Positions 1 to 64,000 are shown, numbered from the stretch's first letter. The stretch is 64,000 nt of DNA from Helicobacteraceae bacterium (GCA_015493495.1 WGDB01000033.1:7479-71478); one strand, 5' to 3'. A program made the numbers and translations. The notes: generated from the sequence alone by a model not told the origin.

Positions 1-890
1 TCAAAAGTCACATTGGCATCAGCTGCATCAGGAGTTGATACATTGAGCTCTTCGTTATAAAGTTTTAAGATATAAGGATCAAGTGTATCAACATCAAAGT
101 GATATTGATTACCCCAGTCAAAACCAAAATAGCTTAAAAGATTGTGAAAAAAGTCTGTAAATAAGTCAGATAGACGTTGAAGATAGCCCTCAAGATCAAA
201 ATCATAAATATCTGAATTATTAACGGTTTCTACCGCTTTATCCATACTGATGATGGAACTATTTAACGCAACACTGCGTAAAGGGGCTCCTTTTTGAAAT
301 GACCGGATATATTCATCAACACTATTACTCTCTTGCGTTTGCTGATCTTCTATAGTACGAAGGGTTAAAAAGTAGTCTTTTGTTTGTGTCTCTTCTAAAA
401 GTGTCAAAGGATCTTTATCAATATACATTTCATCAAGATTAAAACGAGATGCGACATACTTTTTTGCGTCACTGTAAGATAGGTCATTTTGAATGGCCTC
501 TTCTATCAAGGTAGTAAAAGTGTTGATATTGTGTGAAGCATTTTTATCTAAAGAACCAAGTAACACCATATTATTGCTGTTCTCTTGTAGTGTGATGAGG
601 TTAAATCCATACTCTGCAAGCAAGAGAGCGTCTTGTGCACCTTCTTCTACATAAGTTAATTCATAACTACCGTCTTCTGCACTGGTTGTAGAGACTTCAC
701 TCTCTTGACATGTGTGATCTCTGTTGAGATCTATACAGACCGTTGCCTTAGAGAGACTAGATGAGCCTCTAACACTCACGCGCTTTACATCATCACTGTT
801 TGAATTGATCTGCTCTGGTGATGAATCACACCCTGCAAACATAAGTGCCGCTAAAAGCACAGAGCCTAAAAATATTTTTTTGTCTAACAT
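1..890 (-). CDS. Lipoprotein of unknown function, C-terminal part cut off by the window edge
   Basis: Hand translation of the minus strand from ATG (rc of 888-890) stays open to position 1. GGAGG Shine-Dalgarno (rc of 891-900). N-terminus MLDKKIFLGSVLLAALMFAGCDSS is a signal peptide plus lipobox Cys. Missing from the ORF track only because it runs off the edge. Confidence 0.65.
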   Translation of the reverse strand, partial: MLDKKIFLGSVLLAALMFAGCDSSPEQINSNSDDVKRVSVRGSSSLSKATVCIDLNRDHTCQESEVSTTSAEDGSYELTYVEEGAQDALLLAEYGFNLITLQENSNNMVLLGSLDKNASHNINTFTTLIEEAIQNDLSYSDAKKYVASRFNLDEMYIDKDPLTLLEETQTKDYFLTLRTIEDQQTQESNSVDEYIRSFQKGAPLRSVALNSSIISMDKAVETVNNSDIYDFDLEGYLQRLSDLFTDFFHNLLSYFGFDWGNQYHFDVDTLDPYILKLYNEELNVSTPDAADANVTF

Positions 891-1189
891 AGTAACCTCC
901 GATTTGTGTGAGGTCAGTATAACTACAAATTATGTGGTAAAAAGGGGATGGCTGCTTTTCTACCCTACATCAAAAAATTTCTCTCAAATATCGCCCTGTT
1001 TTACATTTTTTCCTTCTGCTTTTCACTCCAGAGTGGTTTAGTGTAATAGAATTTTCCAGAGAACAAAGGGTTTTAAGAGACACTTTGTGTAGTTCTTTAC
1101 TGTTGGTATTGACAAAAAGTATTATAGGTATTAATGGACGGTAAAAAGGAGTAGGTAGTGTAAGATGTTAAAAAGTCTGGTTTTGAGAA

Positions 1190-1208
1190 GGAAGGGTGGA
1201 CCCCTCCC
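1190..1208 (-). terminator. Possible hairpin terminator just downstream of the htpG stop
   Basis: Minus-strand RNA GGGAGGG-GUCCA-CCCUUCC gives a 7-bp GC-rich stem with one G.U pair. There is no clear U-tract after it. Confidence 0.3.
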
Positions 1209-1213
1209 ACTGT

Positions 1214-3106
1214 TTAAAGTGCCTTACTCATGATGCGGTTCATACGAGAGACGAACTCAGCAGTGTCGTCGATCTCCATGCCGTCAAAGAGTTTGGCCTG
1301 ATCTAGTAAGACGTGGGCAGCATCTTCAACAAGATTGATGTCGCTAGTCTCTTTTAACTTACTCAAGATCTCATGGTTAGGGTTGATCTGTAAGATAGGC
1401 TTGATCGCTGGTGCTTCGCCCATCTGACCCATCTGCTGCATCATCTGCGCCATCATGTAGCTTGGATCCTCTTTATCGATCTTAAGAGCTACTGGAGAGT
1501 CTGTAAGCTCTGTTGTTACCTCTACTTTAGACACGCTCTCACCTAGAGTCTTTTTAAACTCCCCAATAAGACCTTCGTACTCTTTAGAGAGTTCTTCTTC
1601 TTTCTCTTTTGCCTCTTCTGAATCATCAAGAACCGCATCAGCAGCATTGACAAACTTGTACTCTTTGTACTCTGTCACCATTGGCATGACGATAGTATCG
1701 ATCTCTTCGTTCATCACAAGGACATCGATGCCCTTAGCTTTGAAACGCTCAAGTGTTGGAGAGTTCTTAAGCATGTTAAGTGCCATTTTTCCTGTGATGT
1801 AATAGATCTCTTTTTTCTCTTCATCGACTGAACTGACGAAGTCTACAAGTGAAGTGGTCTCATCAGAATTAATCGTGTTGAACTGTAGAAGCTCCAAGAT
1901 ACGCTCTTTGTTACCCATGTCAGAGTAGAGACCCTCTTTAAGTACGTTTCCAAACTCTGCATAGAAGGCATTATACTTCTCTTTGTCTTTTTTCATCATC
2001 TTGGCAAGTTCAGAAAGTACTTTCTTTACAGAAGCGTTACGGATCTTGCTCATCACTGGGTTGGACTGTAAGATCTCACGACTGACGTTTAGTGGCAGGT
2101 CAGCAGAGTCGATGACACCACGTAAGAAACGCAGGTAAGTAGGCATAAGCTCTTTGTCATCGTCAGTGATAAAGACACGGTTAATGTAAAGTTTGATACC
2201 CGGTGCGTAGTCTACGCGGTACATGTCCATCGGTGCTTTTGACGGAACATAGAAAAGGGTAGTGTACTCTACAGCACCCTCCGCTTTGTTGTGCATCCAA
2301 GTTAATGGCTCAGATGAGTCATGTGCGATGCTCGAGTAGAAGTCTATGTAGTCTTCGTCTTTAAGCTCTGACTTGGAGATGGTCCAGAGTGCAGAGGCTT
2401 TGTTGATCTGCTCGTTTTTGATCTCAGTAGAAGAGGGCTTGGTCTCGTTGCCTTCGTCATCAGTCTCTGCCGGGATGAAGTTCTCTTTATCCATAAAGAT
2501 AGGAAAAGGGATGTGGTTTGAGTACTTCTGGATAATGCTCTCGATGCGACGTGCTTCCAAGAACTCTGCATCCTCATCTTTAAGGTGCATAGTAATACTT
2601 GTACCGTGACCCTTTTTTTCAGCATCTTCGATCTCATAAGAACCATCACCAGCAGAGATCCACTTGTATGCTTTCTCTTCACCCGCTTTTTTAGTGGTCA
2701 CCTCTACCTTGTCTGCAACCATAAATGCAGCGTAGAAACCAACACCAAACTGACCGATAAGCTGAGAATCCTTCTTCTGATCACCAGAGAGGTTCTCCAT
2801 AAACGCTTTTGTACCAGACTTGGCGATAGTACCGAGGTTCGCTACAAGATCTTCGTCGTTCATACCAATACCTGTGTCACTAACCGTCAGTGTCTTCGCT
2901 TCTTTATCAACTACGATATCGATACGTGGGTTGAACTCAATGCCTTTATATGCGTCGTCGGTAAGTACCAACATGTTGAGTTTGTCCATAGCGTCTGAAC
3001 CGTTAGAAACGAGTTCACGTAAAAAGATCTCTTTGTTTGAGTAGAGAGAGTGGATCATAAGTTGTAGTAGTTGGTTGACTTCAGTTTGAAATTCATGTTT
3101 TGCCAT
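1214..3106 (-). CDS. htpG: Molecular chaperone HtpG (Hsp90)
   Basis: 630 aa. N-terminal GHKL ATPase motifs ELVSNGSDAMDKL, DTGIGM and GQFGVGFYAAFMV. Full-length Hsp90 architecture. Confidence 0.97.
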   Translation of the reverse strand: MAKHEFQTEVNQLLQLMIHSLYSNKEIFLRELVSNGSDAMDKLNMLVLTDDAYKGIEFNPRIDIVVDKEAKTLTVSDTGIGMNDEDLVANLGTIAKSGTKAFMENLSGDQKKDSQLIGQFGVGFYAAFMVADKVEVTTKKAGEEKAYKWISAGDGSYEIEDAEKKGHGTSITMHLKDEDAEFLEARRIESIIQKYSNHIPFPIFMDKENFIPAETDDEGNETKPSSTEIKNEQINKASALWTISKSELKDEDYIDFYSSIAHDSSEPLTWMHNKAEGAVEYTTLFYVPSKAPMDMYRVDYAPGIKLYINRVFITDDDKELMPTYLRFLRGVIDSADLPLNVSREILQSNPVMSKIRNASVKKVLSELAKMMKKDKEKYNAFYAEFGNVLKEGLYSDMGNKERILELLQFNTINSDETTSLVDFVSSVDEEKKEIYYITGKMALNMLKNSPTLERFKAKGIDVLVMNEEIDTIVMPMVTEYKEYKFVNAADAVLDDSEEAKEKEEELSKEYEGLIGEFKKTLGESVSKVEVTTELTDSPVALKIDKEDPSYMMAQMMQQMGQMGEAPAIKPILQINPNHEILSKLKETSDINLVEDAAHVLLDQAKLFDGMEIDDTAEFVSRMNRIMSKAL

Positions 3107-3137
3107 AATGTTTATCCTTTTGTTTAAATATTTTGGG

Positions 3138-3166
3138 ATTTTAGCAAATTAAAAACAATAATGCAA
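3138..3166 (-). promoter_or_regulatory. Candidate sigma70-type promoter of htpG
   Basis: On the minus strand: TTGCAT (rc of 3161-3166), 17-nt spacer, then extended -10 TGCTAAAAT (rc of 3138-3146). It sits about 30 nt upstream of the AAGGA RBS and ATG at 3106. Confidence 0.45.
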
Positions 3167-3174
3167 GAGGCATC

Positions 3175-3207
3175 AACTATCTTTAGTGTATATGACTAAA
3201 GATAGTT
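3175..3207. promoter_or_regulatory. Perfect 13-bp inverted repeat with 7-nt spacer, HAIR-like (HspR operator-like)
   Basis: AACTATCTTTAGT-gtatatg-ACTAAAGATAGTT. The core CTTTAGT-N7-ACTAAAG differs from the HAIR consensus CTTGAGT-N7-ACTCAAG by one symmetric change per half-site. It lies just upstream of the htpG -35. Confidence 0.45.
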
Positions 3208-3239
3208 CTGGAATATAGATAATATGTTATACTTAAAGT

Positions 3240-3560
3240 ATGAAAATAGTCATAATATTATTTATAATCTTTAATCATGTACAAGCTGATGGTCTAATCA
3301 ATTCATTGATTGATACTAATGCGAGTCAAGCACTGCATAGTGTTAAAAATGGATATCGTGCACCAAGTGAGGATGAAAAACGTCTGAATGCGGTAGCCGG
3401 AACAAAAAAACGGGCGATCGGTGATATTGCTATTAAGATCATTGAGACCAATGTCAGTAAGTCTCTGTCTATAGGCGTTGAGTACGCACCACCCATTAAA
3501 CATGGAAAACTCATTGATAACAAACAAAATACTGAGATCACATTAGATTACAAATTTTAG
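3240..3560 (+). CDS. Small secreted protein, unknown function
   Basis: 106 aa with an N-terminal hydrophobic signal-like segment MKIVIILFIIFNHVQA. No recognisable domain. Confidence 0.45.
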   Translation: MKIVIILFIIFNHVQADGLINSLIDTNASQALHSVKNGYRAPSEDEKRLNAVAGTKKRAIGDIAIKIIETNVSKSLSIGVEYAPPIKHGKLIDNKQNTEITLDYKF

Positions 3561-3578
3561 TGCGCTGTCTTGTTAAAA

Positions 3579-4304
3579 TCAATATTTGATGTTACTCAGA
3601 TAGAGTCCTTGATGCGGTGCTGGTTTGAGCTTAAAGTGTTTTGTACAATTCAGTTGTGCAAGAAGATCTTTTTTATTATATTTACCCTCACTGATAGCCA
3701 ACAAAAATCCTACCATCAAACGAATTTGCGAACGTAAAAAACCATTGGCTTCAAAGTAGAATACTGTGTAGCCTTTATACTGATAGACTCTAGTCTTGTA
3801 GATCTCTCGTATAAAACTTTCTGTATCACTGCCACTCTTTTTAAAAAACTCAAAGTTATGTTCACCTTCAAAGAATTTTATAGCCTCTTTGATCTTCTCG
3901 ATGTCTAATGTATCGACGTAGGTGACAAGGTCTGCTAAAAAAGGGTTAGGCTTTTGGGTAGAGATGATGTAGCGATAGGTACGTTTTTTGGCGGAGTATC
4001 GGGCGTGGAAGTTCTCATCCACTGCTTCAATACGGCGGATGGTAATGTTTTTTGGGAGTGCTCTGCTGAGTTGGTTTTGAAGTTTGTCGAGATCTCTCCA
4101 AAAAGAGGGGAGGTCTACATGGAGGACTTGACGAGAGGCGTGGACACCTCTGTCTGTTCGTCCTGATGCTTGGACTTTAGAAGGTATTTGTAAAAGAGTC
4201 AGGGCCTTTTCTACTTGCCCGTTGATGGTCTGGTCAGTCTCTTTTTGAACCTGAGAACCGAAGTAGTTAGCCCCGTTGTAAGCGATAGTTATTTTGACAC
4301 GCAT
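3579..4304 (-). CDS. truA: tRNA pseudouridine(38-40) synthase TruA
   Basis: 241 aa. N-terminal IAYNGANYFGSQ and catalytic GRTDRGVHA motif. Confidence 0.93.
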   Translation of the reverse strand: MRVKITIAYNGANYFGSQVQKETDQTINGQVEKALTLLQIPSKVQASGRTDRGVHASRQVLHVDLPSFWRDLDKLQNQLSRALPKNITIRRIEAVDENFHARYSAKKRTYRYIISTQKPNPFLADLVTYVDTLDIEKIKEAIKFFEGEHNFEFFKKSGSDTESFIREIYKTRVYQYKGYTVFYFEANGFLRSQIRLMVGFLLAISEGKYNKKDLLAQLNCTKHFKLKPAPHQGLYLSNIKY

Positions 4305-5329
4305 TAGAACCTGCTGACAATTTTACGACGGTAGTAGGGGTAGCTAAGTCCTAACCAGCTGAAGATGACAACAGGAATGGTGTAGTAACCAAGACTGCCC
4401 ACCAGACCAATACTTGTACCATAGTAAAAGACGATGGAAGCGAACAAAAAGAGGTAAATATAGGCTTTTTGGTGGCGTACATGGGCAACACCAATAGCAA
4501 GGACCATAAAGAGGCTCAGTAATGGAAAGAGCGAAAGCAGCAGGTCTGAGATGAATTTTTTGGTATGGATCTTTTGTAGACTGGGTTCGTTGTTAAACCA
4601 GTAGTCATAGGCATTAAGATATTTGCGTTGGTCGGTGGTCATGATGTTGTTGATAAAAAGGGTCTCAAAACGCATCTGCGTCAAGGTGTCTACCGTGTAA
4701 CTGTAGCCTTTTCCGGTCTCCAGTTCCAGACGCAGTACACCCCCTGTGTTGTCAACAGTTGCTTTTTCGGCTCCGATAACGATCTCCTCTTTTTTATCTT
4801 TGTGAAAGAGGACGACATCACCAAAAGTGTTGTCTTTGTTGTCTTTACCGATATAAAGAAGCCATGAACCAAAGTTGTGACCAAATTCAGAGGCGCTCAG
4901 GTTGAACTTGGCCTCACTCTTTTTATGTTTCATAAAGTTTATGGAGAGGGTCTTGGCATGTGGAAAGAGAAAAAAGAAGTTAAACATCAGAAGCAGGGTC
5001 AGGGTGAGAGCAGGGACTAAAAGTACTTTGATGAGATAACTAGGCTTGATCCCAAGTGAAAATACAATGACCATTTCGTTGTCAGTAGAGAGACGAAACA
5101 GTGCCAAAGCTGCTGCGATAAAAAAAGTGATGGGCAGGGTGTAGAAAAAGAGCTCAGGCAGTACAAAAGAGTAAAGCTTGAACATCTCAAAAAATGTGAG
5201 CTGTATGTAGGCTGTATAGGCTGCCAGTTTGATCATGAATATGATCGAAGCGATGGCAAAAAGAGGTAGGAACATCGAAAAGAACGAGACCGTAAAGTTC
5301 GACATAATGTACCGTCGTAGTTTATGCAT
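4304..5329 (-). CDS. LptF/LptG (YjgP/YjgQ) family LPS export permease
   Basis: 341 aa. N-terminal LRRYI motif typical of the family. 3 TM, then a periplasmic beta-rich insert, then 3 TM. Its stop overlaps the truA start. Confidence 0.8.
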   Translation of the reverse strand: MHKLRRYIMSNFTVSFFSMFLPLFAIASIIFMIKLAAYTAYIQLTFFEMFKLYSFVLPELFFYTLPITFFIAAALALFRLSTDNEMVIVFSLGIKPSYLIKVLLVPALTLTLLLMFNFFFLFPHAKTLSINFMKHKKSEAKFNLSASEFGHNFGSWLLYIGKDNKDNTFGDVVLFHKDKKEEIVIGAEKATVDNTGGVLRLELETGKGYSYTVDTLTQMRFETLFINNIMTTDQRKYLNAYDYWFNNEPSLQKIHTKKFISDLLLSLFPLLSLFMVLAIGVAHVRHQKAYIYLFLFASIVFYYGTSIGLVGSLGYYTIPVVIFSWLGLSYPYYRRKIVSRF

Positions 5330-6146
5330 AAAGTACTTTCAAGTAAGCTAGTATAGGGGTCTCAAACATAAATGCGATGTAAGTTGCCATAGCTAAAAAA
5401 GGGATAAATGGCAGGCGTTGACTCTCTTCATCTTTACCTCGGACAAGCAACATAGCCGGTAGTGCCAAAAGGGCTGATAAAAAGACAGCGACCAGTGCCA
5501 GTTTGACTCCTAAAAGGGCACCCATGGTGGCAGCGACCATGATGTCACCCTCTCCCATCGCCTCGAAGTAGAGGGGCATAGGGTTGTAGTTACGGACCCA
5601 TGATGGTTTTTTGTCAGGCTTGACAAATGCCTTTGTCCTTGCGTAGAGATAGTAAGAGAGATAAAAACGAAGCAAAGTAAAACCTCCGGCCAAAAGCAGC
5701 GCATTAGTACCGTTGATCATCAACATCTGTACATCACTAAAACTAAAGATAGCCAGAGTCAGTGCTAAAAGGTTAAGACTGTCAGGTACCATCTTGTAAT
5801 AAAAGTCGATCATTGAGAGGGTAAGCAGCGTGAGAAAAACAGCAGCAACCCCTACAGCAGCCAGGTTTGGCTCAAGTTTTATAAAGACACTCATCACTAA
5901 GAGTCCACTTAAAAGTTCGATGACAGGGTACTGTACAGAGATCTTATCTCCACAAAAAGCACACTTGCCACGAAGAAAAAGCCAAGAGAAGATAGGGATG
6001 TTGTGATAGGCTTTAAGCGGTGTATGACAACTCTGGCAGTGAGAGGCAGGAAAAGCGACACTCTCGCCACGGGGCAGACGGTAGATGACCACGTTTAAAA
6101 ATGAGCCTATGACAGCTCCAAATACAAAAGCAATAAGTGCTATCAT
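5322..6146 (-). CDS. Prepilin peptidase (A24 family, PilD-like)
   Basis: 274 aa. N-terminal Cys pairs CQSC...CAFC, polytopic membrane protein, conserved Asp-containing GEGD motif. Confidence 0.85.
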   Translation of the reverse strand: MIALIAFVFGAVIGSFLNVVIYRLPRGESVAFPASHCQSCHTPLKAYHNIPIFSWLFLRGKCAFCGDKISVQYPVIELLSGLLVMSVFIKLEPNLAAVGVAAVFLTLLTLSMIDFYYKMVPDSLNLLALTLAIFSFSDVQMLMINGTNALLLAGGFTLLRFYLSYYLYARTKAFVKPDKKPSWVRNYNPMPLYFEAMGEGDIMVAATMGALLGVKLALVAVFLSALLALPAMLLVRGKDEESQRLPFIPFLAMATYIAFMFETPILAYLKVLYA

Positions 6147-6829
6147 GATTTTAATCCTCCAAATCGGCGTTCTATAGTAGTAAACTGTTTGATGATACGC
6201 TCCAACTCCCCTGTGCTAAAGTCAGGCCAGAGTGTCTCTATGAAAAATAGTTCGGCATATGCTGCTTGCCACAACATATAGTTAGAGAGTCGGTGATCAC
6301 CTCCCGTACGTACAAGCAGGTCTACAGGAAGTGTACAGTCAAGTGCTTGGTTGAGGCTCTCTTCAGTCACCTCTTTTTTCTCATTTATGAGGCTGTTAAC
6401 GGCACGTACGATCTCATTTTTGGCCCCATAGTTCAAGGCAAGGTTCTGGACAAGACCATCATTGTGTTTGGTCTTCTCTTCCACAAGCTCTATCGTTGTC
6501 AAAAGTGGTCGAGAGAAGCTCGAAAGATCACCAATAGGCTTGAAACGGATGTTGTTCTTCATATATGTCTCGAGCTCGTTTTTAAGATAACGCTCCAGAA
6601 GCTTCATCAAAAACTCGACTTCAAGTTTGGGACGTTTCCAGTTTTCGGTACTGAAGGCATAGAGGGTTAGCTGTTCTATGTCGGGATGCTCAGAACAAAA
6701 AGTGGTGATCTTACGAACAACCTCTGCACCTGCCTCGTGACCTTTTAACCTTTTTTGACCTTTTTGCTCTGCCCATCGGCCATTACCGTCCATGATCACG
6801 GCAATATGTGAGGCTCTGTTTTGGCTCAT
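6143..6829 (-). CDS. uppS: Undecaprenyl diphosphate synthase
   Basis: 228 aa. HIAVIMDGNGRWA and RTGGDHRLSNYMLWQ motifs of cis-prenyltransferases. Confidence 0.93.
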   Translation of the reverse strand: MSQNRASHIAVIMDGNGRWAEQKGQKRLKGHEAGAEVVRKITTFCSEHPDIEQLTLYAFSTENWKRPKLEVEFLMKLLERYLKNELETYMKNNIRFKPIGDLSSFSRPLLTTIELVEEKTKHNDGLVQNLALNYGAKNEIVRAVNSLINEKKEVTEESLNQALDCTLPVDLLVRTGGDHRLSNYMLWQAAYAELFFIETLWPDFSTGELERIIKQFTTIERRFGGLKS

Positions 6830-8094
6830 AAAAGTGCTGCTTTTTCGCTAAGGAGCAGAGAGAGGGAGAGTTTGTCCATCTTAGGAAGGCTCTCTATTCC
6901 TTGGGCTGTGATAAAGTCTATTTGGTTGTCACTTGTTCCAAAACTGTCGCTGTTTTGCAGGAGGTTCAAGCAGACAGCATCAACATCTTTAGCATCTATA
7001 AGTGTCGAGGCATTACTAATGGCATGGTCTGCATCCATCTCAGCTTTAAAAGCTACGGTTTTGATGCTGCTGCGTTCCAAAGCAGAAAGCAGATCGATGT
7101 TCTGTTTGAGTTCAAGGTTCCAAGTCTCACCAAGATCGACTTTTTTGATCTTGCCTGTTTGTGGATAACGGGGTATAAAGTCACTGATAGCTGCGGCCAT
7201 AAAGAGATAAGGCTCTTTTTGGATCAACTCCATCGTTTCACCATGCATTAAAGAAGGTTTACTCATCTTCCCCTTTTTAGCAATACGGATAGAGTCTTTT
7301 AAGTAGTCATACATCTCATCAGATGAGGCGATGTCTATAGTGTGAATAAAGTCAGGGATATCCGCTTCTCTTCGTGTTGAGATGAGGTTGACATCAGCAC
7401 CTTTCAAAAAGAGCGCCGTGGCTAAGGATGAGGCCATCTTACCGCTGGAGTAGTTAGAAATATAGCGTACATCATCGATCTTCTCGACAGTGCCACCACC
7501 CGTGACGATGACCATTCGCTCACTCCAAAAAGGCTCTTTTAGCAAGGTACGTGCGCTGTACCAGAAGATCTCAAGTGGTTCTGCCATAGCGCCGTCGCCA
7601 GTGGTCTGACAGGCCAGCTCTTTGACTTGGGTGTCAATGACCTCATAATTGGAGACCTTTAACATTTTAAGTGAACCCTGTGTAATAGGGTTCTCTAACA
7701 TATTAGTGTTAGCTGAAGGGGCGATGAGTTTGAGACCAGGGTAGGCAAGGGCACACTGTAACAGCATGTTGTCTGCAATGGCATTGGAGAGTTTGGCAAT
7801 AGTGTTCGCCGTACAGGGTGCTATAACAAAAAGATCTGCCCACTGGGTTGCTTTGATGTGGTTATGATCATCTGCCCATGACTCACTCTGCTCATCCAAG
7901 ACCTTGTTACGAGAGAGCGTTTCAAAAGTGAGAGGGGTGACAAACTTCTTGGAAGCCTCACTCATCACCACCTTGACCTCTGCACCTGCTTTAACAAAGA
8001 GACGTACCAACTCTAAAGATTTATAGACAGCGATAGATCCGCTGACACCAAGTAGGATTTTTTTACCTGCTAAGAGGTTCTCAGGAATCTGCAT
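6826..8094 (-). CDS. coaBC: Bifunctional phosphopantothenoylcysteine decarboxylase / phosphopantothenate-cysteine ligase
   Basis: 422 aa. N-terminal flavoprotein domain (GVSGSIAVYK) and C-terminal DFP domain (SSGKMA, AAAISDF). Confidence 0.93.
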   Translation of the reverse strand: MQIPENLLAGKKILLGVSGSIAVYKSLELVRLFVKAGAEVKVVMSEASKKFVTPLTFETLSRNKVLDEQSESWADDHNHIKATQWADLFVIAPCTANTIAKLSNAIADNMLLQCALAYPGLKLIAPSANTNMLENPITQGSLKMLKVSNYEVIDTQVKELACQTTGDGAMAEPLEIFWYSARTLLKEPFWSERMVIVTGGGTVEKIDDVRYISNYSSGKMASSLATALFLKGADVNLISTRREADIPDFIHTIDIASSDEMYDYLKDSIRIAKKGKMSKPSLMHGETMELIQKEPYLFMAAAISDFIPRYPQTGKIKKVDLGETWNLELKQNIDLLSALERSSIKTVAFKAEMDADHAISNASTLIDAKDVDAVCLNLLQNSDSFGTSDNQIDFITAQGIESLPKMDKLSLSLLLSEKAALL

Positions 8095-9399
8095 CTACTT
8101 CTCCTTGCCAAAGAACTTGTAAAAGAAGTTCTCTATGGTTTTGATCTTGGCACGGCTTAAGACAAGTACACCACTTTTGACTGTGTTGGCCGTGAGGGTC
8201 GTTCCTGCGGCGACCATAACATCATCTTCGATGGTACAAGGCGCTACGATCTGTGAGTCAGAACCGACAAAAACATTTTTACCAATGATGGTCTTGTACT
8301 TCTTTTTACCATCATAGTTACAGGTGATGACACCGGCACCAATGTTTGAGCCACTGCCGATCTCAGCATCACCAATGTAGCTGAGATGACCTGCTTTAAC
8401 ACCGTCTAATGTTGACTTTTTGACCTCTACAAAATTTCCTATGTGGGTGTCTTTTAGGTTAGACAGTGGACGCAGGTGCCCCATAGGTCCAACATCTGAA
8501 TTATCCATCTTGGAGTCTTCCACTACAGAGTGGGCTTTGATGTGTGAGTTAATGATGTGCGAACTGCCACAAACACGTGCACCGTTCTCAACAACACACT
8601 CACCTTCAAATACCACACCCTCTTCGATGTAGATCGTCTCAGGTAGTTGCATAATGATGCCTTTTGCCATCCATTGGTTACGGATACGGCGCTGCATGAT
8701 CACCTCTGCTTCAGCAAGGTCTATTTTGGAGTTGACGCCCTTGAAGTGCTCTTCATCAACCTCTAAAGGTTCGATGTTGATCCCGTCATTTTTGGCCATA
8801 GCGATGATGTCTGTAAGGTAGTACTCACTCTGGGCATTGTCATTGCTGAGTTGTGGAATGTATTTTTCAAGAACGGAACGTCTGAAACTGTAGATACCGG
8901 CATTGACATAAGTGATGGCCAGTTCTGTCTCATTGGCATCTTTTTGCTCGACGATGCGCTCCACCCCATGTTTGCCAATGACCACACGGCCATAACCTGA
9001 GGGGTCTTCAAGGTTGAAGATGGACATGACGATCTCACTGTTGCTCTCTACAAAACCTTCCAGTGCATTTGCTGTGATGAGTGGCATGTCACCGTTAAGG
9101 ACAAGAACCTTTTCATATTTGGCCTGGATGCCCATGACCGCACCACCGGTTCCCGGGAACTGCTCTGCATCTTGAACAACAAAAGTGATGTTGTCAAAGT
9201 CGGCATTAATAGCTTCGATAACGGCCTCTTTTTGATGGGCAACCACAACGATAACGTCGTCGGTAAGTTCAAGTGCTGCTTTAACAGAGTGATATAACAT
9301 CGCTTTACCACTGATGGTATGAAGCACTTTGGCCTTAGGCGATTTCATACGACTGCCCTTACCGGCAGCCAAGATAACAATAGAGAGATCAGTTTGCAT
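8095..9399 (-). CDS. glmU: Bifunctional UDP-N-acetylglucosamine pyrophosphorylase / GlcN-1-P acetyltransferase
   Basis: 434 aa. [11 protein letters not shown] nucleotidyltransferase motif plus a C-terminal left-handed beta-helix hexapeptide region. Confidence 0.95.
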
Positions 9400-9496
9400 G
9401 GATAATACTTTATATTAATATGGTTGTTATTTTAGCGTAAGAAGTTAAAGCAGATATTTTAGGCATAATTTCGTCACTAAAAAACAGGTAGAGAAG

Positions 9497-10606
9497 ATGG
9501 AATGTAAACATTTTGGTGTATGTGGAAGTTGTCGACTGTATGAGGGTGGATATACCCAGCAACATAAAATAAAAACAGAAGAGGTAGAAGATCTCTTTAA
9601 AGATATTTACAGTGATGTAATCACACCGTTTTACTCTCCAGAAGCACACTACCGGGCCCGTGCAGAGTTTAAGATCTGGCATATTGAAGAGGAGATCCAT
9701 TATGCGATGAATCCTATGGAACGTGGTGCTAAAGTCGTGCTGATCGAAGAGTGCCCCATGGTCATCGAACCCATTGCTGCGTTGATGTGGCCACTCTTGG
9801 AAAGTATTAAGATGCTGAAGATGGACTTTAAACTTTTTGGTTTGGACTTTTTAAGCAGTTCTGACGGAGAGATCGCTATCTCCATGCTCTATCATAGACG
9901 TCTGGATCTGGAGTGGAACACTCAAGCAGAGGCTTTGGCCAAATTGCATAATATCAAGGTCATAGGACGTTCTCGTAAACAGAAGGTGGTCTTAGGTGAG
10001 GACTTTGTCACAGAGACCTTAGAGATCGCTCAAAAAAGTTATCAGTTTCAGCACATAGAGAACAGTTTTACGCAGCCAAATCCTAGAGTCAACGAAAAGA
10101 TGGTAGGGTGGGCGCTTGAGCAGTTTGAAGGGATTACCGGAGACTTGTTGGAACTCTACTGCGGGGCAGGGAACTTTACCATCCCTTTTGCAACGCAGTT
10201 TGATAAAGTGCTTGCAACAGAGGTCTCCAAATCTTCTATTAACGCTGCAAAGACAAATATGAAGCTTAATGATGTCACGAACATAGAGTTTGTACGCATG
10301 AGTGTTGAAGAGTTTGTTCAGGGTATGGATGGTGTGCGTGAGTTTAGACGGATGAAAGAGATCGATCTTGAAAGCTATGAACTCACAACGATTTTTGTAG
10401 ACCCACCGCGTGCTGGAATGGATGAAGAATCCTGTGCCTTTGCTGCACGTTTTAAACATATACTCTATATCTCTTGTAACCCTGAGACCTTAAAGCGTGA
10501 TCTGCAACGCTTAAGTAAAACACATAAGATAGAAGCTATGGCAAGTTTTGATCAATTTCCTTATACAACACATATGGAGATGGGTGTTAAGCTTATACGT
10601 CTGTAA
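9497..10606 (+). CDS. trmA: tRNA (uracil54-C5)-methyltransferase TrmA-like
   Basis: 369 aa. SAM-binding LELYCGAGNFT, FVDPPRAG, and nucleophile region YISCNP. Confidence 0.85.
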   Translation: MECKHFGVCGSCRLYEGGYTQQHKIKTEEVEDLFKDIYSDVITPFYSPEAHYRARAEFKIWHIEEEIHYAMNPMERGAKVVLIEECPMVIEPIAALMWPLLESIKMLKMDFKLFGLDFLSSSDGEIAISMLYHRRLDLEWNTQAEALAKLHNIKVIGRSRKQKVVLGEDFVTETLEIAQKSYQFQHIENSFTQPNPRVNEKMVGWALEQFEGITGDLLELYCGAGNFTIPFATQFDKVLATEVSKSSINAAKTNMKLNDVTNIEFVRMSVEEFVQGMDGVREFRRMKEIDLESYELTTIFVDPPRAGMDEESCAFAARFKHILYISCNPETLKRDLQRLSKTHKIEAMASFDQFPYTTHMEMGVKLIRL

Positions 10607-10728
10607 ACTCTTGTTAGACTCAGTGAAATTCTCTTTGTAGGGGCATTTTACACTATTGCATTTTCATATCTATCTTGCTATACTAATTTTAATTAATAAT
10701 TCTTATATTTGGATACAAAGGAGAAAAA

Positions 10729-12447
10729 GTGTGCAGTAACTTGGTTGAAAAATTAACATCGATGCACACTGAAGATATGATAAGTGTCATAGATTCACTT
10801 TTTTGTGAGGCGACTGAAGGCATTATAGTAGAAGATGCTCAGCGTCAGATCATTGCGGTAAACCCTGCGATGTTACGTTTTTTGGATAAAAAAGAGGATG
10901 AGGTCATAGGCTCTAATTCTGGTGCCTTTGCCTACACCATAGGTGATGAGAATTATGCCAACATAGATAAAGGCATCAAGGAAGAAGGATCATGGCGTGG
11001 TGAGTTAGAGATCCGTTCGCATGAAGATATCAGTCGCCTTGTATGGGTCTCTGTAGATGCCATACTCAAAGATAAAAAGATACAAAACATCATTATCCTG
11101 GTCACAGACATCTCAGAGATCCAAAAATCACGCTTGCAGTTAGAGTACATCGCAACCCATGACACCTTAACTGACCTTCCCAATCGAGTGCTCCTTTATG
11201 ATAGACTTGCCGTCTCTATCAATCGTGTACAACGTTCAGACTCTTTAGGTGCTGTTGTCTTTCTAGATATTGACAACTTTAAAGATATCAATGATAACTT
11301 TGGTCACAACTATGGAGATGAACTTCTGAAGATCTGTGCGCATATGTTGCTCTCATCTCTGCGTAAAAAAGATACAGTTGGACGTATTGGAGGAGACGAG
11401 TTTTTGATCATTATTGATGAACTCTACTCTTTAAGCGATATTGAAGAGGTGGTTAAAAAGCTCTCATCTCTTTTTGACAAACTGGTCAAAGTCAAAGATG
11501 TAGAGTTTGATCTTTCTGTAAGTATGGGTGTCTCTGTCTTTCCAGACAATGGCACTGATGTAGAGCAGCTCATCAATGAAGCTGATATTGCTATGTCCAA
11601 CATCAAAGAGATGGGCCGTAATAATTATGGATTTTACTCCAATGAACTCTCCGAACAGTCTCATGAAGTGTTCCATGTGGGTCGTGGGATCAAACATGCA
11701 CTTCGTAATGATGGTTTTTATATGGCCTATCAGCCACAGATCTCTTTGAGTACAGGTGCATTGATGGGCATAGAGGCACTATTGCGATGTAATGATGAGA
11801 ACTTAAAAGAGACCAACATTGAACATCTTATCTCTATTGCTGAAAAAAGCTCGTTGATCATTGAGTTGGGTGAACGTATTTTTGTTTTGGTTTGTGAGCA
11901 GATCGCAAGGTGGAACAAGATGGGTCAGCCCTCTTGTGTTGTTGCTATTAACCTCTCTAGACGTCAGTTAAGTGACAGACATCTAGTTGCAATGATAGAA
12001 GAGACTGTCAAAAACTACAAGATAGACATAGATCAAATAGAGTTTGAGATCACAGAGAGTGCACTTATACACAGTCATACTCTTGCACAAGAGAATGTAC
12101 GCAGACTTCGTGAAATGGGCTTCAGGTTCTCTATAGACGACTTTGGTACAGGTTTTTCATCCCTTTCAAACCTACGCTACTTTTCACTTGACAAGTTAAA
12201 GATCGACCGAAGTTTTATTGTTGAGATCGCAGAGAACAGTCATGACCAGATCATTGTCGAAGCGACGATCAACATGGCAAAAAGTTTAGGTCTGACTGTC
12301 TTGGCAGAAGGTGTGGAGACGGAAGAGCAGGCCGATATATTACGCAGTTATGGTTGCGATGAGATGCAGGGCTATCTCTACAGCAAGGCCATCAGTGCAA
12401 AAGCTTTTGAACTTTTAGCGGGACAGCAAAACGTTAAGAACAGTTAA
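10729..12447 (+). CDS. PAS-GGDEF-EAL c-di-GMP turnover protein
   Basis: 572 aa. GTG start 6 nt after AAGGAG. GGDEF motif RIGGDEF with upstream RKKD (RxxD I-site). EAL motifs EALLR, DDFGTGFSS, KIDRSF, EGVET. Confidence 0.9.
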   Translation: MCSNLVEKLTSMHTEDMISVIDSLFCEATEGIIVEDAQRQIIAVNPAMLRFLDKKEDEVIGSNSGAFAYTIGDENYANIDKGIKEEGSWRGELEIRSHEDISRLVWVSVDAILKDKKIQNIIILVTDISEIQKSRLQLEYIATHDTLTDLPNRVLLYDRLAVSINRVQRSDSLGAVVFLDIDNFKDINDNFGHNYGDELLKICAHMLLSSLRKKDTVGRIGGDEFLIIIDELYSLSDIEEVVKKLSSLFDKLVKVKDVEFDLSVSMGVSVFPDNGTDVEQLINEADIAMSNIKEMGRNNYGFYSNELSEQSHEVFHVGRGIKHALRNDGFYMAYQPQISLSTGALMGIEALLRCNDENLKETNIEHLISIAEKSSLIIELGERIFVLVCEQIARWNKMGQPSCVVAINLSRRQLSDRHLVAMIEETVKNYKIDIDQIEFEITESALIHSHTLAQENVRRLREMGFRFSIDDFGTGFSSLSNLRYFSLDKLKIDRSFIVEIAENSHDQIIVEATINMAKSLGLTVLAEGVETEEQADILRSYGCDEMQGYLYSKAISAKAFELLAGQQNVKNS

Positions 12448-12561
12448 ACATTTCTAATACATCATACGCTTTTAACCATACCTTGATATTCTTTCAACAC
12501 TTGTTAGAAATATGCAATAATAATATTGAGTTCATGAGTGTTCGCTCTACTTTTTAAGTAT

Positions 12562-12851
12562 GGGCACCTCTAAAAACCCTAGCCATCCTCAGCGCTAGAG
12601 AGGAGTTCACAATCAAGGCGACCTTTTGAAGCCCTAGCTGTAGCTAAGGCGAGAAAGGACAACGCCGAGTGTGGATTCCTCTCTAGTGCCCGAAGGGAGG
12701 GATAAAAAGAACGATCTCACACAAAACTTTTTATCCTCATAGCTACGGCTATGACTGACCAAAGGAAATGCCCTTGGGTGCAAAAAAGATTTTGCACGAT
12801 CTCATCTCTTTTTCTTCCCTCTGAGGATCGTTAGGGTTTTTAGAGGTGCCC
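12562..12851. mobile_element. 290-bp MITE-like / highly structured non-coding element with 31-bp terminal inverted repeats
   Basis: GGGCACCTCTAAAAACCCTAGCCATCCTCAG (12562-12592) matches the rc of 12821-12851 at 29 of 31 positions. GTAT on both flanks (12558-12561 and 12852-12855). Internal perfect stems: 12595-12604/12677-12686, 12700-12709/12727-12736, 12738-12753 and 12778-12797. No ORF. Confidence 0.5.
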
Positions 12852-12913
12852 GTATATAACTAGTATGTTTATAGCGCATGTATCCACTTTCCTTACTAAA
12901 CAAGTCGGGATAC

Positions 12914-12942
12914 TTGACTTTGAGTTCCAACAGTTATATTAT
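12914..12942 (+). promoter_or_regulatory. Candidate promoter of the DUF4395-Rrf2 operon
   Basis: TTGACT (12914-12919), 17-nt spacer, TATTAT (12937-12942). Confidence 0.35.
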
Positions 12943-12955
12943 TGCTTTATAACTA

Positions 12956-12973
12956 TTAGATATTATTATCTAA
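12956..12973. promoter_or_regulatory. 18-bp near-perfect palindrome, candidate Rrf2 operator
   Basis: TTAGATATTATTATCTAA has 8 of 9 symmetric pairs. It lies between the candidate -10 and the RBS of the operon that encodes an Rrf2 regulator. Confidence 0.35.
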
Positions 12974-12985
12974 AAAGGAAAAACT

Positions 12986-13426
12986 ATGGCACAATCCTGT
13001 CCTTTAGCATTTAGACAGATCGACGGAACCATTGCACGTCTGAACGCATTTTCAGTATTTGTATTACTTTCACTTTTTGCAATAAGTAATAACCCTCTAA
13101 TCCTCCTCTTTTTAGGTGCTGATTTTACAGTACGACTTTATGCTAACAAAGCCTATAGTCCGGTGTTTCAACTCTCTAAAGTACTTAAAAGAGTATTAGG
13201 TTTGAAGACTGACATGGTTGATGCCGGTGCAAAACGTTTGGCCGCACATTTTGGACTCTTTTTTGTGTTGAGCACCTTAGTCACATATTTTGCAGGTTTT
13301 CAAATCTTGATGTATGGGGTTGTGTCTGTGTTTCTCTTTTGTCTCTCTCTTGAGCTTCTTTTTGCTTACTGTGTTGGTTGTAAGATCTACTTTATTTACC
13401 GAAAATTTGTTCCGGAGCGTTTCTGA
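12986..13426 (+). CDS. DUF4395-like small membrane protein
   Basis: 146 aa. N-terminal CP...IDGTIARLNA followed by 3-4 TM segments, a pattern I associate with DUF4395. Its stop overlaps the start of the next gene (TGATG). Confidence 0.55.
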   Translation: MAQSCPLAFRQIDGTIARLNAFSVFVLLSLFAISNNPLILLFLGADFTVRLYANKAYSPVFQLSKVLKRVLGLKTDMVDAGAKRLAAHFGLFFVLSTLVTYFAGFQILMYGVVSVFLFCLSLELLFAYCVGCKIYFIYRKFVPERF

Positions 13427-13830
13427 TGGCGGGGATCTCGACGCGTGGGATCTACGGTTTGGCTGCCATGCATGTCTTGTCTCATGCACCTCATAGCAGA
13501 GCCATGCAGATCAAAGAGATCGCTGCGATGACACAAGTGTCTCACTCTTACCTGGAACAACTGCTCTCAGCCCTTCGCAAGGGTGGTCTGGTGACCAGTA
13601 TCCGTGGTGCTAATGGTGGATACAAACTGGCGAGTCCTGCACATGAGATCACTGTTTTGGAGATTATTGAAGTTTTGGAAGGAGCACTCTGCAAAATCGA
13701 GGGAAATGTTGGCGCAAGTGTGATCTTAGAGTATTTTTGGGCAGACATTCATGAAAAGGTAAAAGGTCTCTTTATGTTAAAACTCTCCGAACTAGACCAG
13801 GCATTTCAGCCATATCACTACAATATATAA
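13426..13830 (+). CDS. Rrf2 family transcriptional regulator
   Basis: 134 aa. STRGIYGLAAM...IKEIA...SHSYLEQLLSALRKGGLVTSIRGANGGYKLA is the canonical Rrf2 winged helix. Only one Cys, so probably not Fe-S liganding. Confidence 0.9.
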   Translation: MAGISTRGIYGLAAMHVLSHAPHSRAMQIKEIAAMTQVSHSYLEQLLSALRKGGLVTSIRGANGGYKLASPAHEITVLEIIEVLEGALCKIEGNVGASVILEYFWADIHEKVKGLFMLKLSELDQAFQPYHYNI

Positions 13831-13940
13831 ACAAAAGTCACAAAAAATCATTTTCTCCAGGTGTTTTCAATTTCTATTTAGTTTTCTTATAGTAATTTAA
13901 AAGATAACACTCCTGTTAATCTTAAAGAAGAAAGTCTATT

Positions 13941-14507
13941 ATGAACCCTACTGAAGCTACACTTCTTACTATAGCTATTATTTTATTACTGAGTCTTGTT
14001 ATCTATTCGATGGTCTCAAACAAAAGTGCTAAACCTAAATCAGCTGCATCTCAGGCGGAGTCGCTCAAAAACATGTTAGATGAGTATGTCAAAAAGTCTC
14101 AGGATAGAGAGATGACGATCTCAGAAAACTTTGAGGCTTCAAACATTGTAATCCCTACCAAACAATATGATATGTATGATAACTCCAGAGCAGTTGAAGA
14201 GATGGGGTTGACGCAAGAAGAGGCTGATGCTTTTGTAAATGACCTTGTGAAGGCCGTTCAAGCGGAAATACCAAAAATAGAAGCTTCTATCTTAAAGGGT
14301 GACTATAAAACTGTTGAAGAGATCGTCCATACGATTACAGGTTCATCTTCTACATTAGGTTCAGGCGGTGTCTCTTCTGCCTTGATCAGTTTTTATGCGG
14401 CAGTGCAGCATAGAGATAAGTTGGACGACCTTTATGTACACCTTCAAAACTTAAAATATTACATAGAAGAGTTAAATGAACAATCTGCTAAAGATGATCA
14501 TAGCTAA
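13941..14507 (+). CDS. Membrane-anchored HPt (histidine phosphotransfer) domain protein
   Basis: 188 aa. One N-terminal TM (LLTIAIILLLSLVIYSMV). C-terminal four-helix-like region with HTITGSSSTLGSGG, resembling the HxxKGSSxxLG phospho-His motif. Confidence 0.6.
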   Translation: MNPTEATLLTIAIILLLSLVIYSMVSNKSAKPKSAASQAESLKNMLDEYVKKSQDREMTISENFEASNIVIPTKQYDMYDNSRAVEEMGLTQEEADAFVNDLVKAVQAEIPKIEASILKGDYKTVEEIVHTITGSSSTLGSGGVSSALISFYAAVQHRDKLDDLYVHLQNLKYYIEELNEQSAKDDHS

Positions 14508-14682
14508 CAGTATAACACCCAAAGTCACTATTATAGTAGTGGTTTAAATCTCCCATTTTTTCCTAAATCACTATCTATATCCTCAAAACAGTAGCATTTA
14601 AATTAAGATAAATATAAACTGAGTAGAATGTACTATTAAATAAATTAATAGGTATTCCTAACTTTTATACTAAAGGACCGAT

Positions 14683-16083
14683 GTGGCAAAGAAGAAGAGA
14701 CACCTTGACCATGATGATGCACTGTTTGAACAGTACGATTTTGATGAGCTTAAAGAAGAGTTAAATATTGTCGCTTTGGCAAAAATGCAGGCAAGAGAAA
14801 ACAAGCCTTTAACAGATGCGACACACCTTGACGCTAACGAGCAGAAGATCACCTCGTTTTTTCAAGACAGACTCTCTTCGGTCAAGCAAGAGATCTATAA
14901 AAAAGTAGCCTCTTATGATCACATGGCCATGCGTGTGAGTGATATCACTACCATACTGGCAGAAGCCAAATATGCCAGTGAAGAGTTTGTTCAAAACATC
15001 ACGACCTTTCAAGAGAGTGCCAAACAGCGTATTAAAGAGATCAAACACGAGTATAGTGTCCGTAAAGATGATCTGGAGAAGTTTAAGGCTAAAAATAACA
15101 TCACACGTGAGGCCTCTTACCCTAACTCCAAGATCCTCTATATCGGGATTATTATGGTGATCTTGCTGAGTGAGACCTCTCTTAATGCGTACTTCTTTGC
15201 AAAGGGCAATGAATTAGGACTTATTGGTGGTGCTGCGCAAGCACTTATCATCTCTCTTATTAATGTGGTCTCTGCATTTTTCTTGGGTGGATATCTAGTG
15301 AAAAAACTCAACCTCGTGAAGAAGTCTCCTGTTCTTAAGTATGGGGTACTTGCGGCACTATTGAGTTTCGCTACCGTTATCCTCTTTTTCAATCTTTTGG
15401 TAGGACACCTTCGTGTACAGTTGGGTATAGATCCAGATGCGGCTTATGTCGAAGCGATCAAGACCTTTATGGCAGCTCCATTTGGACTTAATGAATTTGA
15501 CTCCATCATCTTGGTCATCGTTGGACTGCTTTCATTTCTTATCGCCTTTACAGACTTCTATAAAATGGACGATGAATATCCTGGTTATGGTCAGTTGGAT
15601 CGTAAATATCAAGACGCACTTATAGACTTTAATGAGCTTAAAGAGGAACTTCTTGAAGAGATAGAGGGCAGTTCCAAGTCTATTTTGAACAAGTTGGAGA
15701 CCCAGCAGATGACCTCTAAGGTGATTATGCAAGAGTTGATGGAAGTACCGATCTTTAGACAAAAGTTGCAAGATCATGCGCGTGAGTATTTTAGATATCT
15801 TAATAACACCTATGGTTCAATGATCAGCCTCTATCGTGAGATCAACAATGACAACAGAACAGATGACGCACCAGCATACTTTAATGAACCTGTCTCTCTT
15901 GAAAATAGTGAAGAGATCGAGATCGTTGATGATCAGTTTAAAAAAGATCTTCAAGAGTATCAAAAAGCGGTATTGGAACTGCCACATATTATTGGTGAAC
16001 AAAAACTGAAGATCAATACAACACTCAAAAGTGTTATAGCAGAACTGGGAAGTGAGTCAGACATGGAACTAAACAATGGGTAG
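14683..16083 (+). CDS. P1: 4-TM protein flanked by two long helical/coiled-coil regions, unknown function
   Basis: 466 aa. GTG start 5 nt after AAAGGA. Charged helical N-terminus (about 150 aa). TM segments around aa 151-172, 178-206, 217-241 and 272-292. DDEYPGYG right after TM4, then about 170 aa of helical C-terminus. Confidence 0.75.
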   Translation: MAKKKRHLDHDDALFEQYDFDELKEELNIVALAKMQARENKPLTDATHLDANEQKITSFFQDRLSSVKQEIYKKVASYDHMAMRVSDITTILAEAKYASEEFVQNITTFQESAKQRIKEIKHEYSVRKDDLEKFKAKNNITREASYPNSKILYIGIIMVILLSETSLNAYFFAKGNELGLIGGAAQALIISLINVVSAFFLGGYLVKKLNLVKKSPVLKYGVLAALLSFATVILFFNLLVGHLRVQLGIDPDAAYVEAIKTFMAAPFGLNEFDSIILVIVGLLSFLIAFTDFYKMDDEYPGYGQLDRKYQDALIDFNELKEELLEEIEGSSKSILNKLETQQMTSKVIMQELMEVPIFRQKLQDHAREYFRYLNNTYGSMISLYREINNDNRTDDAPAYFNEPVSLENSEEIEIVDDQFKKDLQEYQKAVLELPHIIGEQKLKINTTLKSVIAELGSESDMELNNG

Positions 16084-16879
16084 GCGTTCAAAAAAGGAAA
16101 AAAGTGACAAAATAGGCTACGTGCTTATTGCTGTCGTTGTGATGATACTTGGCTCTATTGCTGTGTTTATAGCGATGAACCGTGGAGTAGAAGTTGACAA
16201 AGAGAGTATGTGCCGTCTGGATGGTGCTTTTGACAGACACGTTATTATCTTGGACATGACTGACAACTACAATGCCATACAGGTACAGCAGATCAAACAT
16301 ATTATAGAGAACATCGTAGACAACCTGGCGGTGAGTGAGCAGTTGCAACTCTATTTTATTGATGCAACACTGCCAAGCGAGATACAGCCACAACTTTTGT
16401 TATGTAATCCTGGTGACGGTGCGGGAAAAAGTGAGATCTATTCAAACCCTAAACTCTTTAAAAAGCGTTGGGAAAAACGTTTTCATGCCCCTTTAAAGGC
16501 TAAGATGATGGCCTTGACGGGTGACTATACAAGTACGACATCCCCTATTTTAGAGACGATACAAGCGGTTAATAACATTGCATTTCCTTATGTAAGAGAT
16601 GAAAATAGACATTATAAGATCACCTTGATCTCCGACATGATACAAAACTCTAAAGAGCTTTCATTTTTTAAAACACAACGTGCGTCATTGACTCACTTTG
16701 TAGACTCACCTGGATATGTAAAAATTCGTACGGATCTTCAAGATATCGATGTAGATATTGTGATTGTACGACGTGACAAATATGAGTCACTGCAGTCACG
16801 AGACTATGTTGACTTCTGGGTAGATGTTTTGAGTAGTATGAATGCCAATATCGATAATATTAAGTTAACAGACGGATAA
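16076..16879 (+). CDS. P2: N-terminally TM-anchored alpha/beta (vWA-like) domain protein
   Basis: 267 aa. ATG overlaps the P1 stop by 8 nt. TM at aa 14-34. Strand/loop pattern HVIILDMTDN ... TSPILETIQAV ... ITLISDMIQNS resembles a degenerate vWA MIDAS layout. Confidence 0.7.
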   Translation: MGRRSKKEKSDKIGYVLIAVVVMILGSIAVFIAMNRGVEVDKESMCRLDGAFDRHVIILDMTDNYNAIQVQQIKHIIENIVDNLAVSEQLQLYFIDATLPSEIQPQLLLCNPGDGAGKSEIYSNPKLFKKRWEKRFHAPLKAKMMALTGDYTSTTSPILETIQAVNNIAFPYVRDENRHYKITLISDMIQNSKELSFFKTQRASLTHFVDSPGYVKIRTDLQDIDVDIVIVRRDKYESLQSRDYVDFWVDVLSSMNANIDNIKLTDG

Positions 16880-16882
16880 AAG

Positions 16883-18451
16883 ATGAAAAAAAGAAGTTCA
16901 AACGGTGGATTCATGGCGAATATACAGATAAAGTATCTGTTTTTGATCGCTTTAGTGTTAGGTGTAGCCTTTATCTTGATGGGTGGTTTTATGAACAAGC
17001 CTTACCTCTCTGTTGTACTAACTGTTATGGCGATGATCTCTTACTTTTTGATAGGTCAAAAGATCGTTGAACGTGAACTGCTGACCAATGAGCAGTTTGC
17101 AGACAGTAACTACTACCTTGGTTTTCTTTTTACCTTGGTCTCATTGGCAAGTTCACTCTATATTTTGTCAAGTGGAAATATGCAAGGGGGACTCCTAACC
17201 AGTCTTATCGGACAGTTTGGTATCTCTATCTCTACCACTATTGTAGGACTTTCACTGCGTATTTACCTCTTGAGCTTTAGTCCAAATATTGGCTCAAATA
17301 TTGAGAGTTTCAACCTTATGATCATGGAGAAGTTGCAGATGCTTAATGATCATATTGGTCACAGTATCGATCAGACAAAGACTTTTTCAAATGTTATTGA
17401 TGACAAAGTCGAACTTTTTATTGATAAGACATTAAAATCTGTAGAGTCTTATAATGAACGTCTTGTTGAGAGTCTCGACCAACATTCGGTTAACAATATA
17501 TTTGAAAAGATATATGCAGATATGGACATGATCCATAAAGAACAAGAGTCACGTATTAATGAGATCTATGAAAACATGACCAGCTACCACCTACGTTATG
17601 AAAAACAGAACCAAGCCTCAGCTAAAGCTTTTCAAGACTCTATTAAAGCCAGTGAAAAATGGATCAACGAGTTTAATGAGACGATGGGTGCTTCAGCTGG
17701 AAGTATCGCAAACTCTAATACTGAGATGCGTAAGGTCATACACAATTTTGATGACTTTGTCCGTGGTCTGCCTAAGCTTTTTGCAGAGGTAAATACACTG
17801 TTTGAACAGAGTTCCAAGACATTGACATCAGAGTTGCAAGAGCAAAATAAAGTCTTGATAGAGAGCTTTATAAAGCAAAAAGATATGCAAAACAAGATCT
17901 TGATCGAACGTGTCTTGGGTGAGAACCAGAAAATCATCGATAGCTTTATTACTAACGGAAGTGCTCAGAGCAATGAAGTCTTAGAGAAGTTAAACCAGAT
18001 GAATGAAGAGATCATCTCCAGTTTTATTCAGTCTCGTGAATCTGGTAATGAGAAGATCATCAATGATATTACTGTACTCAATAATAAAGTAATACAGTCT
18101 ATTGGTTCAAAAGCAGAGAGTGCCAATGCTAAAGTGGTAGATGCAATTATCACTTCGTCCACTAAAGTGCTTTCATCATTTGTCAACAGTCAAGATCAGA
18201 AAAATGAGCAGTTGATCCAGAAAATTGCTTTGGAAAACAGTCGCCTTGTGGACAAAATGGCAAAAGCAGTAGTGCAGACACAAACAACACCACAAGCACA
18301 GACTCCACAGCCACAGAGACGTGTGGCAACACCGCCATCAAGCGAAGAAGATCTTAAAGCGCAACCAACAGTGAAAGAACAACCAACTATAACACCAGCA
18401 GCGCCAAACAAGATGAAGGGCCATGGTAGTGTCAAACTACCAAAAAGCTAA
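16883..18451 (+). CDS. P3: MotA/ExbB/TolQ-like membrane core with long repeat-containing helical tail and Pro/Gln-rich C-terminus
   Basis: 522 aa. Starts 3 nt after the P2 stop. 4 TM in aa 15-130, with YLGFLFTLVSLASSL ... GISISTTIVGLSLRI. Tail of about 390 aa including 26-residue tandem repeats. C-terminal TTPQAQTPQPQRRVATPP. Confidence 0.75.
   Translation: MKKRSSNGGFMANIQIKYLFLIALVLGVAFILMGGFMNKPYLSVVLTVMAMISYFLIGQKIVERELLTNEQFADSNYYLGFLFTLVSLASSLYILSSGNMQGGLLTSLIGQFGISISTTIVGLSLRIYLLSFSPNIGSNIESFNLMIMEKLQMLNDHIGHSIDQTKTFSNVIDDKVELFIDKTLKSVESYNERLVESLDQHSVNNIFEKIYADMDMIHKEQESRINEIYENMTSYHLRYEKQNQASAKAFQDSIKASEKWINEFNETMGASAGSIANSNTEMRKVIHNFDDFVRGLPKLFAEVNTLFEQSSKTLTSELQEQNKVLIESFIKQKDMQNKILIERVLGENQKIIDSFITNGSAQSNEVLEKLNQMNEEIISSFIQSRESGNEKIINDITVLNNKVIQSIGSKAESANAKVVDAIITSSTKVLSSFVNSQDQKNEQLIQKIALENSRLVDKMAKAVVQTQTTPQAQTPQPQRRVATPPSSEEDLKAQPTVKEQPTITPAAPNKMKGHGSVKLPKS
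17846..18268 (+). repeat. Coding tandem repeats: five to six copies of a 26-residue unit in the P3 tail
   Basis: The N-x-x-[ILV]-[ILV]-x-S-[FI]-[IV] motif recurs at aa 322, 348, 374, 400, 426 and 452: NKVLIESFI, NQKIIDSFI, NEEIISSFI, NNKVIQSIG, STKVLSSFV, NSRLVDKMA. Each unit has a second half-motif (NKILIERV, NEVLEKL, NEKIINDI, NAKVVDAI, NEQLIQKI). Confidence 0.8.
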
Positions 18452-18465
18452 GGTAAGCGTAGCTG

Positions 18466-19494
18466 ATGCAATTTAATGAAAATGGAAACAATGACTTTTT
18501 ATTTGGGATCACCTTAACCGAGCTTATCTTGATGCTCTTTTTTCTACTATTGTTGATCTCAGCATTTATGAGTGCGGAAAAAGAGAGTATTATCACTAAG
18601 GTAGAAAAAGAGAACGCTCGGATAGTGGAAGAGAATCTTGATCTACAGTTAAAAAACAAGATATCCAAAAGCCTCTCAGAAGATATGATCAACTCTCTAT
18701 TGCACTTCAAACATGGTGAAGATAAAGAAGATGAAAAAGCCAAACAGATCTTTAAAGAGTTGAGTAATCAGACCAAGTTGATCGCTGAAAATAAAAAGCT
18801 TAAACGTCAAGTCGAGATGTATGAGGTCAATGAGAAACTTTTAAAGATGGATGAAGCGTTTAAAGTCCAACTGTCTCGAAAAGAGTCTCTACTGAAATCT
18901 ATAGAAGACCTTAACAGCAGTGAGGATCTTAAAGCACTTTTTACCAAACTCGAAAAGCTCGATAAAGAGCTTAAGTATGAAAAGAGCAAAGAGGACCGCC
19001 TGGAGATTGAGAACAAAAAACTCTCTGAACTTTTAAAAGCCTTTAGCAAAATGAGTAAAGATGAACTTTTGTATGCGCAAGACATCTTAAAAGGGCAGGT
19101 GAGTTACTTGACCCGCCGTCTTAATATGGGTGGAGGTAATGAACTGCCACCATGCTGGGCGAACCAAAAGAGTGGCAAGGCTGAATATATATTTACAGTG
19201 ACAATTGGAGAGAAGGCCCTTAAGGTGAAGCCAAGATGGCCAAAATATCGTGCTAAAGAGATGAAAAAGTATAAGATATCTCCTAAACTTTATAGACAAG
19301 AGGTGAGTGTAGATAAGTTTTTGGAGTTGACCAAAAATGTTTATAAAGATGCAGATAAAAATGAGTGTAAGCACTACCTCTATCTTTATGATGAGGCAGA
19401 GACGAAATTTGGTTATAAAGACAAACGTCTGAAGTTAGAAAACTATTATTACAAATATGAAAATGGATCTAGACGACGTAAAGGGCACCTCTAA
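18466..19494 (+). CDS. P4: MotB/ExbD-like N-terminal TM, coiled coil, and C-terminal domain of unknown fold
   Basis: 342 aa. N-terminus NDFLFGITLTELILMLFFLLLLISAFMS has a single TM with acidic E19. About 170 aa of K/E-rich coiled coil. C-terminal roughly 115 aa contains ELPPCW and two Cys (C230, C301). No OmpA-type NxxLSxxRA motif. Confidence 0.75.
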   Translation: MQFNENGNNDFLFGITLTELILMLFFLLLLISAFMSAEKESIITKVEKENARIVEENLDLQLKNKISKSLSEDMINSLLHFKHGEDKEDEKAKQIFKELSNQTKLIAENKKLKRQVEMYEVNEKLLKMDEAFKVQLSRKESLLKSIEDLNSSEDLKALFTKLEKLDKELKYEKSKEDRLEIENKKLSELLKAFSKMSKDELLYAQDILKGQVSYLTRRLNMGGGNELPPCWANQKSGKAEYIFTVTIGEKALKVKPRWPKYRAKEMKKYKISPKLYRQEVSVDKFLELTKNVYKDADKNECKHYLYLYDEAETKFGYKDKRLKLENYYYKYENGSRRRKGHL

Positions 19495-19496
19495 AA
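19483..19496. repeat. Solo copy of the 12562-12851 element terminus
   Basis: GGGCACCTCTAAAA is identical to 12562-12575 and to the rc of 12838-12851. It is followed by CCTTAGCC...TAGAGA, echoing CCCTAGCC...TAGAGA of the full element. It supplies the last codons and the stop of P4. Confidence 0.6.
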
Positions 19497-19514
19497 GGAT
19501 TAATCCTCCTTAGC

Positions 19515-20018
19515 CTAGAGAAAAACCTCTGATCTCTTTTGGATGATAGCCAAGGTGGCTTCAGCAGTTGAAGCGACTACGATGTCTATCATCATCAGGT
19601 TGTGTGAGAGACCAAAGTCTTCGATGATTTTCCCCTCTTGACAAAGTGTTGCATCAGAGCTAAGTACTTGTGCTGCCCTGACCCGCTCGATCATCTGGCT
19701 TCTGTCTTTTGCATAGGCAAATACCGGTTTGTTCAATGCTGTAGCATAACCTACCTCGTAAACTGTACCTGAGTCAGGTTCCAAGCCACGAAATGGGTTT
19801 AGGTTAGCCATGATGATATCTGCTTTTTGTATCAGTTTAATGTTGGCTTCTCTTATGGCTTTGGCTGTCTCATAAGCAGTTCCGTCAAAGTCGATCTCAT
19901 TGTCTAAAGGAAAGAGACCCTCAAATCCATACTGCCTACAGAGTTTTTTGAGTTGTGTACCTTGAGCTTTGGCATCACACTCAAAAACATCAGGTCCTGC
20001 AAGATAGATTTTTAGCAT
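19515..20018 (-). CDS. Nucleoside 2-deoxyribosyltransferase-like protein
   Basis: 167 aa. IYLAGPDVF N-terminal motif and EPDSGTVYEVGYA, characteristic of the PF05014-type fold. Confidence 0.8.
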   Translation of the reverse strand: MLKIYLAGPDVFECDAKAQGTQLKKLCRQYGFEGLFPLDNEIDFDGTAYETAKAIREANIKLIQKADIIMANLNPFRGLEPDSGTVYEVGYATALNKPVFAYAKDRSQMIERVRAAQVLSSDATLCQEGKIIEDFGLSHNLMMIDIVVASTAEATLAIIQKRSEVFL

Positions 20019-20032
20019 TTTAAGCCTTTTTT

Positions 20033-20057
20033 TGCAACATTATAGCTATATGTTGCA
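20033..20057. promoter_or_regulatory. 8-bp perfect inverted repeat TGCAACAT-N9-ATGTTGCA upstream of the deoxyribosyltransferase-like gene
   Basis: Arms at 20033-20040 and 20050-20057. The spacer contains the palindrome TATAGCTATA. Located 15-40 nt upstream of the ATG at 20018 (minus). Confidence 0.3.
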
Positions 20058-20252
20058 CGCTAGTAAAAAATGTTCTCTCAAAAATAGGGTGGTTTACATG
20101 CTTTTGATAAAATACGCTCAGAAAAGTAGATAGAGAATTGGTATATAATTCTTCTAACCATAAGATTAGGAATTCCCATCATTAATAAACTTGCAAAATT
20201 TGGTTCTGTCGGTGCACTTGGTTCCGTTACAAACATTACCATCTTTTCGGCT

Positions 20253-20576
20253 TTGACTTTTTTAAATGTCAACTATAACCTTTCATCGGTTATCGCCTTT
20301 TTAGTGGCAGTGACACAGAACTATCAGCTTAATAAAAAATGGACCTTTAAAGACCACAACACCAAAACAAGAAAAAAGTTTCCCAAATATTTGGCACTGA
20401 ACTTTTTAAGTTTTTTGATCAACCTGGCAGTACTTAACGTTGTGGTTTACTACTTTGGAGAAGAGAAATTGATCCAGATCGCGGGTCAGATCGCGGGTAT
20501 TGGTGTAGCAATGGGCTTTAATTTTCTAGGGAGCTATCTAATTATTTTTGCAAAACATGAGGAGCGTGACATATGA
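20253..20576 (+). CDS. GtrA family membrane protein (start uncertain; homology extends upstream to about 20160)
   Basis: NKKWTFKD and the 4-TM layout are typical of GtrA. The conserved N-terminal KFGSVGALGSVTNITIF segment lies in frame upstream of the TTG at 20253, but there is no ATG/GTG/TTG between the stop at 20127 and 20253. Confidence 0.7.
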   Translation: MTFLNVNYNLSSVIAFLVAVTQNYQLNKKWTFKDHNTKTRKKFPKYLALNFLSFLINLAVLNVVVYYFGEEKLIQIAGQIAGIGVAMGFNFLGSYLIIFAKHEERDI

Positions 20577-21304
20577 GTAGAGGTGTGATCGTTATTCCTA
20601 CCTACAATGAGATCGAAAATATCGAGGTTATCTTAGAAAAAGTGTTTGCATTAGATCTAGGTGTTGATATTTTGATCGTTGATGATAACTCTCCTGACAA
20701 GACCTATGAAAAAGTTCAAGAGATTATTGATACCAACACCTACAATGGACAACTCCACCTGCTTATAAGAGCGCAAAAAGAGGGACTGGGCAAGGCGTAT
20801 GTTGCCGGTTTCAAATGGTGTCTGGAAAGAGAGTACCCGTTTGTCATAGAGATGGATGCTGACCTTTCACATGATCCTAAATATTTGCCAGCATTTATTG
20901 AAAATATCAAAGAGTATGACCTGGTTATTGGCTCTCGTTATGTAGCAGGTGGAGGTGTTGTTAACTGGTCGCCTCTGCGTAAGTTTATTAGTTTTGGTGG
21001 CAGTACCTATGCTCGCACGATTTTAGGGATCTCTATAAAAGATGTGACGGGTGGGTTTAAGTGTTTCAGACGTGAAGTCTTGGAAGCAATAGACTTGGAT
21101 GGTATTATCAGTGCCGGTTATGCTTTTCAGATCGAGATGAACTATAGAACAATATTAAAAGGTTTTAAGGTCAAAGAGGTGCCTATCATCTTTGAGGATC
21201 GTGTTGCCGGTAAGTCTAAGATGTCTAAAAAGATCTTTATCGAAGCACTGCTTAATGTTGTGACTCTGAGACTGAACAAAAAACAGATACTCAAGGCAGA
21301 TTAA
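20573..21304 (+). CDS. GT2 polyprenol-phosphate glycosyltransferase (Dpm1/GtrB/ArnC-like)
   Basis: 243 aa. VIVIPTYNE, LIVDDNSPDKT and EMDADLSHDP motifs. Confidence 0.88.
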   Translation: MSRGVIVIPTYNEIENIEVILEKVFALDLGVDILIVDDNSPDKTYEKVQEIIDTNTYNGQLHLLIRAQKEGLGKAYVAGFKWCLEREYPFVIEMDADLSHDPKYLPAFIENIKEYDLVIGSRYVAGGGVVNWSPLRKFISFGGSTYARTILGISIKDVTGGFKCFRREVLEAIDLDGIISAGYAFQIEMNYRTILKGFKVKEVPIIFEDRVAGKSKMSKKIFIEALLNVVTLRLNKKQILKAD

Positions 21305-22722
21305 TGCCTTATAGAGAAAAAATCGTTCTTCTTTTTTATACCCTTTTCAACATTATTGCCAACCAGTTTATAAATTTTTACTCTGACGAGACCTACTACT
21401 GGCTCTGGTCCAAAAAATTGGCCCTCTCATACTTTGATCATCCGCCTATGGTAGCTTATATGATCAAAATGACAACACTTTTTAGTGATGAGCCCATATT
21501 TGTGCGTCTTTCTGCGGCCTTAATGGTCTCGGGTACGGCTTATATACTCTACCTTTTAGCCAAAAAGATCTTTGACAAAAAGGCAGCTGTTGCAACTTTT
21601 TATGTCTTTTTAAGTGCCATCCTTATTGTTGGAGGTTCTACCCTGATCACCCCGGACATCCCTCTGATGTTCTTTTGGACGTTGACTCTATATGCAGCGT
21701 ATATCTATTTAGAAGAGGACAAGAAAAACTATGCGCTGTTGACCGGTGTCGCTGCAGGTGCTATGTTGCTCTCAAAATATACGGGTATCTTGCCGTTGTT
21801 TACGCTGTTTGTCTACATCCTTATCTATAAACGTGCTGTCTTTAAAGACAAATACCTCTATTTTGCGCTGCTATTGGCGATTTTGGTCTTTTCCCCTGTC
21901 TTGATCTGGAACTATCAACATGACTTTATCTCTTTTACTTTTCAACTTCACCATGGGGTAGAAACGGCTGAAAAAGTTTTTCAAGGTAAGAAGTTCTTTG
22001 AGTTTATAGGACTGCAATTTGCCCTGTTTCACCCTTTTTATCTGTTACCACTGCTCTATTTTATCGTTAGGGATAAAACACGTTTTGAACGTAAAAAAGT
22101 CTACTTGTTGCTACCGTTTCTTTTTGTCCTCTTTTTCTTTATCTATAATGCCGCTTTCAAACCTGCCAATGCGCAGTGGGCAGCAGGTGCATATTTGAGT
22201 GCAGCAGTTCTTTTAGGTTATTATATCTCCGAGTACTCTTATAAAAAGTTACTTATCGCGGGTGTTGCTTTTAGTGCACTTTTTATGGTGCTTCTTAAAA
22301 CACCAATAGGATACTATGTCCCTCCGATAGAGAGACTTCATCTTCGTTTAGGGCATATTGATAAGTTTAAAGATGAGATCGCCGCAATGGATCTGGACTT
22401 AAAGCAATATGATTACTTACTCATAGATGATTACCATGGATCAGAAGTGGCTTACTTTTTCAGACGTCCTGATCATCTCTTGGTACTTAACACGGCAAGG
22501 TTCTCACAGTTTAACATCTGGCGTCATGATGAACAGGGTATCGATATGGATTCGCCATTGAAAAGTATCCCTTCTTTGGGGAGATGTCTCTATATTGGAA
22601 GAAATTTGTCTCATCTCAACGAGATTGGAAGGCTCTTTGGAAACAAGAAAATCCTCTCTCATCTAGAGAAGCAGGTAGGACTTTGGGATCTGGAATACTA
22701 CTTTGTAGAGTACCAAAACTAA
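21304..22722 (+). CDS. GT-C fold glycosyltransferase (ArnT / PMT_2 family)
   Basis: 472 aa polytopic protein. N-terminal DETYYWLWSKKLALSYFDHPPM motif typical of the ArnT/PMT family. Confidence 0.8.
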   Translation: MPYREKIVLLFYTLFNIIANQFINFYSDETYYWLWSKKLALSYFDHPPMVAYMIKMTTLFSDEPIFVRLSAALMVSGTAYILYLLAKKIFDKKAAVATFYVFLSAILIVGGSTLITPDIPLMFFWTLTLYAAYIYLEEDKKNYALLTGVAAGAMLLSKYTGILPLFTLFVYILIYKRAVFKDKYLYFALLLAILVFSPVLIWNYQHDFISFTFQLHHGVETAEKVFQGKKFFEFIGLQFALFHPFYLLPLLYFIVRDKTRFERKKVYLLLPFLFVLFFFIYNAAFKPANAQWAAGAYLSAAVLLGYYISEYSYKKLLIAGVAFSALFMVLLKTPIGYYVPPIERLHLRLGHIDKFKDEIAAMDLDLKQYDYLLIDDYHGSEVAYFFRRPDHLLVLNTARFSQFNIWRHDEQGIDMDSPLKSIPSLGRCLYIGRNLSHLNEIGRLFGNKKILSHLEKQVGLWDLEYYFVEYQN

Positions 22723-22811
22723 ATCATGTTGCCAACAACGCGATTATCAACTTTTAAGAGTGTCAAGAACTAGGCTTTATGTCACTCCTGAAAATTGGGA
22801 GGATGTAAATC

Positions 22812-23429
22812 TTAAATCCCCTCTAACAGTACCAACCACAATCGATCGATCTCTTTATCACTCAGGAAAAGAGAGGAGTGGTTTTCAAAAAGCTCTTTAA
22901 GACCATTTTGAGAGATGCTTAGGGTGTGAGCACATTTTGTGTGGGCAGGAAGATATGAACGTATCAGTGAAACATCATCTAAGATGGCCTCATCACAGAA
23001 AAAACAGTATAACTCCTTATGTAGACGCCCTTCATACTCAAGTAACTTGATATAAGACTCTACGGCAATACGTTTAGGGTTTTGTCTACTCCAAGCTTCG
23101 GCAGCATAATCCAAAAGTTCGAAATAAAAACTACTGGTCTCTTCAGACTCTTTGAGATGTGGATAGAAGAGGGTAACAAACTGTTGCCAGGTACGAAGAT
23201 GGTGGTGGTCCCCTAACCAAGGATAACCGATATGCAGGACATCGCGTAGCTGGCCTATACTTGATTTGACATTGGTGATGATCTCAAAATCTATCTTGAA
23301 GCCAAGATTGATGACACCATGACGTGCACCATAGAAACGATAAAGTGTATCTAAGCCACGATCCGATAAAATTGTGACAACAAGATCTTCGTCTCTAGAG
23401 CGGTTGAGACTGATAATAAAGCCCTGCAT
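22812..23429 (-). CDS. recO: DNA repair protein RecO
   Basis: Best start is the internal ATG (rc of 27-29 in line 23421, i.e. 23427-23429), giving MQGFIISLNRSRDEDLVVTIL...YRFYGARH. C-terminal Cys/His cluster CFFC...HTKC. The longer ORF (to 23624) would overlap the gltB promoter region. Confidence 0.75.
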   Translation of the reverse strand: MQGFIISLNRSRDEDLVVTILSDRGLDTLYRFYGARHGVINLGFKIDFEIITNVKSSIGQLRDVLHIGYPWLGDHHHLRTWQQFVTLFYPHLKESEETSSFYFELLDYAAEAWSRQNPKRIAVESYIKLLEYEGRLHKELYCFFCDEAILDDVSLIRSYLPAHTKCAHTLSISQNGLKELFENHSSLFLSDKEIDRLWLVLLEGI

Positions 23430-23526
23430 TTTCTGTTTCTTACCTACACAATTATTATTTTTATTCTCTGCAATTATAGCTTCTAAAACGAACTTTAACC
23501 TGATGGCCTGTATACTATTAGCAATT

Positions 23527-23595
23527 TTAGATTTTCTAAATATATCTAAGTTGCTGAAGCTTTGCTTAAATTTAGAAAATTCATGAAAATTTCTA
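23527..23595. promoter_or_regulatory. Cluster of TTTCTAAA/TTTAGAAA motifs upstream of gltB
   Basis: ATTTTCTAAAT (23531-23541) is the exact reverse complement of ATTTAGAAAAT (23570-23580). Also TTAGAT-N11-ATCTAA (23527-23549) and TAGAAA-N11-TTTCTA (23573-23595) with central TTCATGAA. The region is AT-rich, so significance is modest. Confidence 0.25.
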
Positions 23596-23609
23596 TTAAG
23601 GAATCTTAT

Positions 23610-26600
23610 ATGATGGACCATCACGATCTTTTACGATCATTTAAAGATAACTGTGGTTTTGGACTTGTTGCCAACATTAAAAACCGCGCGTCTCATAAAA
23701 CACTTGAGGACGCTATTACCGCGCTAGAACGCATGATGCACCGTGGTGCAGTTGCTGCTGACGGTAAAACTGGTGATGGAAGCGGTCTACTGCTTTCTAT
23801 GCCGACAGAGTTTATGCGCCATGCTGCCAAAAAGGCCGGTGTTGAGCTTCCTGAACAGTTTGCTATTGCGACTGTCTTTACTAAAGACAAAAAACAGTTG
23901 GATGTTTTAGAGGCCGTTTGTACCTCTAATGATCTTAAAGTCGTTTTGCGTCGTGATGTACCAGTGGACACCAATGCGCTTGGTGATCAGGCGATGGCAT
24001 CACTTCCTAATATTGTTCAGGTCTTCATCACTGCAAATTCTATTATGGCAAATCAGCGTTTTGATGCACTGCTTTACCTCTCTCGTAAAGAGACAGAGCA
24101 CAAACTTGTAGATGAGCGCGACTTTTACATCGCTTCTATGGCTTCCAAGGTCCTCTCCTATAAAGGTCTTGTTATGCCAACGCATATTAAAGAATTTTAT
24201 AAAGATTTCCAGGATGAGCGTTTCAAGATCTCTTTTTCACTGTTCCACCAGCGTTTCTCTACCAACACACTTCCTGAGTGGCGCTTGGCACAACCCTTCC
24301 GTGCAGTTGCACATAATGGTGAGATCAACTCTGTTGAAGCCAACCGTTTCAATGTTGAAGTAAAGTCAGAGTCTATTAAGTCTGAAGTCTTTACAGATGA
24401 AGAGATCGCACGTCTTCTTCCTATCTTGCAGCCAGGATCTTCTGACTCTGCATCAGGTGACAACTTTTTTGAATTTCTTATCGCTAATGGTATGGACTTC
24501 TTTAAAGCTGCACGTGCAGTTATCCCTGCACCATGGCAAAATGCCCCTCACATGGACCCGGAACTTCGTGCCTTTTACGAGTATCAGTCAACAGTGTTTG
24601 AAGCTTGGGACGGTCCGGCAGCATTTTCACTGACAGATGGTCGTTACATCGGTTGTGTACTAGACAGAAATGGTCTGCGTCCTTCCAAGTACATCATCAC
24701 ACACGACGACAACCTTCTTATCGCTTCTGAGTATGGCGTGGTTGACATCCCTGATGAGCAGATCAAAGAACGTGGTCGTCTTCAGTCAGGTCAGATGATC
24801 GGTCTTGATCTTAAGTTTGGAAAAGTACTTAAAGATGAAGAGATTAACAACTACCTAAAATCTGCGAACCCTTACATGAAGTGGTTAAATGAGCGTATGG
24901 TTTACCTACAAGAACATGTAGAAAAGCAATACACCACTAACTGTGAGATCGAAGAGGACATTACACAACGTCAGCGTTATTTTAATGTCACTCATGAGAT
25001 CGTTGAGCAGGTGATAGAGCCGATGATCACTGATGGTAAAGAATCTGTAGGTTCTATGGGTGATGATACACCATTGGCAGCCTTCAGTACCAAGCAACGT
25101 AACTTCTCTGACTTCTTCAAGCAGAAGTTTGCACAGGTCACCAACCCGCCGATCGATCCTATCCGTGAAAAAGTGGTCATGAGTCTCAACACAGGTTTTG
25201 GTGAAGTTCATAATATCTTAGATGAGATCCCTTCTCATGCACACCGTCTTAAAGCGATCTCTCCTATCATTACTTATGAGAAATTGGCAGTACTAAAGTC
25301 CTATGGCGATGTCAACTCTCCCCGTTTTGAGGATTTCTATAAAAATGAGACCTTCTCTGTTGCTTATAAGTCTAACTTAAAAGCTTCTTTAGATGCACTT
25401 GTCTCCAAGATCGTGACAGCAGTCAAAGAAGACGGCATTCGTATCGTTATCTTGAGTGACAAAGAGTTTTCAAAAGAGATGCGTACCATTCCTATGTTAC
25501 TTGCAGTAGGTCGTTTGAGTCGTGAACTTCTGAAGCAAAAAGTGCGTCATTTGGTCTCTATTATCGCTGATACAAGTGAAGTGGTAGACTCTCATGGTGT
25601 AGCAACACTTTTAGGTTATGGTGCAAGTGCCATCTTCCCAAATCTTCTTTTTGCATCTGCGGTTAATCGTGTGAACCAGTCTAAAAACTTAGACATAAGC
25701 TGTTCTGATGCTCTTAAAAATGTTCATGCCTCTCTTAATGCTGGTCTTTTGAAGATCATGTCCAAGATGGGTATTGCAACTGTTGCTTCTTACCGTAACT
25801 CTGGACTTTTTGATGTTATGGGTCTGAGCCGTGATATCGTTAGAGACTGTTTCTCTGACTCACATGCCTTGATCCCGGGTCTTAGTTATGAAGATATTGA
25901 TACACGTCTTGAGACAGCACACAAAGGTGCTTTTGACGACCGTGGTTTCAGTACGATCTTCCCTCTTAATATCGGTGGATTCTATAAGTTTTATAATGGC
26001 CAAGAATATCATGATTTTGGTCCAGATACCATTCATGCTATCCATGCTATCAGTAAGTCTGGTGATGAAAAAGATTACATCAAACTTCGTGAGATCATCA
26101 ACAAACGTGGTCTAAAGTTCGTTCGTGACTTCTTAGAATTCAAGTCTGATCGTAAAGCGATCGATATCTCAGAAGTTGAGCCTAAAGAGACTATCTTTAA
26201 ACGTTTTGCATCAGCAGCGATGAGTTTGGGTTCTATCTCTCCAGAAGCACACGAAGCGATCGCCGTTGCAATGAACACTATTGGCGGTAAATCAAACTCT
26301 GGTGAGGGTGGTGAAGATGTTGCTCGTTTCGGTACCAATAAACTCTCTAAGATCAAGCAGGTCGCTTCAGGACGTTTTGGTGTCACTCCAGCATACCTTC
26401 GTTCAGCAGAAGAGATCCAAATCAAAGTCGCTCAGGGTGCAAAACCGGGTGAGGGTGGACAACTGCCAGGACATAAGGTAACAGGACTGATCGCACGTCT
26501 GCGTCATACTGTTCCGGGTGTGACACTGATCTCACCTCCACCACACCATGATATCTACTCTATCGAAGATCTTGCACAGCTTATCTTTGACTTGAAGCAG

Positions 26601-28046
26601 GTAAACCCTAAAGCGACGATCGCTGTGAAACTTGTTTCTACTGCAGGTGTCGGTACAATTGCTGCCGGTGTTGCCAAAGCGTACGCTGATAAGATCATCA
26701 TTTCTGGTGGTGACGGTGGTACAGGTGCTGCACCACTGACTTCTATCAAATTTGCAGGTAATCCTTGGGAACTTGGTTTGACAGAAGCGCATAACGCACT
26801 TAAAGCCAACAACCTTCGTGGACTTGTTGAAGTACAGACCGATGGTGGTCTTAAGTCTGGTCTGGATGTTGTTAAAGCGGCACTTCTCGGTGCTGAGTCA
26901 TTTGCCTTTGGTACCGGTGTTCTTAGTATCGTGGGTTGTAAGATGCTTCGTATTTGTCACTTGAACAAATGTTCTGTTGGTATTGCAACGCAAAATGAGC
27001 GTCTTCGTAAAGAGCACTTTACAGGTAACGTTGAGCAGATCATTAACTACTTCACTTTCTTGGCTAATGATGTACGTTCTATCATGGCGGAACTTGGATT
27101 CAAAACTATGGAAGAGATGGTCGGACGTTCAGATGTTCTTAAAGTCGTAGATGACGCCTTTGCTCAGAAGTTTGATTTCTCAGCAGTACTACATCAAGAA
27201 GAGGGTGTTAACACCTGCCAAACACCATTTAACAAACCATTTGATGATAATGCTTTTGAGATCGATGTTGTTGAAGAGGCTATGTCTGCCATTAAACATC
27301 CAGATCAGCCTATAAGAATAGAGCGTGAGATCACCAACCTGCACCGTAGTTTTGGTGCCCGTGTCTCTGGTGAGATCGCGCAGTATTATGGTGATAAAGG
27401 TCTTGCAGAAGATACCATCAAGATCAACCTAAAAGGTATCGCGGGTCAGGCTCTTGGTGCTTTCTTGATAGAAGGTGTCTCTCTTAACCTTGATGGTGTG
27501 GCAAATGACTATATTGGTAAGGGTATGAGTGGTGGTAAGATCATCATCAACCCAGTGCATAAAGGCGAAGAGTACTCAGCAGGTGGAAACACTTGTCTTT
27601 ACGGTGCAACAGGTGGTAAGCTCTTTATCTGTGGATCTGTAGGTGAGCGTTTTGCTGTTCGTAACTCGGGTGCTTTAGCTATTGTTGAAGGTACGGGAGA
27701 CAATGCTTGTGAGTATATGACTGGTGGTATTGTTGCCATCTTGGGTAAGACAGGTGGTAACTTCGGTGCAGGTATGACCGGTGGTATTGCCTTTGTTTAT
27801 GACGAAGGACATAACTTCATTGAAAATGTCAACCGTGAACTTGTAGAAGCGATCCGTATCGATACAGACGATGGCGATGAAGCGAGACATTATCTTAAGC
27901 GTCTACTTAAAGATTATGTAGCGGTTACCGGCAGTCCTAAAGCACAAGAGATTCTTGATGCCTTTAGAATTGAGATCCGTAACTTCTGGTTAGTACAGCC
28001 TAAAAACCTTAAAAAATTACCGTTAAATCAAGAGAAAGGGGATTAA
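23610..28046 (+). CDS. gltB: Glutamate synthase large subunit
   Basis: Start at ATG 23610, 6 nt after AAGGAA. FKDNCGFGLVANI supplies the Ntn amidotransferase Cys. FMN/Fe-S central domain and C-terminal GXGXG beta-helix domain follow. Confidence 0.95.
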   Translation: MMDHHDLLRSFKDNCGFGLVANIKNRASHKTLEDAITALERMMHRGAVAADGKTGDGSGLLLSMPTEFMRHAAKKAGVELPEQFAIATVFTKDKKQLDVLEAVCTSNDLKVVLRRDVPVDTNALGDQAMASLPNIVQVFITANSIMANQRFDALLYLSRKETEHKLVDERDFYIASMASKVLSYKGLVMPTHIKEFYKDFQDERFKISFSLFHQRFSTNTLPEWRLAQPFRAVAHNGEINSVEANRFNVEVKSESIKSEVFTDEEIARLLPILQPGSSDSASGDNFFEFLIANGMDFFKAARAVIPAPWQNAPHMDPELRAFYEYQSTVFEAWDGPAAFSLTDGRYIGCVLDRNGLRPSKYIITHDDNLLIASEYGVVDIPDEQIKERGRLQSGQMIGLDLKFGKVLKDEEINNYLKSANPYMKWLNERMVYLQEHVEKQYTTNCEIEEDITQRQRYFNVTHEIVEQVIEPMITDGKESVGSMGDDTPLAAFSTKQRNFSDFFKQKFAQVTNPPIDPIREKVVMSLNTGFGEVHNILDEIPSHAHRLKAISPIITYEKLAVLKSYGDVNSPRFEDFYKNETFSVAYKSNLKASLDALVSKIVTAVKEDGIRIVILSDKEFSKEMRTIPMLLAVGRLSRELLKQKVRHLVSIIADTSEVVDSHGVATLLGYGASAIFPNLLFASAVNRVNQSKNLDISCSDALKNVHASLNAGLLKIMSKMGIATVASYRNSGLFDVMGLSRDIVRDCFSDSHALIPGLSYEDIDTRLETAHKGAFDDRGFSTIFPLNIGGFYKFYNGQEYHDFGPDTIHAIHAISKSGDEKDYIKLREIINKRGLKFVRDFLEFKSDRKAIDISEVEPKETIFKRFASAAMSLGSISPEAHEAIAVAMNTIGGKSNSGEGGEDVARFGTNKLSKIKQVASGRFGVTPAYLRSAEEIQIKVAQGAKPGEGGQLPGHKVTGLIARLRHTVPGVTLISPPPHHDIYSIEDLAQLIFDLKQVNPKATIAVKLVSTAGVGTIAAGVAKAYADKIIISGGDGGTGAAPLTSIKFAGNPWELGLTEAHNALKANNLRGLVEVQTDGGLKSGLDVVKAALLGAESFAFGTGVLSIVGCKMLRICHLNKCSVGIATQNERLRKEHFTGNVEQIINYFTFLANDVRSIMAELGFKTMEEMVGRSDVLKVVDDAFAQKFDFSAVLHQEEGVNTCQTPFNKPFDDNAFEIDVVEEAMSAIKHPDQPIRIEREITNLHRSFGARVSGEIAQYYGDKGLAEDTIKINLKGIAGQALGAFLIEGVSLNLDGVANDYIGKGMSGGKIIINPVHKGEEYSAGGNTCLYGATGGKLFICGSVGERFAVRNSGALAIVEGTGDNACEYMTGGIVAILGKTGGNFGAGMTGGIAFVYDEGHNFIENVNRELVEAIRIDTDDGDEARHYLKRLLKDYVAVTGSPKAQEILDAFRIEIRNFWLVQPKNLKKLPLNQEKGD

Positions 28047-28047
28047 G

Positions 28048-29430
28048 ATGAGAAATTTCCTAACAGTAAGTCGTATAGACCCGACCAAACGTTTAGTTGT
28101 AGAGCGTACCAAAGATTTTGGTGAGATCTACGAAGTTTTCCCAAAAGAAGATGCCTCTTCTCAGAGTGATCGCTGTATACAGTGTGGTGACCCGTTCTGT
28201 TTGAACAAATGTCCACTTCATAACTACGTACCGCAGTGGCTTAAAGCAGTAGCAGAGAAAGATCTTGAATTTGCGTTTAACCTCTCTAATGAGCCTTCTC
28301 CTTTCCCTGAAGTGATGGGACGTGTCTGTCCTCATGACCGTCTGTGTGAAGGTGATTGTACACTTAATGATGGCCATGGTGCGATTACGATCGGTTCTAT
28401 TGAGACTTTTATAAATGAAGAGGGTTTCAAAGCGGGTCTTTCTCCTAGATTTCCCGGTATTACAACGGACAAAAAAGTAGCGATCATCGGTTCAGGTCCT
28501 GCAGGACTCTCTGCAGCGACGTACTTACTCCGTGCAGGTATCGCGGTAACTGTTTATGAAAGAGCAGACCGCGCAGGTGGTCTGATGACTTACGGTATCC
28601 CTAACTTTAAGTTAGACAAAAAAGTGATCGAGCGTCGTGTTAACATCTTAAAAGATGCCGGTATGGAACTTGTGACCAACTGTGAAGTCGGTAAAGATAT
28701 CACCTTTGATGAGATGGCAAAGACACACGATGCTATTTTCATTGGTGTTGGTGCAACGAAGGCTAAAGGTGCTCGTCTCAGTGGCGAAAAAGCGGACAAT
28801 GTTTACATGTCTATGCAGTATCTGACAGCAATTCAACGTAAGAACTTCGGTCTAAAGTATGACAAGCAGTTTGATTTTAAAGACCAAGATGTTGTGGTCA
28901 TCGGTGGTGGAGATACTGCAATGGATTGTGTTCGTACAGCAAAACGTGAAGGTGCTAAGTCTGTGACTTGTCTTTACCGTCGTGATGCACACAACATGCC
29001 AGGTTCTCAAAAAGAGTACAAAAATGCGATGGAAGAGGGTGTTGACTTTACTTTCTACGCTTCTCCAAAAGAGATCGTTCTTGGTGAAGATGGTAAAGCT
29101 GTCAGTGTTGAGATGATCAAAACGGTTCTTGGCGCTAAAGACGAGAGTGGTCGTCAACGTATGGAAGAGGTTAACGGTAGTGAGTTCCAGGTCAAGGCAG
29201 ATGTTGTTATCATGGCTCTTGGTTTTGATCCTGAAGTCCCTTCTTTCCTAGCGGAAAATGGTATAGAGACCAATGCGTGGGGCGGTGTCGTGGTTAATGA
29301 CGACTATGAGACCACAACAGCTGGTATCTATGCTGGTGGTGACTGTTACCGCGGTGCTGACCTTGTTGTTACGGCCGCACTCGATGGCCGTGAAGCTGCG
29401 CGCAAGATGATAAAGTCACTACTTAAGTAA
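28048..29430 (+). CDS. gltD: Glutamate synthase small subunit
   Basis: 460 aa. Cys clusters CIQCGDPFC...CP and CPHDRLCEGDC. Dinucleotide folds IIGSGPAGLSAA and VIGGGDTAMDC. Confidence 0.95.
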   Translation: MRNFLTVSRIDPTKRLVVERTKDFGEIYEVFPKEDASSQSDRCIQCGDPFCLNKCPLHNYVPQWLKAVAEKDLEFAFNLSNEPSPFPEVMGRVCPHDRLCEGDCTLNDGHGAITIGSIETFINEEGFKAGLSPRFPGITTDKKVAIIGSGPAGLSAATYLLRAGIAVTVYERADRAGGLMTYGIPNFKLDKKVIERRVNILKDAGMELVTNCEVGKDITFDEMAKTHDAIFIGVGATKAKGARLSGEKADNVYMSMQYLTAIQRKNFGLKYDKQFDFKDQDVVVIGGGDTAMDCVRTAKREGAKSVTCLYRRDAHNMPGSQKEYKNAMEEGVDFTFYASPKEIVLGEDGKAVSVEMIKTVLGAKDESGRQRMEEVNGSEFQVKADVVIMALGFDPEVPSFLAENGIETNAWGGVVVNDDYETTTAGIYAGGDCYRGADLVVTAALDGREAARKMIKSLLK

Positions 29431-30170
29431 TGACACAAGAGTTCCTTGAGGCCTGTTACAATGCAGCCTTAGAGGTCAACACAATGTTACAAAGCACAGA
29501 CCACGCTGTGGGGTGTGCTCTTCAGAATAAAGGTGCTGGTGGTGACATCAGCATCACTTACGATCTTTTGGCAGAAGCTATTTTTGTCAAACACCTTTCA
29601 TCTTTTGGTCAGATCCACTCTGAAGAGGGTGGTGTTCTTGGCCAAGGTCAAAACCTCATAATTTTAGATCCTATTGATGGCAGCGACAACCTCAAATCAA
29701 ACTTTCCCTACTATGGTGCTTCTGTCGCTTTACAAAAGGATGGAAGAACGATTGGGGCCTTTGTATGCAACTTCGCCAATGGGGACTGTTTTATAAAAGA
29801 TGCAACAGTGGTGTGTAAGCGCTCTCTTACTGATGTCAATTGTCGTTCTGAATTGTGTATCAATATCTATGCAAAAGTTGGTCTGTTTGAAAAAGCGGCA
29901 AAATACCCTGATCTGGCACATAAACTTTTGAAATCAGGGCTCAAATTTAGAGCACCAGGTGCAGTTGCACTCTCTTTAGCCTATGCCTATGAGGTGCGTT
30001 TTATGATATTTGTAGGTGAAAGTCGTCCTTATGATGTAGCAGCAGGTCTCTACTTGTGTGAAGATATGTACCGATATGTGTCAGATGAGCTTATCGTTGT
30101 ATCACATAATAAGGATGACTTCGCTAAAATACTTTCACTATTTCAATTAAGTAATGATGCGACGTTTTAG
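29430..30170 (+). CDS. Inositol monophosphatase family protein
   Basis: 246 aa. ILDPIDGSDNL metal-binding motif of the IMPase/FBPase/CysQ superfamily. Confidence 0.75.
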   Translation: MTQEFLEACYNAALEVNTMLQSTDHAVGCALQNKGAGGDISITYDLLAEAIFVKHLSSFGQIHSEEGGVLGQGQNLIILDPIDGSDNLKSNFPYYGASVALQKDGRTIGAFVCNFANGDCFIKDATVVCKRSLTDVNCRSELCINIYAKVGLFEKAAKYPDLAHKLLKSGLKFRAPGAVALSLAYAYEVRFMIFVGESRPYDVAAGLYLCEDMYRYVSDELIVVSHNKDDFAKILSLFQLSNDATF

Positions 30171-30200
30171 TAGCACATTCCATTTATTTAAGGCACACAT

Positions 30201-31052
30201 ATGAATCTTTTTGACCTCTTTAGTAGTAGTTCCAGTTCATCAAAGAAACAAGCATCCAAAAGTGAAGCACCAGCGCACTGGATAAAGTGTCCATCGTGTC
30301 AATCACTGATGTACTATAAAGAAGTCGAAAATCAGAATCATGTCTGTCCCAAGTGTGGATACCATCTCCGTTTAGCGGTGGATGCGCGAATTAAACTTTT
30401 GGCGGATGAAGGTACTTTTACGGAGTACGATGAAAACCTAAAGCCTGTAGACCCTCTTAAGTTTGTAGACAAAAAATCTTACGTTAAGCGTGTTGAAGAG
30501 GGTATTAAAAAGACAGGTCGTCACTCTTCTGTTGTTAGCGGTGAGTGTGAGATCAATGGTATTGGTACTCAGCTTGTTGTCTTTGACTTTGGTTTTATGG
30601 GTGGGTCATTAGGTTCGGTAGAAGGTGAAAAGATCGTTCGCGCTATTAACCGTGCTATTGAAAAACGTCAAGGTGTTATCATCGTCTCTGCTTCCGGTGG
30701 AGCACGTATGCAAGAGTCTACCTTCTCTCTTTTGCAGATGTCTAAGACCTCTGCAGCGCTGGGTAAGTTGGCCAATGCAAAACTTCCATATATCTCTCTC
30801 TTGACAGACCCTACTATGGGTGGTGTCTCTGCTTCATTTGCAACACTGGGAGACATTATTATTGCTGAACCAGGTGCATTGATCGGTTTTGCCGGTCAAC
30901 GTGTTATCAAGCAGACGATTGGTTCAGATCTTCCTGATGGTTTCCAACGTGCAGAATTTTTGTTGGAAAAAGGCTCTATAGACATGGTGGTCAACCGTAA
31001 TGAGATGAAAGAGACCCTTACTAACCTACTTAAGATGATGTTAGGCAAATAG
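30201..31052 (+). CDS. accD: Acetyl-CoA carboxylase carboxyltransferase beta subunit
   Basis: 283 aa. N-terminal zinc ribbon CPSC...CPKCGYH and carboxyltransferase motif GFMGGSLG. Confidence 0.95.
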
Positions 31053-31070
31053 CCTGCCTCTCTCCTCTCT

Positions 31071-31640
31071 ATGATACAACTTTACGCACTCTGTGACCAA
31101 ACGACTCTTGACACTAGAGGTGTTACGCTTGAAACCTTTGTTCAATTGGCTCAAAAACATCATGCTTCCATCATTCAGTACCGCAACAAAAGTGGAGACT
31201 ATGATTTTGTCACACAACAGTTGGTGCAGTTACGTCAGCTTTGGGACAAGAGCTTGATCATTAATGACGCTTTTATGTTACATCCATTTTGTGATGGTGT
31301 CCATCTTGGTCAAGATGACCTTTTGAAAGTGGATCGTAACCCTTATTTCGCTGTTGACAAAATACGAAACATTATCGGGAGCAATAAGCAGATAGGCCTC
31401 TCTACACATAACCAAAAAGAGATAGAGATGGCCAACCTTTTAGATCTTGACTACATCGGCCTGGGTGCTTATAGAGCGACTGCTACGAAAGAGGATGCTG
31501 CACCACTTAATGAGCGACTTGACACGCTAGCAGCACTTTCCAAGCATCCTGTTGCAGCTATAGGTGGTGTTCGCTTTGATGATACCTTTGCAAATGTAGC
31601 CTATAGAGTGATCAGCAGTGCTCTATATGAAGAGCAGTAG
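31071..31640 (+). CDS. thiE: Thiamine-phosphate synthase
   Basis: 189 aa. IIQYRNK and GVHLGQDDL motifs. Confidence 0.85.
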   Translation: MIQLYALCDQTTLDTRGVTLETFVQLAQKHHASIIQYRNKSGDYDFVTQQLVQLRQLWDKSLIINDAFMLHPFCDGVHLGQDDLLKVDRNPYFAVDKIRNIIGSNKQIGLSTHNQKEIEMANLLDLDYIGLGAYRATATKEDAAPLNERLDTLAALSKHPVAAIGGVRFDDTFANVAYRVISSALYEEQ

Positions 31641-32099
31641 ATGAAAGTTGACATCGTCTCCATCGCTAAAAAAGAGCGATCTTTGTATGATCCTTTGAAT
31701 AAAGAGCTCATAAAGATGTCATCACGCTTTGCAAAAATTAACGATATTGAACTTTTCCCTAAAGATGTTACAAAAGCACACACTGTTGGGCCTGATGCCG
31801 CTCAGAGCGCATATTCGAAGGTACTCGACTCACATTTAGATGGTGCATTTACTATTGCTTTGCATCCTGCAGGAAAAATAGTCGACTCTCACGAATTTAG
31901 TAAGCTATTAGCTGATAAAATTGCGGTTAAATTTTTTATTGGTGGTGCATACGGTTTTGAAGAGTCCTTTTTAAAGCGATGTGACAAAGTGATCTCCTTA
32001 GGTGAGATCACTATGAGTCATAAAATCGCTAAGGTAGTTTTGCTAGAGCAGATCTATCGAGGATTTTCGATCTTAAGTAACCATCCATATCATAAATAG
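31641..32099 (+). CDS. rlmH: 23S rRNA (pseudouridine1915-N3)-methyltransferase RlmH
   Basis: 152 aa SPOUT protein. FFIGGAYGF and [22 protein letters not shown]. Confidence 0.9.
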
Positions 32100-32107
32100 G
32101 AATTATA

Positions 32108-32458
32108 ATGCGTAATAGTGAACTTGAGTTTTTTGTTGATTTACTGGAGTCTCGCAAAGAGCAGATCCAGAAGAATATCGTAGGTGTTGAAAAAGAACTT
32201 CAGGCGCTAAATAATCTGGAACTAAACGATGAAGGGGATCATGCTTCTGTAAGTAACGATAACCTTCGTGAAGTGGCGATTGGTCAGCAACAAGAGTTAG
32301 AGTTGATTGAGATTGAAGTTGCTTTAGGTAAAATAAAGGACAAACAATACGGTATCTGCGAGATGTGTGAAGAGGAGATCTCTCTTCAACGTCTAAAAGT
32401 GAAGCCACATGCAAAATATTGCATCGACTGCCGTGAGATTGTGGAAAAACAACACTAA
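32108..32458 (+). CDS. DksA/TraR family C4 zinc-finger protein
   Basis: 116 aa. Coiled-coil N-terminus and C-terminal CEMCEEEI...YCIDC. Confidence 0.85.
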   Translation: MRNSELEFFVDLLESRKEQIQKNIVGVEKELQALNNLELNDEGDHASVSNDNLREVAIGQQQELELIEIEVALGKIKDKQYGICEMCEEEISLQRLKVKPHAKYCIDCREIVEKQH

Positions 32459-32470
32459 CAAGGATACTTA

Positions 32471-33499
32471 ATGCATATGAAACGCTACTCGATAGCTGCC
32501 TTAGTCTTAATGGGTCTTATCGGCGCATTCTTTTATATAAACTTTCCGGATGAGCATCTTTCCGTCACAGTTTTAGGTATTACATTTGCTGCACTGCCTT
32601 TAGCTTTTTGGGTGATTGCTTCTATGGCCATTTTGTTCATAGCAACACTTATCCACATGATCTATTATTCGATTGTAAAGGCCTTTGACCTTCGTCGATA
32701 TCGTGTGGACTCTGAGTCTTTTGTAGACTCTTTGCGTGATGCACTTCTTGGCAGAATCGAGAGACACAATCGCTACAAAACAGACCGATATGCTCTTTTT
32801 GCTAAGGTGATTGACAACTCTCGTTTAACAGTACTTAAAAGTATTCCTCTGACGGGCAATGAGAAGTTGGATGAGACGATCGCACTGTTGGCACGTATTG
32901 AAAATGGTGAGCATGTCGATCTTAAAAAGTTTTATTTGGCTAAAGAGAACCCATTGGTTCAAAAAAACCAGCTAAACGCTTATAATGCGGGTGATATTGC
33001 AGAAGAGCAGATCTTGAACAATGCTGACAACTACTCAAGTGAGTTGATAGCACAGGCATTTACAAATTATGCTAAGACTGCTCCACTGAACTTGATCGAA
33101 AAGTATAAGTCATTTTTGACAAAATCTGTACTCTTTAAGATCGTTGCACGTGTCAATGCGGAAGAGAACAACCTGGATGTTTCTGTAGACTCATTGATCG
33201 CACTGTTTAAAGAGGTCTCTTTAGAAGAAGATGATTACATAAATCTCTCTGCGACACTTTCTGAACATATGCTTCCAGATGAGAGGATCAAACTCTTTAA
33301 GATGCTTTCAGATGAGGACGACACAGCAACACCAGCGTATCTCTACACTCTGTTTGATCTTGAGATGATCGCTCCTGCTGAAGAGATCTTAGAAAACTCT
33401 CAGCCCGATGAATTTATTTACTTTAAGGCATATAAGGCACTTAAAGACTGTAACCAAAATTTCAGTATCGATCTTTTTATCTCTCACAAAAAATTCTAA
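32471..33499 (+). CDS. Membrane protein of unknown function
   Basis: 342 aa. Two N-terminal TM segments followed by a helical soluble domain. No motif recognised. Confidence 0.6.
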   Translation: MHMKRYSIAALVLMGLIGAFFYINFPDEHLSVTVLGITFAALPLAFWVIASMAILFIATLIHMIYYSIVKAFDLRRYRVDSESFVDSLRDALLGRIERHNRYKTDRYALFAKVIDNSRLTVLKSIPLTGNEKLDETIALLARIENGEHVDLKKFYLAKENPLVQKNQLNAYNAGDIAEEQILNNADNYSSELIAQAFTNYAKTAPLNLIEKYKSFLTKSVLFKIVARVNAEENNLDVSVDSLIALFKEVSLEEDDYINLSATLSEHMLPDERIKLFKMLSDEDDTATPAYLYTLFDLEMIAPAEEILENSQPDEFIYFKAYKALKDCNQNFSIDLFISHKKF

Positions 33500-33503
33500 A
33501 CAT

Positions 33504-33527
33504 GAGTCCTGCCTTCTTGGCAGACTC
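33504..33527 (+). terminator. Possible hairpin terminator
   Basis: GAGTCCTGCC-ttctt-GGCAGACTC gives a 9-bp stem with one bulge, directly after the stop at 33499. Only a weak T-tract follows. Confidence 0.3.
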
Positions 33528-33595
33528 CTTTGGCTAACACCCCTTTTTACACTCAGAATCTGCTATAATTTTGCCAAATTATTTATAGGCACAAT

Positions 33596-34552
33596 ATGAC
33601 TGACAAAATCTCTTTTGATACTCCTCTTTATGTACTTGCACCACTTGCCGGTTTTACGGATCTTCCTTTTAGAAGTGTGGTGAAAAAGTTTGGTGCTGAT
33701 CTGACTGTAAGTGAGATGATCAGTTCAAATGCTTTAGCACATGGATCAGAGAAGACGCTTAAGATGTTAGAGAAGTCTGTTTTAGAAGATCCATACTCAG
33801 TGCAGATCTCTGCATCAGACCCGGAGATCGCCCGTCGCGCCATTGAAGAGTTGAACAAACAAGAAGGGATCGATGTTATTGATCTCAACTGTGGTTGTCC
33901 TGTACCAAAGGTCTTTGGTCATGGTTCAGGTTCTGCACTGCTTGATGACCTCCCTCGCCTGACAGAGATCTTACGTATTATTAAAGCACATTCGAACAAG
34001 TCTGCAACAACTGCCAAGATACGTTTGGGTGTCACTGAAAAGAACCATGTACAGATCGCTCAGGAGATAGAAGCTACCGGTGTAGACTTTATCGCAGTTC
34101 ATGGACGTACACGCGCGGGTAAGTTTAAAGCCCCTGTCGATTATGATGCGATCGCTGAGATCAAAGAAGCGGTCTCCATACCGGTGATTGCCAATGGAGA
34201 CATAGACAGTTTTGAAAAAGCACAATGGGTACTGGAACATACTAAAGCAGATGGTATTATGATCGGTCGGGGTGCCGTAGGTGCTCCATGGATCTTTCAT
34301 CAACTTAAAACGGGTTCTTCGGACATCTCGCTAGAATTAAAACATGAGATCATTATGGAACACTACGACAAGATGATAGAATTCTATGGTCCTCATGGTG
34401 TAGCGATGTTTAGAAAGCATACCCACACCTACTCTAAAGGCTATATAGGCGCATCAGTAATGCGTGACAAGGTCAACCACATTAGTGATATGTCAGAGTA
34501 TCGTAAAGTACTTGATGACTTTTTTGGTAACGCTACGATGGCAGATCGTTAG
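33596..34552 (+). CDS. dusB: tRNA dihydrouridine synthase
   Basis: 318 aa. LAPLAGFTDLPFR, DLNCGCP and HGRTR motifs. Confidence 0.9.
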   Translation: MTDKISFDTPLYVLAPLAGFTDLPFRSVVKKFGADLTVSEMISSNALAHGSEKTLKMLEKSVLEDPYSVQISASDPEIARRAIEELNKQEGIDVIDLNCGCPVPKVFGHGSGSALLDDLPRLTEILRIIKAHSNKSATTAKIRLGVTEKNHVQIAQEIEATGVDFIAVHGRTRAGKFKAPVDYDAIAEIKEAVSIPVIANGDIDSFEKAQWVLEHTKADGIMIGRGAVGAPWIFHQLKTGSSDISLELKHEIIMEHYDKMIEFYGPHGVAMFRKHTHTYSKGYIGASVMRDKVNHISDMSEYRKVLDDFFGNATMADR

Positions 34553-35990
34553 GATTGGAGACCATTCTGTGTGCTAAGGCAGTAGGATAACCGCGCTGTT
34601 TACAAAATATTTCTGCCTGAGCTGTTATTTTATTTTCATCCATCTTTTTCATCTCATAAAATGCTCTGTTTCCATAACTGTGGGGTTCAAGTAAGTTCAG
34701 TTTTATAAGCTCCTTTGTAATGGCATCGGCCATAGTCAAGACAGAGGAGGCTTTAACGATCTCACAACGGGCGTAACGCTCACTGTCAAATGAGACTGCT
34801 GCTGCACGCAGCGTTGCATCTTCTCCTGGAATTTGCTGTGCTCCATATAGGGGTTTAGAAGCCACTTGCCCAGAAATAAACTCAGGAATAAAGTTACTGA
34901 GATAGTCTATGGCACTTTGAGAGCGTCTTATGGCATCGGTGAACTTCCAGCTTTTAGTAATCTTCTCTATGTACTTTTGGTCGAGTTTGGGTTGGGCACT
35001 CAGTGCAGAACTTTTGACCAGTCCATCTTCAAAAAGTGTGATGGAATTGGTCATACCGTGAAGCTGAAAATAACCGCCAGGGTAGGGTGTGAACTGTGCC
35101 ATACCCTGCGGGGTGCCGCGTTCTCCGTAGAAAACAAGTTCCGGCCATTGATTTAAGGCTGTTTTCCATCGTGTCACATAGGCCGCTTTAAACTCGACAA
35201 GACGTTCGCGTTTGAGGCTTAAGAGGTCATCTATCTCTCCGGTCTGAAAACCTGCTGCGTTGATGATATAGTCAAAAGAGTCATTTCCTTCAAGAGTGCT
35301 TTTTTCATAGCCAACACGCCAACAATTTTCACTTTTAGTAATGCTTGAGACACGTGTGTTACATTTTATACTCACATTCTTCAGCGTATTAAGAGCTAAG
35401 GTGACAGTGGCTGCTATACGAAACATATTAAGTCCATACTCTTGGACCATGACAAGCGGAAATTTGACCTTGTTAAGATCTATACTTTTGGCGACAGGCA
35501 CCATCCATCTATCGAGATGGTCCAATGTCTGATCATCATCTTTATCGATCAGTGCTTCGATCCTAGCTCTCTCATAGAGTCGAAAATAGTCCTGGGGTTG
35601 ACCAAGTACTTGGTTTAAAGGATCTTTTTTGATTAAAGCCTCATATTCTAAACGTAAGGTATTGAGACGGGGGTAAAGATGCTCTGCTTCACCTTGATCT
35701 TGCAGTGGAACGGCGATGACAGTAGGTCGATAGTCTATAGCATGTGGATAGAGTCGTAATAGCTCTATGGACTCTTTGAGCAGTGTCACACACTGTGCTT
35801 CAGAGATCTCTCTGTAGAGGTTGCCTCCGGCATGAAGATGACACATAGGTGGACCATCTACCAATGAACTGCTCTTTTCAAAGAGAGTAACATCAAGACC
35901 CAAACGGCCAAGTTGCAGTGCAACACTCGAACCTGCAATACCGCCACCAATAATGGCTATCTTTGTAGTATTGTTTGCGCTTTTGGACAT
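34533..35990 (-). CDS. FAD-dependent oxidoreductase
   Basis: 485 aa. N-terminal KIAIIGGGIAGSSVAL dinucleotide-binding fold. Confidence 0.75.
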   Translation of the reverse strand: MSKSANNTTKIAIIGGGIAGSSVALQLGRLGLDVTLFEKSSSLVDGPPMCHLHAGGNLYREISEAQCVTLLKESIELLRLYPHAIDYRPTVIAVPLQDQGEAEHLYPRLNTLRLEYEALIKKDPLNQVLGQPQDYFRLYERARIEALIDKDDDQTLDHLDRWMVPVAKSIDLNKVKFPLVMVQEYGLNMFRIAATVTLALNTLKNVSIKCNTRVSSITKSENCWRVGYEKSTLEGNDSFDYIINAAGFQTGEIDDLLSLKRERLVEFKAAYVTRWKTALNQWPELVFYGERGTPQGMAQFTPYPGGYFQLHGMTNSITLFEDGLVKSSALSAQPKLDQKYIEKITKSWKFTDAIRRSQSAIDYLSNFIPEFISGQVASKPLYGAQQIPGEDATLRAAAVSFDSERYARCEIVKASSVLTMADAITKELIKLNLLEPHSYGNRAFYEMKKMDENKITAQAEIFCKQRGYPTALAHRMVSNPNDLPS

Positions 35991-35994
35991 TGTC

Positions 35995-36675
35995 TTACTT
36001 TACTAGGTACTTTAAAAGTTCTGCAAAATCACTAACAATGATGTCGGGATCATACACAGAGATCTCTTCATCATAATTATAACCGTAGGTGACACCAATA
36101 CTCTGCATATGGGCTCTGTTGGCAGCGAGAAGATCGTTTTTGGAGTCACCGATCATTACTGCCTCGTCAACAGTAGTCCCAAGCTTTTCACAAACATGCA
36201 GTAGAGGCATAGGATGTGGTTTTCGCTCAGGCAGTGAGTCTCCCCCGATAAAGTATTCAAAGTACTGTTCGAGAGAGAGAGCTTCGAGTATAGGTGAGAC
36301 AAAGTCAACAGGTTTGTTGGTCACGATGGCCAGACGGTAGCCCCTTTTCTGTAGCTGTTGCAGTGTTGTGACGACATTTTCATAGGGTTTGGTATGAAGC
36401 GCAAGGTTTTTAGAATAGTGTGTTAAAAAGATATTCAATGCTTGCATGAAGTGTGCCTCATCTATGGTCTCGTCAATAGTAACAGAACCACTGAGCGCAC
36501 GTTTGACAAGGGTCTGTGCTCCGTTGCCTACCCATAAACGTATGAGATGCTCGTCATAGGCATGGTATCCAAGTTCTGTAAGCATGTGGTTGACTGCGGC
36601 AGCAAGATCAGGAACACTGTCGATCAAGGTTCCATCAAGATCAAAAACAATCAATTTTTTGGGGCTAAGTATCAT
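35995..36675 (-). CDS. gph: Phosphoglycolate phosphatase (HAD family)
   Basis: 226 aa. FDLDGTLIDS, VTNKP and GDSKNDL HAD motifs. Confidence 0.8.
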   Translation of the reverse strand: MILSPKKLIVFDLDGTLIDSVPDLAAAVNHMLTELGYHAYDEHLIRLWVGNGAQTLVKRALSGSVTIDETIDEAHFMQALNIFLTHYSKNLALHTKPYENVVTTLQQLQKRGYRLAIVTNKPVDFVSPILEALSLEQYFEYFIGGDSLPERKPHPMPLLHVCEKLGTTVDEAVMIGDSKNDLLAANRAHMQSIGVTYGYNYDEEISVYDPDIIVSDFAELLKYLVK

Positions 36676-36884
36676 CTTCTACCTTGTAGGCGTAATAGTC
36701 TATTATAGGTTATATTATAACAAATAGGTCAGGTTTCAAGATTAATGAATACTCTTGATCGCAAAAATGAAAGAATAATATTTACACTTTTTTCTCTTTA
36801 CAATAGGGTTAAATCTGTATAAGTCTCTTAGTTAGTTGTATTTTAAAGGATGTTGATTTATACTATATTATAAAGGAGTTTACT

Positions 36885-38351
36885 ATGAAACAACCAATAT
36901 ATTTATCTATTTTAAGTGTAGCATTTCTAGCTGGCTTAACGGTAGGGTGTAGTAATGACAATAGTGATGATGGTGTTGCAAAAGAGGGACTGAGACTCTC
37001 AGGAGATTTTGGCAGTGCTTATGCCTACTATCAGCCACCGTGGTATGAACGACTTGTGACACCGGTGCATGCAAGCAGTAGTTATGATTCAATTGAGAAC
37101 TCTATCGCCATTCCAATAGCCAGCGATCGTATTATGATGGATGCGGCGATACCACTCGATATCAAAAGTGATGGCACCTTTACAGCTGAGATCACAAAAG
37201 AGTACGGCTGGATTGTTCTTTTGGACAAAGGAAATGGTAACTATAGTTTTTTGAGTGTTCCGATGAGTGTGGATAGTAATGATTCACTAATCACTTTTTT
37301 CCCGAAAACGGATGTTGATTTTGGAAAGATCGAGTATAAAAGTGCCACTGATGAAGCAGAGAGTGAAAGTAACGCCAGTGAATTGGCAGAAAAATTTATC
37401 TTTTCTCTGGAGCAGTTGGGTGATATTTCAAAGTCGGATGATGCCTTTAAGGCGGTAGCAAACAGCTATCGCAACAATTATGCCAAGAGTGACAAGGCCC
37501 AGATCAGCGAAGTGATGCATATCGTTTCAGTAGCGGTGCCAAAACTCGAACCTGATGTTTCTGTGTTGGCAAACAAATATCAGGGATTTATGATGGAATT
37601 TGAGTTTGGCCCGGAGACATTACTGGCACAAAATGGTGTTAATATCTGTGATAACACACTTAAAGTAGGGCTGAAGTACCCTGATGAGAGTTTCAAACTC
37701 GCTACAGACAGCCAAGATTATCTTTCTGCTTTGATGAGTGGCAATATGGTGCCGGACGAAAACCATCATCCTGTACCCTATTTGGCTTGTGCCGTTCAGG
37801 AAAATTTTGTCATCTCTTACTTTAGAGACACGAACAGTTCGGGTGGGACACTGAGCTTCTTCAGAGGTGAGTCGACAGATATGTTAGCCCAGAATTTGGA
37901 GCTTCCAAATGGACTCTTTACTTTGCAGTTGCAAGATGGTGATGTAAACACGAGTGTGGCTCAGTATGAACTCAACTATAGCCTACCAATGAAGAATGGT
38001 GAACTTCTGCTGCCTGTTCCAGAATTTACGCTGCATAAAAATGGTAGATTTATTGACTATGCCGATGTTAAATGGTATCTGTACAATCAAAGTAGCGGTG
38101 AGTACAAAGGTATCGAAGATTTTACATCGTTTGCACCGATGCTACGCGATATTACTTCCGGTATGTGGCTGGTAACCAATGGCGGTACGGGACATGATCA
38201 AGGACTCAATTTTAATGAAAAGTATGATCGTATCGATATGATAACGTCGGAGATAATATGGGCCGATGTGACGGATCTTCGTCTGCGTGTGCAGTATGAC
38301 ATGGGCAATACCCACATGCGTTTTCAGGCGACTAACGTCGGTCTCCAGTAA
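36885..38351 (+). CDS. Lipoprotein of unknown function
   Basis: 488 aa. Signal peptide with lipobox LTVGCSN. No recognised domain. Confidence 0.7.
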   Translation: MKQPIYLSILSVAFLAGLTVGCSNDNSDDGVAKEGLRLSGDFGSAYAYYQPPWYERLVTPVHASSSYDSIENSIAIPIASDRIMMDAAIPLDIKSDGTFTAEITKEYGWIVLLDKGNGNYSFLSVPMSVDSNDSLITFFPKTDVDFGKIEYKSATDEAESESNASELAEKFIFSLEQLGDISKSDDAFKAVANSYRNNYAKSDKAQISEVMHIVSVAVPKLEPDVSVLANKYQGFMMEFEFGPETLLAQNGVNICDNTLKVGLKYPDESFKLATDSQDYLSALMSGNMVPDENHHPVPYLACAVQENFVISYFRDTNSSGGTLSFFRGESTDMLAQNLELPNGLFTLQLQDGDVNTSVAQYELNYSLPMKNGELLLPVPEFTLHKNGRFIDYADVKWYLYNQSSGEYKGIEDFTSFAPMLRDITSGMWLVTNGGTGHDQGLNFNEKYDRIDMITSEIIWADVTDLRLRVQYDMGNTHMRFQATNVGLQ

Positions 38352-38424
38352 CTTTCTTGTCTTGGGGCAATAAAGATATACACGCTATTCGCTATAATCG
38401 CAAAAATTATTAGCGGATAGTACT

Positions 38425-39594
38425 ATGTTCACACCAGACAAACCTCAAAACTATTTTCTCTCTCAAGTGCATCAACCCTTTTTTCTTTCAGGTGTTATTT
38501 TTGCCATAATCGTCATGGTGATGTTTATGCTTGGTTATAAAGGTATTTTACCTCTGCAAGTCGATGCGGCACTTTTTCATAGTTACTCACTGATCTATGT
38601 TGTCTTTACGCAGTTTTTTACCGGCTTTATTTTTACAACCTTTCCCCGTTTTTGTCAGAGTGAGGTGATTGGGAAGTCATACTACCTGCGAACATGGTTT
38701 GTTCAACAGGCGGGAGCTGTACTTTTTCTGCTTGGCTCTGTCTTCTCATCGGAGTTGATGTATCTGGGTGTCACAGTACTGCTGATGGCAAATATCGCTA
38801 TCGTCTACAAGCTGCGTGAGATCTACACTAATACACCCGAAGCAATGCGCCATGATCCAAAGTGGATACTGGTCGGCTTTTTTATGGGCCTTTTTGCCCA
38901 CTTTCTGTATCTGTTAGCTTTGGCTGGAATAGATGGCAGTGCAGTTGCTATTGGACTCAATCTTTACTTGGTCTTTGTTACCTTTGCTGTTGGTCAGCGT
39001 ATGGTTCCTTTTTTCAGTCACAGTTTTGCTGAAAAGAACGAGAAATTCGTACCTGCGGTCTTTGGTGCTCTGGTTGTGAAGGTGATAGCTGTTGATTTTG
39101 ATCTCTCTTATCTGGAGATTGTTGTTGATATCGCTTTGGGTCTGTTGATCCTGATGGAAATAAGACGTTGGAAACTCCCATGGAAGGGCTCTCCAGCTAT
39201 TTTACAGATATTACATGTCTCTCTTTACTGGCTGGTGATTGCGCTGCTACTGGGCGGTATGGAACGTCTTGCGGAAGTTCTGGGTAATCTAAACTTTATG
39301 CAGATGGGTGTCCATATGCTGGCGCTTGGCTTTGTGACTACGATGCTGATCGGTTTTGGAACGCGGGTCACACTGGGACACTCTGGACAACCTCCACATG
39401 CTGACAGTACAACACTAAAGATCTTCTACCTTTTACAAGCCGTTGTATTAGGTCGTATTCTCTTTTCTGTAGTTATGGGTGCAGGGTTTAACATGTTCTG
39501 GATGTTTGATCTCTCTATAACCCTTTGGCTACTACTTTTTATCTTTTGGTCGGTACGTTTTGGACCGGTACTCTTTAGTGGTAAAAAACTGTAA
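38425..39594 (+). CDS. NnrS-like polytopic membrane protein
   Basis: 389 aa with about 12 TM. Size and His-containing helices resemble the NnrS family. This assignment is tentative. Confidence 0.5.
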   Translation: MFTPDKPQNYFLSQVHQPFFLSGVIFAIIVMVMFMLGYKGILPLQVDAALFHSYSLIYVVFTQFFTGFIFTTFPRFCQSEVIGKSYYLRTWFVQQAGAVLFLLGSVFSSELMYLGVTVLLMANIAIVYKLREIYTNTPEAMRHDPKWILVGFFMGLFAHFLYLLALAGIDGSAVAIGLNLYLVFVTFAVGQRMVPFFSHSFAEKNEKFVPAVFGALVVKVIAVDFDLSYLEIVVDIALGLLILMEIRRWKLPWKGSPAILQILHVSLYWLVIALLLGGMERLAEVLGNLNFMQMGVHMLALGFVTTMLIGFGTRVTLGHSGQPPHADSTTLKIFYLLQAVVLGRILFSVVMGAGFNMFWMFDLSITLWLLLFIFWSVRFGPVLFSGKKL

Positions 39595-39692
39595 AAGTAC
39601 TGAAATTTCTTAAAACATCTGACTGACTCTAAGAGTATACCCCCTCCAAAGCGGTGATAGGCTATAATCGCGCGAAATATGCAGAGGTGTAC

Positions 39693-40442
39693 ATGTTAGA
39701 GATTATTGAACTTCTTTTTTTAGGCGCTGCTGTCGGAACGCTTTCGGGCTTCTTTGGTGTTGGTGGAGGTACTATTTTGGTACCGGCACTGCTTCTTATG
39801 GGCTATGATATGAAAGTGGCTATTGGCATCTCAGTGGTACAGATGGTCTTCAGTTCCATCTACGGCTCATACTTGAACCTTAAAAAAGGGACGCTTGACA
39901 CGAAGATGGTCGCGATGATCGGTGCGGGTGGTTTTGCCGGTGCGCTTTTGAGCCCCTACATCATTAAAACCCTTCCTACTGAAGTTTTGGAGTGGATCTT
40001 CCTCTCTTTTGTACTTTTTGCTTTGGCACGTATGTTTTTTAAGACCAAAGAACATCAGGATGAACGCAGTGCCCACCCTCTCATACTTTTGAGCATCGGC
40101 GCTGTTCTGGGTGCTTTTGCCATCTCTATTGGTGTCGGAGGCTCTATACTGTTGGTGCCGATCCTGGTCGGTTTCTTGCATGTCCCGCTCAAAAAAGCGG
40201 TCTCGGCAGGACTCTTTTTTGTCGTCTTCTCTTCGCTTTCGGGTTTTATTGGCCTAAGTATCGCGGGGGAGATCGACTATCAAAGCGGTGTCATCATCGG
40301 TCTCGCTTCTTTAGTGGGTGTTGCTGGTGGTATCTGGCTTAAACATCATGTACATGATACACATCACAGGTTGGCGCTGATGCTCTTTTACATCAGTGTT
40401 GCATCATATATACTTTATAGATTGGTAGGTTCAAATGGATAA
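39693..40442 (+). CDS. TauE/SafE family sulfite/anion exporter
   Basis: Start at ATG 39693 (AGAGG RBS). The longer ORF start at 39654 lies inside the GCTATAAT -10 box. Duplicated FGVGGGTILVP / GVGGSILLVP motifs. Confidence 0.8.
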   Translation: MLEIIELLFLGAAVGTLSGFFGVGGGTILVPALLLMGYDMKVAIGISVVQMVFSSIYGSYLNLKKGTLDTKMVAMIGAGGFAGALLSPYIIKTLPTEVLEWIFLSFVLFALARMFFKTKEHQDERSAHPLILLSIGAVLGAFAISIGVGGSILLVPILVGFLHVPLKKAVSAGLFFVVFSSLSGFIGLSIAGEIDYQSGVIIGLASLVGVAGGIWLKHHVHDTHHRLALMLFYISVASYILYRLVGSNG

Positions 40443-43257
40443 GATCAAAATCACGGGCGCGCGCGAAAATAACTTAAAAAACATCTCTTTAGAGGTTCCT
40501 AAAAATAAACTGGTAGTCTGTACAGGTTTGAGTGGTAGTGGTAAGTCTACACTTGCATTTGGTACACTCTATGCAGAGGGACAACGTCGTTATTTAGAGA
40601 GTCTCTCTAGTTATGCACGTCAGTTTTTAGACCGTATTGGTCAACCCGATGTAGACAAGATCGAGGGGCTGACTCCTGCTATCGCGATAGACCAGAAGAC
40701 GACGTCTAAAAACCCCCGTTCTACAGTAGGAACGATTACTGAGATCTACGACTATTTGCGTCTTCTTTATGCACGTATTGGTGTGCAGCACTGTCACCTG
40801 TGTGGAAAAGAGATCTCACAAATGTCTGCTTCAGACATCATCGATCAGGTTGCCAAACTTCCTATCGGTGCGAAGGTCGTTATCTTGGCACCGCTGATCC
40901 GTGAGAAAAAGGGAACTTTCCATGACCTTTTTGAGTCACTGCGCCACAAGGGTTATGTCCGTGCCATGATCAACGGTGTGATGACCCGTTTGGATGAAGA
41001 GATAGAACTCTCCAAAACCAAAAAACATACCATTAAAGTGGTCATCGACCGTATTGTCATTAAAGAAGACAACCAAGAGCGTATCGCCCAGGATGTTGAG
41101 AAGGCACTTAAAGAGAGTTATGGTGAAGTGGAACTGGAGTTTTTAAACAATGAAGAGATGGGCTACAAAGACCGCATCATTCACTACTCTGAGCACAATG
41201 CCTGTTTTGACTGTAAAGTAAGTTTCGAGCCCTTAGAACCTCTGACTTTTTCATTTAACTCACCTAAGGGTGCCTGTACTGAGTGTGATGGTCTGGGACT
41301 GCGTTATGCCCTTGACCAAGACAAGATCGTCGATGTTGACCTGCCTATAGAGAAGGGTGGGGTGAAGATCATTTATGGTTTCAATAAGGGCTACTATTTC
41401 ACCTTTTTGAAAGGGATGTGTAAACAAAATGGCATCGATATCACCGTGCCTTTTGGTGAGCTCGAAGAGCATCATAAAAAGGCCATCTTGCATGGTGCCA
41501 TCGACGAAGTAGAATTTGAGTGGAAAAACCATCCCATTAAACGTGTCTGGCCGGGGATTATCCGTATCGCTTATGACATGTTCAAAGATGAAAAAGAGCT
41601 TCAAGACTACATGAGTGAAAAGACCTGTAACATCTGTAACGGTAACCGTCTGCGTCGTGAGTCTTTAGCGGTTGATGTAGCAGGTAAAAAGATCTTCGAG
41701 GTGATAGAACTGCCTATAGCCAAGAGTTATGCCTGGTTCAAAGATGAAAAGAACTTTGACTTTATGAGTGCTCAAGACAAGATGATCTCTACGCCGATCT
41801 TAAATGAGATCCGTGAACGTCTCTTCTTCCTGTACGATGTTGGTTTGGGTTATATCACGCTTGATCGTGATGCGCGTTCTATCAGTGGGGGTGAGGCACA
41901 GCGGATTCGTATTGCCTCTCAGATCGGTTCGGGTCTTACGGGTGTGATGTATGTGCTCGATGAGCCAAGTATTGGTCTGCATGAGAGAGATACACTTAAA
42001 CTCATCAGAACCCTGCGTTCACTGCAAGAAAAAGGTAACACCGTCATCGTTGTAGAACATGACAAAGAGACCATCGACAACGCCGACTATATCATCGACA
42101 TTGGTCCGGGTGCGGGTAAGTTCGGTGGAGAGGTTGTTTTTGCGGGAACACGTAAACAGTTGGAAAAAGCAAAAACAGTGACAGCAGACTATCTCTCTGG
42201 TCGTAAGATGATAGAGTATTTTTACCGCCGTCCTCAAGAGAGTTGGTTGGAGATTAACAATGTTAATATTAATAATATTGAAAAATTATCTACAAAGATT
42301 CCACTACAAAACTTTGTCTGTGTGACAGGGGTCAGTGGTAGTGGTAAAAGTTCACTCATCTTACAGACACTCCTTCCTAATGCGCGTGAACTGTTAAACC
42401 ATGCTCGTAAGGTCAACAAGATCGCTGGTGTCGAGATCAACGGTCTGGAGCAACTTGACAAGGTGATCTACTTAGACCAAAGCCCTATCGGTCGTACACC
42501 ACGCTCTAACCCAGCGACCTACACAGGTGTAATGGATGAGATACGTAACCTTTTTGCCAAGACCAAAGAGTCTAATATTAGAGGTTACACCGCTTCACGT
42601 TATAGCTTTAATGTGAAGGGTGGGCGCTGTGAGAAGTGTCAAGGTGAGGGTGAGATCAAGATCGAGATGCATTTCTTGCCAGATGTTCAGGTGAAGTGTG
42701 ATGCCTGTCATGGTACCCGTTACAATGCACAGACACTTGAAATACAATACAAAGGTAAAAGCATCTCAGATGTTCTTGCTATGAGTGTGGAAGAGGCCTT
42801 TAACTTCTTTGAGCCGATCCCTAAGATACACATCAAGCTCAAAACCCTTGTGGATGTCGGCCTGGGTTACATCACACTCGGTCAAAATGCTGTCACACTC
42901 TCGGGTGGTGAAGCACAGCGTATTAAGCTGGGTAAAGAGTTAGGACGTAAAGACACGGGGCGTACACTGTATATCTTAGATGAGCCTACAACAGGACTTC
43001 ACTTTGCCGATGTGGACCGTCTTACGGGTGTGCTCCATCACTTTGTGGAACTTGGAAACTCTGTCTTGGTCATCGAACACAACTTAGACATGGTGAAAAA
43101 TGCTGACTACATCATCGATATGGGTCCTGAAGGGGGCTCTGGTGGTGGTCAGATCGTTGCTGTTGGTACACCAGAAGAGGTCGCGGCTTCTCATAAAGAG
43201 ACGGGCTCCTACACAGGTGAATATTTACAGACAGAATTGGCACTACACAAAAAATAG
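40435..43257 (+). CDS. uvrA: Excinuclease ABC subunit A
   Basis: 940 aa. Two ABC modules (GLSGSGKSTLAF, GVSGSGKSSL) and zinc-finger Cys clusters. Confidence 0.97.
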   Translation: MDKIKITGARENNLKNISLEVPKNKLVVCTGLSGSGKSTLAFGTLYAEGQRRYLESLSSYARQFLDRIGQPDVDKIEGLTPAIAIDQKTTSKNPRSTVGTITEIYDYLRLLYARIGVQHCHLCGKEISQMSASDIIDQVAKLPIGAKVVILAPLIREKKGTFHDLFESLRHKGYVRAMINGVMTRLDEEIELSKTKKHTIKVVIDRIVIKEDNQERIAQDVEKALKESYGEVELEFLNNEEMGYKDRIIHYSEHNACFDCKVSFEPLEPLTFSFNSPKGACTECDGLGLRYALDQDKIVDVDLPIEKGGVKIIYGFNKGYYFTFLKGMCKQNGIDITVPFGELEEHHKKAILHGAIDEVEFEWKNHPIKRVWPGIIRIAYDMFKDEKELQDYMSEKTCNICNGNRLRRESLAVDVAGKKIFEVIELPIAKSYAWFKDEKNFDFMSAQDKMISTPILNEIRERLFFLYDVGLGYITLDRDARSISGGEAQRIRIASQIGSGLTGVMYVLDEPSIGLHERDTLKLIRTLRSLQEKGNTVIVVEHDKETIDNADYIIDIGPGAGKFGGEVVFAGTRKQLEKAKTVTADYLSGRKMIEYFYRRPQESWLEINNVNINNIEKLSTKIPLQNFVCVTGVSGSGKSSLILQTLLPNARELLNHARKVNKIAGVEINGLEQLDKVIYLDQSPIGRTPRSNPATYTGVMDEIRNLFAKTKESNIRGYTASRYSFNVKGGRCEKCQGEGEIKIEMHFLPDVQVKCDACHGTRYNAQTLEIQYKGKSISDVLAMSVEEAFNFFEPIPKIHIKLKTLVDVGLGYITLGQNAVTLSGGEAQRIKLGKELGRKDTGRTLYILDEPTTGLHFADVDRLTGVLHHFVELGNSVLVIEHNLDMVKNADYIIDMGPEGGSGGGQIVAVGTPEEVAASHKETGSYTGEYLQTELALHKK

Positions 43258-46200
43258 ATGATCAGTTATACCCTTAACGACATCAGGTCGATGACCTCAG
43301 AAGCCTTTTTCAAAAGAGGTTCTGACTACTACTCAGAGCAACGTTCCAGCATAAGAGACTTTGAGATGGTGGCCAGTGATCTTATGGTCATCTCTGCGGT
43401 GACTAAGGGCAGTAGCAACTATGTACAGAGTATCTCCGTTATGCGTGATGAGATGGGTCAGGTCAAACTTAAGGGGCGTTGTTCTTGTCCTGTAGGGCGT
43501 GAGTGCAAACATGTGGTCTCTAGTGCCTTGACCTTCATGGTAGAACATAACTTTCTCTCTCTCAAGTCAAAACCAAAAGTCAGTGAAGGCGAGGCTTGGT
43601 TAGATGCTTTAGAAGCAACACTTACTTCACCTTCTGAACGAAAATCTATCTTAATCTATAGACTCTCCCCTACCACTGAAGCAGGGAAGATGCAACTTGT
43701 TTTCTACCGTGCTCGCCTGCTTAAAAAGGGCGGTTACGGTAAACAAAATCGCATAGAGTACCACCAACTCATAAACAGTTATAACAGTCGGGACTTTTTA
43801 AGTGAGACAGACAAAGAGATACTGGACCTTTTTGGTGCCTTGGAGTCTCGTGTAAACCGTGTTGCCTATATAGAGGGTGAACTTGGTGGGTTACTTCTTC
43901 AAAAGATGGTTGCTACAGGTAATGCTTACTGGCATGGAAACCGTAATACGGCGTTAAGTTTTGGAGAGCGTTTAAAGAGTAGTGTGAAATGGCAAGAGGG
44001 TGGACGAGAGTCTAAGTTGGAGTTAGAACTTCCTAAACATGTTGAAGTCTTAGTAACACAACCTCCTTTTTACGTAGATATCAAAAAACATATAGTGGGC
44101 CGTTTAGAGCTAGAAGGTATGGATGAAAAACATCTGCCTCTCATCTTAAAAGCTCCCGCTATTAAAAACAGAGAAATTCAGGACTTTACCTTAGCGGCAC
44201 TCACTATGCTTCCTTCCTTACCTCTTCCCTCTCGCATGGAGTGTGAAGTTGTTGAGGAAGTACCCGTTGCAAGATTACATCTTTTTAGTGCACTACATGA
44301 GGGTCAAAAAGCCCACATGCTAGAGTTGACCTTTGGTTATGGTAACGACTTGGTTTATGGCGCTGAGGTCGGGGCTATCTCTTTAAGAAAAGAGGATGAG
44401 ACCATCATCAAGGTGATGCGAGATCTTGCTTTCGAAAATGAGGCCAAACAAAGGTTGGAAGTTTTTGGTTTTAGTGAACTTGTAGAAGATACACGAGCAC
44501 TTTTTATGCCGCTTACCAATGGTCTTGAGCTGTGGAGAACCTTTGTGTCCACAGGTATTGCCGAGTTGGAGTCTCTTGGTTTTGAGATTGAGATAGACAG
44601 CAGCTTTATGATGAAGTTCAGTGAGGTTCAGACTGTAGATATTTTGGTGGATGAGAAGCAGGGCTGGTTTGACTTGAACATGCATGTTGAGGTCGAGGGG
44701 CAAGAGGTGAACCTGCTGGAGGTGGTCAGCGAACTGGTCTCCAATGTTGCTACCAATAGTGAGATCCCTGAAACACTTACTTTTGAGCTTCAAGAGAACC
44801 ATTTTGTCACCATTCCTGCGGAACAGTTCCAGCCCATAGTCAAGACAGTCCTGGCGCTTTACAAGGGCGAACGTGTCTCTCGCTTGGAAGTACAGCCTTA
44901 TGAGGTACATACTTTGCCTCAAAAAGCTAAAAAAGTGCACTACAAAGGTAAGGCAACAGCGAGTGTCAACAAACTTCAGGAGGCACTGAAAAACTTTGAA
45001 GGCATTAAAGAAGTCCCCGTCTCTCAAGGACTTCAGGCAACCTTGCGAGACTATCAACAAGAGGGTGTTAACTGGCTGGGCTTTTTGGAAAGTTACGGTT
45101 TTGGCGGTATTTTGGCAGACGACATGGGTCTGGGAAAGACCATTCAGACCCTTGCTTTTTTACAACAGCACAAAGAGCAGGGCGTACTCCAAAACCCTGT
45201 GCTTATTGTTGCACCGACATCACTGCTGAGTAACTGGAAAAATGAGGCTAAAAAGTTTACACCTGACCTGCGTGTCAAGATCCATCATGGTCTTAAACGT
45301 AAAAAAGAGATCGCCTCTATGTCAGACTGTGACATCTTGATCACTACTTATGCGCTACTTTCTCGCGACATTGCACTCTTAGAGCAGATGCAGTTTGACT
45401 TTTTCATCTTAGATGAGGCGCAGAACATCAAAAACCATAAGTCCAAGGCACATGCCGCTGCAAAGAAAGTCAAGGCTAAAAATGCTATAGCACTAAGCGG
45501 TACCCCGATGGAGAACCATCTGGGCGAACTCTGGGCCATCTTCGACGTGGTCATGCCAAACTTCTTAGACGACTACAAAAATTTCAAAACCTTTTATCAG
45601 AGTCCCATAGAAAAAGAGCATGACATGACGCGCTCAGCAATGTTGAGAGAGCGCATCGCCCCCTTTGTCCTTCGCCGCACCAAAGAGAAGGTAGCCAAAG
45701 AGCTTCCTGCCAAGACCATCATGACCAGAAGTATTACCTTTGACAAAGATCAAGCGAAGCTTTATGAGGGCATCCGTATCTCAATGGAGAAGCGTGTACG
45801 CGATGTCATCAAAGAGAAGGGTCTTGGTAAAAGTCACATTACCATACTCGACGCCCTATTAAAACTGCGTCAGGTCTGCTGTGACCCACGACTGGTACCG
45901 CTCGAAGAGGCCAAAGCGGTGCAGCACTCCGCCAAACTGGAGATGTTGCTGGAGTTGGTCGAGGAGTTGTTGGAAGAGGGCAGACGCATCCTCATCTTCT
46001 CTCAGTTCACCACCATGCTCTCTATCATAGAAGAAGCACTTCTGAAAAGAGACATCCCTCTGAGCAAGCTGACAGGAAGCACGACCAACCGTGAAAAAGT
46101 CATAGACAAGTTCACCAGCGGTGAAGCCCACGTCTTTCTCATCTCCCTAAAAGCCGGAGGCGTCGGTCTCAACCTGACCCAGGCCGACACCGTCATCCAC

Positions 46201-46428
46201 TACGACCCCTGGTGGAACCCTGCCGCAGAAGACCAAGCCACAGACAGAGCCTATCGCATAGGTCAGGACAAACCTGTATTTGTTTATAAGCTCATCATCG
46301 AAGATAGTGTTGAAGAGAAGATCTTAGCGCTACAGGCTCAGAAAAAAGATCGTGCTAATGCACTTTACAGTGATGACAAAGAAGCAACTTCTATGGATGC
46401 TGCTTCTTTGTTGGAGTTGTTTAGTTGA
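43258..46428 (+). CDS. SWIM zinc-finger / SNF2 family helicase
   Basis: 1056 aa. CSCPVGRECKH SWIM motif near the N-terminus. SNF2 motifs LADDMGLGKTIQ, DEAQNIKN, SGTPMENHL, LKAGGVGLNLT and DRAYRIGQ. The ATG directly abuts the uvrA stop. Confidence 0.92.
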   Translation: MISYTLNDIRSMTSEAFFKRGSDYYSEQRSSIRDFEMVASDLMVISAVTKGSSNYVQSISVMRDEMGQVKLKGRCSCPVGRECKHVVSSALTFMVEHNFLSLKSKPKVSEGEAWLDALEATLTSPSERKSILIYRLSPTTEAGKMQLVFYRARLLKKGGYGKQNRIEYHQLINSYNSRDFLSETDKEILDLFGALESRVNRVAYIEGELGGLLLQKMVATGNAYWHGNRNTALSFGERLKSSVKWQEGGRESKLELELPKHVEVLVTQPPFYVDIKKHIVGRLELEGMDEKHLPLILKAPAIKNREIQDFTLAALTMLPSLPLPSRMECEVVEEVPVARLHLFSALHEGQKAHMLELTFGYGNDLVYGAEVGAISLRKEDETIIKVMRDLAFENEAKQRLEVFGFSELVEDTRALFMPLTNGLELWRTFVSTGIAELESLGFEIEIDSSFMMKFSEVQTVDILVDEKQGWFDLNMHVEVEGQEVNLLEVVSELVSNVATNSEIPETLTFELQENHFVTIPAEQFQPIVKTVLALYKGERVSRLEVQPYEVHTLPQKAKKVHYKGKATASVNKLQEALKNFEGIKEVPVSQGLQATLRDYQQEGVNWLGFLESYGFGGILADDMGLGKTIQTLAFLQQHKEQGVLQNPVLIVAPTSLLSNWKNEAKKFTPDLRVKIHHGLKRKKEIASMSDCDILITTYALLSRDIALLEQMQFDFFILDEAQNIKNHKSKAHAAAKKVKAKNAIALSGTPMENHLGELWAIFDVVMPNFLDDYKNFKTFYQSPIEKEHDMTRSAMLRERIAPFVLRRTKEKVAKELPAKTIMTRSITFDKDQAKLYEGIRISMEKRVRDVIKEKGLGKSHITILDALLKLRQVCCDPRLVPLEEAKAVQHSAKLEMLLELVEELLEEGRRILIFSQFTTMLSIIEEALLKRDIPLSKLTGSTTNREKVIDKFTSGEAHVFLISLKAGGVGLNLTQADTVIHYDPWWNPAAEDQATDRAYRIGQDKPVFVYKLIIEDSVEEKILALQAQKKDRANALYSDDKEATSMDAASLLELFS

Positions 46429-46434
46429 TGATTA
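46401..46434. repeat. Direct repeat copy 1 (3' end of the SNF2 gene)
   Basis: TGCTTCTTTGTTGGAGTTGTTTAGTTGATGATTA matches 48239-48272 at 33 of 34 positions. The single mismatch is synonymous (TTG/TTA Leu). Confidence 0.85.
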
Positions 46435-46475
46435 AAATTGACAGTCAAAAGTGGTCAAGCGTACTGGCTCTGTTT

Positions 46476-46718
46476 TTAGTAACTGTTCTGTCTATGTAAA
46501 ACTCTACCAATAACTATAGTGTCATTTACTACATCAAAAAGTACTCTATAATTTCCAACCCTCAATCGGTAGGCAGGTTCAAAGTTTGTAAGCTTTTTGA
46601 TGTTTTGTATGTTTGGAAAATTTTTCAATTCTGAAATTTTATGATGAATATTACTTTTAAATGGTTCTGAAACTTGTTTGAAATCTTTAATAGCACTTTT
46701 TCGAATTTCAATTTTCAT
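46476..46718 (-). CDS. RelE/ParE family toxin
   Basis: 80 aa. YRLRVGNYRVLFDVVNDTIVIGRVLHRQ is the typical RelE/StbE C-terminal core. Confidence 0.85.
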   Translation of the reverse strand: MKIEIRKSAIKDFKQVSEPFKSNIHHKISELKNFPNIQNIKKLTNFEPAYRLRVGNYRVLFDVVNDTIVIGRVLHRQNSY

Positions 46719-46896
46719 TTTTTAAATAATCTTCAAAAGATACAGTCTCTTCATCTCTTGTGGCGTGCAATAACTTCAAATCATCAATGTTTTCTTTTGA
46801 AGTAATCTCTAATCCATCTTTTTTAAAATGCTCTAATAACCATAAAACTTTTTCTGTTAATGTCTCATTTTTGATATTAATTGTTAGTGTTTGCAT
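46708..46896 (-). CDS. Putative cognate antitoxin
   Basis: Start at the internal ATG (rc of 46894-46896) preceded by GGAG. 62 aa. Overlaps the toxin start by 11 nt. No family recognised. Confidence 0.55.
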   Translation of the reverse strand: MQTLTINIKNETLTEKVLWLLEHFKKDGLEITSKENIDDLKLLHATRDEETVSFEDYLKNEN

Positions 46897-47003
46897 AAAA
46901 TTTCTCCAATATCTTAGAATTTTATTATTATATCGAATTAAAAGCAAAGAAGAAAAAGAAATCTGTAGTTACAGAAATCAAAGATATCGATCAAAAAGAA
47001 GTT

Positions 47004-47227
47004 TTATGCACATATGGAAAGTTTATGTTCTTTTTCTGCGGCATAGGCTAGTAGAGCATATAAATCATCCTCTTTTAACTCTGGATAATCCGCTAACATC
47101 TCTTTAAAAGCCATGCCATCGGAGAGCATCTCAAAACATCATAGACAGTGATCCACATACTACGGATAATAGGCTTACCCGATCTTATATTGGGGTCTAT
47201 TGTAATAGTTTTCTGATAATTTAGCAT
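47004..47227 (-). pseudogene. DUF433 gene inactivated by a 1-nt frameshift
   Basis: Frame 1: MLNYQKTITIDPNIRSGKPIIRSMWITVYD. Frame 2: FEMLSDGMAFKEMLADYPELKEDDLYALLAYAAEKEH. The total span of 224 nt is not a multiple of 3. The shift maps to the A4 run at 47133-47136 (T4 in the sense strand). Confidence 0.7.
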
Positions 47228-47401
47228 ATATACTCCCTTTTACAATTTATTTATTGTAACGTAATTATAAAAATACGGTAGCATTATCTTTATCTAAATC
47301 GAAAGATAGTTGACTCAGAAAATTGGCCAAACTAAAAATGATCTATTATCAGATACTTTTCTTCTTTTTAAATTAATATTGGTGTCCTGACCCCATTTTT
47401 C

Positions 47402-48169
47402 TTGTACTACATGAATGGTCTCTCATATAGAGAGTTCTTGGAGCTTAAACTCTCTATTACACTTTCTCACTACACTTTAGACGAACTCTTAGCAAACCAC
47501 ATCGAGATAACGGACAGACTGACAGAACATTTTTTACCACTTGAACATTTGCAAGAGTATCTTACTTATGGTTATTATCCTTTCTATTTTAGAGAAAAGG
47601 GACAGTACCTGCGTCAACTCAACGCGGTAGTAAATCAGACCATAGATATAGACTTGGTGAATCTTGGCTTGGTGAAGCAGAGCTTTACCAACAAACTTAA
47701 AAAGCTTCTTCTGATCATCAGTACATCAAATCCTTATGAGCTTAATGTCACCAAGGTGGCTGGTAATGTTGAAGTAAGTAGAAATACACTCTATGCCTAT
47801 CTTCAAAACCTGGACAAGGGTGGTTTGTTAAACATTATAGGAAGTACTAAAAAAGGTATCAGCAAGCTGAGTAAACCTGAGAAACTTTACCTGAATAACA
47901 CCAATATATTTTACACCTTCGGTACAGAGTCAAAAGTAGGAACCATAAGAGAGACCTTTTTTGTCTCTCAACTCAAGCACCTTTACGATGTAGAGGTCTC
48001 TGACAAAGGGGACTTTGTGGTAGATAAAAAGTACACATTTGAAGTAGGTGGAAGTTCCAAAAAATTTAAACAGATCAAAGATGTGGAAAATTCCTACTTA
48101 GTCATCGACACAGACAGTACTGAAAACAGTCATAAAATACCGTTGTGGCTGTTTGGCTTTTTGTATTAG
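47402..48169 (+). pseudogene. 5'-truncated AAA ATPase (AAA_14/DUF4143-type), C-terminal two-thirds only
   Basis: MNGLSYREFLEL... corresponds to the segment after the P-loop domain in full-length proteins of about 400 aa. No Walker A is encoded upstream. In-frame stop at 47369. Only a TTG start is available. Confidence 0.6.
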
Positions 48170-48238
48170 AGAATTTTTATCTTGATCTAAAGGGTATTAG
48201 ACAACATATAGAAGGACTCATCACCAGACCCTTTTTTT

Positions 48239-48272
48239 TGCTTCTTTGTTGGAGTTATTTAGTTGATGATTA
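48239..48272. repeat. Direct repeat copy 2 (orphan copy of the SNF2 gene 3' end)
   Basis: See 46401-46434. In the same frame it encodes ASLLELFS-stop, but there is no gene upstream of it. Confidence 0.85.
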
Positions 48273-48351
48273 GAGTTAATATAAGGAATGACATATTTCA
48301 TAACTGAGATATTAGTTGTTTATTAAACTAAGAAAAGTGGCTATTAAATCT

Positions 48352-48380
48352 AAAAAAAAAGGGTCGAAAAAAAGGGTCGG
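48352..48380. repeat. Tandem A-run + GGGTCG motif (2 copies), with an inverted partner at 48217-48238
   Basis: AAAAAAAAAGGGTCG AAAAAAAGGGTCGG. The rc of 48364-48392 aligns with GGACTCATCACCAGACCCTTTT (48214-48235) at about 18 of 22 positions. Confidence 0.5.
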
Positions 48381-48425
48381 ATGATGAATCTTTCCAAAAT
48401 AGGTAGAGTTTATGGTTAATTGCTC

Positions 48426-48700
48426 TTAAACCTCTTTTTTAAGAACCTTTTGAACAAAAGCGTTGCGTGATATTCCTGCTTTTAAAGCTTCGTGGTAGAT
48501 GCTTTTATGAAGTTCAGGGTCTATTCTGACGTTGAAAACACCTTTATAAATCTTTTGTGGTTCACGTCCAAGTACTTTACTAGCGGTAATGTACCTATCT
48601 ACAAATATTTGAAAGTTTGTTTTTGTCTTCTTCAGCAGCCGATGTCTCAAAGATTATAGTGTTGTCTTTATCTCTAAATTTTCTTTTGATCTCAGTAAAA
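48426..48700 (-). pseudogene. Decayed HicB-family antitoxin (5'-truncated and frameshifted)
   Basis: The C-terminal frame gives LGREPQKIYKGVFNVRIDPELHKSIYHEALKAGISRNAFVQKVL (RHH-type HicB tail). An upstream segment, DNTIIFETSAAEEDKNKL, lies in another frame. Only a TTG start is available, and there is no hicA partner. Confidence 0.5.
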
Positions 48701-48775
48701 AGCTAAGACGCTATAAGCCTTAACTTGGATAAAATGCCACACCTATAAAGTTTCAAGATCAAAGGTTTAATTATA

Positions 48776-51025
48776 ATGAGTGAGAGAAAAGATTTTTTAC
48801 GTACCATCGTGGCTGATGACTTAAAAGCAGGCAAGTATGATGAGGTTGTGACCAGGTTTCCTCCAGAGCCTAATGGATTTCCACATATAGGTCATGCCAA
48901 GTCCATCGCTATAAACTTTGGGATCGCGCGTGATTATGATGGTCATTGTAACCTTAGAATGGATGACACCAATCCAACGACGGAAGACACTAAGTACGTC
49001 GAAGCGCTTAAAGAAGCCGTAGAGTGGTTGGGGTTTGACTGGGGAGACACGGTCTACTTTACCTCTGACTATTTTCCTAAGATCTATGATTATGCGATAC
49101 AACTCATTAAGATGGGCAAGGCCTATGTTGACAGCTTGGACGAAGAAGAGATCCGTGAGTATCGTGGTACTGTGACTCAAGCAGGTAAGCGCAGTAAGTA
49201 TGCTGAACGCAGTGTAGAAGAGAACCTGGATCTTTTTGAACGTATGAAAAAGGGTGAGTTTAAAGAGGGTGAGCATGTCCTTCGTGCCAAGATCGATATG
49301 GCGGCTGCTAACATGAAGATGCGTGACCCATTGATGTACCGTATCAGACATGCCCATCACTTCAGAACAGGAAACGAGTGGGCGGTTTATCCTATGTATG
49401 ACTTTGCACACTGTCTTTCTGACTATATAGAAGGGGTCTCTCACTCCATCTGTACTTTGGAGTTTGAGAACAACCGTGATGTCTATAACTGGGTACTCGA
49501 CACACTTGAGCTTGAGCCTCCACGTCCTTACCAGCATGAGTTTGCACGTTTGGGAATCAACTACACAGTTATGAGTAAAAGAAAGCTTTTAGAGCTGGTT
49601 CAAAGTGGTGTGGTTGACGGTTGGGATGATCCCCGTCTGCCAACGATTGCCGGATATAAGAGAAAAGGGTACACCCCTGAGTCTATTTTGACTTTTTGTG
49701 AGCAGATAGGTATTGCCAAGGCAAACTCTATGGTCGATGTCTCACAGCTTGAGTTCTGCATTAGAGATGACTTGAACACTAAAGTCCCTCGTGTTATGTG
49801 TGTGATCAACCCTCTTAAAGTGACCATCACAAACTATGAAGGCAGTGAAGCACTGGATGCTTCGTATTATCCGGATGATGTTCCTAAAGAGGGCTCAAGA
49901 AAACTGCCTTTTTCCAAAGAGATCTATATAGACCGTGAAGACTTTACAGAGGCACCTTCAAAAGGTTATTTCCGCCTGACTCCTGAGCAGCCGGTGAGAC
50001 TTAAACATGCTTATATCATAGAGTGTCAAGAGGTCATTAAAGATGCTGACGGCAAGATAACAGAGATCAAAGCACACTATCATGCTACATCTAAAAGTGG
50101 TGCTGACACCAGTGGTATCAAGGTCAAGAGTGCCATACAGTGGGTGGACGCCGCAACAGCTAAAGAGGTCGAGGTGAGGCTTTATGACAGACTCTTCTCT
50201 TGTGAAGCACCTGAAGGCGTAGAGGACATTAACCCAGACTCATTAAAAGTCATAAAGTCTGCGCTGATCGAACCTGCTGTGATCACTGACAAACCAGATG
50301 AGAGATTTCAGTTTGAGAGAGAAGGATACTTCTACGCAGACCCTGTTGACTACAGTGATGAAAAGCCAGTCTTTAACAAAATAGTGGGTCTTAAAGACTC
50401 TTGGGGTAAAAAGAGTAAAGCGCGTAAAGTTACACCTAAACCTCAAGCTAAAAAGGTACAGGTTGATGGCGAAGTAGCCCCTATGAGTGAAGCAGAACAG
50501 GCACTGTTTGAGAAGTATCAAAATGAGCTTGGGCTTAACAGTGAAGTGGCAAACACTCTGGCACGTGACGAACAGCTTTCATCTTTTTATGAAGCAGCGC
50601 TGTCTATACACAGTACCCCTGTCACACTTGCTAACATGGTCAGTAATGAGGTGGCAAGAGAGCTTAAAGAGAAGTCTGCCTCTGCACTGAAGTTTACTGC
50701 AGAGCAGGTCGCTGAACTGGTCAAAATGATCGATGATAGCACCATCTCAAACAAAATAGCAAAACAGGTCTTTGAAGAGATGGTAAAGTCGGGAGATAAT
50801 CCTGCAAAAATCGTAGAAGCCAAGGGTCTTGTCCAGATCAGTGATCCTTCTAAAATAGCACCTATTATCGATGACATCATTGAAAAGAACCCTGACAATG
50901 TTGCCAAGTTTAAAGCAGGTAACACCAAGCTTCTGGGCTTCTTTGTCGGGCAGGTTCTTAAAGCCACTGGAGGCAAAGCAAACCCTCAAGTGGTTAATGC
51001 ACTTGTAGCTGAGAAGTTACAATAA
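48776..51025 (+). CDS. glnS: Glutaminyl-tRNA synthetase fused to a C-terminal GatB/YqeY domain
   Basis: 749 aa. RFPPEPNGFPHIGHAKS (HIGH) and VMSKR (KMSKS). After a Lys-rich linker, the last about 160 aa (…ISNKIAKQVFEEM…GLVQISD…LLGFFVGQVLKATGGKANPQVV) form a GatB/YqeY-type domain. Confidence 0.9.
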   Translation: MSERKDFLRTIVADDLKAGKYDEVVTRFPPEPNGFPHIGHAKSIAINFGIARDYDGHCNLRMDDTNPTTEDTKYVEALKEAVEWLGFDWGDTVYFTSDYFPKIYDYAIQLIKMGKAYVDSLDEEEIREYRGTVTQAGKRSKYAERSVEENLDLFERMKKGEFKEGEHVLRAKIDMAAANMKMRDPLMYRIRHAHHFRTGNEWAVYPMYDFAHCLSDYIEGVSHSICTLEFENNRDVYNWVLDTLELEPPRPYQHEFARLGINYTVMSKRKLLELVQSGVVDGWDDPRLPTIAGYKRKGYTPESILTFCEQIGIAKANSMVDVSQLEFCIRDDLNTKVPRVMCVINPLKVTITNYEGSEALDASYYPDDVPKEGSRKLPFSKEIYIDREDFTEAPSKGYFRLTPEQPVRLKHAYIIECQEVIKDADGKITEIKAHYHATSKSGADTSGIKVKSAIQWVDAATAKEVEVRLYDRLFSCEAPEGVEDINPDSLKVIKSALIEPAVITDKPDERFQFEREGYFYADPVDYSDEKPVFNKIVGLKDSWGKKSKARKVTPKPQAKKVQVDGEVAPMSEAEQALFEKYQNELGLNSEVANTLARDEQLSSFYEAALSIHSTPVTLANMVSNEVARELKEKSASALKFTAEQVAELVKMIDDSTISNKIAKQVFEEMVKSGDNPAKIVEAKGLVQISDPSKIAPIIDDIIEKNPDNVAKFKAGNTKLLGFFVGQVLKATGGKANPQVVNALVAEKLQ

Positions 51026-51170
51026 TCCATATATTTCTTTGTGGTGAAATAACTACTGCTTAATCAAAAAGTTGATGTTCAATCGAACATTGACCCAACA
51101 GAGATCTAACCATATTCTAAATATCTTCCCTTATCCATCATCTCTCACTAAAATATGCTAGACTTCCCTC

Positions 51171-51464
51171 ATGGCAACACAACTTGAAAATCAGTCCGAA
51201 CTTTTGACACGCGAACCCAAAAAATTTGCCGTATTTATGCTTAATGATGACTACACAACGTGGGAATTCTGCGTTCGTATTATTACCACTGTATTTCATA
51301 AAAATGTTCAAGAAGCAGACGCTATTACCCATGACATACATACCAAAGGCAAAGGGTTGTGCGGTGTTTACAACTATGAGATCGCGGAGACTAAGGCTTC
51401 TATTGTGAAACAGCAGGCGCGTAAAGAGGGGTTTCCCATGTCCTGTTCAGTTGAAGAGCAGTAA
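51171..51464 (+). CDS. clpS: ATP-dependent Clp protease adaptor ClpS
   Basis: 97 aa. FAVFMLNDDYTTWEFCVRII...FHKNVQEADAITHDIHTKGKGLCGVY. Confidence 0.9.
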   Translation: MATQLENQSELLTREPKKFAVFMLNDDYTTWEFCVRIITTVFHKNVQEADAITHDIHTKGKGLCGVYNYEIAETKASIVKQQARKEGFPMSCSVEEQ

Positions 51465-51468
51465 GCAT

Positions 51469-52248
51469 ATGTACTACCATCGTCTCCTTATCTCGTACAA
51501 AGGCACTAACTACTTTGGTTGGCAAGATCTGGGTGCAAGTCAAGAGAAGCTTAGTGTTGAGGCAAGTCTCCACAAAGTACTCAAAAAAATCTGTAAAGAT
51601 CAGCCTTATAGTATGTCCGCTGCCAGTCGAACCGATGCGGGCGTCCATGCGCAGGGGCAAGTAATAAAGATCACTATGAGTCTATTACTTGATTCTGAAA
51701 AACTTCTGCTGGGTATGAACTCACTATTACCTGATGATATTCGTGTTTTAAAAAGCGAACTGTGTTCCTCAGAACTTAATGTAAATAAAGACAGCACAAG
51801 CAAAGAGTATCACTATTATTTTTGTACGGACACTATCCATAACCCAGTTCTTAATGATATCATGGCGCATATCCCCTCTAACGCTAAAGCAGGGGTACTT
51901 GATATAGAGAGTATGCAAAAAGGCTGTAAACTGTTTGTTGGAGAACATGACTTTTATAGCTTCGCGAAACGAGATAGAAACATGCATTCAACCTTTCGTA
52001 CTGTTTTGAGCTGTGAGATAGTGCAGGTTCAGCCTTCAATGTTTGGCAATAATGTTTACTATATCAAGATCGTAGGCAAGGGTTTTTTGAGGTATATGGT
52101 GCGGTATATTGCCGGGGCACTGTTTGCACTAGGTAGAAAACAGATCAGCCAGAGTGATATTAGTGAAGCACTACTTGAGCATAAAGAAGAAAAACTAAGT
52201 TCCCGAGCCAAGTCTCGAGGATTGCATTTGATTCAAGTTTCTTATTAG
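51469..52248 (+). CDS. Second TruA-family pseudouridine synthase
   Basis: Start at ATG 51469, after the clpS stop. ISYKGTNYFGWQ and catalytic SRTDAGVHA. A paralog of the gene at 3579-4304. Confidence 0.85.
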   Translation: MYYHRLLISYKGTNYFGWQDLGASQEKLSVEASLHKVLKKICKDQPYSMSAASRTDAGVHAQGQVIKITMSLLLDSEKLLLGMNSLLPDDIRVLKSELCSSELNVNKDSTSKEYHYYFCTDTIHNPVLNDIMAHIPSNAKAGVLDIESMQKGCKLFVGEHDFYSFAKRDRNMHSTFRTVLSCEIVQVQPSMFGNNVYYIKIVGKGFLRYMVRYIAGALFALGRKQISQSDISEALLEHKEEKLSSRAKSRGLHLIQVSY

Positions 52249-52329
52249 GCGTAACATATATAAAAGCTCAAAAATACAATCACTCGAATACTGCTATACT
52301 TCCATTATATTAATGCCACAGGATAAATA

Positions 52330-52983
52330 ATGATAGACTCATATGAACTACTACTTTCAGATTACATCTCCAAAGAGGACTTTTTTAGATTTGGTCTTGA
52401 AAAGACCATTTACATCCCGGATGCTAAAGTGGAAGCAGAGTGGCAAAGCCTTAAAAAGAACATTATAAACAATAAGGCCGTATTTATTCGTGGCTTCAAA
52501 AGCAGTACAGGGATGCACATGGCATCTGACTTTTACAGTAAGCTCTTTGAAAACAAGCAGGTAAAGAAAGATCCTTCCAACACACAAAATCCTGCTAAGA
52601 TCATAGAAAAACTTACCGGTTACAAAAAAGCGAAAGACCTTAAAAACTATCAGTTGACCTCGGTATTTGGCCGCAGCAGAAACATCCTGGCCTTCTGTGC
52701 CCCATGGAACATCGTCTACATTCCAAGTATCTTAGACCCACTGCTTTCAGCAGAAGCCAACACTGACTTAGCAAACGAATTTAAGAGACGCTTTCAGCAA
52801 CACAGTTATGAGAAGTTTAAACCTTATATTGATGAGTTCAACCAGATGATCAGTAATCATCAGTTTCAAAAGTCTATGGATGAGTACTTTCAAAAACTGT
52901 TTGACGATGGCCACTTCGATAAAGATGAGATGATCGCTTTTGAAAACATTATTAGAGAAGATTTTAGACCTATAAAGGTTTAG
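52330..52983 (+). CDS. Hypothetical protein
   Basis: 217 aa, soluble, no motif confidently recognised. Its 3' end is duplicated at 55134-55193. Confidence 0.65.
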   Translation: MIDSYELLLSDYISKEDFFRFGLEKTIYIPDAKVEAEWQSLKKNIINNKAVFIRGFKSSTGMHMASDFYSKLFENKQVKKDPSNTQNPAKIIEKLTGYKKAKDLKNYQLTSVFGRSRNILAFCAPWNIVYIPSILDPLLSAEANTDLANEFKRRFQQHSYEKFKPYIDEFNQMISNHQFQKSMDEYFQKLFDDGHFDKDEMIAFENIIREDFRPIKV

Positions 52984-53059
52984 AACTCACAACAAATATT
53001 ATGTTATTGCTTGTGAAGCCCTTATGTTATAATCATATATTAAAAACTTGGAGAAAATT

Positions 53060-53302
53060 ATGATACAGCTATCAATACAAGAGCCAAAAATAGAAGAGTA
53101 TTTTAATAGTTCCAAAGAAGAGATCATGCAAGCATTAAAATTTATCGTTGATAATGAGATACATGATTTTTCTCCCATAAACAACACGTCTACGCTTAGT
53201 GAAGAGCAGAAAAAAGAACTTGCTTCAAGGAGTGACTCTTTTCATGAAGAACCCTTAATGGGGCGTTACTGGAATGATGTTAAAGCTGATCTAGAAAGAT
53301 AG
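53060..53302 (+). CDS. Antitoxin (addiction-module component, Unstab_antitox-like C-terminus)
   Basis: ATG 53060, 6 nt after GGAGA. The C-terminal LSEEQKKELASRSDSFHEEPLMGRYWNDVKADL matches the pattern of the putative addiction module component family. Confidence 0.7.
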   Translation: MIQLSIQEPKIEEYFNSSKEEIMQALKFIVDNEIHDFSPINNTSTLSEEQKKELASRSDSFHEEPLMGRYWNDVKADLER

Positions 53303-53304
53303 TT

Positions 53305-53601
53305 TTGACTTTAAAACTACATTCTCTTGCAGAAAATGATTTAAAGATTGCGTTGAATTATTATTATGAAATAAGCCCTAAATTAGAGAAAAAGTTTTTG
53401 TCCCATATTGATAAACAATTTAACAACATTTTAAAATCTCCTAACACTTATCAATATGAGACTGAAATATCTCAAAAAGTGATCATAGATAAATTTCCAT
53501 ACATCATTTTGTATGAACAATTTGAAGACTTGATCATGATATTAGCGCTCTTTCATACAAAACAACATCCAGATAAATTAACCAATCGAGATAGTAAATG
53601 A
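53305..53601 (+). CDS. ParE/RelE family toxin
   Basis: 98 aa. AENDLKIALNYY...FPYIILYEQFEDLIMILALFHTKQHP is typical of ParE-like toxins. TTG start 2 nt after the antitoxin stop. Confidence 0.8.
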   Translation: MTLKLHSLAENDLKIALNYYYEISPKLEKKFLSHIDKQFNNILKSPNTYQYETEISQKVIIDKFPYIILYEQFEDLIMILALFHTKQHPDKLTNRDSK

Positions 53602-53621
53602 ATTTTGAGCAATAGGACATT

Positions 53622-55115
53622 ATGAAGACCTTATCCATTAGAAACCTAACGTACCGATACCCGAGTTCTGAAACACCTATTTTTAATGGTATTGACTTGG
53701 ACATTGAAGAGGGGTGGAGTGTTGTTACTGGGGTTAATGGCTCGGGTAAAAGTACGCTTTTAAAACTCATCTCTAAAGAGCTTAACAGTGAAAAAGGGAT
53801 GATCAACGGCAATGACCTGGTGGTCTATTGTGCTCAGAGTACGGAGTTTGCTCCTGAAGAGCTAGAAGAATTTATGTCGACTTATACCAAAGAAGCCTTT
53901 AAACTCAGAGACCTTTTAGGCGTTGATGATGCGTGGTTGGGTGCTTGGGATGTTCTGAGCCATGGTGAACGTAAGCGCTTGCAACTTGCGGTGGCCCTTT
54001 CGGCTGAGAGTGATGTGTTGATGGTGGATGAACCGACCAATCATCTTGACCAGAAATCACAGGCTATCGTTATCGAAGCGTTAAAAAGTTTTAAGGGCAT
54101 TGGTATTTTAGTGAGCCACGACAGAACACTGCTCGATGCACTCTCACAACAGACGATCATGATCAAAGCGGGTGAAGTCTTAAAATACAGATCGAAATTT
54201 TCTTTGGCACAAGAAGCGTATGGACAGACCCTTTCTCATAAGAAAAAAGTGCGCAGCGAACAGGAACATGAGCTTAAAAAGTTAGGCAGGCGTGTTCAGC
54301 TTGAACGAGAAAAGGTCTCTCTCGCCAAACAACGGTTTTCTAAAAAAAATGTTGGCAGGTTTGACAGTGCTGAAAAAGAGAAGATCAATGGTGCTATTTT
54401 TACAGGCAAAGACAAAAAAGATGGGCAGATCCTACAGAGTTCTATGACTAAGCAGCGTCAGTTAAGTGAAAAGATGGGTACGGTTGCAAAAGAGTATGCA
54501 ACGGGTATCAGTTTTGAGGGAGAGGTCTCTAAACATCATTTCCCACTCTCAGTAGAAAAGTCCTGCATCCCTCTTTTTGAGAGTACAGAACTCTGTTTTC
54601 CACGCCTTTCCATAGATGTTGGTGACAAAGTGGGCATTAGTGGAGAAAACGGTGTGGGTAAAAGCAGTTTTATAAACTATTTTGTGGAAAAGGTAGATTT
54701 TCAACATGAGTACCTTTACATACCCCAAGAGATTACCGACAATGAAGCCGAAAAACTGTTTGAAGATGTGGGTGACTTGAACAGCGAAGAGAAGGGGGAA
54801 CTCTTTACCCTTGTACAGCGCTTAGGCTCTGATGCAAAAGCACTGCTGCAAAGCAGTGTTCCAAGCCCTGGAGAGGTCAGAAAGCTCTTAATCGCTCGTG
54901 GACTCTTGCAACATCCCTCTCTCATTATTTTGGATGAACCAACTAACCACATGGACTTGGACTCTATAGTCTCTTTAGAAGCTTCTTTACAAGCCTACAA
55001 AGGGGTTTTGGTCTTTATAACACATGACAAGACTTTTTTAGAGAACATCAGTACAAAGCAGTGGGTGTTTGAAAAAAGTGAAAAAGAGCGTTACAGTGTG
55101 CAAGAAGTTTTGTAG
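53622..55115 (+). CDS. ABC-F type ATPase (two NBDs, no TMD)
   Basis: 497 aa. NBD1: GVNGSGKST, LSHGERKRL, LMVDEPTNHLD. Charged linker. NBD2: GENGVGKSS, PSPGEVRKL, LILDEPTNHMD. Confidence 0.88.
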   Translation: MKTLSIRNLTYRYPSSETPIFNGIDLDIEEGWSVVTGVNGSGKSTLLKLISKELNSEKGMINGNDLVVYCAQSTEFAPEELEEFMSTYTKEAFKLRDLLGVDDAWLGAWDVLSHGERKRLQLAVALSAESDVLMVDEPTNHLDQKSQAIVIEALKSFKGIGILVSHDRTLLDALSQQTIMIKAGEVLKYRSKFSLAQEAYGQTLSHKKKVRSEQEHELKKLGRRVQLEREKVSLAKQRFSKKNVGRFDSAEKEKINGAIFTGKDKKDGQILQSSMTKQRQLSEKMGTVAKEYATGISFEGEVSKHHFPLSVEKSCIPLFESTELCFPRLSIDVGDKVGISGENGVGKSSFINYFVEKVDFQHEYLYIPQEITDNEAEKLFEDVGDLNSEEKGELFTLVQRLGSDAKALLQSSVPSPGEVRKLLIARGLLQHPSLIILDEPTNHMDLDSIVSLEASLQAYKGVLVFITHDKTFLENISTKQWVFEKSEKERYSVQEVL

Positions 55116-55133
55116 GTATCTTTAAAAAATCAT

Positions 55134-55193
55134 GATGAGATGATCGTTTTTGAAAACACGATCAGGGAAGACTTGATTAAGCCTAAACTATAA
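55134..55193 (+). repeat. Orphan, diverged copy of the 3' end of the 52330-52983 gene
   Basis: It encodes DEMIVFENTIREDLIKPKL-stop, against DEMIAFENIIREDFRPIKV-stop at 52924-52983. The first 25 nt are identical except for one position. No start codon or upstream coding sequence. Confidence 0.8.
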
Positions 55194-55240
55194 ATTATAG
55201 TTTTATACTTAGAAAGTATTACATACCTATTGGAGAAGAT

Positions 55241-56956
55241 TTGAAACAGATTGTTCTAATTTTTTTTGCACTTCTTTTTTTTACAACACTGAACGCTGAA
55301 GTACTGACTCTTAGTTGTGATAAAAAAGAGGAAAAGGGATTTTATAACTATCTTCAATATTATAAAGATGTAAATGCCTCGATATCTACTAAAAACAGTT
55401 TAGAGATCTCTCAGGTTGACTTTACCCATCTGGATAGACCCAATGCAAACCTTGGCTTAAGTTTTCAAAACAGAGCTTTATGGTTGAAGTTCAGTTTAAA
55501 AAACAGTTGTCCTAACACGCAGCAGAGAGTACTTTTTTTAAAAAAAATAACAAATAAGAGTATAGAACTATATGAGGAAAACGGGGAGCGATTTGTTGAA
55601 ATAAAAAAGACACCATCAGTCAATAATGCTTATTATGATCTGAGTATAGACCCTAATGAGACCAAACGCTATTACCTGCGTCTTATTGGAGATGGCCCTT
55701 ATATTATTGCATCTGAGCTGATCGATAGTAGAAAAGCTATCGAGGAAAGTTACATAAGTGGTGCGTTTTTCTTCTTCTTTACTACCTTTGTCTCTATCGC
55801 TATTATTGTATATCTGTTGATCTTTATATTTTTAAGAGAGGTGATATACCTTTATTTCTCTTTGCATATAAGCTCGCATCTGATGCTTTGGCTGAGTGTG
55901 TATGGTGTTTTTACGGCGGTAGAGCTTTCGCTGGTCAAAGTCATCTCTATTTTTATCTCTTCTACCTTTATCACTTTACTGAGTTTTGAGATCCTGCAGA
56001 CACGTAAATATATGCCTGGACTTTCCAAGGTCTTGCTGGCGTTTCTGTTTTTTATGAACTTCTATTTCTTCGTCGGTTTTTATCTTGATTGGATCGAGTT
56101 TTATGCGCCTATTTTTGGTATCACCTCTTTTATTACCTATATGTTGATCATTGCCTCTATTTTAGGAAGTATTAAAAGGGGATCGAAAAAAGTGATCTAC
56201 CTTCTTTTGGCTGTCATTGGTTATATCTTAGGTTATTACATCACGGTTGTGGGTGTTTTTACCTTAGGCAAGATTCCTGTTAATGATTTTACACTCTATG
56301 CAGGTATGATGGGTGCGATTATAGATATCGTTTTTGTCTCCCTGGCTTTTATACATATGGCAGAAAAGACGTATCATGATCAGAGAAAAAAATTGCTGGA
56401 GTACAGCAGATCGCTTGAAGGTACGGTTCAGGAGCGTACACTGAAGATCCAGGAACAAAATAGTTTGCTTCATCTTCAGGCTATTACCGATACCTTGACC
56501 CAACTGCCAAATCGGCTTGAGCTTGATCGATACTGTACATCGGCTTTTGCAGATCGTGGTCATTCAGAAAAAGAGTTGTTCGCTCTTTTGATAGATATTG
56601 ATAACTTTAAACAGGTAAATGATGTTTATGGGCATCTTTTTGGAGATGCCGTCTTAAAAACGATTTCCAAAGTGTTGCTCAAAAGTTTAAAAGAGAGTGA
56701 TATGGTAGGACGATGGGGCGGTGATGAGTTTCTTGTGGTTGTCCATGTCTCTAAAGCAGATGATATAGCCATGATCGCAGAGCGTGTCCGAAAAAATGTC
56801 AGAAATAAAGAGCTTGAGCATAATGTCAGGATAACGATCAGTCTAGGTGTCAGTAGTGCTCGTGATAAAAAGAGTATAGGGTCATGGATACAAAGTGCTG
56901 ATGAAGCACTCTATAGAGCTAAAAAAAGAGGAAAAGATCGAGTTGTTTTTTCTTAG
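55241..56956 (+). CDS. 7TM-receptor (7TMR-DISM-like) diguanylate cyclase
   Basis: 571 aa. Signal peptide plus periplasmic domain, 7 TM, then GGDEF domain (RWGGDEF). The I-site position reads KESD. Confidence 0.85.
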   Translation: MKQIVLIFFALLFFTTLNAEVLTLSCDKKEEKGFYNYLQYYKDVNASISTKNSLEISQVDFTHLDRPNANLGLSFQNRALWLKFSLKNSCPNTQQRVLFLKKITNKSIELYEENGERFVEIKKTPSVNNAYYDLSIDPNETKRYYLRLIGDGPYIIASELIDSRKAIEESYISGAFFFFFTTFVSIAIIVYLLIFIFLREVIYLYFSLHISSHLMLWLSVYGVFTAVELSLVKVISIFISSTFITLLSFEILQTRKYMPGLSKVLLAFLFFMNFYFFVGFYLDWIEFYAPIFGITSFITYMLIIASILGSIKRGSKKVIYLLLAVIGYILGYYITVVGVFTLGKIPVNDFTLYAGMMGAIIDIVFVSLAFIHMAEKTYHDQRKKLLEYSRSLEGTVQERTLKIQEQNSLLHLQAITDTLTQLPNRLELDRYCTSAFADRGHSEKELFALLIDIDNFKQVNDVYGHLFGDAVLKTISKVLLKSLKESDMVGRWGGDEFLVVVHVSKADDIAMIAERVRKNVRNKELEHNVRITISLGVSSARDKKSIGSWIQSADEALYRAKKRGKDRVVFS

Positions 56957-57137
56957 ATTTTTATCAAAGTAAAAGTATTTTACTAAAATAAAGATAGATT
57001 TTCATGTGAGTTGATCTTTGAATTTAGTTATGGACAAAGCGGTTGAGAAGCAAAAAAACATAATAATAGTGATTAATCATAATAGAAGATTTTCTTATAA
57101 GAATGTAGGTGATAAGATAGACTTTTAAGGAGTCTAT

Positions 57138-58181
57138 ATGTCAGATAAAGAGATAGAAGTACTACAACAAGAAAATAGTGAACTCAAAGCATTGATCGTC
57201 CAGTTTAAGCGTCTGTTGGACTCTATACCCGATCCTGTTTTTATGAAAGATGAGGGCCTGCATTGGATCTATGGCAATCCTGTTATATTAGACCTTTACA
57301 GTATTGACAGAGATAATTATGTAGGTAAGACTGAAGACCAATTACTGCCTAAAGAGTTTGCAGACTCTTGCATGGAAAGCGATCGTCAGGCAGTGGCTAA
57401 AGGGACGATCAGCAAGTCAGAAGAGCGGGCGAGAGATGCTGAGGACAACATCCATTTTTATGAGGTCTTTAAGGTACCCAGCTATAATCCAGAAGATGGT
57501 GTCTTTTTAGGACTCATAGGGGTAGGACGGGATATCACAGAACGTAAGGCAGCGCAAGAAGCGTTAGAAGTAGAAAACAACAAACGTAAAGAAAATGAAA
57601 AAGAGCTGCGTGAATTGACAGAGACTCTAGAACAGAAGGTTCTCCAACGGACAGAAGAGTTAAACAGACAACGCATTAAAGCAGAATATCTAGCGACCGT
57701 AGATGTCTTGACCGAACTGAACAATAGACGTGCTTTTTATGAAAAAAGCATTGCTGTTCATGAAGAGGCAAAGCGTTATGGACATACTTACAGTGTCATA
57801 GTTCTGGATGTTGACCTTTTTAAAAAAGTCAATGATACCTATGGTCATGCTGTAGGAGATGAAGCCTTAAAGATGTTGGCGTCTATTATCAAGAATGCAT
57901 TAAGAGAGAGCGATGTAGAAGGACGTGTTGGTGGAGAAGAGTTTGCCATTACCTTGCCAAATACAACAGTAGACGGTGCCGTAGAGTTGGCACAGCGTAT
58001 ATGCAACAAGGTAGAACAGAGTACGCTTGATTATAAAAATAAAAAGATACTCTTAACAGTCAGCCTTGGTGTGAGTGAGGTCAAACCAGGGTATGAGTGT
58101 TTTGATGAACTTGTAGCCAAGGCAGACAAAGCCCTCTACTTGGCAAAAAAATCTGGTAGAAACTGTGTCATGGTACAGTAG
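57138..58181 (+). CDS. PAS / coiled-coil diguanylate cyclase
   Basis: 347 aa. PAS-like N-terminus (IPDPVFMKDE...), then a coiled coil, then GGEEF with an RESD I-site. Confidence 0.88.
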   Translation: MSDKEIEVLQQENSELKALIVQFKRLLDSIPDPVFMKDEGLHWIYGNPVILDLYSIDRDNYVGKTEDQLLPKEFADSCMESDRQAVAKGTISKSEERARDAEDNIHFYEVFKVPSYNPEDGVFLGLIGVGRDITERKAAQEALEVENNKRKENEKELRELTETLEQKVLQRTEELNRQRIKAEYLATVDVLTELNNRRAFYEKSIAVHEEAKRYGHTYSVIVLDVDLFKKVNDTYGHAVGDEALKMLASIIKNALRESDVEGRVGGEEFAITLPNTTVDGAVELAQRICNKVEQSTLDYKNKKILLTVSLGVSEVKPGYECFDELVAKADKALYLAKKSGRNCVMVQ

Positions 58182-58227
58182 AAAACGCTTTACAATAATA
58201 GGATAACTCGAGCTTTTAGAAGTACCC

Positions 58228-59334
58228 TTAATGAAATACGACCCTGTTACGCCCTGAACTTTTAGCCTCATAAAGTGCTTGGTCAGCCCTCTTTATGATT
58301 TTATTTATGGTGTCATTTTTATGAAAAAGGGTGACACCTATACTGGCCGTCTGTTTGCCGACCTTTTTGAACTGATGGTCTTCTATTTTTTTGCATAGTT
58401 CATGAGCGAGTTTTAATAATTCCTCTTTTTTAATGTCGAGATAAACAATGATAAACTCTTCACCACCCCACCTAACCGCGATGTCATTGACTCGGAGGTG
58501 CTCTCTCAGCAACTCAGCGATCTCAATCAGTACTTCATCACCTACCTGATGACCATAGGTATCATTGATATCTTTAAAGTAGTCAAAGTCTATGAGTATC
58601 AGACCAAAAGGACTCTCATAACGCTGAGAACGTTTCAGCTCTTTTTTAAGCAAAATGTCAAGTTTACTACGGTTAAAAAGCCCTGTTAGTTTATCGGTGT
58701 CTGCTAAAAGCTTTAGATACTCTTGGTGGACAAAGATGGTTTTATAAGAGTGTTCCAAAAGGAAAGCAGCTAAAAAACCAAAAGAGAAAGAAGAGAGGAG
58801 CCAAAAACAGTGCATAACAAAGTCTTCGAGTGGCAGGTTGAAATATAAAACAAACATAGAACATGTAGTAGCCACTATAAGGCTAGCACTTATAGTCGCA
58901 GGCCAAAGTCGTAATCCCGAAACCGTGAAAACCCAAAAAATGATAAGATAGATCTCCGTTAGGCGCATGGCAGGATGTTCTAAATGAGTCGTGACTAAAA
59001 GATTCCCAACCGTAGCAACAACAGGTGCTGTCATCAACAACAGTTGTGTCAAAGATATAAACTGTTTTTTAAAGGTCAGCAAGAAGATGGAAAAAAGAAA
59101 TGGCGGTAAAATATAGAGATGAAAAAGGGTGAGTTGGCTTAAGATCTCAGGTGGTGCTATAAGATGGTCTGTAATAGTAGCAACAATATATAAAATGGCA
59201 GTCAATGCAGATATGGCACGTACATGTATAAGTTTAGACTTACGTATCCAACGTTCATATGACTTTTGTGTCTGTGTATCATTAAAGTCAATAACTGGTG
59301 AAAGAGCGATGTCGTTTAAAAGTTTATCTTTCAT
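58228..59334 (-). CDS. Membrane-sensor diguanylate cyclase
   Basis: 368 aa. About 6 N-terminal TM segments, then GGDEF domain (RWGGEEF) with an RVND I-site. Confidence 0.88.
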   Translation of the reverse strand: MKDKLLNDIALSPVIDFNDTQTQKSYERWIRKSKLIHVRAISALTAILYIVATITDHLIAPPEILSQLTLFHLYILPPFLFSIFLLTFKKQFISLTQLLLMTAPVVATVGNLLVTTHLEHPAMRLTEIYLIIFWVFTVSGLRLWPATISASLIVATTCSMFVLYFNLPLEDFVMHCFWLLSSFSFGFLAAFLLEHSYKTIFVHQEYLKLLADTDKLTGLFNRSKLDILLKKELKRSQRYESPFGLILIDFDYFKDINDTYGHQVGDEVLIEIAELLREHLRVNDIAVRWGGEEFIIVYLDIKKEELLKLAHELCKKIEDHQFKKVGKQTASIGVTLFHKNDTINKIIKRADQALYEAKSSGRNRVVFH

Positions 59335-59463
59335 ATTCTAACCTGTGTACTGAGTAGTAGATGATATCGTAAAAAAATGAAGAAGTATTATGTAAAAATA
59401 GATTCTATTTTAAGATTAGACAAAATCTAGTATAATTCGCACAATAAAACTAAGGTAATAACT

Positions 59464-60381
59464 ATGGCAACTTATATTTTTGGACACACTAGCCCCGACT
59501 CTGATTCTATTGTAGGTGCGATCTCTCTTTCGTATTTAAAAAACCAACTTGGTGAAGAGTGTATACCTACCCGTCAAGGTGAGATCTCTGCAGAGACAGC
59601 GTTTATTTTAAAGACTTTTGGTGGTACTGCTCCAGAACTCAAAACCTCTGTAGCAGGTGAAAAAGTCTATATCATTGATTTTTCTGACTATGCACAGGCA
59701 CCTGCAGACATGAAAGAAGCAACACTTCTTGGTATCGTCGATCACCATAAATTGGGTGATATCACTACCGACACGCCACTAGAGTGCTGGATCAGACCGA
59801 TAGGCTGTTCAAACACTGTCGTTTATGAGATGTACAGATCATATGGTGTTGAGATCCCTAAAGATATAGCAGGGATGATGATGTTAGCAATCCTTAGTGA
59901 TACGGTTATCTTCAAGTCACCAACCTGTACCAAGGTAGACACTAAGGCAGTTAAAGAGCTTGCGAAGATCGCGGGTGTTGAAGACTATAAAGCCTTAGCT
60001 ATGGAGATGTTCATCGTCAAATCGGCAACAGAAGGTGCCAGTGCAAGAGATCTTAATACCCGTGATTACAAGCCGTTTGACATGAATGGTTCTAAAGTAG
60101 GTGTTAACCAGTTAGAAATGATCGACATCTCAGCGTTAGATGCTAGAAAAGATGAGATCTTTGAAGACATGAAGAAGATGAAAGAAGAGGAAGGTCTTCA
60201 CACTATGATCGTTCTTTTGACAGACATCATGAAAGAGGGCTCACAGATCTTAGTGGTGAGTGATGAACCATCAAAGATCGAGACGGGCCTTAACCTCAAG
60301 CTAGAAAACAATGAAGCATGGCTTGATGGTGTTCTTAGCCGTAAAAAGCAGATCATTCCATTTATCCAACCACAGTTCTAA
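59464..60381 (+). CDS. ppaC: Manganese-dependent inorganic pyrophosphatase (family II)
   Basis: 305 aa. DHH family motifs GHTSPDSDS and DHHKLGD, plus a DHHA2 C-terminus. Confidence 0.92.
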   Translation: MATYIFGHTSPDSDSIVGAISLSYLKNQLGEECIPTRQGEISAETAFILKTFGGTAPELKTSVAGEKVYIIDFSDYAQAPADMKEATLLGIVDHHKLGDITTDTPLECWIRPIGCSNTVVYEMYRSYGVEIPKDIAGMMMLAILSDTVIFKSPTCTKVDTKAVKELAKIAGVEDYKALAMEMFIVKSATEGASARDLNTRDYKPFDMNGSKVGVNQLEMIDISALDARKDEIFEDMKKMKEEEGLHTMIVLLTDIMKEGSQILVVSDEPSKIETGLNLKLENNEAWLDGVLSRKKQIIPFIQPQF

Positions 60382-60403
60382 GTCTACAGTTCTAACACAT
60401 ACG

Positions 60404-60497
60404 CGTCACTCCTGCGAAGGCAGGAGTCCACGAATTTGAGCCTCCATACGATTTAAAACATACAAACCGTTTGATTCCTGCCTCTGCAGGAATGACG
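60404..60497. mobile_element. 94-bp miniature inverted-repeat element made of two hairpins
   Basis: CGTCACTCCTGCGAAGGCAGGAGTCCA (60404-60430) against the rc of TGATTCCTGCCTCTGCAGGAATGACG (60472-60497). Each arm is itself an 8-bp hairpin: ACTCCTGC-gaag-GCAGGAGT and ATTCCTGC-ctct-GCAGGAAT. Confidence 0.65.
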
Positions 60498-60527
60498 AGC
60501 ACATTCACAATCACTCAAGGAAACCCC

Positions 60528-62276
60528 ATGTCAGAAAAAACATACATCAAAGGCAAAGACCTTGATCTCGAGACGACCATCGCTACCATGCATGAAAAGC
60601 TGAAACGGTGGGATATCCATGTAGAGGAAGCCTCTTGGCTTAACCCTGTGCCTTATGTCCATTCCCTGCATGTTCGTGATGAGAGTTGTAGCCTGATGTT
60701 TACCAATGGCAAGGGAACCACTAAAAAGTCTTGTCTTGCCAGTGCTTTGGGCGAGTACTTTGAGCGCTTGAGTTGTAACTACTTTTTTGCAGACTACTAC
60801 TTGGGTGAAGAGATCGGCAATGGTGACTTTGTGCATTATCCTAGTGAAAAGTGGTTTGAGGATGACGAGGGTGATATGCCAGAAGGTCTTTTAAACGAAG
60901 AACTTTGGAACTTTTATGATCCTGATGAAGATTTAGAACCTGAAAACATCTTTGACTTTAACTCGGGAGCAGGGGAGCGTGGTATCTGTGCACTCCCTTT
61001 TGTTTGTCAGAGTGATGGAGAGACAACATACTTTCCTGTCAACATCATCGGCAACCTCTATGTAAGTAATGGTATGGCAGCAGGTAACACCGAAAATGAA
61101 GCGCGGGTGCAGGCACTCTCTGAGATCTGTGAGCGTTATGCTAAAAACAAGATCATCTCTGAGATGATCACACTTCCACAGATACCTGCAGACGTGATCG
61201 CGCGTTATCCTCACATTGAGACCTCTATAGAGAAGTTAAAAGAGCATGGTTATAACTTACGTCTGTGTGATGCTTCTCTTGGTGGTCTGTTCCCTGTCAT
61301 CTGTGTGACCTTGATGAACCCAAAAGAGGGAACAGTCTTAGCCTCATTTGGTGCACACCCTTCATTTGAAGTGGCCTTGGAACGTACTGTAACAGAGCTT
61401 CTTCAGGGACGTTCCATCAACCAAAACTATGATTTCACTGTGCCTTCTTTCAACCGTGCCGAGGTAGTAGACAACAACAACTTAGTAGAACACTTTATCA
61501 ACTCTACCGGCTTGATCTCTTATGACTTTTTCATGAGTGAAAGTGACTATGAGTTTGTTGACTGGGATCATGATGCAAATACCGGAAGTGAGTTTGAATA
61601 CCTCTGTGAACTTATAGAGAACCAAGGTCATGAGATCTATATCATGGACTATGATCACTTGGATGTTTATGCATGCCGTATTATCGTACCGGGGATGTCA
61701 GAGATCTATGAGGTAGAAGATCTGCAGTGGTCTAACAACAATGAAGGGGCACACTATCGAGCGTACCTACTCTCTTTAGACCAGATGGGGCCAGAGGGTT
61801 GGGAAAGTGTTTTAGAAAACATTGAAGAAGATGACCTCTTGGATGTGCATAAGATCGCTGAGTTCATAGGGGTCGCTCCTGATGCAGGAACTCGCTGGGC
61901 CACTCTTCAGGTGGGTACCTTAAAAGGGATGTTGCATCTTGCTATTCAAGAGTATGAAGAGGCGGTCATCTGGAACAACTGGACACTTCATATGGCAGAC
62001 ATCAGTGCCAGTGAACGTCAACACCATAACTGTTTGGCGGCACTGCTTGAGATCGTCATGGATGATGAGAAGGTCTTTAGTCAGTATAAAAAGAGTTTGG
62101 AACTGCTTTATGGTGTAGATACTGTGACAGAGTGTATCGCCTTGATTCAGGGTGACAAGCATTTTCAAGGTCTGCACTTTCCCGGCCTGACGTTAGAAGG
62201 GTTTGAAAAGCATACTGCACTCTTAGAAGGTTATAAAAAACTTCAAAAAGCCAAAGCAGCCCAGCTTAAAAAATAG
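60528..62276 (+). CDS. ycaO: YcaO-type protein (E. coli YcaO-like, stand-alone)
   Basis: Start at ATG 60528, after AAGGA. KGKDLDLETTI...TNGKGTTKKSCLASALGEYFERLS and the overall length of about 580 aa match enterobacterial-type YcaO. The longer ORF start translates the repeat element. Confidence 0.85.
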   Translation: MSEKTYIKGKDLDLETTIATMHEKLKRWDIHVEEASWLNPVPYVHSLHVRDESCSLMFTNGKGTTKKSCLASALGEYFERLSCNYFFADYYLGEEIGNGDFVHYPSEKWFEDDEGDMPEGLLNEELWNFYDPDEDLEPENIFDFNSGAGERGICALPFVCQSDGETTYFPVNIIGNLYVSNGMAAGNTENEARVQALSEICERYAKNKIISEMITLPQIPADVIARYPHIETSIEKLKEHGYNLRLCDASLGGLFPVICVTLMNPKEGTVLASFGAHPSFEVALERTVTELLQGRSINQNYDFTVPSFNRAEVVDNNNLVEHFINSTGLISYDFFMSESDYEFVDWDHDANTGSEFEYLCELIENQGHEIYIMDYDHLDVYACRIIVPGMSEIYEVEDLQWSNNNEGAHYRAYLLSLDQMGPEGWESVLENIEEDDLLDVHKIAEFIGVAPDAGTRWATLQVGTLKGMLHLAIQEYEEAVIWNNWTLHMADISASERQHHNCLAALLEIVMDDEKVFSQYKKSLELLYGVDTVTECIALIQGDKHFQGLHFPGLTLEGFEKHTALLEGYKKLQKAKAAQLKK

Positions 62277-63213
62277 AGAGTCCTGTCTTTGTAGTAAAAA
62301 GCTCCAAGGCCTTTGTTCCCACTAAAGAATTTCCCTGCTCATTGAGTGCAGGAGAGAAAACAGCAATACTCATCTTCCCTGGCACAACAGCCACAATGCC
62401 ACCACCAACACCACTTTTACCCGGTAGACCCACACGAAAAGCAAAGTCACCCGAAGCATCATAATGGCCACAGGTCAACATTAGTGCATTGATACGTTTG
62501 GCCTGTGCAGCTGTGATCAATGTTTTGTGGGTGATAGGGTCGGTACCATCGTTGGCAAGGTAGAGCATAGAACGTGAGAGCTCATCTGTGTTCATCGTGA
62601 CTGAACATTGGGCAAAATAGGTCTCTAAGACCTCGGTAATGTCATTTTCCAAGTTACCAAAACTTTTCATCAAACTGGCAGAGGCCATGTTCCTGAAACG
62701 GTGCTCCATCTCAGAGTCTGCGACAATCTTGTCTATGTAGATCTCCGGGTTGTCCGCAGTTTTTTGGATAAAGTCAAGAATGGTTTGCAGTGTATGCTCT
62801 TTATAGTGTGAGACCAGACTATCAGCGACGACTATAGCACCAGCATTGATAAAAGGATTGCGAGGGATACCTGCTTCATACTCTAACTGTACCAAAGAGT
62901 TAAAAGGATCTCCAGAGGGTTCACGCCAGACCCGTTTGTAGAGTGCTGCTTGATAATGCCTGAGCGCTAACGTATATCCATAGACCTTGGAGATACTCTG
63001 TATAGAGAATTTTTGTCTATTTACTCCTATGCTATGACACGTCCCATCATTACAGGTGACACTCATGGCAAAATCTTTAGGATTGGCACTGGCAAGGGCA
63101 GGAATGTAATCTGCTACCTTGCCTTGACCTAAAAGCGGGGTGATCTCCTCTTGTATCTGCTGTAGAATATGTTGAATATCTATGATGTGCCCTTTATGGT
63201 AGTCTCTAATCAT
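62266..63213 (-). CDS. glsA: Glutaminase A
   Basis: Start at the internal Met (MIRDYHKG...). GKVADYIPALA, SISKV, NPFINAGAI and LPGKSGVGGGI motifs. Confidence 0.9.
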   Translation of the reverse strand: MIRDYHKGHIIDIQHILQQIQEEITPLLGQGKVADYIPALASANPKDFAMSVTCNDGTCHSIGVNRQKFSIQSISKVYGYTLALRHYQAALYKRVWREPSGDPFNSLVQLEYEAGIPRNPFINAGAIVVADSLVSHYKEHTLQTILDFIQKTADNPEIYIDKIVADSEMEHRFRNMASASLMKSFGNLENDITEVLETYFAQCSVTMNTDELSRSMLYLANDGTDPITHKTLITAAQAKRINALMLTCGHYDASGDFAFRVGLPGKSGVGGGIVAVVPGKMSIAVFSPALNEQGNSLVGTKALELFTTKTGLSIF

Positions 63214-63255
63214 TTTAGAGTAACCAACCTTGTATAATACTGCAAAAGGATTGAT

Positions 63256-63483
63256 ATGAATGATGATCACAAGGGCGTAAGCAATAATCCATTGCATGGT
63301 GTGAAGTTACAAGAGGTCTTAGAGACATTAGTGGCACATTATGGATGGAGAGAACTCTATAACTACGTTGAGATCCGCTGCTTTTATCTTGATCCAAGTA
63401 TTAGCTCAAGTCTGAAATTTCTTCGAAAGACCCCTTGGGCACGCAAAAAAGTAGAAGATTTGTACGTAGATCTAAAAAGTTAG
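63256..63483 (+). CDS. VF530/DUF2132 family small protein
   Basis: 75 aa. [21 protein letters not shown]...[36 protein letters not shown] 6 nt upstream. Confidence 0.8.
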
Positions 63484-63538
63484 AGGGAACGATAAAGACT
63501 CTTTACATAGAGACATAATTTTTTGTTATCTAAAGCTA

Positions 63539-63547
63539 TGTTATAAT
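63539..63547 (+). promoter_or_regulatory. Extended -10 promoter element TGTTATAAT
   Basis: Perfect TGnTATAAT match about 180 nt upstream of the next start codon. Confidence 0.45.
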
Positions 63548-63554
63548 AGTTTTA

Positions 63555-63724
63555 ATAGAGAAAATGCCTACCTTGCTGTGAAGCAAGCTCGGAAAGTTAT
63601 GGGTCTCATGTAGATCGCCAGACTGCCTAATACTACAGCACAGCTGACTTTACTGCATGTAGCCAGTAACTTCTGTATTTTCCTTTTAATGATTATCTTT
63701 AAACAATAGAACATGGAGGTTAAG
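63555..63724 (+). ncRNA. Candidate structured 5' leader / cis-regulatory RNA (class unknown)
   Basis: Hairpin CTTGCT-gtga-AGCAAG (63571-63586). Long-range stem AAGTTATGG (63593-63601) with CCAGTAACTT (63664-63673). It encloses hairpin CTACAGCA...TGCATGTAG (63633-63662). The leader ends at the GGAGG RBS (63715-63719). Confidence 0.3.
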
Positions 63725-64000
63725 ATGTATAAATTATTTACTATTTTTCTACTACAAGCAACTCTTATCCTTTCTCTTCATGCACAAGAGAGCAAAGAGG
63801 TCAAAAGTGACCTGCTTCGTGCTATCCATCAAAGTGACTCAAACGAAGTCCGTGCTATAGCCAAATCACAAAAGTCAGTGATCAGCAGTGACCCTATACT
63901 TGAGAGTATGGTAAAAGCCTATTTCGCAGCAGAGAAGCAGGCGTTGCAAGAGCTTAAGGAGAAGGCTAAACTTCAAAGAGAAGAGGACGCACTACAGTTG
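63725..64000 (+). CDS. Secreted protein, N-terminal fragment (runs off the window)
   Basis: ATG 5 nt after GGAGG. MYKLFTIFLLQATLILSLHAQE signal peptide. Open to the window end (92 codons). Confidence 0.6.
   Translation, partial: MYKLFTIFLLQATLILSLHAQESKEVKSDLLRAIHQSDSNEVRAIAKSQKSVISSDPILESMVKAYFAAEKQALQELKEKAKLQREEDALQL

What the first reader, a model, noticed from the sequence alone, without database searches (positions are those of the whole stretch)
14683..19494. Four-gene membrane/coiled-coil operon: stator-like pair plus vWA-like anchor plus 4-TM coiled-coil protein, matching no system I know
Four co-directional ORFs are packed as one translationally coupled unit. P2 overlaps P1 by 8 nt, P3 starts 3 nt after the P2 stop, and P4 starts 14 nt after the P3 stop. 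All four are membrane proteins with long helical cytoplasmic parts, and none shows a catalytic motif I recognise. P3 has a MotA/ExbB/TolQ-like signature in its last two TM helices, followed by a helical tail of about 390 aa; this is the architecture described for ZorA of Zorya. P4 begins with a MotB/ExbD/ZorB-like single TM carrying an acidic residue, but lacks an OmpA-type peptidoglycan-binding motif. P2 is a TM-anchored vWA-like domain. P1 is a 4-TM protein flanked by two coiled-coil regions of about 150 aa. This combination has no nuclease, helicase, OmpA, TonB-C or TolA-III domain. It does not fit flagellar MotAB, Tol-Pal, ExbBD-TonB, gliding motors or Zorya types I-III as I know them. The block lies in a repeat-bracketed, accessory-looking segment. 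It could be an ion-driven envelope sensor or defence module, or a new envelope motor.
Basis: partly seen in the sequence, partly recalled or inferred. Interest (0 to 1): 0.85.

Follow-up and report, generated by a model that had tools for sequence, protein, structure and literature searches.

The report
Undescribed stator-like four-gene envelope module
These four tightly packed genes encode a widespread, unnamed membrane machine built around a relative of the ion-driven flagellar/Zorya stator, and in other bacteria its periplasmic arm carries DNA-cutting domains, which hints at a new envelope-level system acting on incoming DNA.

Summary
Four co-directional, translationally coupled ORFs (P1-P4, 14683-19494) exist exactly as described.

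**Components**
- P3 is a divergent MotA/ExbB-type protein with a ~390-aa helical tail.
- P4 has one TM helix with an invariant Glu, a long coiled coil and a new disulfide-containing 'PPCW' end domain.
- P2 is a TM-anchored periplasmic vWA domain (AlphaFold2 pLDDT 89; Foldseek hits BatB and integrin I-domains).
- P1 is an orphan 4-TM protein with invariant intramembrane Glu/Asn and two cytoplasmic coiled-coil arms.

**Distribution.** The same four genes, in the same order, recur in about 70 of 75 loci from Campylobacterota, Alpha-, Beta- and Gammaproteobacteria, Desulfobacterota, Nitrospirota, Bdellovibrionota and Melainabacteria, and on rhizobial and Paracoccus plasmids. The P1 family has about 1,670 clusters. 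No Pfam, NCBIfam or PADLOC model and no paper I could search describes the cassette.

**New clue.** In relatives the PPCW domain is replaced by OmpA, often followed by a fused or adjacent SNase or GmrSD-type HNH nuclease, with repeated swaps.

**Best reading.** A new wall-anchored, ion-driven, stator-type envelope module with Zorya-like logic, possibly defence against incoming DNA. The function is unproven, and this window's copy lacks a nuclease and sits among housekeeping genes.

The parts
14508..14682 (+). AT-rich 175-nt leader upstream of P1 with the RBS AAAGGA (14672-14677); presumed promoter region of the operon
   Evidence: Read directly from the sequence. No convincing sigma-70 match, but Campylobacterota promoters are not covered by that scan. 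No + strand terminator lies inside the block.
14683..16083 (+). P1: orphan 4-TM protein (466 aa) with an N-terminal cytoplasmic helical arm (1-148), a TM block (149-290) and a C-terminal cytoplasmic helical arm (291-466)
   Evidence: topology; invariant residues; no Pfam or PDB match; about 1,670 clusters at E<=1e-10, all about 450-500 aa.
15127..15552 (+). P1 transmembrane block. Invariant in 69/69: E164 and N168 (TM1), the GLLGG loop (G179, G183), N194 (TM2) and R244 of the AHYRD motif. H242 is 65/69. The DDPYPGYG motif follows at 297-302.
16076..16879 (+). P2: N-in single-TM anchor (residues 16-34) plus a periplasmic vWA-fold domain (about 45-267) with a degenerate MIDAS-like set (D60-x-T62-D63, S156-P157, S186-D187) and a conserved Cys46/Cys110 pair
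   Evidence: AlphaFold2 pLDDT 89.1, pTM 0.83. Foldseek PDB top hits are BatB 3ibs (2.8e-6), integrin I-domains and Rpn10 vWA, all at probability 1.00. Conservation.
16883..18451 (+). P3: MotA/ExbB-superfamily A-subunit (522 aa)
16931..17272 (+). P3 4-TM core (residues about 17-130) with the motifs EQFADSxYYLGFLFTLxSL and FGxAxxTTxxGLxxRIY. D74, T119, G122 and R126 are invariant independently of the search pattern.
   Evidence: PF01618 is hit by 8 of 13 cores. hhalign places residues 70-125 on the TolQ 132-188 hairpin, although weakly (E 0.056).
17273..18448 (+). P3 cytoplasmic helical tail (about 390 aa) with 13/26-residue repeats; its length varies from about 100 to 520 aa among homologues
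   Evidence: The profile matches only all-alpha proteins: apolipoproteins, MCP signalling domains and designed bundles. Length spread, repeats. The tail was not modelled.
18466..19494 (+). P4: MotB-like B-subunit (342 aa) with a short N-terminus, a TM helix (13-31), a periplasmic coiled coil (about 32-220) and a C-terminal PPCW domain
18520..18522 (+). Codon of P4 Glu19, the candidate ion-coupling carboxylate in the TM helix
   Evidence: Glu in 73/73 aligned homologues. Its position near the cytoplasmic end of the TM matches MotB D32, ExbD D25 and ZorB D26 (ZorB from 10.1101/2023.12.18.572097; MotB/ExbD from my own knowledge).
19126..19461 (+). P4 'PPCW' C-terminal domain (about residues 221-332: GGxxxPPCW...CRHF...ExxFYKxE), a new disulfide-type module that is mutually exclusive with OmpA in homologues
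   Evidence: pLDDT about 86-93. No Foldseek match in PDB or BFVD. No Pfam or PDB sequence match. Only Gly, two Cys, Pro, Trp and two Phe are conserved. Exclusivity with OmpA.

Best explanation
P1-P4 form a self-contained inner-membrane machine of a previously undescribed family, built on a divergent MotA/MotB-type ion-driven stator.

Proposed assembly: P3 (A-subunit) surrounds a P4 dimer (B-subunit). Ion flow passes P4 Glu19 and the P3 Thr/Ser ring (T84, S/T118-T119). P4 reaches across the periplasm on a long coiled coil and docks to the wall or outer layers through its end domain, which is the new PPCW module here and OmpA in relatives. Docking allows the motor to turn or shift the P3 cytoplasmic tail. 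P2 (periplasmic vWA) and P1 (4-TM protein with an intramembrane Glu/Asn network and two cytoplasmic helical arms) are obligate partners. They would couple a periplasmic binding event to the motor and to the cytoplasmic side.

The most likely role is envelope surveillance or defence against invading DNA, with Zorya-like logic. In many relatives the output sits in the periplasm, as an SNase or HNH nuclease on P4. The copy in this window has no nuclease, so its output would be P1 or the P3 tail.

Shown here: gene structure, synteny, the vWA fold of P2, MotA/ExbB-superfamily affinity of P3, invariant residues, and the OmpA/PPCW/nuclease modularity of P4. Inferred: 5:2 stoichiometry, ion coupling, wall anchoring by PPCW, the roles of P1 and P2, and a defence function.
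For: (1) A/B-pair signature. P3 TM cores hit PF01618 (8 of 13, best 5e-6; a precomputed faint hit on P0073). Among 5,027 PADLOC models only ZorA models are touched. P4 is encoded immediately downstream, has a single TM with Glu invariant in 73/73, and carries OmpA in 39 of 74 loci.
(2) Cassette conservation. P1-P2-P3-P4 occur in the same order in about 70 of 75 loci across at least 7 phyla or classes. No other gene family is linked to them. The P1 family has about 1,670 clusters at 50% identity.
(3) Periplasmic modules. P2 has a vWA fold. Cys pairs are conserved in P2 and in the PPCW domain. One P2 homologue is fused to TonB_C, downstream of a P1 fragment.
(4) Effector-like modularity. P4 is OmpA-SNase in 14 loci, OmpA-GmrSD_C in 6 and OmpA with an adjacent SNase gene in 4-6. 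Endonuclease_1 lies two genes downstream in Aliarcobacter. The SNase catalytic residues are retained. Nuclease types are interleaved between sister taxa, and OmpA and PPCW have swapped at least twice.
(5) Accessory behaviour outside this lineage. The cassette is on 24 plasmids, 11 of them conjugative. It lies next to integrases, IS elements and some defence genes: about 8 defence hits among 113 nearest ORFs. It is strain-variable in A. butzleri and IS-disrupted in L094.
(6) The ZorA-like feature of a long cytoplasmic tail of variable length, compared with Zorya.
Against: There is no experiment of any kind. P3 of this window itself does not reach PF01618, and the direct profile-profile comparison with TolQ/ExbB/MotA is weak (E 0.056). 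P4 shows no detectable similarity to MotB/ExbD/TolR beyond a TM helix, and it uses Glu rather than the usual Asp. P3 and P1 were not modelled, and no complex was modelled.

Against a defence role:
- This copy and all 33 PPCW-type cassettes lack any nuclease.
- In this genome the neighbours are housekeeping genes (coaBC, glmU, a tRNA methyltransferase, RecO, glycosyltransferases), and the locus is syntenic in 11-12 related species.
- There are no PADLOC hits for P1, P2 or P4.
- Nothing was found on phage genomes or on 2.9 million viral contigs.
- Most immediate neighbours elsewhere are metabolic.
- A periplasmic nuclease would meet phage DNA only if that DNA is exposed during entry.

The locus sample is also biased, because it was seeded on the exact peptide YYLGFLFT and only the best 80 of 146 loci were kept.
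Confidence: 0.45

Rival explanations
1. This is a Ton/Tol-like force-transduction system for a housekeeping envelope task. The P3:P4 motor would energise P2, a TM-tethered periplasmic vWA protein acting like TonB/TolA, to pull on or hold an outer-layer partner. Possible tasks are outer-membrane tethering, an import step or surface adhesion. P1 would be a regulator or scaffold, and the nuclease fusions would be a lineage-specific add-on.
For: TM-tethered vWA proteins next to TolQR-like motors have been proposed as a new class of force transducers (PMC12204202). One P2 homologue is fused to TonB_C. In Sulfurimonadaceae the cassette is vertically conserved among housekeeping and envelope-glycosylation genes. 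Forty-eight of 74 cassettes have no nuclease.
Against: P2's TM helix has no conserved His/SHLS-type motor-binding motif and no conserved Asp. No outer-membrane partner (TBDT, Pal-like lipoprotein or adhesin) is linked to the cassette. The distribution is patchy, plasmid-borne and IS-associated, and the nuclease domains swap repeatedly; both are atypical for housekeeping machinery. The long cytoplasmic tail of P3 has no counterpart in ExbB or TolQ.
Confidence: 0.25
2. This is a periplasmic DNA-processing or scavenging device. The wall-anchored nuclease on P4 would degrade DNA that reaches the periplasm (eDNA, transforming DNA or GTA-delivered DNA) for nutrition or to gate natural gene transfer, with the motor positioning or activating it.
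For: SNase-type and Endonuclease_1-type enzymes are typical extracytoplasmic DNases (my own knowledge). The fused SNase keeps its catalytic residues and has extra cysteines. Nuclease-bearing forms are concentrated in Rhodobacterales, a group known for gene transfer agents that deliver DNA to the periplasm (my own knowledge).
Against: This does not explain the 33 PPCW-type and 15 OmpA-only cassettes without a nuclease, including this window's. It also does not explain why a simple DNase would need P1, P2 and a long-tailed stator. No competence or phosphate-regulon genes are linked.
Confidence: 0.12
3. It is not a motor. The four proteins would form a static membrane scaffold or a stress-responsive ion channel (a PspA/MscS-like envelope-stress role), and the MotA/ExbB resemblance of P3 would be a remnant.
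For: Similarity of P3 to MotA/ExbB is weak for this copy. P1 has its own invariant intramembrane Glu/Asn network, which could form a separate ion path. Acetobacteraceae keep only P3+P4.
Against: The residues expected of an ion-coupled A/B pair are invariant across phyla: P4 Glu19, and P3 T119, G122 and R126. The canonical A-then-B gene order and the OmpA anchor are retained. These features have no obvious role in a passive scaffold.
Confidence: 0.1

Closest known systems
Zorya anti-phage systems (ZorAB plus ZorC/D, ZorE or ZorF/G)
   Same: Both have a MotA/ExbB-superfamily A-subunit with a long C-terminal cytoplasmic helical tail of variable length. Both have a B-subunit with a single TM helix carrying a carboxylate and a disulfide-containing periplasmic anchoring domain (OmpA-like in many relatives here). 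Both are restricted to diderm bacteria, and both show nuclease association.
   Different: P3 only grazes the ZorA HMMs (E 0.002-0.016). P4 uses Glu rather than Asp and has a ~190-aa periplasmic coiled coil. The gene order is P1-P2-A-B, with two obligate membrane partners that Zorya lacks. There is no ZorC/D/E/F/G homologue. Where nucleases occur they are fused to the periplasmic end of the B-subunit, rather than being soluble cytoplasmic proteins recruited by the tail.
vWA 'force transducers' next to TolQR-like motors (PMC12204202, Mol Biol Evol 2025)
   Same: Both have an inner-membrane-tethered periplasmic vWA protein encoded beside a MotA/ExbB/TolQ-type motor, and the function is unknown in both.
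   Different: The published families are either TPR-tolQ-tolR-tolR-vWA with a TonB-like SHLS/His TM motif, or tolQ plus paired vWA proteins whose own TM carries the Asp and replaces TolR. Here P2's TM has no conserved polar residue, a separate MotB-like P4 is present, the A-subunit has a long tail, and P1 is an extra component.
ExbBD-TonB and TolQRA-Pal
   Same: The A/B motor genes are adjacent, and a third single-TM protein projects a globular domain into the periplasm. One P2 homologue is even fused to TonB_C.
   Different: There is no TonB_C or TolA-III domain in the window, no SHLS motif, and no linked outer-membrane receptor or Pal. The B-subunit is wall-anchored like MotB, which ExbD and TolR are not, and it carries a long coiled coil.
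Flagellar stator MotAB/PomAB
   Same: P3 has a 4-TM A-subunit topology, the gene order is A then B, and the B-subunit has an OmpA-type peptidoglycan-binding domain in many relatives.
   Different: The cytoplasmic loop between TM2 and TM3 is only about 20 aa, so there is no torque-generating interface. No flagellar genes are linked. P3 has a long C-terminal tail instead.
Bacteroides aerotolerance (Bat) TM-anchored vWA proteins
   Same: BatB is the best structural match of P2 (3ibs, E 2.8e-6), and both are membrane-anchored vWA proteins.
   Different: The match is at fold level only (13% identity, TM-score about 0.4-0.5). There are no MoxR, DUF58 or TPR partners here. P2 has a modified MIDAS motif (DxTD) and a conserved disulfide.

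Membership tests
MotA/ExbB/TolQ superfamily (PF01618) - P3 | Sequence match to the family profile over the last two TM helices | tested here: inconclusive
   The window's P3 does not reach PF01618 itself. Eight of 13 homologous TM cores do, with a best E of 5e-6. hhalign against E. coli TolQ/ExbB/MotA aligns the correct hairpin, but only at E 0.056. Membership is therefore supported transitively, at superfamily level.
MotA/ExbB/TolQ superfamily - P3 | Conserved Thr/Ser and Gly in the two pore-lining helices, and a partner B-subunit gene immediately downstream | tested here: met
   T84 lies within the search pattern, so its invariance is by ascertainment. S/T118, T119, G122 and R126 are invariant independently. 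P4 follows P3 in 84 of 88 loci.
MotA/ExbB/TolQ superfamily - P3 | Pentameric A5B2 assembly with the MotA/ExbB fold | not testable with these tools
MotB/ExbD/TolR/ZorB-type B-subunit - P4 | Single N-terminal TM helix with an invariant carboxylate near the cytoplasmic end | tested here: met
   Glu19 is present in 73/73 homologues. It is Glu rather than Asp. There is no profile similarity to E. coli TolR/ExbD/MotB.
MotB/ZorB-type B-subunit - P4 | OmpA-like peptidoglycan-binding domain at the periplasmic end | tested here: not met
   The window's P4 has no OmpA match and no OmpA-like fold hit. It carries the PPCW domain instead. OmpA is present in 39 of 74 homologous cassettes at the same position.
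Zorya (types I-III) | ZorA and ZorB family membership by profile | tested here: not met
   At E<=1, PADLOC gives no hit for full-length P3 or P4. The TM cores give only marginal ZorA hits, E 0.002-0.016 in 3 of 13.
Zorya (types I-III) | Soluble cytoplasmic effectors ZorC/ZorD, ZorE or ZorF/ZorG encoded with ZorAB | tested here: not met
   There are no PADLOC hits for P1 or P2, and no additional gene family is linked in 74 loci.
Zorya (types I-III) | Long cytoplasmic C-terminal tail on the A-subunit | tested here: met
   P3 has a ~390-aa tail after TM4, and its profile matches only all-alpha proteins. A pentameric coiled coil was not tested.
von Willebrand A domain - P2 | vWA (Rossmann-like alpha/beta) fold | tested here: met
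   AlphaFold2 pLDDT 89, pTM 0.83. Foldseek gives 64 PDB hits at E<=1e-3, all vWA or I-domains among the top entries. No Pfam vWA model is matched.
von Willebrand A domain - P2 | Canonical MIDAS motif DxSxS...T...D | tested here: inconclusive
   P2 has D60-x-T62-D63, S156 and D187, invariant or nearly so. The motif is modified, and metal binding was not tested.
TonB/TolA-type and published vWA force transducers - P2 | Conserved TM motif (SHLS/His) that binds the motor, or a TM Asp that replaces TolR | tested here: not met
   No conserved polar residue occurs in the P2 TM in 22- and 39-sequence alignments. The defining features are taken from PMC12204202.
Known anti-phage defence systems (PADLOC-DB 2.0) | Any component matching a catalogued defence protein | tested here: not met
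   One search gave no hits for P1, P2, P3 or P4 apart from one chance-level DruG match.

The most novel reading that the evidence does not exclude
The cassette is a new class of PMF-driven immune or gatekeeping machine that acts in the periplasm. A wall-docked stator (P3:P4) and a vWA sensor (P2) would detect envelope breach or foreign DNA entry. The system would respond either by deploying a nuclease carried on the stator's own periplasmic arm (Rhodobacterales-type cassettes) or, in nuclease-less versions such as this one, through P1 as a transmembrane effector or relay. That would make it the first defence known to attack invading DNA before it reaches the cytoplasm, and the first 5:2 motor whose B-subunit carries an enzymatic effector.
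Probability: 0.2. Interest if true: 0.9.

Novelty: new variant of a known kind. Interest (0 to 1): 0.78.

Why it matters
Ion-driven 5:2 motors power flagella, gliding, Ton/Tol transport and Zorya immunity, and each new partner set has revealed a new way of coupling membrane energy to work.

This cassette adds three protein families with no Pfam, NCBIfam or PADLOC model: P1, P2's vWA subtype and the PPCW domain. Together with a long-tailed stator they form a unit found in hundreds of species and on plasmids, including culturable and genetically tractable hosts (Rhizobium johnstonii 3841, Paracoccus, Pseudomonas, Methylomarinum).

The repeated fusion of unrelated nucleases to the periplasmic end of the B-subunit is unprecedented for this motor family. 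It gives a concrete, testable hypothesis about what the machine does.

Tried and rejected
1. Direct Pfam, NCBIfam and PADLOC scans of the four proteins gave nothing significant.
2. PDB sequence searches gave nothing usable. The full-length P3 profile returned only coiled-coil noise (apolipoproteins, MCPs). The TM core alone returned only chance bacteriorhodopsin hits. The P2, P1 and PPCW profiles found nothing.
3. I considered the FtsZ-like/vWA/OmpA operons of Makarova & Koonin 2010 (PMC2875224) and rejected them, because there is no FtsZ-like or GTPase gene here.
4. I considered that the PPCW domain might be a divergent GIY-YIG-like nuclease, from a beta-beta-alpha...beta-alpha pattern and an 'ExxFYK' motif recalled from memory. 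I rejected this because the putative catalytic Tyr, Arg, His and Glu are not conserved across the family; only Gly, two Cys, Pro, Trp and two Phe are. There is also no Pfam, PDB or Foldseek support.
5. I considered that P1 might be a second MotA/ExbB-like subunit, because of its GLLGG motif. hhalign against TolQ/ExbB/MotA and against P3 gave E 0.15-0.16, so I rejected the idea.
6. I looked for a conserved fifth gene (effector or immunity) by clustering flank ORFs. None is shared beyond Sulfurimonadaceae synteny.
7. Phage genomes and IMG/VR contigs gave no relatives.
P2 and P4 were therefore modelled from database homologues, and P1, P3 and complexes could not be modelled.
9. The Paracoccus plasmid accession from the genome scan was absent from the plasmid collection; I reached it through tblastn instead.

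Full report
**1. The observation.**

| Protein | Coordinates | Length |
|---|---|---|
| P1 | 14683-16083 | 466 aa, GTG start |
| P2 | 16076-16879 | 267 aa |
| P3 | 16883-18451 | 522 aa |
| P4 | 18466-19494 | 342 aa |

- P2 overlaps P1 by 8 nt. The P2-P3 gap is 3 nt and the P3-P4 gap is 14 nt.
- An AAAGGA Shine-Dalgarno sequence lies 5 nt before the P1 GTG, after a 175-nt AT-rich leader.
- No + strand terminator-like site lies inside the block.
- Independent gene calls on four public contigs give identical products.
- The window comes from a Sulfurimonadaceae (NCBI 'Helicobacteraceae') MAG, GCA_027061435.1.

**2. No curated library knows these proteins.**
Pfam, NCBIfam and PADLOC gave no significant hit for any of the four. 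PGAP calls the homologues 'hypothetical protein' three times and 'OmpA family protein' once. This is seen in Paracoccus yeei pYEE1 and Rhizobium johnstonii 3841 pRL11.

**3. The cassette is a conserved unit.**
- P3 homologues occur in about 50 Sulfurimonadaceae clusters and, more distantly, in Aliarcobacter butzleri and methanotrophic Gammaproteobacteria. In each case the same four-gene block is present, with products of about 460-480, 266-271, 423-490 and 285-334 aa.
- A scan of 185,579 species genomes with the peptide YYLGFLFT found 146 species, and 80 loci were fetched.
- jackhmmer on all ORFs of these loci recovered P1, P2, P3 and P4 in this order in nearly every locus long enough to show them.
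- The lineages are Campylobacterota, Methylococcaceae, Piscirickettsiaceae, Pseudomonas, many Rhodobacterales, Rhodospirillales, Sutterella, Thermodesulfobacteriota, Thermodesulfovibrionia, Bdellovibrionales and Obscuribacterales. Two 'archaeal' MAG hits sit on contigs of 2-3 kb and may be binning errors.
- There are two exceptions. Acetobacteraceae have a true two-gene P3+P4 variant with unrelated upstream genes. Porticoccus has only a weak P2-like vWA protein.
- Clustering of flank ORFs found no fifth linked family.
- An exhaustive phmmer search with P1 against 1.84 billion representatives gave 1,668 clusters at E<=1e-10. Nearly all are 450-500 aa and match end to end.
- tblastn found the block on 24 plasmids (Rhizobium, Sinorhizobium, Paracoccus, Microvirga, Tistrella), 11 of them conjugative.
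- Caveat: the locus sample was seeded on one exact peptide and truncated to the best 80 loci, so residues Y77-T84 of P3 are invariant by ascertainment.

**4. P3.**
- The conserved part is the N-terminal 4-TM core, with the motifs EQFADSxYYLGFLFTLxSL and FGxAxxTTxxGLxxRIY.
- Scanned alone, 8 of 13 cores hit PF01618 (MotA_ExbB), with a best E of 5e-6. The window's own core does not.
- Against PADLOC the only families touched are ZorA models, and only marginally (E 0.002-0.016).
- hhalign against an E. coli TolQ/ExbB/MotA alignment pairs P3 70-125 with the TolQ 132-188 hairpin. This lines up YYLGFLFTL with PYIGLFGTVWGI, and TTIVGL with ATAIGL. The score is weak (E 0.056), partly because the template is only three sequences.
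- D74, T119, G122 and R126 are invariant independently of the search seed.
- Topology is MotA-like (N-in, 4 TM), with a cytoplasmic TM2-TM3 loop of only 20 aa and a ~390-aa C-terminal tail. The tail profile matches only all-alpha proteins. Its length varies from about 100 to 520 aa between lineages.
- I conclude superfamily membership with a ZorA-like architecture, but not ZorA family membership.

**5. P4.**
- P4 has a short N-terminus, usually basic in homologues. Its TM helix carries a Glu that is present in 73/73 homologues.
- The AlphaFold2 model (pLDDT 76) shows long helices from residues 17 to 220 and a compact C-terminal domain at about 225-332 with pLDDT about 86-93.
- That C-terminal domain has two invariant cysteines. 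It has no Foldseek match in PDB or BFVD and no Pfam or PDB sequence match.
- Across 74 non-redundant loci the C-terminal module is:

| C-terminal module | Loci |
|---|---|
| PPCW | 33 |
| OmpA only | 15 |
| OmpA-SNase | 14 |
| OmpA-GmrSD_C (HNH-type) | 6 |
| OmpA with a separate adjacent SNase gene | 4 |
| Unclassified | 2 |

- The later-fetched loci L093 and L095 also have OmpA with an adjacent SNase gene.
- PPCW and OmpA never co-occur. I therefore read PPCW as an alternative, disulfide-stabilised anchoring or binding module in the periplasm. It is not an enzyme, because its charged residues are not conserved.

**6. The nuclease connection.**
This is the main new clue.
- The fused SNase domain aligns to staphylococcal nuclease with the equivalents of D21, R35, D40, E43 and R87 intact. 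It contains four extra cysteines.
- GmrSD_C is matched at 44-52 bits, against a cut-off of 23.
- In Aliarcobacter an Endonuclease_1 gene lies two genes downstream.
- On a neighbour-joining tree of concatenated P1+P2 (no bootstrap), the forms are interleaved between sister taxa. These forms are SNase-fused, SNase-adjacent, GmrSD_C-fused and nuclease-less.
- On the same tree, OmpA and PPCW have replaced each other at least twice.
- Repeated displacement of unrelated nucleases at one position is the pattern seen for effector modules of conflict systems. That comparison is an inference from general knowledge.
- Because the nucleases follow an OmpA domain, they should be periplasmic.

**7. P2.**
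- The model is confident (pLDDT 89.1, pTM 0.83).
- Foldseek returns BatB (3ibs, 2.8e-6), integrin I-domains, Rpn10 and other vWA domains at probability 1.00.
- Invariant residues are C46 and C110, D60-x-T62-D63, S156-P157 and S186-D187. This amounts to a modified MIDAS-like site plus a likely disulfide.
- With an N-in anchor the domain is periplasmic.
- The TM helix has no conserved polar residue. P2 therefore lacks both the SHLS/His motif of TonB/TolA and the TM Asp of the published 'TPH-vWA' proteins (PMC12204202).
- One homologue is fused to TonB_C, downstream of a P1 fragment.

**8. P1.**
- P1 has four TM helices flanked by 148-aa and 176-aa helical arms. Both arms are cytoplasmic by the positive-inside rule.
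- Invariant residues in 69/69 are E164 and N168 (TM1), the GLLGG loop, N194 (TM2), R244 of the AHYRD motif, and N388, R392, P397 and F400 in the C-arm. H242 and the DDPYPGYG motif are nearly invariant.
- P1 has no Pfam, PDB, MotA/ExbB or P3 relationship.
- This degree of conservation of intramembrane polar residues argues for an active role, such as an ion path or a relay, rather than a passive scaffold. That is an inference.

**9. Genomic context.**
- In this genome the neighbours are coaBC, glmU, a tRNA methyltransferase, a PAS-GGDEF-EAL protein, DUF4395, Rrf2 and a TM Hpt-like protein. Downstream lie a convergent nucleoside 2-deoxyribosyltransferase, GtrA/GT2/PMT_2 glycosyltransferases and RecO.
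- This arrangement is shared by 11-12 Sulfurimonadaceae species. GC content is unremarkable.
- The 'bracketing repeat' is a 14-nt motif that occurs three times. Two copies form a 45-nt inverted repeat at 12548-12865.
- Here, then, the block is not in a recognisable island.
- Elsewhere it behaves as accessory DNA. It is found on plasmids and next to rve, DnaB, Y1 transposase and integrase genes.
- Among 113 nearest flank ORFs there are IS66, Mutator, IstB, resolvase and integrase genes. There are also about eight defence hits: HerA, PD-Lambda-1, Cas6, Cas2, UzuA, MADS and PDC-M15A. The remaining ORFs are mostly metabolic.
- It is absent from phage genomes and IMG/VR.

**10. Mechanism proposed.**
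- Shown: the parts list, the folds of P2 and P4, the synteny, the invariant residues and the modularity of P4.
- Inferred, by analogy with MotAB, ExbBD and ZorAB:
  - P3 forms a pentamer around a P4 dimer.
  - Ions pass Glu19 and the Thr/Ser ring.
  - P4's coiled coil spans the periplasm, and PPCW or OmpA docks to the wall.
  - Docking licenses movement of the P3 tail.
  - P2 (periplasm) and P1 (membrane and cytoplasm) couple a periplasmic event to the motor.
- Output: a periplasmic DNase in many relatives. In this window's nuclease-less version the output is unknown, with P1 or the P3 tail as candidates.
- Estimated likelihoods: defence or surveillance against incoming DNA about 0.45, Ton/Tol-like envelope force transduction about 0.25, periplasmic DNA scavenging or gating about 0.12, and a non-motor scaffold or channel about 0.1.

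**11. Comparison with what is known.**
- The cassette works most like Zorya: a long-tailed, wall-anchored stator with a nuclease association.
- It fails Zorya membership on profiles and on effectors.
- It shares the concept, but not the defining TM motifs or architecture, of the vWA force transducers proposed in 2025.
- It is not Ton/Tol, because it has no TonB_C or TolA-III domain and no linked outer-membrane partner.
- It is not a flagellar stator, because it has no torque interface and no flagellar genes.
- Seven full-text searches found no description of the cassette. The library covers only open-access papers and bioRxiv, so this is absence of evidence.

**12. Verdict.**
This is a real, widespread and apparently undescribed four-gene system: a new variant of the 5:2 stator kind, with three unannotated protein families or domains and an unprecedented nuclease-on-stator architecture in relatives. 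Its function is unproven. Interest 0.78.

Noticed in passing
window 12548-12592 / 12821-12865 and 19483-19514: A 45-nt inverted repeat (84% complementary, 228 nt between the arms) lies in the intergenic region between the GGDEF-EAL and DUF4395 genes. Its core, GGGCACCTCTAAAA, recurs once more, overlapping the P4 stop codon. That makes three copies in 64 kb against 0.03 expected. It could be a small MITE/REP-like element or a structured RNA.
   Followed up: partly
window 13941-14507 (+): This 188-aa protein has an N-terminal TM helix and a weak Hpt (histidine phosphotransfer) domain match (PF01627, E 3e-4). It is conserved directly upstream of the cassette in all 11-12 Sulfurimonadaceae loci and nowhere else. 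It may be a lineage-specific regulator. In a gammaproteobacterial MAG a histidine kinase and a sigma54 response regulator occupy the same position.
   Followed up: partly
window 17855-18190 (P3 residues about 325-435): The P3 tail contains a periodic motif, (I/L/V)(I/L)xSF(I/V), at residues 325, 351, 377 and 429. Related NxK(I/V)(I/V) units occur every 13 or 26 residues. This is an internal repeat structure inside the helical tail.
   Followed up: no
window 19515-20018 (-): A nucleoside 2-deoxyribosyltransferase gene (PF05014) converges on P4 with only a 20-nt gap. It is conserved downstream of the cassette in the Sulfurimonadaceae loci only.
   Followed up: partly
L096:372-1742 (metagenome contig ERZ1760238): A P2 homologue is fused C-terminally to a TonB_C domain (PF03544). 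It is preceded by a P1 C-terminal fragment but is not followed by P3/P4 on this 2.7-kb contig.
   Followed up: partly
L038, L039, L045, L057 (Acetobacteraceae): A two-gene variant: P3 and PPCW-type P4 without P1/P2, with unrelated upstream genes (an EamA-like transporter and an M20 peptidase).
   Followed up: partly
L094:8752-11287 and L011:10752-11066: IS200/IS605-type Y1 transposase genes sit directly after the cassette in Methylomarinum vadi. In L094 one follows P1-P2 where P3-P4 would be expected, which suggests the cassette was disrupted by insertion.
   Followed up: no
L025:7989-10807 (Piscirickettsiaceae MAG): An aberrant version: P3 is only 234 aa (almost no tail), and a 705-aa P4-like protein has no recognisable C-terminal domain.
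   Followed up: no
plasmid records CP053208.2 and NZ_CP023066.1 (one search hits H8, H13): Some P3 homologues are annotated 'methyl-accepting chemotaxis protein' in public records. This is probably a mis-annotation driven by the long Ala/Gln/Ser-rich helical tail, which also matches MCP signalling domains in the PDB search.
   Followed up: no
L095:5864-7686 and 12632-13309: In this metagenome contig the cassette is preceded by two tandem HNH_2 genes. It is followed by a translationally coupled SNase gene and, further on, a phage-type integrase, so the neighbourhood is rich in nucleases and mobile-element genes.
   Followed up: no
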